DNA of 64,000 bases. Source: Eledone cirrhosa. Lineage: Eukaryota. The stretch is from assembly GCA_964016885.1 (NCBI GenBank), contig OZ024742.1:17546001-17610000 (forward strand). Reading direction: 5' to 3'. The notes under the pieces were generated by a model, which saw nothing but the letters and a program-made list of their open reading frames with translations, was not told the DNA's origin and searched no databases. Shown here piece by piece: positions 1 to 64,000 of the stretch (the stretch's first letter is position 1; every line of letters starts with the position of its first letter). The position numbers and the translations under genes are program-made.

Positions 1-3000
1 CTCCTCAAACTGTCAGACTGTACTTCGAATCTGTTGGATAGAATTGTGTACTCTTCAAACTGTCAGACTGTAATTCGAATCTGTTGGATAGAATTGTGTA
101 CTTCTCAAACTGTCAGACTGTACTTCGAATCTGTTTGATAGAATTGTGTACTTCTCAAACTGTCAGACTGTACTTCCAACTTGTTTGATAGAATTGTGTA
201 TTCCTCAAACTGTCAGACTGTACTTAGAATCTGTTTGATAGAATTGTGTATTCCTCAAACTGTCAGACTGTACTTCGAATCTGTTGGATAGAATTGTGTA
301 CTTCTCAAACTGAAAGACTGTACTTCGAACCTGGTTGATAGAATTGTGTATTCCTCAAACTGTCAGACTGTACTTCGAATCTGTTGGATAGAATTGTGTA
401 CTTCTCAAACTGAAAGACTGTACTTCGAACCTGGTTGATAGAATTGTGTATTCCTCAAACTGTCAGACTGTACTTCGAATCTGTTGGATAGAATTGTGTA
501 CTTCTCAAACTGAAAGACTGTACTTCGAACCTGGTTGATAGAATTTTGTATTCCTCAAACTGTCAGACTGTACTTCGAATCTGTTGGATAGAATTGTGTA
601 CTTCTCAAACTGAAAGACTGTACTTCGAACCTGGTTGATAGAATTGTGTATTCCTCAAACTGTCAGACTGTACTTCGAATCTGTTGGATAGAATTGTGTA
701 CTTCTCGAACTGTCAGACTGTACTTCGGACCTGGTTGATAGAATTGTGTATTCCTCAAACTGTCAGACTGTACTTCGAATCTGTTGGATAGAATTGTGTA
801 CTTCTCGAACTGTCAGACTGTACTTCGGACCTGGTTGATAGAATTGTGTATTCCTCAAACTGTCAGACTGTACTTCGAATCTGTTGGATAGAATTGTGTA
901 CTTCTCAAAATGAAAGACTGTACTTCGAACCTGGTTGATAGAATTGTGTATTCCTCAAACTGTCAGACTGTACTTCGAATCTGTTGGATAGAATTGTGTA
1001 CTTCTCGAACTGTCAGACTGTACTTCGGACCTGGTTGATAGAATTGTTTATTCCTCAAACTGTCAGACTGTACTTCGAACCTGTTGGTTAGCATTGTGTA
1101 CTTCTCAAACTGTCAGACTGTACTTCGAATCTGTTTGATAGAATTGTGTACTTCTCAAACTGTCAGACTGTACGTCCAACCTGTTTGATAGAATTGTGTA
1201 TTCCTCAAACTGTCAGACTGTACTTCGAATCTGTTGGATAGATTTGTGTACTTCTCAAACTGTCAGACTGTACTTCGAACTTGTTGGATATAATTGTGTA
1301 CTTCTCAAACTGTCAGACTGTACTTCGAACCTGTTTGATAGAATTGTGTATTCATCAAACTGTCAGACTGTTCTTCGAACTCATTGGATAGAATTGTGTA
1401 CTTCTCAAACTGTCAGACTGTACTTCGAACCTGTTTGATAGAATTGTGTACTTCTCAAACTGTCAGACTGTACTTCGAACTTGTTGGATATAATTGTGTA
1501 CTTCTCAAACTGTCAGACTGTACTTCGAACCTGTTTGATAGAATTGTGTATTCCTTAAACTGTCTGACTGTACATCGGACCTGTTGGATAGAATTGTGTA
1601 CTCCTCAAACTGTCAGACTGTACTTCGAATCTGTTGGATAGAATTGTGTACTCTTCAAACTGTCAGACTGTAATTCGAATCTGTTGGATAGAATTGTGTA
1701 CTTCTCAAACTGTCAGACTGTACTTCGAATCTGTTTGATAGAATTGTGTACTTCTCAAACTGTCAGACTGTACTTCCAACCTGTTTGATAGAATTGTGTA
1801 TTCCTCAAACTGTCAGACTGTACTTAGAATCTGTTTGATAGAATTGTGTATTCCTCAAACTGTCAGACTGTACTTCGAATCTGTTGGATAGAATTGTGTA
1901 CTTCTCAAACTGAAAGACTGTACTTCGAACCTGGTTGATAGAATTGTGTATTCCTCAAACTGTCAGACTGTACTTCGAACCTGGTTGATAGAATTGTTTA
2001 TTCCTCAAACTCTCAGACTGTTCTTCGAACTCATTGGATAGAATTGTGTACTTCTCAAACTGTCAGACTGTACTTCGAACCTGTTGGATAGAATTGTGTA
2101 CTCCTCAAACTGTCAGACTGTACTTCGAACCTGTTTGATAGAATTGTGTACTTCTCAAACTGTCAGACTGTACTTCGAACTTGTTGGATATAATTGTGTA
2201 CTTCTCAAACTGTCAGACTGTACTTCGAATCTGTTGGATAGAATTGTGTACTTTTCAAACTCTCAGACTGTACTTCGAACCTGTTTGATAGAATTGTGTC
2301 TTCCTTAAACTGTCTGACTGTACTTCGAACTCATTGGATAGAATTGTGTACTCCTCAAACTGTCAGACTGTACTTCCAACCTGTTTGATAGAATTGTGTA
2401 CTCCTCAAACTGTCAGACTGTACTTCGAACTCATTGGATAGAATTGTATACTCCTCAAACTGTCAGACTGTACTTCGAAACTGTTTGATAGAATTGTGTA
2501 TTCCTCAAACAGTCAAACTGTACTTCGAACCTGTTGGATAGAATTGTTTACTTCTCAATCTGTCAGATTGTACTTCGAACCTGTTGGATAGAATTGTGTA
2601 CTCCTCAAACTGTCAGACTGTACTTCGAATCTGTTGGATATAATTGTGTACTTCTCAAACTGTCAGACTGTACTTCGAACCTGTTTGATAGAATTGTGTT
2701 TTCCTCAAACTGTCAGACTGTACTTCCAACCTGTTTGATAGAATTGTGTACTCCTCAAACTGTCAGACTGTACTTCGAATCTGTTGGATATAATTGTGTA
2801 CTTCTCAAACTGTCAGACTGTACTTCGAACCTGTTTGATAGAATTGTGTACTTCTCAAACTGTCAGACTGTACTTCGAACTTGTTGGATATAATTATGTA
2901 CTTCTCAAACTGTCAGACTGTACTTCGAACCTGTTGGATAGAAGTGTGTACTCCGCAAAGTGTCAGACTGTACTTCGAACCTGTTGGATAGAATTGTGTA

Positions 3001-6000
3001 CTTCTCAAACTGTCAGACTGTACTTCGAACCTGTTTGATAGAATTGTGTATTCCTTAAACTGTCTGACTGTACATCGGATCTGTTGGATAGAATTGTGTA
3101 CTCCTCAAACTGTCAGACTGTACTTCGAATCTGTTGGATAGAATTGTGTACTCTTCAAACTGTCAGACTGTAATTCGAATCTGTTGGATAGAATTGTGTA
3201 CTCCTCAAACTGTCAGACTGTACTTCGAATCTGTTTGATAGAATTGTAGAATTGTGTACTTCTCAAACTGTCAGACTGTACTTCCAACTTGTTTGATAGA
3301 ATTGTGTATTCCTCAAACTGTCAGACTGTACTTAGAATCTGTTTGATAGAATTGTTTATTCCTCAAACTGTCAGACTGTACTTCGAATCTGTTAGATAGA
3401 ATTGTGTACTTCTCAAACTGAAAGTCTGTACTTCGAACCTGGTTGATAGAATTGTGTATTCCTCAAACTGTCAGACTGTACTTCGAATCTGTTGGATAGA
3501 ATTGTGTACTTCTCGAACTGTCAGACTGTACTTCGAACCTGGTTCATAGAATTGTTTATTCCTCAAACTGTCAGACTGTACTTCGCACCTGGTTGATAGT
3601 ATTGTTTATTCCTCAAACTGTCAGACTGTACTTCGAATCTGTTGGATAGAATTGTGTACTTCTCAAACTGTGACACTGTACTTCGAACCTGTTGGATAGA
3701 ATTGTGTATTCCTTAAACTGTCTGACTGTACTTCGAACCTGTTTGATAGAATTGTGTATTCCTCAAACTGTCAGACTGTTCTTCGAACTCATTGGATAGA
3801 ATTGTGTACTTCTCAAACTGTCAGACTGTACTACGAATCTGTTGGATAGAATTGTGTACTGCGCAAACTGTCAGACTGTACTTCGAACCTGTTTGATAGA
3901 ATTGTGTATTCCTCAAACTCTCACACTGTACTTCGAACCTGTTTGATAGAATTGTGTATTCCTCAAACTGTCAGACTGTACTTCCAACCGGTTTGATAGA
4001 ATTGTGTATTCCTCAAACTCTCACACTGTACTTCGAACCTGTTTGATAGAATTGTGTACTCCTCAAACTGTCAGACTGTAATTCGAATCTGTTGGATAGA
4101 ATTGTGTACTTCTCAAACTGTCAGACTGTACTTCGAATCTGTTTGATAGAATTGTGTACTTCTCAAACTGTCAGACTGTACTTCCAACTTGTTTAATAGA
4201 ATTGTGTATTCCTCAAACTGTCAGACTGTACTTAGAATCTGTTTGATAGAATTGTGTATTCCTCAAAATGTCAGACTGTACTTCGAATCTGTTGGATAGA
4301 ATTGTGTACTTCTCAAACTGAAAGACTGTACTTCGAACCTGGTTGATAGAATTGTGTATTCCAAAACTGTCAGACTGTACTTCGAATCTGTTGGATAGAA
4401 TTGTGTACTTCTCGAACTGTCAAACTGTACTTCGGACCTGTTGGATAGAATTGTGTATTCCTCAAACTGTCAGACTGTACTTCGAACCTGTTGGTTAGCA
4501 TTGTGTACTTCTCAAACTGTCAGACTGTACTTCGAATCTGTTTGATAGAATTGTGTATTCCTCAAACTGTCAGACTGTACTTCGAATCTGTTGGATAGAT
4601 TTGTGTACTTCTGAAACTGAAAGACTGTACTTCGAACCTGGTTGATAGAATTGTGTATTCCTCAAACTGTCAGACTGTACTTCGAATCTGTTGGATAGAA
4701 TTGTGTACTTCTCGAGCTGTCAGACTGTACTTCGAACCTGGTTGATAGAATTGTGTATTCCTCAAACTGTCAGACTGTACTTCGAACCTGGTTGATAGAA
4801 TTGTTTATTCCTCAAACTGTCAGACTGTTCTTCGAACTCATTGGATAGAATTGTGTACTTCTCAAACTGTCAGACTGTACTTCGAACCTGTTGATAGAAT
4901 TGTGTACTTCTCAAACTGTCAGACTGTACTTCGAACTTGTTGGATATAATTGTGTACTTCTCAAACTGTCAGACTGTACTTCGAACCTGTTTGATAGAAT
5001 TGTGTATTCCTTAAACTGTCCGACTGTACATCGGACCTGTTGGATAGAATTGTGTACTCCTCAAACTGTCAGACTGTACTTCGAATCTGTTGGATAGAAT
5101 TGTGTACTCTTCAATCTGTCAGACTGTAATTCGAATCTGTTTGATAGAATTGTGTACTTCTCAAACTGTCAGACTGTACTTCCAACTTGTTTGATAGAAT
5201 TGTGTATTCCTCAAACTGTCAGACTGTACTTAGAATCTGTTTGATAGTATTGTGTATTCCTCAAACTGTCAGACTGTACTTCGAATCTGTTGGATAGAAT
5301 TGTGTACTTCTCAAACTGTCAGACTGTACTTCCAACCTGTTTGATAGAATTGTGTATTCCTCAAACTGTCAGACTGTACTTAGAATCTGTTGGATAGAAT
5401 TGTGTACTTCTCGAGCTGTCAGACTGTACTTCGAACCTGGTTGATAGAATTGTGTATTCCTCAAACTGTCAGACTGTACTTCGAACCTGGTTGATAGAAT
5501 TGTTTATTCCTCAAACTGTCAGACTGTTCTTCGAACTCATTGGATAGAATTGTGTACTTCTCAAACTGTCAGACTGTACTTCGAATCTGTTGGATAGAAT
5601 TGTGTACTTCTCAAACTGTCAGACTGTACTTCGAATCTGTTTGATAGAATTGTGTACTTCTCAAACTGTCAGACTGTACTTCCAACCTGTTTGATAGAAT
5701 TGTGTATTCCTCAAACTGTCAGACTGTACTTCGAATCTGTTGGATAGAATTGTGTACTTCTCAAACTGAAAGACTGTACTTCGAACCTGGTTGATAGAAT
5801 TGTGTATTCCTCAAACTGTCAGACTGTACTTCGAATCTGTTGGATAGAATTGTGTACTTCTCGAACTGTCAGACTGTACTTCGAACCTGGTTGATAGAAT
5901 TGATTATTCCTCAAACTGTCAGACTGTACTTCGAACCTGGTTGATAGAATTGTTTATTCCTCAAACTGTCAGACTGTTCTTCGAACTCATTGGATAGAAT

Positions 6001-9000
6001 TGTGTACTTCTCAAACTGTCAGACTGTACTTCGAACCTGTTGGATAGAATTGTGTACTCCTCAAACTGTCAGACTGTACTTCGAACCTGTTTGATAGAAT
6101 TGTGTACTTCTCAAACTGTCAGACTGTACTTCGAATTTGTTGGATATAATTGTGTACTTCTCAAACTGTCAGACTGTACTTCGAATCTGTTGGATAGAAT
6201 TGTGTACTTTTCAAACTGTCAGACTGTACTTCGAACCTGTTTGATAGAATTGTGTATTCCTTAAACTGTCTGACTGTACTTCGAACTCATTGGATAGAAT
6301 TGTGTACTCCTCAAACTGTCAGACTGTACTTCCAACCTGTTTGATAGAATTGTGTACTCCTCAAACTGTCAGACTGTACTTCGAACTCATTGGATAGAAT
6401 TGTATAGTCCTCAAACTGTCAGACTGTACTTCGAAACTGTTTGATAGAATTGTGTATTCCTCAAACAGTCAAACTGTACTTCGAACCTGTTGGATAGAAT
6501 TGTTTACTTCTCAATCTGTCAGATTGTACTTCGAACCTGTTGGATAGAATTGTGTACTCCTCAAATGGTCAGACTGTACTTCGAACCTGTTTGATAGAAT
6601 TGTGTACTTCTCAAACTGAAAGTCTGTACTTCGAACCTGGTTGATAGAATTGTGTATTCCTCAAACTGTCAGACTGTACTTCGAATCTGTTGGATAGAAT
6701 TGTGTACTTCTCGAACTGTCAGACTGTACTTCGAACCTGGTTCATAGAATTGTTTATTCCTCAAACTGTCAGACTGTACTTCGCACCTGGTTGATAGTAT
6801 TGTTTATTCCTCAAACTGTCAGACTGTACTTCGAATCTGTTGGATAGAATTGTGTACTTCTCAAACTGTGACACTGTACTTCGAACCTGTTGGATAGAAT
6901 TGTGTATTCCTTAAACTGTCAGACTGTACTTCGAACCTGTTTGATAGAATTGTGTATTCCTCAAACTGTCAGACTGTTCTTCGAACTCATTGGATAGAAT
7001 TGTGTACTTCTCAAACTGTCAGACTGTACTTCGAATCTGTTTGATAGAATTGTGTACTTCTCAAACTGTCAGACTGTACTTCCAACTTGTTTAATAGAAT
7101 TGTGTATTCCTCAAACTGTCAGACTGTACTTCCAACTTGTTTAATAGAATTGTGTATTCCTCAAACTCTCACACTGTACTTCGAATCTGTTTGATAGAAT
7201 TGTGTATTCCTCAAAATGTCAGACTGTACTTCGAATCTGTTGGATAGAATTGTGTACTTCTCAAACTGAAAGACTGTACTTCGAATCTGTTTGATAGAAT
7301 TGTGTATTCCAAAACTGTCAGACTGTACTTCGAATCTGTTGGATAGAATTGTGTACTTCTCGAACTGTCAAACTGTACTTCGGACCTGGTTGATAGAATT
7401 GTTTATTCCTCAAACTGTCAGACTGTACTTCGAACCTGTTGGTTAGCATTGTGTACTTCTCAAACTGTCAGACTGTACTTCGAATCTGTTTGATAGAATT
7501 GTGTACTTCTCAAACTGTCAGACTGTACTTCCAACCTGTTTGATAGAATTGTGTATTCCTTAAACTGTCTGACTGTACTTCCAACTCATTGGATAGAATT
7601 GTGTACTCCTCAAACTGTCAGACTGTACTTCCAACCTGTTTGATAGAATTGTGTACTCCTCAAACTGTCAGACTGTACTTCGAACTCATTGGATAGAATT
7701 GTATACTCCTCAAACTGTCAGACTGTACTTCGAAACTGTTTGATAGAATTGTGTATTCCTCAAACAGTCAAACTGTACTTCGAACCTGTTGGATAGAATT
7801 GTTTACTTCTCAAACTGTCAGATTGTACTTCGAACCTGTTGGATAGAATTGTGTACTCCTCAAACTGTCAGACTGTACTTCGAACCTGTTTGATAGAATT
7901 GTGTACTTCTCAAACTGTCAGACTGTACTTCGAACTTGTTGGATATAATTGTGTACTTCTCAAACTGTCAGACAGTACTTCGAATCTGTTTGATAGAATT
8001 GTGTACTTTTCAAACTGTCAGACTGTACTTCGAACCTGTTTGATAGAATTGTGTATTCCTTAAACTGTCTGACTGTAATTCGAACCTGTTGGGTAGAATT
8101 GTGTACTCCTCAAACTGTCAGACTGTACTTCGAATCTGTTGGATATAATTGTGTACTTCTCAAACTGTCAGACTGTACTTCGAACCTGTTTGATAGAATT
8201 GTGTTTTCCTCAAACTGTCAGACTGTACTTCCAACCTGTTTGATAGAATTGTTTACTCCTCAAACTGTCAGACTGTACTTCGAATCTGTTGGATATAATT
8301 GTGTACTTCTCAAACTGTCAGACTGTACTTCGAACCTGTTTGATAGAATTGTGTACTTCTCAAACTGTCAGACTGTACTTTGAACTTGTTGGATATAATT
8401 ATGTACTTCTCAAACTGTCAGACTGTACTTCGAACCTGTTGGATAGAAGTGTGTACTCCGCAAAGTGTCAGACTGTACTTCGAACCTGTTGGATAGAATT
8501 GTGTACTTCTCAAACTGTCAGACTGTACTTCGAACCTGTTTGATAGAATTGTGTATTCCTTAAACTGTCTGACTGTACATCGGACCTGTTAGATAGAATT
8601 GTGTACTCCTCAAACTGTCAGACTGTACTTCGAATCTGTTGGATAGAATTGTGTACTCTTCAAACTGTCAGACTGTAATTCGAATCTGTTGGATAGAATT
8701 GTGTACTTCTCAAACTGTCAGACTGTACTTCGAATCTGTTTGATAGAATTGTAGAATTGTGTACTTCTCAAACTGTCAGACTGTACTTCCAACTTGTTTG
8801 ATAGAATTGTGTATTCCTCAAACTGTCAGACTGTACTTAGAATCTGTTTGATAGAATTGTGTATTCCTCAAACTGTCAGACTGTACTTCGAATCTGTTAG
8901 ATAGAATTGTGTACTTCTCAAACTGAAAGTCTGTACTTCGAACCTGGTTGATAGAATTGTGTATTCCTCAAACTGTCAGACTGTACTTCGAATCTGTTGG

Positions 9001-12000
9001 ATAGAATTGTGTACTTCTCGAACTGTCAGACTGTACTTCGAACCTTGTTCATAGAATTGTTTATTCCTCAAACTGTCAGACTGTACTTCGCACCTGGTTG
9101 ATAGTATTGTTTATTCCTCAAACTGTCAGACTGTACTTCGAATCTGTTGGATAGAATTGTGTACTTCTCAAACTGTCACACTGTACTTCGAACCTGTTGG
9201 ATAGAATTGTGTATTCCTTAAACTGTCTGACTGTACTTCGAACCTGTTTGATAGAATTGTGTATTCCTCAAACTGTCAGACTGTTCTTCGAACTCATTGG
9301 ATAGAATTGTGTACTTCTCAAACTGTCAGACTGTACTACGAATCTGTTGGATAGAATTGTGTACTGCGCAAACTGTCAGACTGTACTTCGAACCGGTTTG
9401 ATAGAATTGTGTATTCCTCAAACTCTCACACTGTACTTCGAACCTGTTTGATAGAATTGTGTATTCCTCAAACTGTCAGACTGTACTTCCAACCGGTTTG
9501 ATAGAATTGTGTATTCCTCAAACTCTCACACTGTACTTCGAACCTGTTTGATAGAATTGTGTATTCCTCAAACTGTCAGACTGTACTTCCAACCGGTTTG
9601 ATAGAATTGTGTATTCCTCAAACTCTCACACTGTACTTCGAATCTGTTGGATAGAATTGTGTACTTCTCAAACTGTCAGACTGTACTTCGAATCTGTTTG
9701 ATAGAATTGTGTACTTCTCAAACTGTCAGACTGTACTTCCAACTTGTTTGATAGAATTGTGTATTCCTCAAACTGTCAGACTGTACTTAGAATCTGTTTG
9801 ATAGAATTGTGTATTCCTCAAACTGTCAGACTGTACTTCGAATCTGTTGGATAGAATTGTGTACTTCTCAAACTGAAAGACTGTACTTCGAACCTGGTTG
9901 ATAGAATTGTGTATTCCTCAAACTGTCAGACTGTACTTCGAATCTGTTGGATAGAATTGTGTACTTCTCGAACTGTCAGACTGTACTTCGGACCTGGTTG
10001 ATAGAATTGTTTATTCCTCAAACTGTCAGACTGTACTTCGAACCTGTTGGTTAGCATTGTGTACTTCTCAAACTGTCAGACTGTACTTCGAATCTGTTTG
10101 ATAGAATTGTGTACTTCTCAAACTGTCAGACTGTACTTCCAACCTGTTTGATAGAATTGTGTATTCCTCAAACTGTCAGACTGTACTTCGAATCTGTTGG
10201 ATAGATTTGTGTACTTCTCAAACTGAAAGACTGTACTTCGAACCTGGTTGATAGAATTGTGTATTCCTCAAACTGTCAGACTGTACTTCGAACCTGGTTG
10301 ATAGAATTGTTTATTCCTCAAACTGTCAGACTGTTCTTCGAACTCATTGGATAGAATTGTGTACTTCTCAAACTGTCAGACTGTACTTCGAACCTGTTTG
10401 ATAGAATTGTGTACTTCTCAAACTGTCAGACTGTACTTCGAACTTGTTGGATATAATTGTGTACTTCTCAAACTGTCAGACTGTACTTCGAACCTGTTTG
10501 ATAGAATTGTGTATTCCTTAAACTGTCTGACTGTACATCGGACCTGTTGGATAGAATTGTGTACTCCTCAAACTGTCAGACTGTACTTCGAATCTGTTGG
10601 ATAGAATTGTGTACTCTTCAAACTGTCAGACTGTAATTCGAATCTGTTGGATAGAATTGTGTACTTCTCAAACTGTCAGACTGTACTTCGAATCTGTTTG
10701 ATAGAATTGTGTACTTCTCAAACTGTCAGACTGTACTTCCAACCTGTTTGATAGAATTGTGTATTCCTCAAACTGTCAGACTGTACTTAGAATCTGTTTG
10801 ATAGAATTGTGTATTCCTCAAACTGTCAGACTGTACTTCGAATCTGTTGGATAGAATTGTGTACTTCTCAAACTGAAAGACTGTACTTCGAACCTGGTTG
10901 ATAGAATTGTGTATTCCTCAAACTGTCAGACTGTACTTCGAATCTGTTGGATAGAATTGTGTACTTCTCGAACTGTCAGACTGTACTTCGAACCTGGTTG
11001 ATAGAATTGTTTATTCCTCAAACTGTCAGACTGTACTTCGAACCTGTTGGTTAGCATTGTGTACTTCTCAAACTGTCAGACTGTACTTCGAATCTGTTTG
11101 ATAGAATTGTGTACTTCTCAAACTGTCAGACTGTACTTCGAATCTGTTTGATAGAATTGTGTACTTCTCAAACTGTCAGACTGTACTTCCAACCTGTTTG
11201 ATAGAATTGTGTATTCCTCACACTGTCAGACTGTACTTAGAATCCGTTTGATAGAATTGTGTATTCCTCAAACTGTCAGACTGTACTTCGAATCTGTTGG
11301 ATAGATTTGTGTACTTCTCAAACTGAAAGACTGTACTTCGAACCTGGTTGATAGAATTGTGTATTCCTCAAACTGTCAGACTGTACTTCGAACCTGGTTG
11401 ATAGAATTGTTTATTCCTCAAACTGTCAGACTGTTCTTCGAACTCATTGGATAGAATTGTGTACTTCTCAAACTGTCAGACTGTACTTCGAACCTGTTTG
11501 ATAGAATTGTGTACTTCTCAAACTGTCAGACTGTACTTCGAACTTGTTGGATATAATTGTGTACTTCTCAAACTGTCAGACTGTACTTCGAACCTGTTTG
11601 ATAGAATTGTGTATTCCTTAAACTGTCTGACTGTACATCGGACCTGTTGGATAGAATTGTGTACTCCTCAAACTGTCAGACTGTACTTCGAATCTGTTGG
11701 ATAGAATTGTGTACTTCTCGAACTGTCAGACTGTACTTCGAACCTGTTTGATAGAATTGTGTACTTCTCAAACTGTCAGACTGTACTTCGAACTTGTTGG
11801 ATATAATTGTGTACTTCTCAAACTGTCAGACTGTACTTCGAACCTGTTTGATAGAATTGTGTATTCCTTAAACTGTCTGACTGTTCATCGGACCTGTTGG
11901 ATAGAATTGTGTACTCCTCAAACTGTCAGACTGTACTTCGAATCTGTTGGATAGAATTGTGTACTCTTCAAACTGTCAGACTGTAATTCGAATCTGTTGG

Positions 12001-15000
12001 ATAGAATTGTGTACTTCTCAAACTGTCAGACTGTACTTCGAATCTGTTTGATAGAATTGTGTACTCTTCAAACTGTCAGACTGTAATTCGAATCTGTTGG
12101 ATAGAATTGTGTACTTCTCAAACTGTCAGACTGTACTTCCAACCTGTTTGATAGAATTGTGTATTCCTCAAACTGTCAGACTGTACTTAGAATCTGTTTG
12201 ATAGAATTGTGTATTCCTCAAACTGTCAGACTGTACTTCGAATCTGTTGGATAGAATTGTGTACTTCTCAAACTGAAAGACTGTACTTCGAACCTGGTTG
12301 ATAGAATTGTGTATTCCTCAAACTGTCAGACTGTACTTCGAATCTGTTGGATAGAATTGTGTACTTCTCGAACTGTCAGACTGTACTTCGAACCTGGTTG
12401 ATAGAATTGTTTATTCCTCAAACTGTCAGACTGTACTTCGAACCTGGTTGATAGAATTGTTTATTCCTCAAACTGTCAGACTGTTCTTCGAACTCATTGG
12501 ATAGAATTGTGTACTTCTCAAACTGTCAGACTGTACTTCGAACCTGTTGGATAGAATTGTGTACTCCTCAAACTGTCAGACTGTACTTCGAACCTGTTTG
12601 ATAGAATTGTGTACTTCTCAAACTGTCAGACTGTACTTCGAACTTGTTGGATATAATTGTGTACTTCTCAAACTGTCAGACTGTACTTCGAATCTGTTGG
12701 ATAGAATTGTGTACTTTTCAAACTGTCAGACTGTACTTCGAACCTGTTTGATAGAATTGTGTATTCCTTAAACTGTCTGACTGTACTTCCAACTCATTGG
12801 ATAGAATTGTGTACTCCTCAAACTGTCAGACTGTACTTCCAACCTGTTTGATAGAATTGTGTACTCCTCAAACTGTCAGACTGTACTTCGAACTCATTGG
12901 ATAGAATTGTATACTCCTCAAACTGTCAGACTGTACTTCGAAACTGTTTGATAGAATTGTGTATTCCTCAAACAGTCAAACTGTACTTCGAACCTGTTGG
13001 ATAGAATTGTTTACTTCTCAAACTGTCAGATTGTACTTCGAACCTGTTGGATAGAATTGTGTACTCCTCAAACTGTCAGACTGTACTTCGAACCTGTTTG
13101 ATAGAATTGTGTACTTCTCAAACTGTCAGACTGTACTTCGAACTTGTTGGATATAATTGTGTACTTCTCAAACTGTCAGACAGTACTTCGAATCTGTTTG
13201 ATAGAATTGTGTACTTTTCAAACTGTCAGACTGTACTTCGAACCTGTTTGATAGAATTGTGTATTCCTTAAACTGTCTGACTGTAATTCGAACCTGTTGG
13301 GTAGAATTGTGTACTCCTCAAACTGTCAGACTGTACTTCGAATCTATTGGATATAATTGTGTACTTCTCAAACTGTCAGACTGTACTTCGAACCTGTTTG
13401 ATAGAATTGTGTTTTCCTCAAACTGTCAGACTGTACTTCCAACCTGTTTGATAGAATTGTGTACTCCTCAAACTGTCAGACTGTACTTCGAATCTGTTGG
13501 ATATAATTGTGTACTTCTCAAACTGTCAGACTGTACTTCGAACCTGTTTGATAGAATTGTGTACTTCTCAAACTGTCAGACTGTACTTCGAACTTGTTGG
13601 ATATAATTATGTACTTCTCAAACTGTCAGACTGTACTTCGAACCTGTTGGATAGAAGTGTGTACTCCGCAAAGTGTCAGACTGTACTTCGAACCTGTTGG
13701 ATAGAATTGTGTACTCCTCAAACTGTCAGACTGTACTTCGAATCTGTTGGATAGAATTGTGTACTCTTCAAACTGTCAGACTGTAATTCGAATCTGTTGG
13801 ATAGAATTGTGTACTTCTCAAACTGTCAGACTGTACTTCGAATCTGTTTGATAGAATTGTAGAATTGTGTACTTCTCAAACTGTCAGACTGTACTTCCAA
13901 CTTGTTTGATAGAATTGTGTATTCCTCAAACTGTCAGACTGTACTTAGAATCTGTTTGATAGAATTGTGTATTCCTCAAACTGTCAGACTGTACTTCGAA
14001 TCTGTTAGATAGAATTGTGTACTTCTCAAACTGAAAGTCTGTACTTCGAACCTGGTTGATAGAATTGTGTATTCCTCAAACTGTCAGACTGTACTTCGAA
14101 TCTGTTGGATAGAATTGTGTACTTCTCGAACTGTCAGACTGTACTTCGAACCTGGTTCATAGAATTGTTTATTCCTCAAACTGTCAGACTGTACTTCGAA
14201 TCTGTTGGATAGAATTGTGTACTTCTCGAACTGTCAGACTGTACTTCGAACCTGGTTCATAGAATTGTTTATTCCTCAAACTGTCAGACTGTACTTCGAA
14301 TCTGTTGGATAGAATTGTGTACTTCTCGAACTGTCAGACTGTACTTCGAACCTGGTTCATAGAATTGTGTATTCCTCAAACTGTCAGACTGTTCTTCGAA
14401 CTCATTGGATAGAATTGTGTACTTCTCAAACTGTCAGACTGTACTACGAATCTGTTGGATAGAATTGTGTACTGCGCAAACTCTCAGACTGTACTTCGAA
14501 CCGGTTTGATAGAATTGTGTATTCCTCAAACTCTCACACTGTACTTCGAACCTGTTTGATAGAATTGTGTATTCCTCAAACTGTCAGACTGTACTTCCAA
14601 CCTGTTGGATAGAATTGTGTACTTCTCAAACTGTCAGACTGTACTTCGAACCTGTTTGATGGAATTGTATATTCCTCAAACTGTCAGACTGTACTTCGAA
14701 TCTGTTGGATAGAATTGTGTACTTCTCAAACTGTGACACTGTACTTCGAACCTGTTGGATAGAATTGTGTATTCCTTAAACTGTCTGACTGTACTTCGAA
14801 CCTGTTTGATAGAATTGTGTATTCCTCAAACTATCAGACTGTTCTTCGAACTCATTGGATAGAATTGTGTACTTCTCAAACTGTCAGACTGTACTTCGAA
14901 CCTGTTTGATAGAATTGTATATTCCTTAAACTGTCTGACTGTACTAAGAACCTGTTTGATAGAATTGTGTATTCCTCAAACTGTCAGACTGTACTTCGAA

Positions 15001-15675
15001 TCTGTTGGATAGATTTATGTATTCCTCAAACTGTCAGACTGTACTTCGAACTCATTGGATAGAATTGTGTACTCCTCAAACTGTCAGACTGTACTTCGAA
15101 TCTGTTGGATAGATTTATGTATTCCTCAAACTGTCAGACTGTACTTCGAACCTGTTTGATAGAATTGTGTATTCCTCAAACTGTCAGACTGTACTTCGAA
15201 CCTGTTTGATAGAATTGTATATTCCTCAAACTGTCAGACTGTACTTCGAACCTGTTTGATAGAATTGTCTATTCCTTAAACTGTCAGACTGTACTTAGAA
15301 CCTGTTGGATAGAATTGTGTACTTCTCAAACTGTCAGACTGTACTTCGAACTTATTGGATAGAATTATGTACTCCTCAAACTGTCAGACTGTACTTCGAA
15401 CTTATTGGATATAATTGTGTACTTCTCAAACTGTCAGACTGTATTTCGAACCTGTTGGATAGAATTGTGTACTCCTCAAACTGTCAGACTGTAGTTCCAA
15501 CCTGTTGGATAGAATTGTGTACTCCTCAAACTGTCAGACTGTAGTTCCAACCTGTTGGATAGAAGTGTGTACTCCTCAAACTGTCAGACTGTACTTCGAA
15601 CTCATTGGATAGAATTGTGTATTCCTGAAACTGTCAGACTGTACTTCGAAATTGTTGGATAGAAGTGTGTACTCC
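1..15675. repeat. 50-bp tandem satellite (~310 monomers; runs off the left edge of the window)
   Basis: Consensus GATAGAATTGTGTACTTCTCAAACTGTCAGACTGTACTTCGAACCTGTTG repeats with 50-bp period until about 15675. The short ORFs here are translations of the repeat. Confidence 0.98.
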
Positions 15676-17270
15676 CGTTTAGCTGAAGCATAATATTAGG
15701 TAAAAAACATGAGCACACTTGAAACACGGGATTGTGATATGATTGGCTGTCGTTAAATTATGAATCAATTGAGTTCAATACACGACAGTATATTTTAGCA
15801 ATACCATTCTAGATAGTTAAGTTGTACCTAAGATGCAGCTTTGAAATTTGCATTATAATATCTGATCCGAGATTAGGTATGTTATATCTCTGAATAGGAA
15901 ACTTAGCATCTGGGATACAGTTCTCGCAATATTATATTAGACCTACCAACCTCTACAAACCCAAACGGGGAGCACCATGAAAAAACTGCCCCAAAACAAG
16001 GCAAAATTAGGCAAAATGGTGTGATTTTATATAATGAAAGCTATACCCATTTTCACAAGGGGATACATCTCTCACCCACCCCAACGTTGGTTGGAGATCT
16101 CCCCGTCGGAAGTGGAGAGTTGGAAGCTCTGATAATATATACGTATGAGCATTTCATATTCAAATAAATGAAAAACACAAACGTGCCAGCAGTCATAATT
16201 GGGCTTTGTAGTGAGTAGCAATTGATCAGATTAAAATATCTTGTGATGTACGTATAAGTTATGGGCTGGTATGAATATTCTGCCCTCAATGTACATGGCG
16301 GATACATATTCATGTTATGTACTTATTGGTTGGACAAATAATAACTACCTTCAAATCTCCAGTTCGAAACATAAATTCCGGGAACTTTAATCCATAATCT
16401 CGTATACGTTATTCTCAAACCATAATTCTGTCTTTTGTTCATAGAAAACCTTATTTCCTGCAATGCGCAGGATTTAATTCTAAGCTATTTTTCCTCGATA
16501 TTTACGCATCTATTGTAATTATTCGTCTGTTACGACAAAGAGATTACTCATACTTCATATTTAACTACAGAATATAGCTAAATGTTGAATTTTTTTTTTA
16601 ACGGATTTGTGGACAACTGTGCACACGAATGCTTTATTTGTGTTTCCTAACAAATCTATTGTCAATGTAGTATTGCTACAGCTTTCATTTCAATTCTTTT
16701 GTCACTTTAGATACTGTGACATAAACACGATTCAATTACTGAATTTGATATTGATATTTTATATTTATGAAATAATAAATCTCGGCTTATTAAGTCAGAG
16801 CAAACAATGCTTTCATTGATTCAATGATTAATATATGAACGTATGCAGCCTCGCATTGACGTTTTTTCTCATACAATCAGGAGCTCAAAATGAGATGGAA
16901 CAAATGCCGCCATCCAACGAAATACACTTTCCTGTGGGTACTAACAAGGAAGGTTCTGTGTGGTCAGACGACCTGCTAGTAATGACAATCGAAACTCCCT
17001 AAAATTCCACACTACCGTCTTGTAAACGAACAAATTCGCGAAACAATGTTATCCAAGATTCATAATCTATAAGAAGAGTGTGAGATATGGTCTGAACTCA
17101 TCAAAATATAAATTTAGTCTTTCAGAGTTGATTAGGGGTAATCAACAACAACAATACATGAGAGAGTGCCTTCTTTATGGGTTTGCCTGTATTGAAATTA
17201 CGCTGATCAATATCAATCGATCGACAAGATTCCAGACTTCATTCACTTAACGAATGGACTGGAGTTCGTC

Positions 17271-17423
17271 AAATGGTACCGAGGAAACAACGTTTCCATT
17301 GTCCTTTCCAGTTGCTAATACTATCTACCGGTGGTAAATCCAGGTAGAAAGAGCAACATGAAATAAAGTGTCTTGCTCAAGGACATAACGCATCACCCGG
17401 TCCAGGAATCGAACTCACAGCCT
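17271..17423 (-). mobile_element. Partial tRNA-derived SINE (same family as 18158-18350)
   Basis: Shares CCGAGGAAACAA.GTTTCCATTG...TGAAATAAAGTGTCTTG..CAAGGACATAACGCATC..CCGGT...GGAATCGAACTCACA with the 18158-18350 copy. The B box is present and the A-box head is missing. Confidence 0.7.
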
Positions 17424-18017
17424 ATTTTTAGGTGTGATCCTATAACAGTAAATATGCGAGAACGCAAACACTAGAATATCAGGATGTTTATCCATCAACA
17501 GTGAAGTTTACTCATTCTGTACTGAGATAGAAAATCTAATAGTTTATATATAGATTTTGCAAGTAATAGATATGTATGCTAAAGAAAGAAAGAACCACTC
17601 AAGTACTGGGGCTGGTTCTCCCTCTATATCGCTCTTTCAATCATCTTTCTCACATTCTGTCCTTCTCTGGAAGAAATCCGCTGTATTCAGACCTGTAGAG
17701 GAATGAGCTCCGACAAGCTTTAAATGCCCAAGAAATGCTGTATGTCAATACGGCGTCCCTACGACTGCCACGGAAGTTACGAGGCCATAAATTCATGGAG
17801 ATATTTTAAGATACTTCTATACGTACAGTGTGGGTTTGACGGGTTAATATTAATAAATAGCAGCACTAACAAAATGTGCTTCCGTCTAAAGTTCCATACG
17901 AAATCATATACAATGTTTTTATATATTAAACATAAATAATTTCAGTATAGATATTGTCTCGGTATTTGAGGCTTGGCGGGGATATTAATAATAATAATAA
18001 TAATCATAATATATATA

Positions 18018-18101
18018 TTCACAGAAGCGAAAACCAACCAAACAGTGAGTGTGTTCTGTTATTAATTCTGGCAATATTATTATACACAAATATGACCCTC
18101 C

Positions 18102-18103
<2 letters not shown>
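18018..18103 (+). mobile_element. Short inverted fragment of the Penelope pseudo-LTR/ORF start, ending in (TA)n
   Basis: ACAGAAGCGAAAACCAACCAAACAGTGAGTGTGTTCTGTTATTAATTCTGGCAATATT...ACACAAATATGACCCTCCCC is the reverse complement of about 22563-22650 and is followed directly by (TA)n at 18104-18135. Confidence 0.85.
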
Positions 18104-18138
<35 letters not shown>

Positions 18139-18157
18139 GACAGTCGATCCACTTTTG

Positions 18158-18350
18158 TCAAATCGGACCGAGGAAACAATGTTTCCATTGGTCTTTCCAA
18201 TTGCTAATACTATCTATCGGTCGCAACTCCAGGTAGGAGGAGACACGTGAAATAAAGTGTCTTGAACAAGGACATAACGCATCGCCCGGTTCGGGAATCG
18301 AACTCACAACCTCACGATTGTCAATCCAGTTCTCTAACCACTCAGCCACG
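18158..18350 (-). mobile_element. tRNA-derived SINE with a CORE-like central block
   Basis: The minus strand reads CGTGGCTGAGTGGTTAGAG (A box) ... GAGTTCGATTCCCG (B box) ... TTATGTCCTTGTTCAAGACACTTTATTTCAC (CORE-like). Confidence 0.8.
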
Positions 18351-19027
18351 GCGAGGAATTAGTTTTGCGAGGTTTTTTATATGAAATCGTGTGTCGAAAC
18401 AAATATTGTTATACTTGGGGAGGGTCATATTTGTGTAATATTGCCAGAATTAATAAGAGAACACACTCACCGTTTGGTTGGTTTTCGCTTTTCGCTTCTG
18501 TGTCTTTTATATCGGTAATCTAATTTATTCGGTCCTCAATGTTGCCATTGACTGACCATTTGTCAAAAATACAGATACAATATAGACACAAACACATATA
18601 TATAGTCTATCAAAGTTCTTTCGTTGCACATCTGCAACACGTCAGTGGTGCTATTGTTTCCTCCCGTTGCATTGTATTTTCTACGCCATCTTTATTTAGT
18701 CTGTTTATATATTTACTTATTTGTTTATTTTTTGTTGTCTTCTTTGCGCATGCGTTTGCGTGTGTGTATAGTGTTTTGTTTGATGTGTGTTCGTGATTGG
18801 GTGACTGTGTATTGGTTAATGTATTCTATCTTTACTCGTGTGTGTTTATATGTGTTTGTTGTTATTGTGCTTGTGTATGTATTTATTTATTTATAATTCT
18901 CTTAGTTCAGTGTTGTTTGTTTGGGTGTTGTTGTTATTCCATTCATTTTTTCTGTTTAGCCTTGGCGTTCTAATTTCTATTTCACTGGCCTCTCTGATTT
19001 GCCTATCTGCTGGGTCATTTCTATGTT
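18351..19027 (-). repeat. PLE pseudo-LTR (3' copy)
   Basis: Direct repeat of 22498-23195 with scattered substitutions. Confidence 0.92.
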
Positions 19028-22000
19028 TAGATATTATTATAATTTCTATGTTGTCTATGTTACCGTCGTTTTGTTGTCTGGCGTGTTCGTATAGTACTGA
19101 ACCGTTTTTTCGTCCTTTTAGTTCCCTCCAGTGTTGGTCTATCCTTTCACCTATGCTACGAGCTGTCTCGCCTATGTATGTTGTTGTCATGTTTCTGCAA
19201 CTACCCTCTGTACATCTTATGCTATAGACTACGTTTCTAGTTTTACAGTTTATCCGGGGGTTTACCTTACATATGATACATTTCATATTAGTACAGCAGT
19301 GGGTTTTCTTAAAGGATAAGTTTTGCTGATCAGGGATTTTATGGTGGTTCCTGGCTTTTTTACCACCTTAATCTTTAAGTGGGTCTTTCTCTGGGCCTCT
19401 CTAGACTGATTAGCTAATTTCCCTCCAGTGGTAGCGTCCACAAACATGACGCTCTGGTATCTATGGTTGTCGTACCATGAGGTGGCTTTCCCTATCTTAT
19501 GTCTAGCCCTATCTAAGCTATTCCATGATTTGCTCCTGTATAACGAGCAAATTCCTTTCATGTACAGTTCTACGAGGGTCTTATACTTCCCCGTGGTTTC
19601 TTCGTATACTCTGATTCTGTCTGTTTGGTTGTAGCCAGAGAACTGCATGCGGTTGATGAAGTGTTGGATGTGTCTTTCCATTTCTGTTGGGTCGCACATG
19701 CGGGACACGTTCTTCATCACTCGTACCAAGTCTGCGATCAGAATATTAAACTTAGCACTACTGGACATTGCTGAGTCTTTGAGTATCAGGTATTTGTAGG
19801 CCATGGGTTTAGCATAGTGTGAGTGGAGAATTTGGGCTCTCTCGCCTATAGTGTTAATCCAGAGTTCCGTGTCTAATACAGGTAGTCTATTGTTAGGGTG
19901 TTTGGAAGGGAAGTCGATAGTTACAGTTATACTCTGGTGTATGGAATTAGCTATCTGCTGGATGCTTTCCATCGTGCTACGTTCTAAATCAAACTTGTTA
20001 GTGCTCTCTTGTGGGGATGTTCTTATAGCTATATTGATATCGTCTACGTAACGAGAGTACATGATGAGGTCTATGGAGCTCTCATCAAAGAGATATTTAA
20101 GTCTCCTTTCCCACCATACCATAAAAAGGTTGGCAACGTCACCAGCTATGCTGACGCCAATGGCTGCACCCTCATTTTGGGTGTAGATCTTCTCGTTGAA
20201 CTTGAATATGTGGCCCTTTAGGGTAGTTTTGATACTAGCCCCTATTGCATGTGCGACCATTTTTCTTACCTGATCATTGTTTTGGGGGGTCCGTATAGCT
20301 TTGGTCCACCCAATTCACCTTCCCATGGGAGTCTTTTTAGCCATTGAGGTTATGGTGGAGGGTCTACCTCTTATGGGTCTACTGGGGCAGAAACGTCTAA
20401 GGTCATGTCTGTCTAGGTAGTCAGTGTCGTAGGTAAGTCTAAGTAGGAGGCCCAGTTCGTCTGTGTCGACGATGCAGAGCTCCACCTCACTCTCAATGAT
20501 CATCTCCACACATTTTTCCACAGCAAAATCAATGTTAATGGATGGGTACAGTGATACCACATCCATGCTGCCTATTATGCAGTTGGATAGGTTCCTGTTT
20601 TTGTTGCACTCACTGATTCTGCTGAGGAGGTCCTCTGTACAGTCACATACATCTGGGGACATCTTCATTATGGCGCGTATAACCATTGAGAGGAAGTAGG
20701 AGATCCTGTAGTTGCTAGCTATATTTGCTCCGCATACGGGTCTTGTTGGTGGTCCTGTTGTCGGGTCGTCGACTGTCTTGTGGTCTTTGCGGAGCCCATA
20801 CAATGGTGGTATGACATTGTTAGACGCCTGGAAGTTGTTGGTAGTGCGTCTGCTTGGCTTTAGGATGTCGGTCCACATCATCATGTGTGCGTTCAGGATT
20901 TTCTCTCTCCCATCATGTATTTGCTGTGCAATTTCGCTTGTGTTGGTGATGTGGGGTTGCATAGCCTTGATGTAGTTCGGCATGCCGTCTATTGACATCC
21001 TACTAGACTTATCCGTGGGTAGACATACTACCTCACCATCCCTTGTGCGCTGCTTGAGGCTAACCAAGCCTTCTACAGGTTTCCTCCCAGTTGTTGGGCC
21101 TCTGGTCTGCTCTGTCTCTTAGTATATCGGTCTACTATTTGTCTAATCTTATTTCTAGCTATGGTGAACTGTGCCTATGTCTCGTCATCTATTTGCTGTG
21201 GTATGCAAACTCTTTTATTAAAGGGTAACCTCGTAGGATAGATCTTACCCATCTTATATGTTTTGTCAGCTGGGTTGAAGAATAGTTTCTCTAAGGGGTT
21301 GTCATTATATCTATCGTCATAGTTGCATGTGCTGTTATTATTGTTATTATGGTGGTTGTTGTTGTTCCTATCATTAGCATTATTATTATTGTTATGATTG
21401 CTAGATGTATTGTTGCTGTGATTGTTAGATGTATTGTTGTTGTTTTCTCCACCGTTATTGTTGTTATTACTGTTATTTCTACCATTGTGGTTGTTACTTT
21501 TATTATGTTTCTTGTTTTTGTTGTGTCTATCATTGATGTTGCTACATATATTATTTCCATTATTACCACTGTGGTTGTTGTTGTTATTATTCGTATTGTT
21601 ACCGTTATTACTACTGTGGTCGCTGCTGTTGCGTCTGTCGTTAATGTTTCTATTATTATTATTGTGGTTATTGTTGTTGTTGTTCTGTCTATCGTTAATA
21701 TTATTACCATTATTACTATTTCTCACTCTCCTGCTATTGTTATTGTTATGACTATTACTATTATAGCTGTTATTTCTATACTCAGAGTTATTGTTTATAT
21801 TACTACTACCGTTATTATTGTTGTTGTTGTTGTTTACTTTTGCATTCCAACGTATTTTTGTGAAACACTTTTCCAGCTCCGTTTTGCACTCGATAGGGTC
21901 TATCTTTTTGTAGATAGCAAATTTTGGTGGTAGCTGCAGGATTTGTTGTTCTTGTTCGCTGATTAAAGTGTTCCCATAAATATTTACTGTGTGGTCATTG

Positions 22001-22575
22001 GTAAATTCTTCCGGTAGTTTTACATCAGTCATACGGATATTGTTGATGTCATCTGGGTATTTTTGTGAATATTATATTTTTCTTTCTTCTAGTTTTTTCT
22101 TATTCATCCATTCTATTTTCTTATTGAAATGCCTATTGCATTCGTTTCGGGCGTATTTCGTTTCACGTCGAATGACGCCTATGAAGTTATCTCTCTCGTT
22201 TGGTGTGGTGAGATTTCGGACTTCCTTACCGTTAATGCGTTTCTGTCTGTAAAGTTCGTTAACTTTTGTGTAAGTTGTTCTTTTCATATTAACTGATATT
22301 GTGTGTTTTAGTCGTTCAGCTTGTGTTTTGTTCAATAATAAATTATTTACTTGTTTTGATATGTTTGTTGTGTATATTTTGGAGGAAACTCAGTGTTTTA
22401 AGAAGCGGATTTGTTCTGTTGTTGTTGTAGTTTTTATATAACAGAAAACAGAGTCTTTCAATAACCTTTCAGCTTGGCACAAGCTAATGCCATAACGGCG
22501 ATGAATTAGTTTTGCGAGGTTTTTGATATGAAATTGTGTGTCGAAACAAATATTGTTATACTTGGGGAGGGTCAT
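18891..22575 (-). pseudogene. PLE polyprotein (N-terminal domain, Asn-rich insert, reverse transcriptase, GIY-YIG endonuclease), broken by stops and frameshifts
   Basis: Motifs LYGLRKDHK, PTRPVCG, GSMDVVSLYPSI, QNEGAAIG, YSRYVDD, LPVLD, then CIICK...CKTRNVVYSIRC...YIGETARSIGERIDQH. Stops at 22390 (TGA), 22072 (TAA), 21175 (TAG) and 20315 (TGA); frameshifts near 21100 and 19285. Confidence 0.92.
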
Positions 22576-23195
22576 ATTTGTGTAATATTGCCAGAATTAA
22601 TAACAGAACACACTCACTGTTTGGTTGGTTTGCGCTTTTCGCTTCTGTGTCTTTTATATCGGTTAATTTAATTTATTCGGTCCTCAATGTTGCCATTGAC
22701 TGACCATTTGTCAAAAATGCAGATACAATATAGACACAAACACATATATATAGTCTATCAAAGTTCTTTCGTTGCACATCTACAACATCGTCACTGGTGC
22801 TATTGTTTCCTCCCATTGCATTGTATTTTCTACGCCATCTTTATTTAGTCTGTTTATATATTTACTTATTTGTTTTTTCTTTTTTGTCTTCTTTGCGCAT
22901 GCGTTTGCGTGTGTGTATAGTGTTTTGTTTGATGTGTGTTCGTGATTGGGTGACTGTGTATTGGTTAATGTATTCTATCTTTATTAGTGTGTGATTATAT
23001 GTGTTTGCTGTTATTGTGCTTGTGTATGTATTTATTTATTTATCTATTTATTTATTTATTTATACTTCTCTTAGGTTAGTGTTGTTTGTTTGGGTGTTGT
23101 TGTTATTCCATTCATTCTTTCTGTTTACCTTGGCCGTCTAAGTTCTATTTCACTGGCCTCTCTGATTTGCCTATCTGCTGGGTCATTTCTATGTT
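22498..23195 (-). repeat. PLE pseudo-LTR (5' copy)
   Basis: Direct repeat of 18351-19027. Contains the ATG at 22575 and a copy of the end of the GIY-YIG coding region. Confidence 0.92.
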
Positions 23196-23239
23196 ATTAA
23201 TTATGGCAATATTACACAAATATGACCCTCCCCAAGTAT

Positions 23240-23246
<7 letters not shown>
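23192..23246 (+). repeat. Inverted terminal fragment of the PLE, ending in (TA)n
   Basis: TGTTATTAATTATGGCAATATTACACAAATATGACCCTCCCCAAGTATAACAATA is the reverse complement of about 22551-22605. It is joined through TGTT microhomology and runs into (TA)n. Confidence 0.88.
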
Positions 23247-23313
<67 letters not shown>

Positions 23314-23351
23314 ACGTATGTATGCGCGTGTGTATGTATTTATGTGTGTGT

Positions 23352-23409
<58 letters not shown>

Positions 23410-23433
23410 ATCTATGTATGTATGTATGTATGT
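23245..23433. repeat. Compound microsatellite (TA)n/(TG)n/(TATG)n
   Basis: Directly visible. Confidence 0.97.
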
Positions 23434-23608
23434 AGTGCGACGTTTCTTTACGAAGTATTTACAATGATGTTCGTTCGTTGAATCTCCTGCTGTACATACT
23501 TTTCTTTAAAAGATATTATCCTTATTATTATTATTAAAAACAACAAAACTATATGTATTAAAACAAACTATTTTTTGTTTGTCATTCTTTTCAGTGCAGT
23601 TGCTGATG

Positions 23609-23708
23609 CTCTTCTTCTTCTTCTTCTTCTTCTTCTTCTTCTTCTTCTTCTTCTTCTTCTTCTTCTTCTTCTTCTTCTTCTTCTTCTTCTTCTTCTTCTT
23701 CTTCTTCT
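23609..23708. repeat. (CTT)n microsatellite
   Basis: Directly visible, about 33 units. Confidence 0.98.
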
Positions 23709-23957
23709 ACTTCGTCTCCGTCGTCTTCTTCTTATTCCTGTTTTGACAGTTCCAGTTGTAATCCTGCTTTAGTATGTCTTAATCTTGTTGAACTTCTGAC
23801 AAAATTGTTACATAGGGAGCGCCACCTATGGGAGTGTCGTAAAATATATAACGAGATTTTTACACGTCAATCTATGCCATCAATTCTCAGCTAACATAGG
23901 AATTTAATCAGTGCAGTTTTCATTATCGATTCAACATATGTATGTGTGCTTGTATAC

Positions 23958-24071
<114 letters not shown>

Positions 24072-24208
24072 TAGAAAGTGAGGTTTTTTTTACAAAATGA
24101 AAAATAACCGAGCTGTCCTACACGAGTGAAAGTATGAAGAAAAAGGGATGAAATCGAAAATGCAACTGGAGTCTTATTTTTTTTTTAAATATATATATTT
24201 ATTTGGTT

Positions 24209-24246
24209 CCTTTACCGGTTTCGCAGTTCTTCTGCTTTTCAAAAGG
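24209..24246 (-). ncRNA. Mirror copy of the same hammerhead motif in the left arm of the palindrome
   Basis: Exact reverse complement of 24319-24356. Confidence 0.75.
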
Positions 24247-24318
24247 TGAGTTGAGATGGAGGGTCTGTGGTTTTTCTCATATCTGTGAGAAAAACCACAG
24301 ACCCTCCATCTCAACTCA

Positions 24319-24356
24319 CCTTTTGAAAAGCAGAAGAACTGCGAAACCGGTAAAGG
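24319..24356 (+). ncRNA. Minimal type I hammerhead ribozyme motif, U3-A8 core variant
   Basis: CCTT-TTGAAAA-GCAG-AAGAA-CTGC-GAAA-CCGG-TA/AAGG. Stem I CCUU/AAGG, stem II GCAG/CUGC, palindromic loop III CCGG, GUA cleavage triplet (manual fold). Confidence 0.75.
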
Positions 24357-24443
24357 AACCAAATAAATATATATATTTTTTAAAAAAATAAGACTCCAGT
24401 TGCATTTTCGATTTCATCTCTTTTTCTATATATATATATATAT

Positions 24444-24487
24444 ATATGTAAGCCATGTGCAACCACGCAGTATTCTTCTTTCTTCTC

Positions 24488-24529
<42 letters not shown>

Positions 24530-24573
24530 GAGAAGAAAGAAGAATACTGCGCGGTTGCACATGGGTTACATAT
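24444..24573. repeat. Palindrome with (TA)n at its centre
   Basis: ATATGTAAGCCATGTGCAACCACGCAGTATTCTTCTTTCTTCTCATGTTTT, then (AT)n, then its reverse complement with two mismatches. Confidence 0.95.
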
Positions 24574-24700
24574 GATAAAAAAGTCCTTCGTCAGTGATTT
24601 TCCAACCATCATTGGTATTACATCGCATTAAAAATCAGATACCTCAGGTTGGTGCGAGCAATAACTAAAAAAAGTTATTGGGACCAGAATTCGCGTAAGG
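24574..24700. repeat. Interspersed repeat fragment related to 63770-63875
   Basis: TCCTTCGTCAGT...ATCATTGGTATTACATCGC...GCGAGCAATAACTAAAAAAAGTTATTGGGA aligns by eye with TCCATCGTCAGT...ATCATAGGTATTTCTTCGC...GCGAACAATAACTAAAATAAGTTATTGGGA. Confidence 0.6.
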
Positions 24701-25011
24701 CGAGGGGGACAAGTAAACAACATAGAAGGATAAAAGCAAACCGAAGATAGGAAAATAAACAAGCAACATGGTTGTCCGGTCAGCATAAGCTGGGTTTGTT
24801 TCATGCGCGAGAGAGGTACAGACCGTGTTGATGTGTGTGAGATGTGAGCAAGAAGAGACCCGCATAAGCCAAACGGGAGGAAGTGAGAAGGGGAGAAACA
24901 GAGAGTGAGTGAGGAAGAGGTCAGTCGAGAGAAAGTGTAACTGACAGAGGGGGCGAAAGAAGGTGAGAGAAACAGAGAGAGAGAGCGGGGAAGCAGTAAG
25001 AGAGAAATATA

Positions 25012-25169
<158 letters not shown>

Positions 25170-25170
<1 letters not shown>

Positions 25171-25298
25171 ACAAAGGAATTGTGGTAAGGAACCAAATGA
25201 CCATAACGCACCAGAGTACTGAATACTTAGGGTAGTAGAGTGGGAAATAGGGAAAAGTATGACCCCGACGGCAGAGCTCGAGCGGAGTCATACTTTTT

Positions 25299-25300
<2 letters not shown>
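25170..25300 (-). mobile_element. Short copy of the hammerhead-tail element (family of 26460-26740) with a small fold-back, lying between two (TA)n tracts
   Basis: AACAAAGGAATTGTGGTAAGGAACC...GACCCCGACGGCAGAGCTC matches 26460-26570. It ends in GAGTCATACTTTTTCC, which is inverted relative to GGAAAAGTATGACCC. Confidence 0.85.
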
Positions 25301-25391
<91 letters not shown>

Positions 25392-25428
25392 AGAGAGAGA
25401 GAGAGAGTAAGAGAGAGAGAGAGAGAGA
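25301..25428. repeat. (TA)n(GA)n microsatellite
   Basis: Directly visible. Confidence 0.98.
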
Positions 25429-25896
25429 CCCAACGACTAAGCTGTTGCCGTTTCATCAGTTAGTTCCAGACGTGAATTAGCTGTTGAAACGGCAATAGTT
25501 CATTATATATATAAATATATATATATATATATTACTTCTATGTGTATATATTTCAATCCTTAGTCCCTGAGTCTGTATGTACGTTAACTCTATTATCTTA
25601 CAATTTCTTTTTTCAACATATATTATATAGGTTATTGTGGTCACACATACACTGATATGCTTGCCCTCATATATGTACTTACGCACACATTTGTTCACTA
25701 TACACATACATTTGTACATACACACATATGTATATTTGTGAGTGAATATACACGCATTTATACACATACCCTTACTATATTTCTTAATTTTATATTTATA
25801 TATCTCTTGCATTACTTTTATTTATATATTTTTTTGCCTGTTAAACTGTTGCCTTTCTTGAGGAGATTTATCAAATATTTCACTGTTTTAAATTGC

Positions 25897-25970
25897 CTTG
25901 TCTGACGAACGAATGAGGACATTTCTTATATTCGGCTTATTCGGGAAACCTCTGGTAATGAGGTAATTAT
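25897..25970 (+). ncRNA. Hammerhead-like motif, partly degenerate
   Basis: CTGACGA (25902-08), stem II CGAATGAG/CTTATTCG, GAAA (25945-48), stem III CCTC/GAGG, GTA triplet. The 10.1-11.1 pair is an A-G mismatch and stem I is weak. Confidence 0.5.
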
Positions 25971-26067
25971 ATTGTATTGTTTATTATACATTAAATTTAG
26001 CTCTAGTACTTACATAGAGCACTCTTCACTCCTATGACTTTTTCAATTTTCAACGGAAACTTCAATA

Positions 26068-26109
<42 letters not shown>

Positions 26110-26112
26110 TTG

Positions 26113-26383
26113 TTATTAAATAAATGGAAGCTATATTTATAAAACCATATTTATTCTATTATATACATTTCAAGGGTACCAAAACTTTGGCACGCTATCA
26201 TCAGACAAAATACGAAGTGTGTTTTATAAATCTTGACACAACCAATATTTTGACACAACCAATATTTAATATCATTTAATATCATAGAATATTATACTCC
26301 AGAAAAAACTGTCGAGTGCTCTTAATCAGTTATAAACATTTATGTTTGTTGAATTACCAACAAATTGAATATCCCTTCTGCTT
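26113..26383. mobile_element. Internally inverted copy of the element at 63441-63655, flanked by (TA)n
   Basis: 26121-26231 is a direct copy of 63542-63652, while 26276-26383 is the reverse complement of 63440-63541. Confidence 0.85.
26152..26212 (-). ncRNA. Degenerate copy of the hammerhead at 63573-63633
   Basis: Minus strand TATTTTGT-CTGATGA-TAGCGTGCCAAAGTTTTGGTACCCTT-GAAA-TGTATA-TA/ATAGAATA. The 10.1-11.1 pair is U-U. Confidence 0.55.
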
Positions 26384-26404
26384 ATATATATATATATGTA
26401 TTCT

Positions 26405-26459
<55 letters not shown>

Positions 26460-26461
<2 letters not shown>

Positions 26462-26740
26462 CAAAGGAATTGTGGTAAGGAACCAGATGGACCATAACGC
26501 ACCAGAGTACTCAATACTTAGGGTAGTAGAATGGGAAATAGGAAAAAGTATGACCCCGACGGCAGAGCTCAAGCCGTTTCGACGGCTGTTTCTGGACTAA
26601 ATTAGAATTTTTAGCCGGGTGAATAAATAGCCGAACTTGTCAAGGGGGTACTTCCTTATATGGGAAGATTATAGTTGTCACCGTACGACGGTGCCTCTAC
26701 CTCTCCACGAGGAGTTATGGGATCTTTATTCTATGATCCT
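26460..26740 (-). mobile_element. Hammerhead-bearing short element (PLE pseudo-LTR/retrozyme-like) with its 3' end joined to (TA)n
   Basis: Three related copies in the window (25170, 26460, 30578) share the terminus ...TTCCTT(T/C)GTT followed by (AT)n. Confidence 0.75.
26538..26659 (-). ncRNA. Extended type I hammerhead ribozyme motif, U3-A8 variant
   Basis: Minus strand AGGAAGTA-C-CCCC-TTGACAA-G..CGGCT...AGCCG.C-GAAA-CGGC-TTGAGCTCT-GCCG-TC/GGGG-TCA-TACTTTTTCCT. GUC triplet, predicted cut between 26558 and 26557 (manual fold). Confidence 0.72.
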
Positions 26741-29700
26741 ATAGATAGATATGTTTCTTTATTAGCCACAGGGGCACAAAAGAAGGGGACAAATACAAAG
26801 GGGGAATTTTACATACAATATGAACGTGTAAAATATTAACACAAATGTAATTTAAAGTTAATCGATTTTCCCCAATAGGGGGAGACATTTCATATGGGTA
26901 AAACATACCCCTGAAAAAAATGTGCAACCCTCATCTCCAGGAGTACGAAGAGTTTGAATCCCCTTCCTCTCTTCCTCCTTTTCCTCAACCTAAAGGCTGA
27001 TATAGAGAGAAGGCCCATTCAGTCGGGCCATTCTCGCCACATTCACCCACCTTTCATAAAACTTGCTGCGGTACAGTACCTCTCTCTCCATTCTGGTTCT
27101 TCTTCCAGAGTGGTATTTGAAAAAAAGAATCAGTTGTTGGGCGGAGAGAAAGGTGTCTGACCTCAACCCTTTTAACCTCGTCCACCATACAACCTCTTTC
27201 GCCATAGCTATCACACAAAGGAAAACTGCCTCTCCTTCATTTTTGAAGGAGGGTGGCGGTTTGATTATGACAATGGACTCGGTGGTCAACTGGATTGGTC
27301 CCACCCGCGACAATAGTCATTCTACATAGCCCCACAAGTCGGTAATACCCGAGCAGTGTACAAATGCGTTGGCGACGGTTTCCTCGTCGCACACGCATCT
27401 CGGACAGATCTTTTTCGAAGGGTCCCTGCCCGGGCGCCCGTGTCTGTAGAGCTTGTCTCGAACTGGTAGAGCTCCTCGGTAGCACTGGATGGCCAGGGAC
27501 TTTTGGAAGTTGTCCATCGGTCCAAGGCGGAAGCTTCTACCGAACAGACTGGCCAGTTCGTCTTCCTCTACGTCTAGAGTTTCTCCGAGCGCGTCGTCCC
27601 ACTTGCTGCGGACCAACCCTCTATAGAATGGCGAAGTGGAGTCTCCACTGATCACCGGGTCCGCCTGCCAGAGGGCTGTGAGCGCCTGATCACATTAGAT
27701 GTGCCAGTCGCCCATTTTCCTCGGTCTTTGCTTGAACCAGGACTGCAGCTCGGTCAGCAAGACGAGTCGTGGGAATGCTCGCCTCATGAACGGGGCCCAC
27801 ACCGGTTGTCCGGTGAGGAATACGTGGAGGTGCCGCAGCCTGAGCGCGTGTTTGCGCATCGTCAGCCACAGCATTCCCAGCCCTCCGTTTGAAGGGCGTT
27901 GGCCAGCAGATGGATCTTCTCAACAAAGGAGCCCGCTTCTTCCAAAGGAATTGGAAGACCGCGTGCTCCATTTTGGTGAGCGTTTTGGCTGTACAAGGCA
28001 CCACGGTCAAGCGGTAGTAGATGACGGACGCTATAAAAGTGTTCGCCATCTCCGCTCGACCTTTCAAGGATAGTTTGCACTCGGCCCACTTCTGGGTGAG
28101 TTCAAACACCTTGGCCGTCACCTCGTTCCAGTTCTTCTCCACCTGGAGGTCCGGACCAAACTAGACCCCGAGCAGCTTTACTGGTCCTTCCGTCCAGCAT
28201 CCGACGACGCCATCGGAAGGCATCGGTCTGCCTCTCCACGATCCGAGTTGCAAACCGACGGACTTTTCCCGGTTCAGCTTCGCTCCTGTGAACCTTTCGT
28301 ATTCCTTCAGTAAGGTGCCAACTTCCTCGATTTGCGAGGTGCTCGACACCATTATCGTTACGTCGTCAGCGTAGGCCGACGCCGCTTTCCGCAGTCCCGA
28401 TTCCAGAGGGATGCCCTGCAATAGCTCCAAATTCCGCAGGAGTGGTTCGAGAGTCAGTACGTACAGAAGGGAGGAGAGAGGGCATCCCTGTCGAATGGAT
28501 CGCGTGATATGGAACGGCTCTGAGAGGTAGCCATTCACCTTGACCGTTGAGCAGATGTTGCTGTTGTGCATTGCAGTAATCCAGCCCCTGAACACGGGTC
28601 CGGATCTTGCCGCCTCGAGCACCGCATCCAGGTAACGATGGTCAACCCTATCGAAAGCCTTAGACTGATCCAGGTTGATCAGGCCCCAAAGCCGGGTTTA
28701 CACCCTACCCTCTATGATGTATCGCATGAGGTAGAGGTTGACGTGTATGGACCTGGTCGGGATTGCGCATGTCTGCGTTTTTCCCACCAGGTTTTCGACG
28801 ACAAGCACCAGCCTCTTTTCCAACACCTTGGCCAAAATCTGTAACTCTGTGTTTAGCATAGTCATGGGCCGGAAGTTGTCTATGTCAACCCCCTTGTTCT
28901 CGTCCTTCCTGACTAACGTGACTACGCCCCTGTTCACACAACTGGAAATTCTCCCGTTCTGCTGCCAGTTGTAGTAGACCACTTCCAGGAGACCGGAGTA
29001 CAAGTCCGGCATTGCTACGTAAAATTCGTAGCTTCGACCGTCGAGACCTGGAGATTTGCGTTTGCCGCATTGACTCAGCGCGTCTCCTATCTCAGCGGCT
29101 GAAATCGGCTTTTCGCAGAACTTCGCTTCGCTGTCCAAGAGTCGCGGTAGGCCGTCGAGGTATGGAACAAAATCCATAGCCCCTCCCGGCGCGCCGCCCT
29201 GCCCGAACAGCTGAGCAAAGTGCCGCTGAAAGGCCCCGCACATCTGCTTCGGCTCACGTATCACGCGTCCGTTTTGGTCCTTCAAAGACCGAATCGTGGA
29301 CTTGTTGCCACTTTTCGCCACCGTCACCCGGGCCCAGCTAACAGCTTTGGCTCCCTCGTTACCCAGAGCACGTATTTTGCTTCTGACAACGCAGCCCCCA
29401 TGCTTTGCGTCGAAGAACTGGTCCAATGCCGTTCTCGTTGCTGGCATGCTGGCTACGTTGCCACTTCTAATTGCCTCTTCTACTTCATCTACCAGTTCCT
29501 TCTCGGTCCTATTTCTATTTAACGCTAATTCTTTACTAAAAACTAACGAGTCTAATCTAACTGCCCTCTTGAGAGAGTTCTACCATATGTTGTTGACAAT
29601 GGCCCCTGTTAAGTGGTGTTTAACTAAAGTGCTAATCCGTCTACTGTAGGCTTTGCATGTCGGTAACGACAAGTTTAGCTTCCAGTAGCCGGGCCCTTGT

Positions 29701-30397
29701 CTATGGGTTCTATCAAGGTTGACCATGCAGGTCACTAGTTTGGGATCTGAATAAGCAAGCATGAACATTTGTGGACAGCTTAAAATGTCCCTATCTTTAT
29801 TTCTAACTAGAACTCTATCTAGGTACGATCTAGATGTTCCGCTTCGATTAGTCCACGTCCACAGTGGCACAGTCGGAAAATCTAGTCGATATCTATCGGC
29901 CAGGTCAAATCGGCCGGTTAACTGTTTGAGGCTGTTACACACCCCTTTTTCGGGACATGCTCCCACATAGTCCCAACGTGCATCTAGGATTTCATTCCAG
30001 TCCCCCACTAAAAGCAAGGAGCGGGACGTTCCCAGAAAAGCCTCTAGATGTTTGAAGAAGTCTGGCCGCGGTGTCCCGGATGGGGCATATGCGACCAACA
30101 GCCTGAAGGCTCCACCTTCACTACCGTCAACGTCTAGGACCACCAGTCGACTCTCCGGATCCAGATGTATCGTCTGTGTTACGAGGTCCAGGTGTTTCCA
30201 AAACGGCAACCCCACCCCCACCTCCCGGCTGACAGAGAGATGCGTAGATCTCAAAGTCATCGAAGATGCGGCCAGTTGTCGTTCGCTGTGGATCCTGGAC
30301 GCGCAAATGATTACTACATCCATGCTGTTCGACCTGAGGTCGTTTAAGAGTTTGCCCTGTTTCCAAGGCATCCCCAGGCCGCGTACATTTACTGAGC
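26741..30397 (-). mobile_element. Non-LTR retrotransposon, L1/Tx1-like, ORF2 plus 3' UTR only
   Basis: GC-rich block encoding APE, RT and a C-terminal Cys/His motif. The 3' end has AATAAA (plus-strand TTTATT 26758-63) and a short (TATC)n tail. No ORF1 upstream. Confidence 0.9.
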
Positions 30398-30401
30398 TCA
30401 A
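26990..30401 (-). pseudogene. Tx1-like ORF2 (apurinic endonuclease, reverse transcriptase, zinc-knuckle-like C-terminus), frameshifted
   Basis: APE: SVNVRGL, GDWN, SYLDR, GPGYWKLN. RT: KSPGLDG, FRPMTMLN, DQSKAFDRV (~28680-28650), RQGCPLS, YADD. C-terminus: KLSLKGRA, CPRC...ETVANAFVHC. Confidence 0.92.
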
Positions 30402-30576
30402 GCCGTTTCGACGGCTAATTCTGGACTAAAAGACATTTTAATCCAGAATTAGCCGTCGAAAAGGCTTGAGCTCAGCCGTCGGGGTCCTAATCGTTCATAT
30501 TACCCACTCTACTACCCTAAGTATTGAGTACTTTGGTGCGTTATGGTCCACCTGGTTCCTTACCACATTTCCTTCG

Positions 30577-30578
<2 letters not shown>
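30392..30578 (+). mobile_element. Inverted copy of the hammerhead-tail element with an 84-bp fold-back, ending in (TA)n
   Basis: 30436-30578 is a diverged reverse complement of 26460-26601. 30392-30475 is itself a hairpin. It carries only the 3' half of the HHR (GAAA-AGGC-TTGAGCTCA-GCCG-TC-GGGG). Confidence 0.88.
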
Positions 30579-30627
<49 letters not shown>

Positions 30628-30783
30628 AAAGAATAGAGGTGTAACACACAAGTTATTATATATTGGTAAACGGAATAGAAAATGCTGGCAAATTGTTCAC
30701 AGTTGAAAAATGGTTTAATTAGGAATAAAAGAGTATTAGTGATTGTATGGGTTAGTATTCAGTTGTGGTTTTAAGTTTTTAAG

Positions 30784-30821
30784 TTTTCACCGGTTGCGCA
30801 TTTCTAAATGCTTTTCAAAAA
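30784..30821 (-). ncRNA. Degenerate hammerhead-like motif (same design as 24319-24356)
   Basis: Minus strand TTT-TTGAAAA-GCATT-TAGA-AATGC-GCAA-CCGG-TG-AAAA. Two core positions deviate (GCAA for GAAA, UG for UH). Confidence 0.45.
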
Positions 30822-30858
30822 TAATTTTGAGATAGAGTGTCCGTGCTGTTTGCTCTGA

Positions 30859-30913
<55 letters not shown>

Positions 30914-31052
30914 TAGTAATTCCTGGGGAATTAGTTGACCAAATGCTTTGCTTAATTGTTTTAATTATTTTTAAAAAATGTTATTCTTTCTCTTAGATTT
31001 CAGATAATTGACGTTGGTAGCTACTTCAATTGTCTTTAAATGTAACGTATGG

Positions 31053-34000
31053 TCTATGTAACCTTATACTTTCTATTCTACTGTCTCTATGGAACCTTAT
31101 ACTTTCTATTCTACTGTCTCTATGTAACCTTATACTTTCTATTCTACTGTCTCTATGTAACCTTATACTTTCTATTCTACTGTCTCTATGTAACCTTATA
31201 CTTTCTATTCTACTGTCTCTATGTAACCTTATACTTTCTATTCTACTGTCTCTATGTAACCTTATACTTTCTATATCTACTGTCTTTATGTAACCTTATA
31301 CTTTCTATTCTACTGTCTCTATGTAACCTTATACTTTCTATTCTACTGTCTCTATGTAACCTTATACTTTCTATTCTACTGTCTCTATGTAACCTTATAC
31401 TTTCTATATCTACTGTCTCTATGTAACCTTATACTTTCTATTCTACTGTCTCTATGTAACCTTATACTTTCTATTCTACTGTCTCTATGTAACCTTATAC
31501 TTTCTATATCTACTGTCTTTATGTAACCTTATACTTTCTATTCTACTGTCTCTATGTAACCTTATACTTTCTATTCTACTGTCTCTATGTAACCTTATAC
31601 TTTCTATTCTACTGTCTCTATGTAACCTTATACTTTCTATATCTACTGTCTCTATGTAACCTTATACTTTCTATTCTACTGTCTCTATGTAACCTTATAC
31701 TTTCTATTCTACTGTCTCTATGTAACCTTATACTTTCTATATCTACTGTCTCTATGTAACCTTATACTTTCTATTCTACTGTCTCTATGTAACCTTATAC
31801 TTTCTATTCTACTGTCTCTATGTAACCTTATACTTTCTATTCTACTGTCTCTATGTAACCTTATACTTTCTATATCTACTGTCTCTATGTAACCTTATAC
31901 TTTCTATTCTACTGTCTCTATGTAACCTTATACTTTCTATTCTACTGTCTCTATGTAACCTTATACTTTCTATACTGTCTCTATGTAACCTTATACTTTC
32001 TATTCTACTGTCTCTATGTAACCTTATACTTTCTATTCTACTGTCTCTATGTAACCTTATACTGTCTATTCTACTGTCTCTATGTAACCTTATACTTTCT
32101 ATTCTACTGTCTCTATGTAACCTTATACTTTCTATTCTACTGTCTCTATGTAACCTTATACTTTCTATTCTACTGTCTCTATGTAACCTTATACTTTCTA
32201 TACTGTCTCTATGTAACCTTATACTTTCTATTCTACTGTCTCTATGTAACCTTATACTTTCTATTCTACTGTCTCTATGTAACCTTATACTTTCTATACT
32301 GTCTCTATGTAACCTTATACTTTCTATTCTACTGTCTCTATGTAACCTTATACTGTCTATTCTACTGTCTCTATGTAACCTTATACTTTCTATTCTACTG
32401 TCTCTATGTAACCTTATACTTTCTATACTGTCTCTATGTAACCTTATACTTTCTATTCTACTGTCTCTATGTAACCTTATACTGTCTATTCTACTGTCTC
32501 TATGTAACCTTATACTTTCTATATCTACTGTCTCTATGTAACCTTATACTTTCTATTCTACTGTCTCTATGTAACCTTATACTTTCTATACTGTCTCTAT
32601 GTAACCTTATACTTTCTATTCTACTGTCTCTATGTAACCTTATACTTTCTATTCTACTGTCTCTATGTAACCTTATACATTCTATTCTACTGTCTCTATG
32701 TAACCGTATACTTTCTATTCTACTGTCTTTATGTAACCTTATACTTTCTATTCTACTGTCTCTATGTAACCTTATACATTCTATTCTACCGTCTCTATGT
32801 AACCTTATGCTTTCTATTCTACTGTCTCTATGTAACCTTATACTTTCTATTCTACTGTCTCTATGTAAGCTTATTCTTTCTATTCTACTGTCTCTATGTA
32901 AACTTATACTTTCTATTCTACTGTCTCTATATAAGCTTATACTTTCTATTCTACTGTCTCTATGTAACCTTATACTTTCTATTCTACTGTCTCTATGTAA
33001 CCTTATACTTTCTATTCTACTGTCACTATGTAACCTTATACTTTCTATTCTAAAGTCTCTATGTAACCTTATACTTTCTATTCTATTGTCTCTATGTAAG
33101 CTTATACTTTCTATTCTACTGTCTCTATGTAACCTTATACTTTCTGTTCTACTGTCTCCATGTAAGCTTATACTTTCTATTCTACTGTCTCTATGTAACC
33201 TTATACTTTCTATTCTACTGTCTCTATGTAAGCTTATACTTTCTATTCTACTGTCTCTATGTTACCTTATACATTCTATTCTACTGTCTCTAAGTAACCT
33301 TATACTTTCTATTCTACTGTCTCTATTTAACCTTATACTTTCTATTCTACTGTCTCTATGTAACATTATACTTTCTATTCTACTGTCTCTATGTAACCTT
33401 ATACTTTCTATTCTACTGTCTCTATGTAACCTTATACTTTCTATTCTATTATCTCTATGTAACCTTATACTTTCTATTCTACTGTCTCTATGTAACCTTA
33501 TACTTTCTATACTGTCTCTATTTAACCTTATACTTTCTATTCTACTGTCTCTATGTAACATTATACTTTCTATTCTACTGTCTCTATGTAACCTTATACT
33601 TTCTATTCTACTGTCTCTATGTAACCTTATACTTTCTATTCTATTATCTCTATGTAAATTTATACTTTCTATTCTACTATCTCTATGTAACCTTATACTT
33701 TCTATTCTACTGTCTCTATGTAACCTTATACTTTCTATTCTACTGTCTCTATGTAACCTTATACTTTCTATTCTACTCTCTCTATGTAACCTTATACTTT
33801 CTATTCTACTCTCTCTATGTAACCTTTTACTTTCTATACTGTCTCTATGTAACCTTATACTTTCTATTCTACTGTCTCTATGTAACCTCATACTTTCTAT
33901 TCTACTGTCTCTATGTAACCTTATACTTTCTATTCTACTGTCTCTATATAACATTATACTTTCTATTCTACTGTCTCTATGTAACCTTATACTTTCTATA

Positions 34001-37000
34001 CTGTCTCTATATAACCTTATTCTTTCTATTCTACTGTCTCTATGTAACCTTATACTTTCTATTCTACTGACTCTATGTAACCTTATACTTTCTATTCTAC
34101 TGTCTCTATGTAACCTTATACTATCTATTCTACTGTCTCTACGTAACCTTATACTTTCTATTCTACTGTCTCTATGTAACCTTATACTTTCTATTCTACT
34201 GTCTCTATGTAACCTTATACTTTCTATTCTACTGTCTCTATGTAACCTTATACTTTCTATTCTACTGTTTCTATGTAACCTTATACTTTCTATACTGTCT
34301 CTATGTAACCTTATACTTTCTATTCTACTGTCTCTATGTAACCTTATACTTTCTATTCTATTATCTCTATGTAACCTTTTACTTTCTATACTGTCTCTAC
34401 GTAACCTTATACTTTCTATTCTACTGTCTCTATGTAACCTTATACTTTCTATTCTACTGTCTCTATGTAACCTTATACTTTCTATTCTACTGTCTCTATG
34501 TAACCTTATACTTTCTATTCTATTATCTCTATGTAACCTTATACTTTCTATTCTACTGTCTCTATGTAACCTTATACTTTCTATTCTACTGTCTCTATGT
34601 AACCGTATACGTTCTATACTGTCTCTATGTAACCTTATACTTTCTATACTGTCTCTACGTAACCTTATACTTTCTATTCTACTGTCTCTACGTAACCTTA
34701 TACTTTCTATTCTACTGTCTCTATGTAACCTTATACTTTCTATTCTATTATCTCTATGTAACCTTTTACTTTCTATTCTACTCTATCTATGTAACCTTAT
34801 ACTTTCTATACTGTCTCTATGTAACCTTATACTTTCTATTCTACTGTCTCTATGTAACCTTATACTTTCTATACTGTCTCTATGTAACTTTATACTTTCT
34901 ATTCTACTGTCTCTATGTAACCTTATACTTTCTATACTGTCTCTATGTAACCTTATACTTTCTATTCTACTGTCTCTATGTAACCTTATACTTTCTATTC
35001 TACTGTCTCTATGTAACCTTATACTTTCTATTCTACTGACTTTATGTAACCTTATTCTTTCTATTCTACTGTCTCTATGTAACCTTATACTTTCTATTCT
35101 ACTGTCTCTATGTAACCTTATACTTTCTATTCTACTGTCTCTATGTAACCTTATACTTTCTATTCTACTGTCTCTATGTCACCTTATACTTTCTATTCTA
35201 CTGTCTCTATGTAACCTTATATTTTCTATTCTACTGTCTCTATGTAATCTTATACTTTCTGTTCTACTGTCTCAATGTAACATTATACTTTCTATTCTAC
35301 TGACTCTATGTAACCTTATACTTTCTATTCTACTGTCTCTATGTAACCTTATACTTTCTATTCTACTGTCTCTATGTAACATTATACTTTCTATTCTACT
35401 GTCTCTATGTAACCTTATACTTTCTATACTGTTTCTATGTAACCTTATATTTTATATTCTACTGTCTCTATGTAACATTATACTTTCTATTCTACTGTCT
35501 CTATGTAACCTTATACTTTCTATTCTACTGTCTCTATGTAACCTTATACTTTTTATTCTACTGTCTCTATGTAACCTTATACTTTCTATTTAACTGTCTC
35601 TGTGTAACCTTATACTTTCTATACTGTCTCTATGTAACCTTATATTTTATATTCTACTGTCTCTATGTAACATTATACTTTCTATTCTACTGTCTCTATG
35701 TAACCTTATACTTTCTATTCTACTGTCTCTATGTAACATTATACTTTCTATACTGTCTCTATGTAACCTTATACTTTCTATTCTACTGTCTCTATGTAGC
35801 CTTATACTTTCTATTCTACTGTCTCTATGTAACCTTATACTTTCTATTCTACTGTCTCTATGTAACCTTCTACCTTCTATTCTACTGTCTCTATGTAACC
35901 TTATACTTTCTATTCTACTGTCTCTATGTAACCTTATACTTTCTATTCTACTGTCTCTATGAAACCTTATACTTTCTATTCAACTGTCTCTATGTCACCT
36001 TATACTTTCTATTCTACTGTCTCTATGTAACCTTATACTTTCTATTCTACTGTCTCTATGTAACCTTATACTTTCTGTTCTACTGTCTCAATGTAACCTT
36101 ATACTTTCTATTCTACTGACTCTATGTAACCTTATACTTTCTATTTTACTGTCTCTATGTAACCTTGTACTTTCTATTCTACTGTCTCTATGTAACCTTA
36201 TACTTTCTATTCTACTGTCTCTATGTAACCTTATACTTTCTATACTGTCTCTATGTAACCTTATACTTTCTATTCTACTGTCTCTATGTAACCTTATACT
36301 TTCTATTCTACTGTCTCTATGTAACCTTATACTTTCTATACTGTCTCTATGTAACCTTATACTTTCTATTCTACTGTCTCTATGTAACCTTATACTGTCT
36401 ATTCTACTGTCTCTATGTAACCTTATACTTTCTATTCTACTGTCTCTATGTAACCTTATACTTTCTATACTGTCTCTATGTAACCTTATACTTTCTATTC
36501 TACTGTCTCTATGTAACCTTATACTGTCTATTCTACTGTCTCTATGTAACCTTATACTTTCTATATCTACTGTCTCTATGTAACCTTATACTTTCTATTC
36601 TACTGTCTCTATGTAACCTTATACTTTCTATACTGTCTCTATGTAACCGTATACTTTCTATTCTACTGTCTTTATGTAACCTTATACTTTCTATTCTACT
36701 GTCTCTATGTAACCTTATACATTCTATTCTACCGTCTCTATGTAACCTTATGCTTTCTATTCTAGTGTCTCTATGTAACCTTATACTTTCTATTCTACTG
36801 TCTCTATGTAAGCTTATTCTTTCTATTCTACTGTCTCTATGTAAACTTATACTTTCTATTCTACTGTCTCTATATAAGCTTATACTTTCTATTCTACTGT
36901 CTCTATGTAACCTTATACTTTCTATTCTACTGTCTCTATGTAACCTTATACTTTCTATTCTACTGTCACTATGTAACCTTATACTTTCTATTCTAAAGTC

Positions 37001-40000
37001 TCTATGTAACCTTATACTTTCTATTCTATTGTCTCTATGTAAGCTTATACTTTCTATTCTACTGTCTCTATGTAAGCTTATACTTTCTATTCTACTGTCT
37101 CTATGTAACCTTATACTTTCTATTCTACTGTCTCTATGTAAGCTTATACTTTCTATTCTACTGTCTCTATGTTACCTTATACATTCTATTCTACTGTCTC
37201 TAAGTAACCTTATACTTTCTATTCTACTGTCTCTATTTAACCTTATACTTTCTATTCTACTGTCTCTATGTAACATTATACTTTCTATTCTACTGTCTCT
37301 ATGTAACCTTATACTTTCTATTCTACTGTCTCTATGTAACCTTATACTTTCTATTCTATTATCTCTATGTAACCTTATACTTTCTATTCTACTGTCTCTA
37401 TGTAACCTTATACTTTCTATACTGTCTCTATTTAACCTTATACTTTCTATTCTACTGTCTCTATGTAACATTATACTTTCTATTCTACTGTCTCTATGTA
37501 ACCTTATACTTTCTATTCTACTGTCTCTATGTAACCTTATACTTTCTATTCTATTATCTCTATGTAAATTTATACTTTCTATTCTACTATCTCTATGTAA
37601 CCTTATACTTTCTATTCTACTGTCTCTATGTAACCTTATACTTTCTATTCTACTGTCTCTATGTAACCTTATACTTTCTATTCTACTCTCTCTATGTAAC
37701 CTTATACTTTCTATTCTACTCTCTCTATGTAACCTTTTACTTTCTATACTGTCTCTATGTAACCTTATACTTTCTATTCTACTGTCTCTATGTAACCTCA
37801 TACTTTCTATTCTACTGTCTCTATGTAACCTTATACTTTCTATTCTACTGTCTCTATGTAACATTATACTTTCTATTCTACTGTCTCTATGTAACCTTAT
37901 ACTTTCTATACTGTCTCTATATAACCTTATTCTTTCTATTCTACTGTCTCTATGTAACCTTATACTTTCTATTCTACTGACTCTATGTAACCTTATACTT
38001 TCTATTCTACTGTCTCTATGTAACCTTATACTATCTATTCTACTGTCTCTACGTAACCTTATACTTTCTATACTGTCTCTATGTAACCTTATACTTTCTA
38101 TTCTACTGTCTCTATGTAACCTTATACTTTCTATTCTATTATCTCTATGTAACCTTTTACTTTCTATACTGTCTCTACGTAACCTTATACTTTCTATTCT
38201 ACTGTCTCTATGTAACCTTATACTTTCTATTCTACTGTCTCTATGTAACCTTATACTTTCTATTCTACTGTCTCTATGTAACCTTATACTTTCTATTCTA
38301 TTATCTCTATGTAACCTTATACTTTCTATTCTACTGTCTCTATGTAACCTTATACTTTCTATTCTACTGTCTCTATGTAACCGTAAACGTTCTATACTGT
38401 CTCTATGTAACCTTATACTTTCTATACTGTCTCTACGTAACCTTATACTTTCTATTCTACTGTCTCTACGTAACCTTATACTTTCTATTCTACTGTCTCT
38501 ATGTAACCTTATACTTTCTATTCTATTATCTCTATGTAACCTTTTACTTTCTATTCTACTCTATCTATGTAACCTTATACTTTCTATACTGTCTCTATGT
38601 AACCTTATACTTTCTATTCTACTGTCTCTATGTAACCTTATACTTTCTATACTGTCTCTATGTAACTTTATACTTTCTATTCTACTGTCTCTATGTAACC
38701 TTATACTTTCTATACTGTCTCTATGTAACCTTATACTTTCTATTCTACTGTCTCTATGTAACCTTATACTTTCTATTCTACTGTCTCTATGTAACCTTAT
38801 ACTTTCTATTCTACTGACTTTATGTAACCTTATTCTTTCTATTCTACTGTCTCTATGTAACCTTATACTTTCTATTCTACTGTCTCTATGTAACCTTATA
38901 CTTTCTATTCTACTGTCTCTATGTAACCTTATACTTTCTATTCTACTGTCTCTATGTCACCTTATACTTTCTATTCTACTGTCTCTATGTAACCTTATAT
39001 TTTCTATTCTACTGTCTCTATGTAATCTTATACTTTCTGTTCTACTGTCTCAATGTAACATTATACTTTCTATTCTACTGACTCTATGTAACCTTATACT
39101 TTCTATTCTACTGTCTCTATGTAACCTTATACTTTCTATTCTACTGTCTCTATGTAACATTATACTTTCTATTCTACTATCTCTATGTAACCTTATACTT
39201 TCTATACTGTTTCTATGTAACCTTATATTTTATATTCTACTGTCTCTATGTAACATTATACTTTCTATTCTACTGTCTCTATGTAACCTTATACTTTTTA
39301 TTCTACTGTCTCTATGTAACCTTATACTTTCTATTTAACTGTCTCTGTGTAACCTTATACTTTCTATACTGTCTCTATGTAACCTTATATTTTATATTCT
39401 ACTGTCTCTATGTAACATTATACTTTCTATTCTACTGTCTCTATGTAACCTTATACTTTCTATTCTACTGTCTCTATGTAACATTATACTTTCTATACTG
39501 TCTCTATGTAACCTTATACTTTCTATTCTACTGTCTCTATGTAGCCTTATACTTTCTATTCTACTGTCTCTATGTAACCTTATACTTTCTATTCTACTGT
39601 CTCTATGTAACCTTCTACTTTCTATTCTACTGTCTCTATGTAACCTTATACTTTCTATTCTACTGTCTCTATGTAACCTTATACTTTCTATTCTACTGTC
39701 TCTATGAAACCTTATACTTTCTATTCAACTGTCGCTATGTCACCTTATACTTTCTATTCTACTGTCTCTATGTAACCTTATACTTTCTATTCTACTGTCT
39801 CTATGTAACCTTATACTTTCTGTTCTACTGTCTCAATGTAACCTTATACTTTCTATTCTACTGACTCTATGTAACCTTATACTTTCTATTTTACTGTCTC
39901 TATGTAACCTTATACTTTCTATTCTACTGTCTCTATGGAACCTTATACTTTCTATTCTACTTTCTCTATGTAACCTTATACTTTCTATTCTACTGTCTCT

Positions 40001-43000
40001 AAGTAATCTTATACTTTCTATTCTACTGTCTCTATGTAACCTTATACTTTCTATTCTACTGTCTCTATGTAACCTTATACTTTCTATTCTACTGTCTCTA
40101 TGTAACCTTATACTTTCTATACTGTCTCTATGTAACCTTATACTTTCTATACTGTCTCTATGTACCTTATACTTTCTATACTGTCTCTATGTAGCCTTAT
40201 ACTTTCTATTCTATTGTCTCTATGTAACGTTATACTTTCTATACTGTCTCTATGTAACCTTATACTTTCTATTCTACTGTCTCTATGGAACCTTATACTT
40301 TCTATTCTACTTTCTCTATGTAACCTTATACTTTCTATGCTACTGTCTCTATGTAACCTTATACTATCTATTCTACTGTCTCTATGTAAACTTATACTTT
40401 CTATTCTACTGTCTCTATGTAACCTTATACTTTCTATTCTACTGTCTCTATGTAACCTTATACTTTCTATACTGTCTCTATGTAACCTTATACTTTCTAT
40501 TTTACTCTCTCTATGTAACCTTATACTTTCTATTCTACTGTCTCTATGTAACCTTTTACTTTCTATACTGTCTCTATGTAACCTTATATTTTCTATTCTA
40601 CTGTCTCTATGTAACCTTATACTTTCTATTCTACTGTCTCTATGTAACCTAATACTTTCTATTCTACTGTCTCTATGTAACCTTATACTTTCTATTCTAC
40701 TGTCTCTATGTAACCTTATACTTTCTATTCTACTATCTCTATGTAACCTTATACTTTCTATACTGTCTCTATGTAACCTTATACTTTCTATTCTACTGTC
40801 TCTATGTAACGTTATACTTTCTATACTGTCTCTATGTAACCTTATACTTTCTATTCTACTGTCTCTATGGAACCTTATACTTTCTATCCTACTTTCTCTA
40901 TGTAACCTTATACGTTCTATTCTACTGTCTCTATGTAACCTTATACTTTCTATTCTACTGTCTCTATGTAACCTTATACTTTCTATTCTACTGTCTCTAT
41001 GTAACCTTATACTTTCTATACTGTCTCTATGTAACCTTATACTTTCTATTCTACTGTCTCTATGTAACCTTATACTTTCTATTCTACTGTCTCTATGTAA
41101 CCTTATACTTTCTATTCTACTCTCTCTATGTAACCTTATACTTTCTATTCTACTGTCTCTATGTAACCTTTTACTTTCTATACTGTCTCTATGTAACCTT
41201 ATACTTTCTATTCTACTGTCTCTATGTAACCTTATACTTTCTATTCTACTGTCTCTATGTAACCTTATACTTTCTATTCTACTGTCTCTATGTAACCTTA
41301 TACTTTTTATTCTACTGTCTTTATGTAACCTTATACTTTCTATTTAACTGTCTCTATGTAACCTTATACTTTCTATACTGTCTCTATGTAACCTTATACT
41401 TTCTATTCTACTGTCTCTATGTAACGTTATACTTTCTATTCTACTGTCTCTATGTAACCTTATACTTTCTATTCTACTGTCTCTATGTAACCTTATACTT
41501 TCTATTCTACTGTTTCTATGTAACCTTATACTTTCTATACTGTATCTATGTAACCTTATACTTTCTATTCTACTGTCTCTATGTAACCTTATACTTTCTA
41601 TTCTATTATCTCTATGTAACCTTTTACTTTCTATACTGTCTCTACGTAACCTTATACTTTCTATTCTACTGTCTCTATGTAACCTTATACTTTCTATTCT
41701 ACTGTCTCTATGTAACCTTATACTTTCTATTCTACTGTCTCTATGTAACCTTATACTTTCTATTCTATTATCTCTATGTAACCTTATACTTTCTATTCTA
41801 CTGTCTCTATATAACCTTATACTTTCTATTCTACTGTCTCTATGTAACCGTATACGTTCTATACTGTCTCTATGTAACCTTATACTTTCTATACTGTCTC
41901 TACGTAACCTTATACTTTCTATTCTACTGTCTCTACGTAACCTTATACTTTCTATTCTACTGTCTCTATGTAACCTTATACTTTCTATTCTATTATCTCT
42001 ATGTAACCTTTTACTTTCTATTCTACTGTCTCTATGTAACCTTATACTTTCTATACTGTCTCTATGTAACCTTATACTTTCTATTCTACTCTATCTATGT
42101 AACCTTATACTTTCTATTCTACTGTCTCTATGTAACCTTTTACTTTCTATACTGTCTCTATGTAACCTTATACTTTCTATTCTACTGTCTCTATGTAACC
42201 TTATACTTTCTATTCTACTGTCTCTATGTAACCTTATACTTTCTATTCTACTGTCTCTATGTAACCTCATACTTTCTATTCTACTGTCTCTATGTAACCT
42301 TATACTTTCTATTCTACTGTCTCTATGTAACATTATACTTTCTATTCTACTGTCTCTATGTAACCTTATACTTTCTATACTGTCTCTATATAACCTTATT
42401 CTTTCTATTCTACTGTCTCTATGTAACCTTATACTTTCTATTCTACTGACTCTATGTAACTTTATACTTTCTATTCTACTGTCTCTATGTAACCTTATAC
42501 TATCTATTCTACTGTCTCTACGTAACCTTATACTTTCTATTCTACTGTCTCTCTGTAACCTTATACTTTCTATTCTACTGTCTCTATGTAACCTTATACT
42601 TTCTATTCTACTGTCTCTATGTAACCTTATACTTTCTATTCTACTGTCTCTATGTAACCTTATACTTTCTATACTGTCTCTATGTAACCTTATACTTTCT
42701 ATTCTACTGTCTCTATGTAACCTTATACTTTCTATACTGTCTCTATGTAACTTTATACTTTCTATTCTACTATCTCTATGTAACCTTATACTTTCTATAC
42801 TGTCTCTATGTAACCTTATACTTTCTATTTTACTCTCTCTATGTAACCTTATACTTTCTATTCTACTGTCTCTATGTAACCTTTTACTTTCTATACTGTC
42901 TCTATGTAATCTTATACTTTCTATTCTACTGTCTCTATGTAACCTTATACTTTCTATTCTACTGTCTCTATGTAACCTTATACTTTCTATTCTACTGTCT

Positions 43001-46000
43001 CTATGTAACCTAATACTTTCTATTCTACTGTCTCTATGTAACCTTATACTTTCTATTCTACTGTCTCTATGTAACCTTATACTTTCTATTCTACTATCTC
43101 TATGTAACCTTATACTTTCTATACTGTCTCTATGTAACCTTATACTTTCTATTCTACTGTCTCTATGTAACCTTATCCTTTCTATACTGTCTCTATGTAA
43201 CCTTATACTTTCTATTCTACTGTCTCTATGTAACCTTATACTTTCTATTCTACTGTCTCTATGTAACCTTATACTTTCTATTCTACTCTCTCTATGTAAC
43301 CTTATACTTTCTATTCAACTGTCTCTATGTAACCTTTTACTTTCTATACTGTCTCTATGTAACCTTATACTTTCTATTCTACTGTCTCTATGTAACCTTA
43401 TACTTTCTATTCTACTGTCTCTATGTAACCTTATACTTTCTATTCTACTGTCTCTATGTAACCTTATACTTTTTATTCTACTGTCTCTATGTAACCTTAT
43501 ACTTTCTATTTAACTGTTTCTATGTAACCTTATACTTTCTATACTGTCTCTATGTAACCTTATACTTTCTATTCTACTGTCTCTATGTAACGTTATACTT
43601 TCTATTCTACTGTCTCTATGTAACCTTATACTTTCTATTCTACTGTCTCTATGTAACCTTATACTTTCTATTCTACTGTTTCTATATAACCTTATACTTT
43701 CTATACTGTCTCTATGTAACCTTATACTTTCTATTCTACTGTCTCTATGTAACCTTATACTTTCTATTCTATTATCTCTATGTAACCTTTTACTTTCTAT
43801 ACTGTCTCTACGTAACCTTATACTTTCTATTCTACTGTCTCTACGTAACCTTATACTTTCTAATCTACTGTCTCTATGTAACCTTATACTTTCTATTCTA
43901 CTGTCTCTATGTAACCTTATACTTTCTATTCTATTATCTCTATGTAACCTTATACTTTCTATTCTACTGTCTCTATGTAATCTTATACTTTCTATTCTAC
44001 TGTCTCTATGTAACCGTATACGTTCTATACTGTCTCTATGTAACCTTATACTTTCTATACTGTCTCTACGTAACCTTATACTTTCTATTCTACTGTCTCT
44101 ACGTAACCTTATACTTTCTATTCTACTGTCTCTATGTAACCTTATACTTTCTATTCTATTATCTCTATGTAACCTTTTACTTTCTATTCTACTGTCTCTA
44201 TGTAACCTTATACTTTCTATACTGTCTCTATGTAACCTTATACTTTCTATTTTACTCTCTCTATGTAACCTTATACTTTCTATTCTACTGTCTCTATGTA
44301 ACCTTATACTTTCTATTCTACTGTCTCTATGTAACCTTATACTTTCTATACTGTCTCTATGTAACCTTATACTTTCTATTTTACTCTCTCTATGTAACCT
44401 TATACTTTCTATTCTACTGTCTCTATGTAACCTTATACTTTCTATACTGTCTCTATGTAACCTTATACTTTCTATTCTACTCTATCTATGTAACCTTATA
44501 CTTTCTATTCTACTGTCTCTATGTAACCTTTTACTTTCTATACTGTCTCTATGTAACCTTATACTTTCTATTCTACTGTCTCTATGTAACCTTATACTTT
44601 CTATTCTACTGTCTCTATGTAACCTTATACTTTCTTTTCTACTGTCTCTATGTAACCTCATACTTTCTATTCTACTGTCTCTATGTAACCTTATACTTTC
44701 TATTCTACTGTCTCTATGTAACCTTATACTTTCTATTCTACTGTCTCTATGTAACCTCATACTTTCTATTCTACTGTCTCTATGTAACCATATACTTTCT
44801 ATTCTACTGTCTCTATGTAACCTTATACTTTCTATTCTACTGTCTCTATGTAACCTTATACTTTCTATTCTACTGTCTCTATGTAACCTCATACTTTCTA
44901 TTCTACTGTCTCTATGTAACCTTATACTTTCTATTCTACTGTCTCTATGTAACATTATACTTTCTATTCTACTGTCTCTATGTAACCTTATACTTTCTAT
45001 ACTGTCTCTATATAACCTTATTCTTTCTATTCTACTATCTCTATGTAACCTTATACTTTCTATTCTACTGACTCTATGTAACCTTATACGTTCTATTCTA
45101 CTGTCTCTATGTAACCTTATACTATCTATTCTACTGTCTCTACGTAACCTTATACTTTCTATTCTACTGTCTCTATGTAACCTTATACTTTCTATTCTAC
45201 TGTCTCTATGTAACCTTATACTTTCTATTCTACTGTCTCTATGTAACCTTATACTTTCTATTCAACTGTTTCTATGTAACCTTATACTTTCTATACTGTC
45301 TCTATGTAACCTTATACTTTCTATTCTACTGTCTCTATGTAACCTTATACTTTCTATTCTATTATCTCTATGTAACCTTTTACTTTCTATACTGTCTCTA
45401 CGTAACCTTATACTTTCTATTATACTGTCTCTATGTAACCTTATACTTTCTATTCTACTGTCTCTATGTAACCTTATACTTTCTATTCTACTGTCTCTAT
45501 GTAACCTTATACTTTCTATACTGTCTCTATGTAACCTTATACTTTCTATTCTACTGTCTCTATGTAACGTTATACTTTCTATTCTACTGTCTCTATGTAA
45601 CCTTATACTTTCTATTCTACTGTCTCTATGTAACCTTATACTTTCTATTCTACTGTTTCTATATAACCTTATACTTTCTATACTGTCTCTATGTAACCTT
45701 ATACTTTCTATTCTACTGTCTCTATGTAACCTTATACTTTCTATTTAACTGTGTCTATGTAACCTTATACTTTCTATACTGTCTCTATGTAACGTTATAC
45801 TTTCTATTCTACTGTCTCTATGTAACCTTATACTTTCTATTCTACTGTCTCTATGTAACGTTATACTTTCTATTCTACTGTCTCTATGTAACCTTATACT
45901 TTCTATTCTACTGTCTCTATGTAACCTTATACTTTCTATTCTACTGTTTCTATATAACCTTATACTTTCTATACTGTCTCTATGTAACCTTATACTTTCT

Positions 46001-49000
46001 ATTCTACTGTCTCTATGTAACCTTATACTTTCTATTTAACTGTGTCTATGTAACCTTTTACTTTCTATACTGTCTCTATGTAACCTTATACTTTCTATTC
46101 TACTGTCTCTATGTAACCTTATACTTTCTATTCTACTGTCTCTATGTAACCTTATACTTTCTATTCTACTGTCTCTATGTAACCTCATACTTTCTATTCT
46201 ACTGTCTCTATGTAACCTTATACTTTCTATTCTACTGTCTCTATGTAACATTATACTTTCTATTCTACTGTCTCTATGTAACCTTATACTTTCTATACTG
46301 TCTCTATATAACCTTATTCTTTCTATTCTACTGTCTCTATGTAACCTTATACTTTCTATTCTACTGACTCTATGTAACCTTATACTTTCTATTCTACTGT
46401 CTCTATGTAACCTTATACTATCTATTCTACAGTCTCTACGTAACCTTATACTTTCTATTCTACTGTCTCTATGTAACCTTATACTTTCTATTCTACTGTC
46501 TCTATGTAACCTTATACTTTCTATTCTACTGTCTCTATGTAACCTTATACTTTCTATTCTATTATCTCTATGTAACCTTTTACTTTCTATTCTACTGTCT
46601 CTATGTAACCTTATACTTTCTATTCTATTATCTCTATGTAACCTTTTACTTTCTATACTGTCTCTACGTAACCTTCTACTTTCTATTCTACTGTCTCTAT
46701 GTAACCTTATACTTTCTATTCTACTGTCTCTATGTAACCTTATACTTTCTATTCTACTGTCTCTATGTAACCTTATACTTTCTATTCTATTATCTCTATG
46801 TAACCTTATACTTTCTATTCTACTGTCTCTATGTAACCTTATACTTTCTATTCTACTGTCTCTATGTAACCGTATACGTTCTATACTGTCTCTATGTAAC
46901 CTTATACTTTCTATACTGTCTCTACGTAACCTTATACTTTCTATTCTACTGTCTCTACGTAACTTTATACTTTCTATTCTACTGTCTCTATGTAACCTTA
47001 TACTTTCTATTCTATTATCACTATGTAACCTTTTACTTTCTATTCTACTGTCTCTATGTAACCTTATACTTTCTATACTGTCTCTATGTAACCTTATACT
47101 TTCTATTCTACTGTCTCTATGTAACCTTATACTTTCTATACTGTCTCTATGTAACTTTATACTTTCTATTCTACTGTCTCTATGTAACCTTATACTTTCT
47201 ATACTGTCTCTATGTAACCTTATACTTTCTATTCTACTGTCTCTATGTAACCTTATACTTTCTATTCTACTGTCTCTATGTAACCTTATACTTTCTATTC
47301 TACTGACTCTATGTAACCTTATTCTTTCTATTCTACTGTCTCTATGTAACCTTATACTTTCTATTCTACTGTCTCTATGTAACCTTATACTTTCTATTCT
47401 ACTGTCTCTATGTAACCTTATACTTTCTATTCTACTGTCTCTATGTCACCTTATATTTTCTATTCTACTGTCTCTATGTAACCTTATACTTTCTATACTG
47501 TCTCTATGTAACTTTATACTTTCTATTCTACTGTCTCTATGTAACCTTATACTTTCTATACTGTCTCTATGTAACCTTATACTTTCTATTTTACTCTCTC
47601 TATGTAACCTTATACTTTCTATTCTACTGTCTCTATGTAACCTTTTACTTTCTATACTGTCTCTATGTAACCTTACACTTTCTATTCTACTGTCTCTATG
47701 TAACCTTATACTTTCTATTCTACTGTCTCTATGTAACCTTATACTTTCTATTCTACTGTCTCTATGTAACCTTATACTTTCTATTCTACTGTCTCTATGT
47801 AACCTAATACTTTCTATTCTACTGTCTCTATGTAACCTTATACTTTCTATTCTTCTGTCTCTATGTAACCTTATACTTTCTATTCTACTATCTCTATGTA
47901 ACCTTATACTTTCTATACTGTCTCTATGTAACCTTATACTTTCTATTCTACTGTCTCTATGTAACGTTATACTTTCTATACTGTCTCTATGTAACCTTAT
48001 ACTTTCTATTCTACTGTCTCTATGGAACCCTATACTTTCTATCCTACTTTCTCTATGTAACCTTATACTTTCTATTCTACTGTCTCTATGTAACCTTATA
48101 CTTTCTATTCTACTGTCTCTATGTAACATTATATTTTCTATTCTACTGTCTCTATGTAACCTTATACTTTCTATACTGTCTCTATATAACCTTATTCTTT
48201 CTATTCTACTGTCTCTATGTAACCTTATACTTTCTATTCTACTGACTCTATGTAACCTTATACTTTCTATTCTACTGTCTCTATGTAACCTTATACTATC
48301 TATTCTACTGTCTCTACGTAACCTTATACTTTCTATTCTACTGTCTCTATGTAACCTTATACTTTCTATTCTACTGTCTCTATGTAACCTTATACTTTCT
48401 ATTCTACTGTCTCTATGTAACCTTATACTTTCTATTCTACTGTTTCTATGTAACCTTATACTTTCTATACTGTCTCTATGTAACCTTATACTTTCTATTC
48501 TACTGTCTCTATGTAACCTTATACTTTCTATTCTATTATCTCTATGTAACCTTTTACTTTCTATACTGTCTCTACGTAACCTTATACTTTCTATTCTACT
48601 GTCTCTATGTAACCTTATACTTTCTATTCTACTGTCTCTATGTAACCTTATACTTTCTATTCTACTGTCTCTATGTAACCTTATACTTTCTATTCTATTA
48701 TCTCTATGTAACCTTATACGTTCTATTCTACTGTCTCTATGTAACCTTATACTTTCTATTCTACTGTCTCTATGTAACCGTATACGTTCTATACTGTCTC
48801 TATGTAACCTTATACTTTCTATACTGTCTCTACGTAACCTTATACTTTCTATTCTACTGTCTCTACGTAACCTTATACTTTCTATTCTACTGTCTCTATG
48901 TAACCTTATACTTTCTATTCTATTATCACTATGTAACCTTTTACTTTCTATTCTACTGTCTCTATGTAACCTTATACTTTCTATACTGTCTCTATGTAAC

Positions 49001-52000
49001 CTTATACTTTCTATTCTACTGTCTCTATGTAACCTTATACTTTCTATACTGTCTCTATGTAACTTTATACTTTCTATTCTACTGTCTCTATGTAACCTTA
49101 TACTTTCTATACTGTCTCTATGTAACCTTATACTTTCTATTCTACTGTCTCTATGTAACCTTATACTTTCTATTCTACTGTCTCTATGTAACCTTATACT
49201 TTCTATTCTACTGACTCTATGTAACCTTATTCTTTCTATTCTACTGTCTCTATGTAACCTTATACTTTCTATTCTACTGTCTCTATGTAACCTTATACTT
49301 TCTATTCTACTGTCTCTATGTAACCTTATACTTTCTATTCTACTGTCTCTATGTCACCTTATACTTTCTATTCTACTGTCTCTATGTAACCTTATACTTT
49401 CTATACTGTCTCTATGTAACTTTATACTTTCTATTCTACTGTCTCTATGTAACCTTATACTTTCTATACTGTCTCTATGTAACCTTATACTTTCTATTTT
49501 ACTCTCTCTATGTAACCTTATACTTTCTATTCTACTGTCTCTATGTAACCTTTTACTTTCTATACTGTCTCTATGTAACCTTACACTTTCTATTCTACTG
49601 TCTCTATGTAACCTTATACTTTCTATTCTACTGTCTCTATGTAACCTTATACTTTCTATTCTACTGTCTCTATGTAACCTTATACTTTCTATTCTACTAT
49701 CTCTATGTAACCTTATACTTTCTATACTGTCTCTATGTAACCTTATACTTTCTATTCTACTGTCTCTATGTAACGTTATACTTTCTATACTGTCTCTATG
49801 TAACCTTATACTTTCTATTCTACTGTCTCTATGGAACCCTATACTTTCTATCCTACTTTCTCTATGTAACCTTATACTTTCTATTCTACTGTCTCTATGT
49901 AACCTTATACTTTCTATTCTACTGTCTCTATGTAACATTATATTTTCTATTCTACTGTCTCTATGTAACCTTATACTTTCTATACTGTCTCTATATAACC
50001 TTATTCTTTCTATTCTACTGTCTCTATGTAACCTTATACTTTCTATTCTACTGACTCTATGTAACCTTATACTTTCTATTCTACTGTCTCTATGTAACCT
50101 TATACTATCTATTCTACTGTCTCTACGTAACCTTATACTTTCTATTCTACTGTCTCTATGTAACCTTATACTTTCTATTCTACTGTCTCTATGTAACCTT
50201 ATACTTTCTATTCTACTGTCTCTATGTAACCTTATACTTTCTATTCTACTGTTTCTATGTAACCTTATACTTTCTATACTGTCTCTATGTAACCTTATAC
50301 TTTCTATTCTACTGTCTCTATGTAACCTTATACTTTCTATTCTATTATCTCTATGTAACCTTTTACTTTCTATACTGTCTCTACGTAACCTTATACTTTC
50401 TATTCTACTGTCTCTATGTAACCTTATACTTTCTATTCTACTGTCTCTATGTAACCTTATACTTTCTATTCTACTGTCTCTATGTAACCTTATACTTTCT
50501 ATTCTATTATCTCTATGTAACCTTATACGTTCTATTCTACTGTCTCTATGTAACCTTATACTTTCTATTCTACTGTCTCTATGTAACCGTATACGTTCTA
50601 TACTGTCTCTATGTAACCTTATACTTTCTATACTGTCTCTACGTAACCTTATACTTTCTATTCTACTGTCTCTACGTAACCTTATACTTTCTATTCTACT
50701 GTCTCTATGTAACCTTATACTTTCTATTCTATTATCACTATGTAACCTTTTACTTTCTATTCTACTGTCTCTATGTAACCTTATACTTTCTATACTGTCT
50801 CTATGTAACCTTATACTTTCTATTCTACTGTCTCTATGTAACCTTATACTTTCTATACTGTCTCTATGTAACTTTATACTTTCTATTCTACTGTCTCTAT
50901 GTAACCTTATACTTTCTATACTGTCTCTATGTAACCTTATACTTTCTATTCTACTGTCTCTATGTAACCTTATACTTTCTATTCTACTGTCTCTATGTAA
51001 CCTTATACTTTCTATTCTACTGACTCTATGTAACCTTATTCTTTCTATTCTACTGTCTCTATGTAACCTTATACTTTCTATTCTACTGTCTCTATGTAAC
51101 CTTATACTTTCTATTCTACTGTCTCTATGTAACCTTATACTTTCTATTCTACTGTCTCTATGTCACCTTATACTTTCTATTCTACTGTCTCTATGTAACC
51201 TTATACTTTCTATACTGTCTCTATGTAACTTTATACTTTCTATTCTACTGTCTCTATGTAACCTTATACTTTCTATACTGTCTCTATGTAACCTTATACT
51301 TTCTATTTTACTCTCTCTATGTAACCTTATACTTTCTATTCTACTGTCTCTATGTAACCTTTTACTTTCTATACTGTCTCTATGTAACCTTACACTTTCT
51401 ATTCTACTGTCTCTATGTAACCTTATACTTTCTATTCTACTGTCTCTATGTAACCTTATACTTTCTATTCTACTGTCTCTATGTAACCTTATACTTTCTA
51501 TTCTACTGTCTCTATGTAACCTAATACTTTCTATTCTACTGTCTCTATGTAACCTTATACTTTCTATTCTACTGTCTCTATGTAACCTTATACTTTCTAT
51601 TCTACTATCTCTATGTAACCTTATACTTTCTATACTGTCTCTATGTAACCTTATACTTTCTATTCTACTGTCTCTATGTAACGTTATACTTTCTATACTG
51701 TCTCTATGTAACCTTATACTTTCTATTCTACTGTCTCTATGTAACATTATACTTTCTATTCTACTGTCTCTATGTAACCTTATACTTTCTATTCTACTGT
51801 CTCTGTGTAACCTTATACTTTCTATACTGTCTCTATGTAACCTTATACTTTCTATTCTACTGTCTCTATGTAACCTTATACTTTCTATTCTACTGTCTCT
51901 ATGTAACCTTATACTTTATATACTGTCTCTATGTAACCTTATATTTTATATTCTACTGTCTCTATGTAACCTTATACTTTCTATACTACTGTCTCTATGT

Positions 52001-52716
52001 AACCTTATACTTTCTATACTGTCTCTATGTAACCTTATACTTTCTATTCTACTGTCTCTATGTAACCTTATACTTTCTATTCTACTGCCTCTATGTAACC
52101 TTATACTTTCTATTCTTCTGTCTCTATGTAACCTTATACTTTCTATACTGTCTCTATGTAACCTTATACTTTCTATTCTACTGTCTCTATGTAACCTTAT
52201 ACTTTCTATTCTACTGTCTCTATGTAACCTTATACTTTCTATTCTACTGTCTCTATGTAACCTTATATTTTATATTCTACTGTCTCTATGTAACCTTATA
52301 TTTTATATTCTACTGTCTCTATGTAACCTTATATTTTATATTCTACTGTCTCTATGTAACCTTATACTTTCTATTCTACTGTCTCTATGTAACCTTATAC
52401 TTTCTATTCTACTGTCTCTATGTAACCTTATACTTTATATTCTACTGTCTCTATGGAACCTTATACTTTCTATTCTACTGTCCCTATGTAACCTTATATT
52501 TTCTATTCTACTGTCTCTATGGAACCTTATACTTTCTATTCTACTGTCTCTATGTAACCTTATATTTTATATTCTACTGTCTCTATGGAACCTTATACTT
52601 TCTATTCTACTGTCTCTATGTAACCTTATATTTTATATTCTACTGTCTCTATGGAACCTTATACTTTCTATTCTACTGTCTCTATGTAACCTTATATTTT
52701 ATATTCTACTGTCTCT
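31053..52716. repeat. 33-bp tandem satellite with 30-bp and rare 34-bp variants (~21.7 kb)
   Basis: Consensus CTACTGTCTCTATGTAACCTTATACTTTCTATT. The 30-mer lacks TCT; the 34-mer has CTATATCTAC. Confidence 0.98.
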
Positions 52717-52729
52717 TTTAAAGTGATAA

Positions 52730-52836
52730 ATCACTCTGAAAACACCGGTCCTCGTCCGATCACCGAAGTAAAGCAACGTCGAGACTAGTTAATACTTAGA
52801 TGGATGACCGCTTGGGAACCCTAGGTGCTGTAAGCA
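52730..52836 (+). pseudogene. 5S rRNA-derived sequence, missing roughly the first 12 nt
   Basis: ATCACTCTGAAAACACCGGTCCTCGTCCGATCACCGAAGTAAAGCAACGTCGAGACTAGTTAATACTTAGATGGATGACCGCTTGGGAACCCTAGGTGCTGTAAGC matches the invertebrate 5S pattern. It is followed by ATTTACTTTT. Confidence 0.88.
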
Positions 52837-54299
52837 TTTACTTTTCAGGTGTGAGCCCCGCGAGTTGGATTGCCATTTTCAGCGCGTCTCCCTTGCCGTT
52901 CACTGGGAAACGCCTTCTCTATTCTCTCCGCCTGGGCTGTGAGGAAGCCACCAATATGATTGACTGACTTGCCATTTTATCAATGAAAGGTTGATACGAT
53001 GCCACTCCAGATAAATAGTAAACTATACTGATTTTGCAGTATTTTTGTTTAGTTTTAAGCTGGATTGATAGTAAAGTAATTAAGTCAGTAAAAACTATCA
53101 CTGATGAAGAATGTAGCATCTAGTATGAGCTTCTTATACATGACTAGTTCTTTCGCTTCTGAAAGAGTGTATGTTATGAACGGATATTAGTTTCGTTGAT
53201 CATTTTAATTTTCTATGAAAGAAAAACAAGTATGTGTTTGTTGTGTTTAAATTTTGTTAAATCTTAGCTTATTATGTCTAGCAAGTTTTGGGGTGATTTT
53301 TAAAAAGCTACGTTTTTATCATATTCAGAAGTTCAGTCTTGAAAGACCTTTGTTCTGTGGGAAGCATTCATATTTCGAACCAAACTTTTTCATTTGGGTT
53401 TTATTCATACTAGCAGAAAAACCACCCTTCAGGTCGTTTTCTGCTAGCATGTGTAGTGTACATATTTATATTATAGGCAAATATACATGCATGTAGATAT
53501 GATACATCAAATAAAATCGTAATTGACAATATGTACAGAAATTGAAGAGAGACTGTGTTACACTCTCTTCTGTAATCAGTAAAGTAATCCATGATACATT
53601 TAAAAAAGACGATATTATATATAAACTGCATTACGGTGAAATGTAATGAAACCTTATATAACGATGCAAATATATGGATCTTTACATAAGCAATTTGATA
53701 AGTGTTATGATATAACGGATGCTAACCGGAAGTATGGACCTTTGAAATTTTTAAAAGAAGTGAATCTTAAAATAAGCAATCATTATATATAAGAATATTT
53801 AGTAGATAAATTATGTAATATTAATTCATTATTTATTCAAAGTAATGCAACTTATTTTACTAACGGGATAAAAAAATATATCCAGGACACAATCCCGCAC
53901 TCCTCCCTTTATTATAGTTATGATTCCTCCATGAAGCTTCCTTTCTTTAATCGTTCGACTAATGACAGCTTGAAAACCAGTGTAATGACCTAAGACGTTT
54001 CTAATATAAAATATATATGTATCAAATAGCATATCATATATATATATATATATATTCTACTTGTGATGCAGTGGTAATGTCCGTACGTCATCCAACATCT
54101 ATATATACGAATAGCATATACGTATGTGTGCCTATGTGGGGTGCCTTCAAGTATACATTAATAATTTCGCAAATAAACTGAACGGTACATAAAAACGCCT
54201 AATAACTGAATGATATTAAGAAATATTAAACGAATGTATAATATTAAGAAGTATACTCTGCACACGTTCATCTTGAGATTTCAGGCGCAACTGACGAAG

Positions 54300-55120
54300 T
54301 AAGAAACTTGTCTATCTTGAATGTTAAAAGCATGTTTCACTAATGTTACCATGACGGGAATATTTGAGGTTATATGAGAAAATGTCCGTAAATATCCAAT
54401 ATTAAAAGATCATATTCAGTGACAATACTGGATAGTGTAGCCATAGATATGTTATATTTAAATATATCATGCAGGGAATTAAGACGGGGACGCTTTTTTA
54501 TCAATGGTCTTCTCCTAAACAAACAAAAGAAAAACAAGAAGAAATAGGTCCCACTAAATTAACAAGCATATTTAGGAACTTGCTGCTGCCCTGTATAGTG
54601 AGGGTTCCATCAGTTGCCTACAGAACAATTTATATATTCAGAGCACACAGATGCAATGGATTCTCTGCAGAGAACATGTTTATAGCATTATACAAAATAA
54701 ATTTGAAAAACAAATAAATACCAAGACAAACCCATAATTTACTTCGATTTTGTGCATGGCATATTTATTGCAATGCATTCATAGGAAAAGTTGTCAACGT
54801 AGAAAACTTGAAAACAAAAACTCCATTCTTCACTTTTATGTTCGACGTAGCTTAGGTAGAGATTCGGGTGACTAAACAATCCTCTTTCTAGATGTAAAAG
54901 TGGGGATTAGAAACAACACATAGATTATAACAGTATACACTAAAACAACTCAACAGACCCCTGTATATAAAGAAAGATTGGAAATATCCTCATGATATAC
55001 GAAGCGCATGTTATATAATCCCTACTAAAAAAACCTTTAGATTCTCATTCACAAAAGAATTGCACAAAGTTATAAAATATAAGAAAACAAGCGCTAGACA
55101 ATAACGGATATACAAATAAT
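54300..55120 (+). pseudogene. Highly decayed Penelope-type reverse transcriptase relic
   Basis: Manual translation gives motif remnants in the expected order: LSILNVKSM/FTNV (~54310), NNLYIQ...AMDSL (~54625-54670), KPIIYFDFVHGIF (decayed YVDD, ~54728), LFLDVKV...ITVYTKTT (54882), LDNNGY (~55095). Confidence 0.6.
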
Positions 55121-55749
55121 TCAGAAAACTGAACTATACAACAATACACAAAATAATTCAGCACAATAAATACAACAGGCATAACTCCTAGTAAAACTAA
55201 ACGCCCTCATGAATCATAGAAAATGAATGCACCTGGTTATTGAATAGATGAAAATGTTATTTAAGAGAAAACTCATTAAACATGTATTATACAATTATAA
55301 ACTATCATTAATATTATATTGTTAAGAAAAAGGAAAAATAAGAACCTCCTTGTAACAACAAACCACAAGCCTTGAAACTACTGTATACACTCCAGATTAG
55401 AAACAAATTCACCTGAAAACATAAACTTTATGATTCTGTTATTAGATATGCATGTACTACACTTTCTCGCCTGCTGATCATGGTTGCATTAAAACACATA
55501 AATATCGTATCATAAAATATGTATAAAACTACGTGTAAAGGTATAATTCGATAATACAACTCTTTTATATAGACCCTCTAAGTCTGATATCGAATCTAGT
55601 GCTGACCAGGTTGACATACACATCCACCATTTTGTCTTTATTTTTGCTGTATCATGGGGCATTCAATTCACCATGATGCATCGGTGTGGTATTTTGTAAG
55701 TTTGGGTGTTCTTTGTTTTAGTTGAAGGGATTGTGGTAATTATGGCTAA

Positions 55750-56250
55750 ATGGCTTACGGTAAAGGTTAGCTTCTCCTGTTTAGACAGTATAGTTTCAAA
55801 CATCGCAAGTTTTAACAGAACAAAGCTTCTAACCACACACCAGCCCTGCAATCGTCGAAACTCTTCCAACCGCCTTCTATGTAGATCTTGCCTCTTTAAG
55901 ACCAATGTCTGCAGAGGTACCTTCTCCCCACCAGATGGTGTCCAAAGGTACTAAACGGGCATAGTAATAGTTTCAAGGGTAGATTTACCCAGCAGATACA
56001 CTTATTTAGGTGAAGTTACAGGGAGAACCATACCACCCTATCTCGTTTCTTGTGAAGGCTTCTTGACCAAGGATTAAATTGAGCATTCTAGTCAGAGAAC
56101 TCCCATACACCTACAGAGAACGCAACTGTCAAATCTGCCTCCGCAAGAGATTGTATATACTGCAATCACCTACGATATCCATCATCAGGAAAACTGACCT
56201 AACGTGTTGCTGTCACCAAAGAAGTATCCTCCAAGACAACTTCAAACCAT
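55750..56250 (+). pseudogene. Decayed PLE C-terminal region with GIY-YIG endonuclease (Neptune-like pattern)
   Basis: TVKVSFSCLDSIVSNIASFNRTKLL...CNRRN...CL, then FKGRFTQQIHLFR, then SILVRELPY...CQICLRKRLYIL...RKTDLTCCCHQ. This follows the KVSYSC...CNCR...FKxRxxxH...WSIL...PY...CxLCLxEK...NKRSEL...CxH pattern. Confidence 0.7.
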
Positions 56251-56931
56251 TGCCTTGGATATTCCACAAAGACGACTCTGATTACACCCGGCTCTCTCTG
56301 ACAGTTCTATTTAACTATTGTGTTTCGGTATACAATATTTTAATAACTTTTCTCAAATATAGTCACAAAATCAGAAAAATCTGTTTACTTCTTTCGTACT
56401 TTATTTTTACTTTTTCTTTTTTCCTTTATTTTATGTTATTTTTTTGTTAGATACATTGCGTTGCTAGGTGAGGGTTACGCCAGAAACAATCAAGTTAATT
56501 CTGCTATTTATTTAATAACATTTAACTGGTAAAAATAACCGTGAATCTTTCTTCAAATGAAACATTTAACAAATATTCCTTTGATGTTCAAAATGAGTGA
56601 TATTGTTGTCATCGTTTATCTCAAAATCGGACCTAGTCGGGCAAACCTATTATTAAAGGAATTCAAGCAGATGTCATCAGAAAGTTTCTTTTTGTTGATG
56701 TTGCTTTTTATTTGTTTAGCTTTTGCTTGCTTTTGTGTGTTGCTTTATTTTCCAGGAATACCGTACCCTTGAACCCACTCCACTACAAGCACCACATTAG
56801 CTATGTGCCACCCCCTTTTTTAAAATATATTATGTTGTTACAAGTTACAAGTTCTAGTAAGTCGAGTGACTGCATTTAGGCTTTCACGAGATTCGATGAA
56901 TAAGGATTTTTATTGTTAATATTCATTTATA

Positions 56932-57123
56932 GGGCGGTGGATTGGCAGTTTCGGTAGAGAGTCGGACACCATGCTTTGCAGCAAAGAGTTACGGTCCTGT
57001 ATGATCTGAGTTCAAATCCCGCCGATGTTAACTTTGCCTTTCATCCTTACGGGGTCGATAAAATAAAGTACCAGTAATACACTGGGATAATTGCTGGCCT
57101 TGTGCCTAAAGTAGAAACAATTA
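56932..57123 (+). mobile_element. tRNA-derived SINE with a Meta-domain-like core
   Basis: GGCGGTGGATTGGCAG head, GAGTTCAAATCCC B box, ACTTTGCCTTTCATCCTTACGGGGTCGATAAAATAAAGTACCAG core. Four copies lie in 56.9-60.1 kb. Confidence 0.85.
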
Positions 57124-59013
57124 CCCGAAATGTACCATTACGGCTTATTTTGGGGGGAGGGGGTTCATGCACCGAAAAAACGACACTACGAAACTGAAAA
57201 TTACAAATTCGCTAAACGATTGGAAATTACGGAAAAAACAATCGGCATTTACGCGCAACGTTTACTTGAAAGATCAAATTTATTAAGAATTAACACACCT
57301 TTTAATTCAAACTCTCATGAGCGAAATAATCCACTAATTTATTCAAAAATAATCATGTCATCCTCCTCTGGAATGTCAATTTTTTCCAAATTAGTGGATT
57401 CAATGATTCCTGTGGAATTTTCTTGTGACTCAATTGCCTGCAGAATTTTCGTCCCTAGTCTTTCATATTGAGCGATAGAGGTTGAATTGAATGGAGAGTT
57501 CTTATCCAGACAGCCTGCTCGTAGTGCATTCATGACACAGCTATCTGTGATTTTGTTCCATGAATTTCCCACCCAAGTCACGATCTCTTGAAGGCTGGGC
57601 TTCACGAAATTTCCCCGCTCAATCCTAACCATTGTTTTCGATGTAGTCATTTATTTCCATGCACAGATATCCTTCAATGGTTTATTCAGTGCGATATCAA
57701 GAGTCTGGAGATAGGCGGTCATTCCTGTGGGAATCATGATTTGATCGATTCTTCTTTTTGCAGGAAAGTTCTTCATATCTTTGGCGCGGTGCGTGCTAGC
57801 TGAATCCCAGACTATGAGACCTCTTTGGGTTCCACCCCAAATCAATGGCAGCATGAAATCGACCCACTTCCTTAAAATTGCCGGTGTGTACCACGCCCTT
57901 TCAGTTTCCAGAACACAGATACCTGAAACGCGTTCAATTTTATCTTTCTTGCCTTTAGTGATGATAAGAGGTGGGGCTTTTCTTCCGTCGAGACGAATTG
58001 CCAAGATACACGTAACTCGTGCACTTTCGTAACCAGTGAATGGAATATATATTGACGACGCCCCCTTTTGATCAATTGTAGATTGGGAGCTTTGACCCAT
58101 GAATACTGCTGTTTCATCCATAGCAATCATGTTGGAGAGACGGTAGTTAGAAAAGTATATTCCATCAACAAAAGACTTAAATGCGAGTGCACGTTTAATA
58201 ATCTCAGTATCGTCCAGTTTGAACAGTGTTGTCGAACTTCTCAGAGAAAATTCGTGTCGCTGAAGGAAATTATCCAGCCAGTGTTTGGATGCTTTGAATT
58301 CTTCTGGGACTATACCAAACTCTAGTGCATTTGTAAGGGCAAATTTTTGAATATCAGCCCTGTGAACAACCAAAGCTCTGGCTCTTCTTTCAGCAATCTA
58401 TTCACAGATGGCGTCTGCCAGCTCAAGAAATATCGGTTGTCGACCAGATCCACGCTTATGTTTCTTTGCATTTCCCTCATCCATGTCCTGACTGCGTTTA
58501 TTGTAGTCCATTCTCCATCTTTGAACCATTCGGCGATCCAGATTCTTTTCTTAGCAGAAAATAGTAAGATTCTTGCCCAGTGATTCCTCCACAATTCCTT
58601 TCTTGTACTCGACTGTATAACTATTCCTTCCTTTCATCTTGTCTAGGGCTGAAAATTATCTTCTCCCCTGAAGTTACTGATAAGCCATTACTTCCGGTGT
58701 GTACCCGCATTTGCATAAACAATATTGATTGCACGCACTTCCCCCTTTGCTTTCGTTAATTTCATTATCGATTTTTTTCACTTCCGCGCATTCCACAAAC
58801 TTCTTATACACCCGCTTATCAGTTAGTTTTACATTAAGATACAATCCTGTTCTATAATGGCTGATTGTACCAAATTTTCATAGCTGGCCATTTCTTTCTT
58901 TTGGCGTTCATTCTTGCTACGGCTTATTTTCGGGACATGGCTTAAATAAAATCATTCTGAAATATAGTGCAATGGCTTATTTTCGGGGGTGGCTTATAAT
59001 GGGGGAAACACGG
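57124..59013 (-). mobile_element. pogo-superfamily DNA transposon (DD35D), TA target site, left TIR largely deleted
   Basis: The right end is ...GGCTTATTTTCGGGGGTGGCTTATAATGGGGGAAACACGG followed by TA. GGCTTATTTT subterminal repeats occur at both ends. The left end reads TA then CCCGAAA. Confidence 0.85.
57339..58637 (-). pseudogene. pogo-type DDE transposase, disrupted
   Basis: Starts MKGRNSYTVEYKKGIVE (58637) with an early stop. CENP-B-type HTH (FKASKHWLDNFLQRH). Catalytic MDET, WDSASTH and LQTLD with 35 residues between the last two Asp. Frameshift near 57655. Confidence 0.88.
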
Positions 59014-59199
59014 TATTATATAGCTGGGATTGATTTAATCAACTTTGCCCTTCTGAAAATATTCACTGGCCTTGTGCCTTGATTAGAAATCAATATTCGT
59101 GTAAATACAATATTGATTTCGTGTATATTGTATTTACACGAATCTGTAGTCAGGGTAATAAGATGTGGCCTGCGTGTGCATGTATATTATTACCGATCG

Positions 59200-59568
59200 C
59201 GGTGGTTTGGCAGTACCGGTAGAGCGTCAGACATCATGCTTTGCAGCATATTTATGGCCATTTGCGTTCTAGGTTCAAATCCGTCGAGGTTAACTTTGCC
59301 TTTCATCCTTACGAGGTCGATAACATAAATTACCAGTAATGCACTGGGGTAATCGTTGGCCTTGTGCCAAAAGTAGAAACGCTGGCGGTGGATTGGCAGT
59401 ATCAGTAGAGAGTCAGACACCATGCTTTCTAGTATAGTTACGTCCCTTTACGGTCTCAGTTCAAATCCCGTCGAGGTTAACTTTGCCTTTCATCCTTACG
59501 GGGTCGATAAAATAAAGTACCAGTAATGTACTGAGGTAATTGCTGGCCATGTGCCCAAAGTAGAAACA
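59200..59568 (+). mobile_element. Head-to-tail SINE dimer (59200-59380 and 59384-59568)
   Basis: Two copies of the 56932 family, flanked by the direct repeat ATTATTACCGATCG. Confidence 0.85.
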
Positions 59569-59854
59569 ATTATTACCGATCGTCTAACGTAAAGGGGATA
59601 AATAATTAAACTACCCCTTCTTGGATTAACAGGCTACTCTCCCCAGATTATAAAACCTGTGTTTTTGTGTTGTTATTTCGTGATCTTGAAATATGTTGAT
59701 AATTCTCCTTGCGTGGCTAATGAGCCCAACCTAATTAAGAAAACTATTATAACAAGTAGTACGGATTATATTTTAATACATTCATAAGAATATTTGTGTT
59801 GGTTTTGTCGTGGTTCAGATTCTAAACTCTTAAAATTTATCCATGCACGATGTT

Positions 59855-60032
59855 AGTATCGGTAGAGGGTCGGACGCCATGCTTTTACGCATAGAGTTAC
59901 GGCCCTTGCCATTCTGAGTTTAAATCCCGTCGAGGTTAACTTTGCCTTTCATCCTTACGGGGTCGATAAAATAAAGTACCAGTAATGCAATGGGTAATTG
60001 CTGGTCTTGTGCCAAAAGTAGAAACAATTATT
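59855..60032 (+). mobile_element. SINE copy, slightly 5'-truncated
   Basis: Same core and tail as the 56932 copy. Confidence 0.85.
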
Positions 60033-60979
60033 TTTTCAAACAGTAATGGATTTAGGTTTAGAATATGGCATCCTTTCTTTTTCCTGTTTTCATAATTCTG
60101 TATTTACATCCCCCATTTTTAAATGTGCATATGCATTTACTCAGGTAAGTCTTTAACACTATAACAGCGTATGTTTAGTTAAGTCTCAAGTGCTTTCTAT
60201 TCTTCTTTAATCCCTGCATTTTTCTCCTCGTAGAAATGAATTTATTCAGGATATTCCAGTGATTATAGTACTTTCAATGCCAAATTCTCGACAAAGATAA
60301 GATATAACTCCCTATAAAAATATAGATTTACAAATAGCTAGCATAATATCGCACAAAATGAAAGAAATATATCAAAAATGAACCACTCAGCATTTAAAAA
60401 CCAACAATAGATCTATGGATAGAAATATTGCAAAGTAGCCTCATTTAATATTGTCAGCTTTATTTATAAGACATTCGTGAGTTGGAATTTATGGTGACTG
60501 ATATTCACGGTATAATCAAGGGGCTTCTATTATAGCTTGATAATCGTATTGAATTTTATTCCAGAATGTTATTTGGATGAGATTACAAGATATAGTAGGA
60601 AACTATATTTCTAATATTCAATGGAAGTTCTGCTGAGAAATTTATGTTTCAAATTTGATTACACATAATTTTTTCTTTTATTTTCTTATTTAGCTACTTG
60701 TTTGTTAACGTGAGGCATTGCTTCGTTTATTCTTATAAATACTGTTAAAGACAAGCAATGATGTAGTGTAAGACTATTTCTCTCTTCACGTGATATAAGA
60801 TCGTATCCCCATCACTAAAACAGTGTTGAAACTTTTTGTTAAGAAAATATATTTTCTCTGATCCAAGAACTTGTGTTAGTAGTTGTCTTAATAGGAAACC
60901 TTAAAATAGTTGGAAATTGAACGGACTAAGAAGGAAGATATAAGTGAGAAGGGATTGATACACTGCTTCAAAACAACTT

Positions 60980-61021
60980 CACACACACACAAACACACAA
61001 ACACACACGCACACGCGCACG

Positions 61022-61105
<84 letters not shown>
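60980..61105. repeat. (CA)n microsatellite
   Basis: Directly visible. Confidence 0.98.
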
Positions 61106-61106
<1 letters not shown>

Positions 61107-61124
61107 TCATATCTACCTAGATGA

Positions 61125-61342
61125 TGTTGTCTAAATTCCAATGAAAGAGTCTCTCGCTCGGTGAAAATTTATAAAATAATAAAACTGTAACAACATACGC
61201 GATTGTTTCTTCATAGGTTCTTTTTACCAAATTCCTCACAAGTTATTAACCAACTCGATACTATAACACAAAATGTTACCTAAAATGTAACGTAGTTGTA
61301 CATTAGCAGCACTTCTGTGGTTACACAACGAACTTCTTAACC
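61125..61342 (-). mobile_element. Probable old, diverged SINE
   Basis: The minus strand begins GGTGCAAGCTTGGCTGCGTGGTTAAGAAGTTCG (A-box-like head) and runs toward the (CA)n tract. The rest is heavily diverged. Confidence 0.4.
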
Positions 61343-61780
61343 ACGCAGCCAAGCTTGCACCCATTGTGATAGAATCCATGAGACAAATTCTCCAAAAATG
61401 TCATGAAAGCAAACAATTTAGTTTTCATTAAATCTGTCTATGCCAGTTCAGCTGTCATTCAACGAGATTCGCGTATTTAGGCAGATAGTCAAACGTATCA
61501 TAACAACAGGTCTTGAAATGCGTGAAATGATAGCATAACAAGAATGAAATGAACAACAACTTCATCGACAAAAGCAATAAAACTACTGCAAAATTAACAT
61601 TAGAAACGTTCATTAAAATGAAGCCGATGAAACACATCTTAGAAAACGCCATATTTTTTCTTTTAATCAGGAGAATTTAAATTGTAGCCAAGTAAACTGC
61701 CGGTGGCATATTGAAATTCACACTGAAAATGAAACTGTTTCTTGGCTGTTGTATTTTTGTTTATTTGTTCATATGTATAC

Positions 61781-62120
61781 ATTTATTTTTATATATTTGC
61801 TTCATTTTTCATGCATTTATTTTTATATATTTGCTTCATTTTTCATGCATTTATTTTTATATATTTGCTTCATTTTTCATGCATTTATTTTTATATATTT
61901 GCTTCATTTTTCATGCATTTATTTTTATATATTTACTTCATTTTTCATGCATTTATTTTTATATATTTACTTCATTTTTCATGCATTTATTTTTATATAT
62001 TTACTTCATTTTTCATGCATTTATTTTTATATATTTGCTTCATTTTTCATGCATTTATTTTTATATATTTACTTCATTTTTCATGCATTTATTTTTATAT
62101 ATTTGCTTCATTTTTCATGC
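61781..62120. repeat. 34-bp minisatellite, 10 copies
   Basis: ATTTATTTTTATATATTT(G/A)CTTCATTTTTCATGC repeated 10 times. Confidence 0.96.
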
Positions 62121-62254
62121 AATGCTTTCAATTTTTAGTTTTTTTTTCTGTTCATTAATCTATTTATAACTTTCAAACAAAAACACAATAACACTGTGAT
62201 GGGAGTTATTTATTTCATATTAACAGAAGCAGCTGTCACTATATCAATTAATTT

Positions 62255-62314
62255 ATAATAATAATAATAACAATAACAACAACAACAACAACAATAATAA
62301 TACTAATGATAATG

Positions 62315-62358
<44 letters not shown>

Positions 62359-62923
62359 AATGAAGAGAAGAAAAGAGAAGAAAAGCAACAACAAAAAGCT
62401 GAAGGAGTAAAACATGAGAGGAGAATATTAATAATGACAATATTGATAATTGTGATTATTATTGTTGTAATGGTGGTGATGATGATGATGATGATGATGA
62501 TGAGAACCACAGAGGCTGGGGTGGTATTGAGATGGGGGTGGGTTGAGAGGAATGTCAAAAGTGTAAAGGTGGCATGTAAAGTAATAGTAAAAAGAAGAAA
62601 GTGAAAAGGATGAAATATGTGGGAAGATGAAACAACAACAAAAACAAGCGAATTAAAGAAAAACAAAAAAAAAGCATAGATGAAATATGGTAATAAATGA
62701 TGATGATGATGATGGCCATGATGACGATGGTGGTGGTGGTGACGATGGTGGTGGTAGGAGTGATAATGATGAAGATGATGATATTGATGACAATGGTATT
62801 GATGACGACGATGATGGTGGTGGTAGAGGCGATGGTGATAATGAAGATGATGATGGTTATGGTGATAAAGAAGAAGAAGAAGAAGAAGAAGAAGAAGAAG
62901 AAGAAGAAGAAGAAGAAGAAGAA
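62255..62923. repeat. Low-complexity trinucleotide cluster (AAT/AAC, GAT/GGT, GAA)
   Basis: Directly visible; explains the poly-L/D/E/K ORFs. Confidence 0.92.
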
Positions 62924-63440
62924 ACCCACAACAACAAGACCAAATACTGCTAGTGTAACGTTAACTGAACTGTTAGGTAAGAAGATGTTAAATTTAGACT
63001 ATGGCAATCTTCTTTTATCAGTCAACACAGAGTGGTCTGTTTCTTCATTGATAAAGATCTGCCAGATATCAACATAAAATATAACTACGTTTACTTTGTA
63101 AACTGGGACTTGCGCAATATTTAATAATGTTCTCTTCTTATTAAAGTTTTTTCTATGTTGTTTTATATATTATTTAACATCGTGAATTATGTCTATTAGA
63201 CATTTTTCGTTCTTATTAAATATTTTAGTGTGTTGACAGTTTTAATATTTTAAGTAGTTTTAAAACTTATTTTAAATATTTATCTATTTACTATTTTGAA
63301 AAATAATTGAATGCAATGTACCAAGTATATGACATAACACACGCACCCACACATCGGTGAATTGGTAGGTCCGTTCCGTTTAAGTATAGTATGTTATGCT
63401 GTACGTTCCTACTTATTTTTAATTATATATATATATATAT

Positions 63441-64000
63441 AAGCAAAGAGATATTTAATTTGTTGGTAATTCAACAAATACATTTATAACAGATTCGAAG
63501 CACTCGACAAGTTTTCTGGAGTATAATATCAATGATATTAATAAATGGAAACTATATTTATAAAACCATATTTATTCTATTATATATATTTCAAGGGTAC
63601 CAAAACTTTGGTAAGCTCTCATCAGATAAAATACAAAGTTTGTTTTATAAATAGTGACATACCTAGGAATGAGACCTTAACGGTTCAGGTTCCAAATATA
63701 TATAAAATGGCGAGCTGTGTGGTTGCAATTAAGTTTAATCAAAATAAAAGTTACGGGCGAAAGAAAGCAATATCCATCGTCAGTTGTCTGCTAGGAATCA
63801 TAGGTATTTCTTCGCGTTAGAGACACGATACTTCAGCCTAGGGCGAACAATAACTAAAATAAGTTATTGGGATAAAAAAAGGAGGAGAGAGAGAAAAAAT
63901 GTAAACAGACACGAAGTGTGAAGCAACAAAAAGAGAGGAAAAATCAAGTCAATAACTCATTTCGAACATAAGTTCTGGCGGGTTTGACGATCTCTTTTCG
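63441..64000 (-). mobile_element. Hammerhead-bearing PLE-type terminal segment ending at (TA)n (probably runs off the right edge)
   Basis: Contains the HHR at 63573-63633, shares sequence with 26113-26383 and 24574-24700, and abuts (TA)n at 63424-63441. Confidence 0.6.
63573..63633 (-). ncRNA. Minimal type I hammerhead ribozyme motif, canonical core
   Basis: Minus strand TATTTTAT-CTGATGA-GAG-CT-TACCAAA-GT-TTTGGTA-CC-CTT-GAAA-TATATA-TA/ATAGAATA. 8-bp stem I, long stem II, palindromic loop III (manual fold). Confidence 0.75.

What the first reader, a model, noticed from the sequence alone, without database searches (positions are those of the whole stretch)
26460..30578. Tx1-like ORF2 bracketed by ~140-bp inverted hammerhead-tail termini inside (TA)n: a TIR-like composite element
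Seen: (TA)n, then 26460-26601, the LINE, 30436-30578, then (TA)n. The two ends are inverted copies with the same terminus. The right copy joins the LINE exactly at the first endonuclease motif (SVNVRG), so ORF1 and the native start are replaced while almost all of ORF2 is kept. LINEs do not normally have inverted termini. Inference: either a twin-primed PLE-type insertion that captured LINE RNA by template switching, or a chimeric element that has moved as a unit. A LINE inserted into a pre-existing fold-back pair is also possible.
Basis: partly seen in the sequence, partly recalled or inferred. Interest (0 to 1): 0.7.

Follow-up and report, generated by a model that had tools for sequence, protein, structure and literature searches.

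The report
Four retroelements stacked, not one transposon
The mirror-image ends are pieces of two different copies of a very abundant Penelope-type jumping gene that likely came to flank an unrelated dead LINE and a SINE stub through separate insertions and small deletions, so this is an ordinary one-off pile-up and not a new mobile element.

Summary
The inverted ends and the decayed LINE ORF2 are real, but they are not one element. The left end is the last 220 nt of a (TA)n-targeting Hydra-clade Penelope-like element (subfamily A). The right end is a hairpin insertion of subfamily B, 9-10% different, whose inner arm has lost its first ~25 nt and its TA flank. All three inner junctions occur once in this 3-Gb assembly; no donor copy was found (best LINE relatives 91-97%). 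The proposed GCTCAG microhomology is absent (1 nt right, 2 nt left). About 75,000 such termini exist, so facing pairs arise by chance. Best reading (0.7): separate insertions at this place joined by two deletions; another locus shows the predicted earlier state (SINE, TA, hairpin). One-step capture by the Penelope enzyme keeps about 0.15, a mobile chimera 0.02. A hammerhead-like fold with the known U3-A8 core is complete only in the left end. This scan noted LINE pieces between Penelope arms before, on other DNA of this genome.

The parts
26383..26460 (.). (TA)n tract, target of the left PLE
26461..26680 (-). 3' end (220 nt, tail included) of a Hydra-clade Penelope-like element, subfamily A; 5'-truncated; no second arm, no inner TA
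26553..26649 (-). Type I hammerhead-like fold with U3-A8 core (UUGACAA at 26643-26637), long helix II, palindromic loop 3, predicted cut between 26558 and 26557; activity untested
   Evidence: no Rfam match
26679..26680 (.). 2-nt microhomology (CA) between PLE-A and the SINE; junction unique in the assembly
26681..26740 (+). 3' stub (about 60 nt, with its A/T-rich tail) of an abundant SINE-like family; the rest of the SINE is missing
26741..26992 (-). LINE 3' UTR with AATAAA and (ATCT)n tail, tail-to-tail with the SINE stub
26993..30392 (-). Decayed LINE ORF2 (endonuclease, RT, zf-RVT) from codon 9; at least 5 stops and 1 frameshift; ORF1 and the 5' end absent
30393..30431 (-). Leftover inner arm of the subfamily-B hairpin; lacks about 25 nt and the TA flank seen in other copies; 1-nt microhomology (G) with the LINE; junction unique
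30436..30578 (+). Long arm of the subfamily-B hairpin: 3' 143 nt of the PLE with tail; only the 3' half of the hammerhead-like fold
30578..30623 (.). (TA)n tract, target of the right PLE

Best explanation
The stretch is a single-copy stack of four retroelement pieces (PLE-A end, SINE stub, dead LINE, cut PLE-B hairpin) that likely arrived one by one at this place and were likely joined by two deletions. Likely order: (1) a SINE inserted and its A/T-rich tail grew or sat beside a (TA)n tract; (2) a subfamily-B PLE made its usual two-armed hairpin in that tract, one arm primed at the tail end and one at position 78; (3) the LINE primed at the SINE tail, ran to ORF2 codon 9 and joined the inner arm through one shared base, deleting the TA tract and about 25 nt of the arm, hence no duplication; (4) a subfamily-A PLE primed in a TA tract further left and its 5' end was joined through two shared bases to the SINE, removing the SINE's front part. 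Shown: the identity and borders of the four pieces, two subfamilies, the truncated arm, unique junctions, the microhomology lengths. Inferred: the order and the two deletions. Within this reading I put about 0.4 on the LINE insertion itself making the right deletion and about 0.3 on an older LINE with a later repair deletion.
For: Ends differ 9-10% at subfamily level. Of 36 facing arm pairs in fetched loci, 0 mix A with B and 1 has two tails. In 39 of 39 other best B hits the inner arm runs on to position 83 or beyond; in 28 of 29 fetched ones it ends at 78 in TA, and 1 carries a whole second tail. Arms of long copies have independent lengths (1-2350 with 79-1043; 1-2203 with 79-193), which fits two primed products (PMC11167929, passages), so the window lacks the primer-side part of the arm, which early stopping would not remove. 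9 of 32 SINE ends run into (TA)n and 1 of 32 (L100) shows SINE, TA, short arm, long arm, TA in the window's orientation. 7 of 19 short LINE copies have an unrelated 5' flank, by eye. No donor: best relatives 97% over 216 nt of 3' UTR, 94% in RT, 92-93% at the 5' part, 91% for the neighbour 79 kb away. LINE differs from its majority at 4.4% of non-CpG sites against 1.9% for each end (Fisher p = 0.025). About 75,000 termini and about 1,900 chance facing pairs.
Against: It needs two deletions that both remove the inner TA; clear 5' joins to unrelated DNA were rare (1 of 21 random termini by eye, 6 of 21 by the script), so only a handful of such loci are expected genome-wide (my arithmetic). The LINE looks older than end B (4.4% against 3/160), which sits poorly with step 3, though 160 sites cannot settle it. 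PLE-A and the LINE are on the same strand, as a template jump would need (a one-in-two coincidence). The B/B pairs were selected with a two-armed B query; only the 9 A pairs and the few random ones are unbiased. No earlier allele of this place was seen.
Confidence: 0.7

Rival explanations
1. One-step capture: the PLE enzyme primed in the TA tract beside an older B hairpin, copied 220 nt of subfamily-A RNA, jumped to the 3' end of a read-through RNA (LINE sense plus 60 nt of antisense SINE), copied 3.7 kb and was joined into the hairpin's inner arm.
For: One event would explain both inner junctions. PLE-A and LINE are on the same strand; 2-nt and 1-nt microhomologies. Host DNA framed by pLTRs is described in a rotifer (PMC3846280, section 9).
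Against: No donor with the SINE-LINE junction or high identity. The captured RNA would be a broken copy with at least 5 stops. No poly(A) at the jump point. The usual second arm from position 78 is absent; 0 of 36 arm pairs mix subfamilies.
Confidence: 0.15
2. Repair filler: a facing A/B pair in a TA-rich, hairpin-rich nest broke, both sides were trimmed, and a 3.7-kb SINE-LINE DNA fragment from elsewhere was patched in.
For: One event for both junctions; short microhomologies; both flanks are further TA-inserted repeats.
Against: No template copy in the assembly, the neighbouring LINE included (91%); no LINE 5' part in the window and no matching SINE front half beside the junctions. Long fillers are uncommon (recalled).
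Confidence: 0.1
3. A chimeric element with terminal inverted repeats that has moved as a unit.
For: Inverted termini with the same end, both in (TA)n.
Against: Each inner junction matches only this place; ends are of two subfamilies and unequal length; ORF2 is dead; no transposase or PLE ORF inside.
Confidence: 0.02
4. Assembly error that fused separate repeat copies between two long satellites.
For: The stretch lies between a 15-kb and a 21-kb satellite.
Against: All three junctions fall at biologically sensible points (LINE tail, SINE tail, microhomologies), and the LINE is collinear with a single relative over 3.65 kb.
Confidence: 0.03

Closest known systems
Hydra clade of C-terminal-endonuclease Penelope-like elements (Craig et al. 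2021, PMC8557442; abstract, passages and section 11 read)
   Same: Parent family of both ends: DKT motif, RWR in place of RWK, CxCX5C linker, CxxC and CxH around the conserved E and N, (TA)n targets, inverted 5'-truncated copy, tail on one side.
   Different: Tail is 77 nt, not 30-40; the hammerhead-like motif has a U3-A8 core; here two subfamilies with two tails face each other, which single insertions almost never show.
pLTR-framed host DNA in Adineta vaga (Arkhipova et al. 2013, PMC3846280; passages and section 9 read)
   Same: Foreign sequence between PLE terminal repeats.
   Different: There the pLTRs are of one family, a target-site duplication frames the unit, the gene family is the donor and an empty allele was found; none of these is shown here.
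Tx1-clade LINEs inserted into other transposons or microsatellites (Tx1 in Tx1D, Kibi, Koshi; PMC4494074, passages read)
   Same: L1/Tx1-type ORF2 layout; preference for a microsatellite, here (ATCT)n at 11 of 19 5' flanks by eye.
   Different: This LINE does not target the PLE: none of 29 other 3' ends or 29 other ORF2 starts is joined to it, so it is not a Tx1C-like recurring composite.
PLE minimal hammerheads with U3-A8 core (Cercyon, Schistosoma; Cervera and de la Pena 2014, PMC4209133; passages read)
   Same: U3-A8 in place of C3-G8, long helix II, G10.1-C11.1, palindromic loop 3.
   Different: Here a 4-bp helix III and a 33-nt loop 2; cutting is untested.

Membership tests
TIR-bounded mobile element (the 4.1-kb unit) | Two matching terminal inverted repeats of one family | tested here: not met
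   Ends are subfamilies A and B, 9-10% apart, 220 nt against a hairpin
TIR-bounded mobile element (the 4.1-kb unit) | Further copies with the same junctions | tested here: not met
   One match each, the window itself
TIR-bounded mobile element (the 4.1-kb unit) | Target-site duplication or empty site | tested here: inconclusive
   Masked by (TA)n; the read data could not show an empty allele
Single two-armed PLE insertion with captured sequence | One arm from the tail end, one from the internal start (78), same subfamily | tested here: not met
   Two tails, two subfamilies; 0 of 36 and 1 of 36 among other pairs
Single two-armed PLE insertion with captured sequence | A donor locus for the captured piece | tested here: not met
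   Best relatives 91-97%, no shared SINE junction; only the best 40 candidates were scored per search (13 of 13)
Hydra-clade PLE (parent of the ends) | RT with C-terminal GIY-YIG-type endonuclease | tested here: met
   Read by eye in translations of linked copies; no profile scan run on them
Hydra-clade PLE (parent of the ends) | DKT motif, RWK-like motif, CxCX5C linker, CxxC and CxH around E and N | tested here: met
   DKT in 7 of 11 fetched copies, RWR in several; linker and endonuclease motifs; criteria
Hydra-clade PLE (parent of the ends) | Insertion into (TA)n | tested here: met
Hydra-clade PLE (parent of the ends) | Placement in the Hydra clade on an RT tree | not tested
   No reference sequences fetched
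Type I hammerhead ribozyme (left end) | Core boxes and three helices | tested here: met
   U3-A8 core, GAAA, GUC, helices I-III; 91% of cells paired in 7 copies against 31-56% for slid partners; descriptor written after seeing the motif
Type I hammerhead ribozyme (left end) | Covariation beyond shuffles and stable fold | tested here: inconclusive
   101 and 205 of 500 shuffles reach the observed values; -25.5 constrained against -29.1 kcal/mol free; z = -1.5; no Rfam hit
Type I hammerhead ribozyme (left end) | Self-cleavage | not testable with these tools
   Needs an in vitro assay
Tx1-clade LINE | ORF2 with AP endonuclease, RT and C-terminal zf-RVT; ORF1 upstream | tested here: met
   upstream ORF with a CCHC-like knuckle in other copies. 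This layout is shared with the L1 clade
Tx1-clade LINE | Target preference | tested here: met
   (ATCT)n-type 5' flank in 11 of 19 short copies, by eye
Tx1-clade LINE | Placement in the Tx1 clade on an RT tree | not tested

The most novel reading that the evidence does not exclude
A Hydra-clade Penelope reverse transcriptase copied its own 3' end, jumped onto a read-through RNA of an unrelated dead LINE and pasted 3.7 kb of it, with a SINE stub, into an older hairpin of a sister subfamily: PLE-driven transfer of kilobases of foreign retroelement between inverted, hammerhead-bearing ends.
Probability: 0.15. Interest if true: 0.5.

Novelty: new member of a known kind. Interest (0 to 1): 0.15.

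Why it matters
As read here it matters little: it shows how a genome with tens of thousands of (TA)n-targeting PLE ends produces false 'TIR elements' around unrelated sequence, a trap for repeat annotation. If the capture reading held, it would be a long example of template jumping by a PLE enzyme onto foreign RNA. The parent family (Hydra clade, two fixed start points, U3-A8 hammerhead-like motif) is the more useful lead, because its cutting and its twin priming can be tested in vitro.

Tried and rejected
GCTCAG microhomology: absent in 29 of 29 other LINE copies. LINE targeting the PLE: none of 29 other 3' ends is joined to it. Left and right flanks as two halves of one split element: 26108-26382 is a whole TA-bounded repeat, ending in TA in 7 of 7 copies printed, and the right flank belongs to another repeat (part's output was cut). 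Local donor 79 kb away: 91%, no SINE junction. Canonical CUGANGA core in either end: none; Rfam: no hammerhead match at E up to 1. One search used wrong coordinates and a misplaced structure; both were set aside and redone. Public runs: no run held half of the words (best 0.36) and no RNA holder was listed. Laid contigs and RAD reads were swamped by other copies; no listed piece bridged the left inner junctions and depth was zero at 26682-26687 in 4 of 4 runs from at most 2 samples. A hole proves nothing and the species of those runs is not established, so this is not used as evidence. The protein atlas gave no answer. Literature searches for a described PLE-LINE composite listed none for this arrangement; subscription journals are mostly not covered, and the supplements of PMC8557442, which may list this Hydra family, were not opened.
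Full report
What is there. The sequence shows (TA)n, a 4.1-kb insert and (TA)n, with a 91% inverted match between the ends and a second, local inverted repeat at 30392-30431 / 30436-30475. The minus strand carries endonuclease, RT and zf-RVT pieces with at least 5 stops and one frameshift. The window lies in a 3.0-Gb animal assembly.

Left end. A genome search with 26461-26760 gave 4020 candidates; the 39 best other places match positions 1-220 (one 3-220) at 97-98% and then continue into other sequence. That continuation is a PLE: RT, a CxCX5C linker, a C-terminal endonuclease with CxxC and CxH around the conserved E and N, and DKT and RWR motifs further upstream. These are the marks of the Hydra clade as given in PMC8557442 section 11, which also reports (TA)n targets. 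No tree was built.

Right end. It is a different subfamily (B): 14/142 differences from the A majority and 4/143 from the B majority, while the left end has 4/220 and 12/140. B copies are short hairpins: TA, long arm from the tail, a loop that differs from copy to copy, an inverted arm back to position 78, TA. All 39 other best hits have an inner arm reaching position 83 or beyond; only the window's stops at 104. Of 29 fetched, 28 end at 78 in TA and one has a second whole tail. Long A copies have arms of independent length, and an in vitro study shows a PLE cutting and extending both strands from two start sites that define the tail (PMC11167929, passages). I infer that each arm is primed from its TA side; an earlier AI note on this genome (e1-10329066) reads such hairpins the same way, and I reuse that reading. 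The window then lacks the primer-side 25 nt of the inner arm, which points to a deletion after the hairpin was made.

The middle. The LINE's 3' end begins at 26741 with AATAAA and an (ATCT)n tail shared by 29 other copies. 26681-26740 is the 3' end of a SINE-like family on the plus strand (648 candidates); 'SINE' rests on its length, tail and tRNA-like head as I recall them, not on a database match. Native ORF2 starts 8 codons before the junction; none of 29 copies has GCTCA there, so one G is shared; the left junction shares CA. In 14 of 29 copies homology runs at least 1,480 nt upstream and includes an ORF1.

Recurrence and donor. Degenerate patterns across the two PLE junctions each match once, here; the SINE-LINE junction has no second full match among 13 of 13 candidates. 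Best LINE relatives are 97% over 216 nt of UTR, 94% in RT and 92-93% near the 5' junction, and 91% for the neighbour 79 kb away. These searches score only the best candidates, so they are strong but not exhaustive.

Ages. Non-CpG differences from the majority of nearest copies: A 4/206, B 3/160, LINE 138/3158 (p = 0.025 against both ends pooled; p = 0.042 for differences seen in at most one other copy). The SINE stub differs at 4/53. The LINE is likely older than end A; B alone has too few sites, and the ranges of the sampled B and LINE copies overlap (0.6-3.7% and 1.4-5.9%).

Chance. In 100 evenly spaced 10-kb stretches there were 25 termini of this family and its relatives: about 75,000 genome-wide, a 5% chance of a facing terminus within 4.2 kb and about 1,900 facing pairs under uniform placement. 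Of 21 termini at 84% identity or more, 15 end in a fold-back or TA and 6 were called foreign by the script; by eye one (L171) is clearly joined to unrelated DNA, one has other sequence between its arms, and four are misclassified. Pairs lacking both inner TA tracts should therefore number a handful, rare but expected in a scan of many windows. Among 36 facing arm pairs none mixes A and B and one has two tails; the B pairs were selected with a two-armed query, so this count leans towards matching arms.

The likely earlier state. 9 of 32 SINE ends run into (TA)n, and L100 reads SINE, TA, short arm from 78, long arm, TA, the same orientation as the window's right side. This LINE family prefers (ATCT)n (11 of 19 short copies by eye; 1 has the inverted repeat) and 7 of 19 have an unrelated 5' flank; the script's 6 shared words of 8 nt or more are mostly microsatellite. 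A LINE primed at the SINE tail and joined with loss of the TA tract and 25 nt of the arm gives the right junction in one step. Microhomology-joined 5' ends without duplication and microhomology-mediated deletions are described for PLEs and LINEs (PMC3846280, passages); target-site deletion by LINEs is recalled knowledge (listing only). Against this order, the LINE looks older than B, so a later repair deletion is nearly as likely. The left junction needs a second deletion, at or after the PLE-A insertion.

Hammerhead. There is no CUGANGA in either end and no Rfam match, but the left end holds helix I, UUGACAA, helix II, GAAA, helix III with a palindromic loop and GUC. A descriptor written after seeing this found 47 hits in all loci, 44 in this family, some being repeats of one place. 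U3-A8 cores are known from Schistosoma PLEs (PMC4209133, passages). In 7 copies 91% of cells pair, well above slid controls but not above shuffles; the fold is 3.6 kcal/mol above the free minimum in the window's copy.

Rivals and verdict. One-step capture explains both junctions at once, has a precedent in a rotifer (PMC3846280 section 9) and is suggested for other loci by unchecked notes of this scan, but it lacks a donor here and has the wrong arm signature (0.15). Repair filler 0.10, assembly error 0.03, mobile chimera 0.02, stepwise pile-up 0.70. Read data did not decide. The bioRxiv paper 10.64898/2026.07.22.740005 (passages) added nothing for this locus; PMC4494074 (passages) gave the Tx1 target comparisons. 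The parts are new members of known kinds and the composite is not an element. Interest 0.15.

Noticed in passing
window 25171-25300: A third copy of the PLE-A terminus (1-112) with a short inverted remnant ending at position 78 in TA; 4/112 from the majority.
   Followed up: partly
window 25429-25495: A short diverged relative of the same terminus, with CUGAUGA running directly into GAAAC on the minus strand.
   Followed up: no
window 24133-24432 and 24444-24573: Two near-perfect hairpins (147-nt and 65-nt arms) set in TA, of other repeat families; they give spurious microRNA matches in Rfam.
   Followed up: no
window 26108-26382 and 30624-30862: Two more TA-bounded repeat families flank the finding (3684 candidates for the left one); 23-31 kb is a nest of TA-targeting elements.
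   Followed up: partly
window 1-15675, 31053-52716, 52716-52836: A 50-bp satellite (313 copies), a 33-bp satellite (667 copies) and, at its end, a 5S rRNA-like copy (64 bits).
   Followed up: no
L062-L090, just upstream of ORF2: The short spacer between ORF1 and ORF2 of this LINE family reads like a splice donor followed by a pyrimidine tract and acceptor before the ATG.
   Followed up: no
L104-L132: Subfamily-B hairpins turn at nearly the same point (about 139-145, inside loop 2 of the hammerhead-like fold) with a different A/T-rich loop in each copy.
   Followed up: partly
L217, L241, L168 and window 26553-26649: The U3-A8 hammerhead-like motif is kept across subfamilies down to about 70% identity, with position 7 varying (C, G, U) and the GAGCUC palindrome kept in loop 3.
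   Followed up: partly
window 26461-26598 and 30463-30578, run X4: A run of another organism label holds the LINE at high depth but next to nothing of either PLE terminus at 96% likeness, which hints that the PLE expansion is lineage-specific (contigs show presence, not absence).
   Followed up: no
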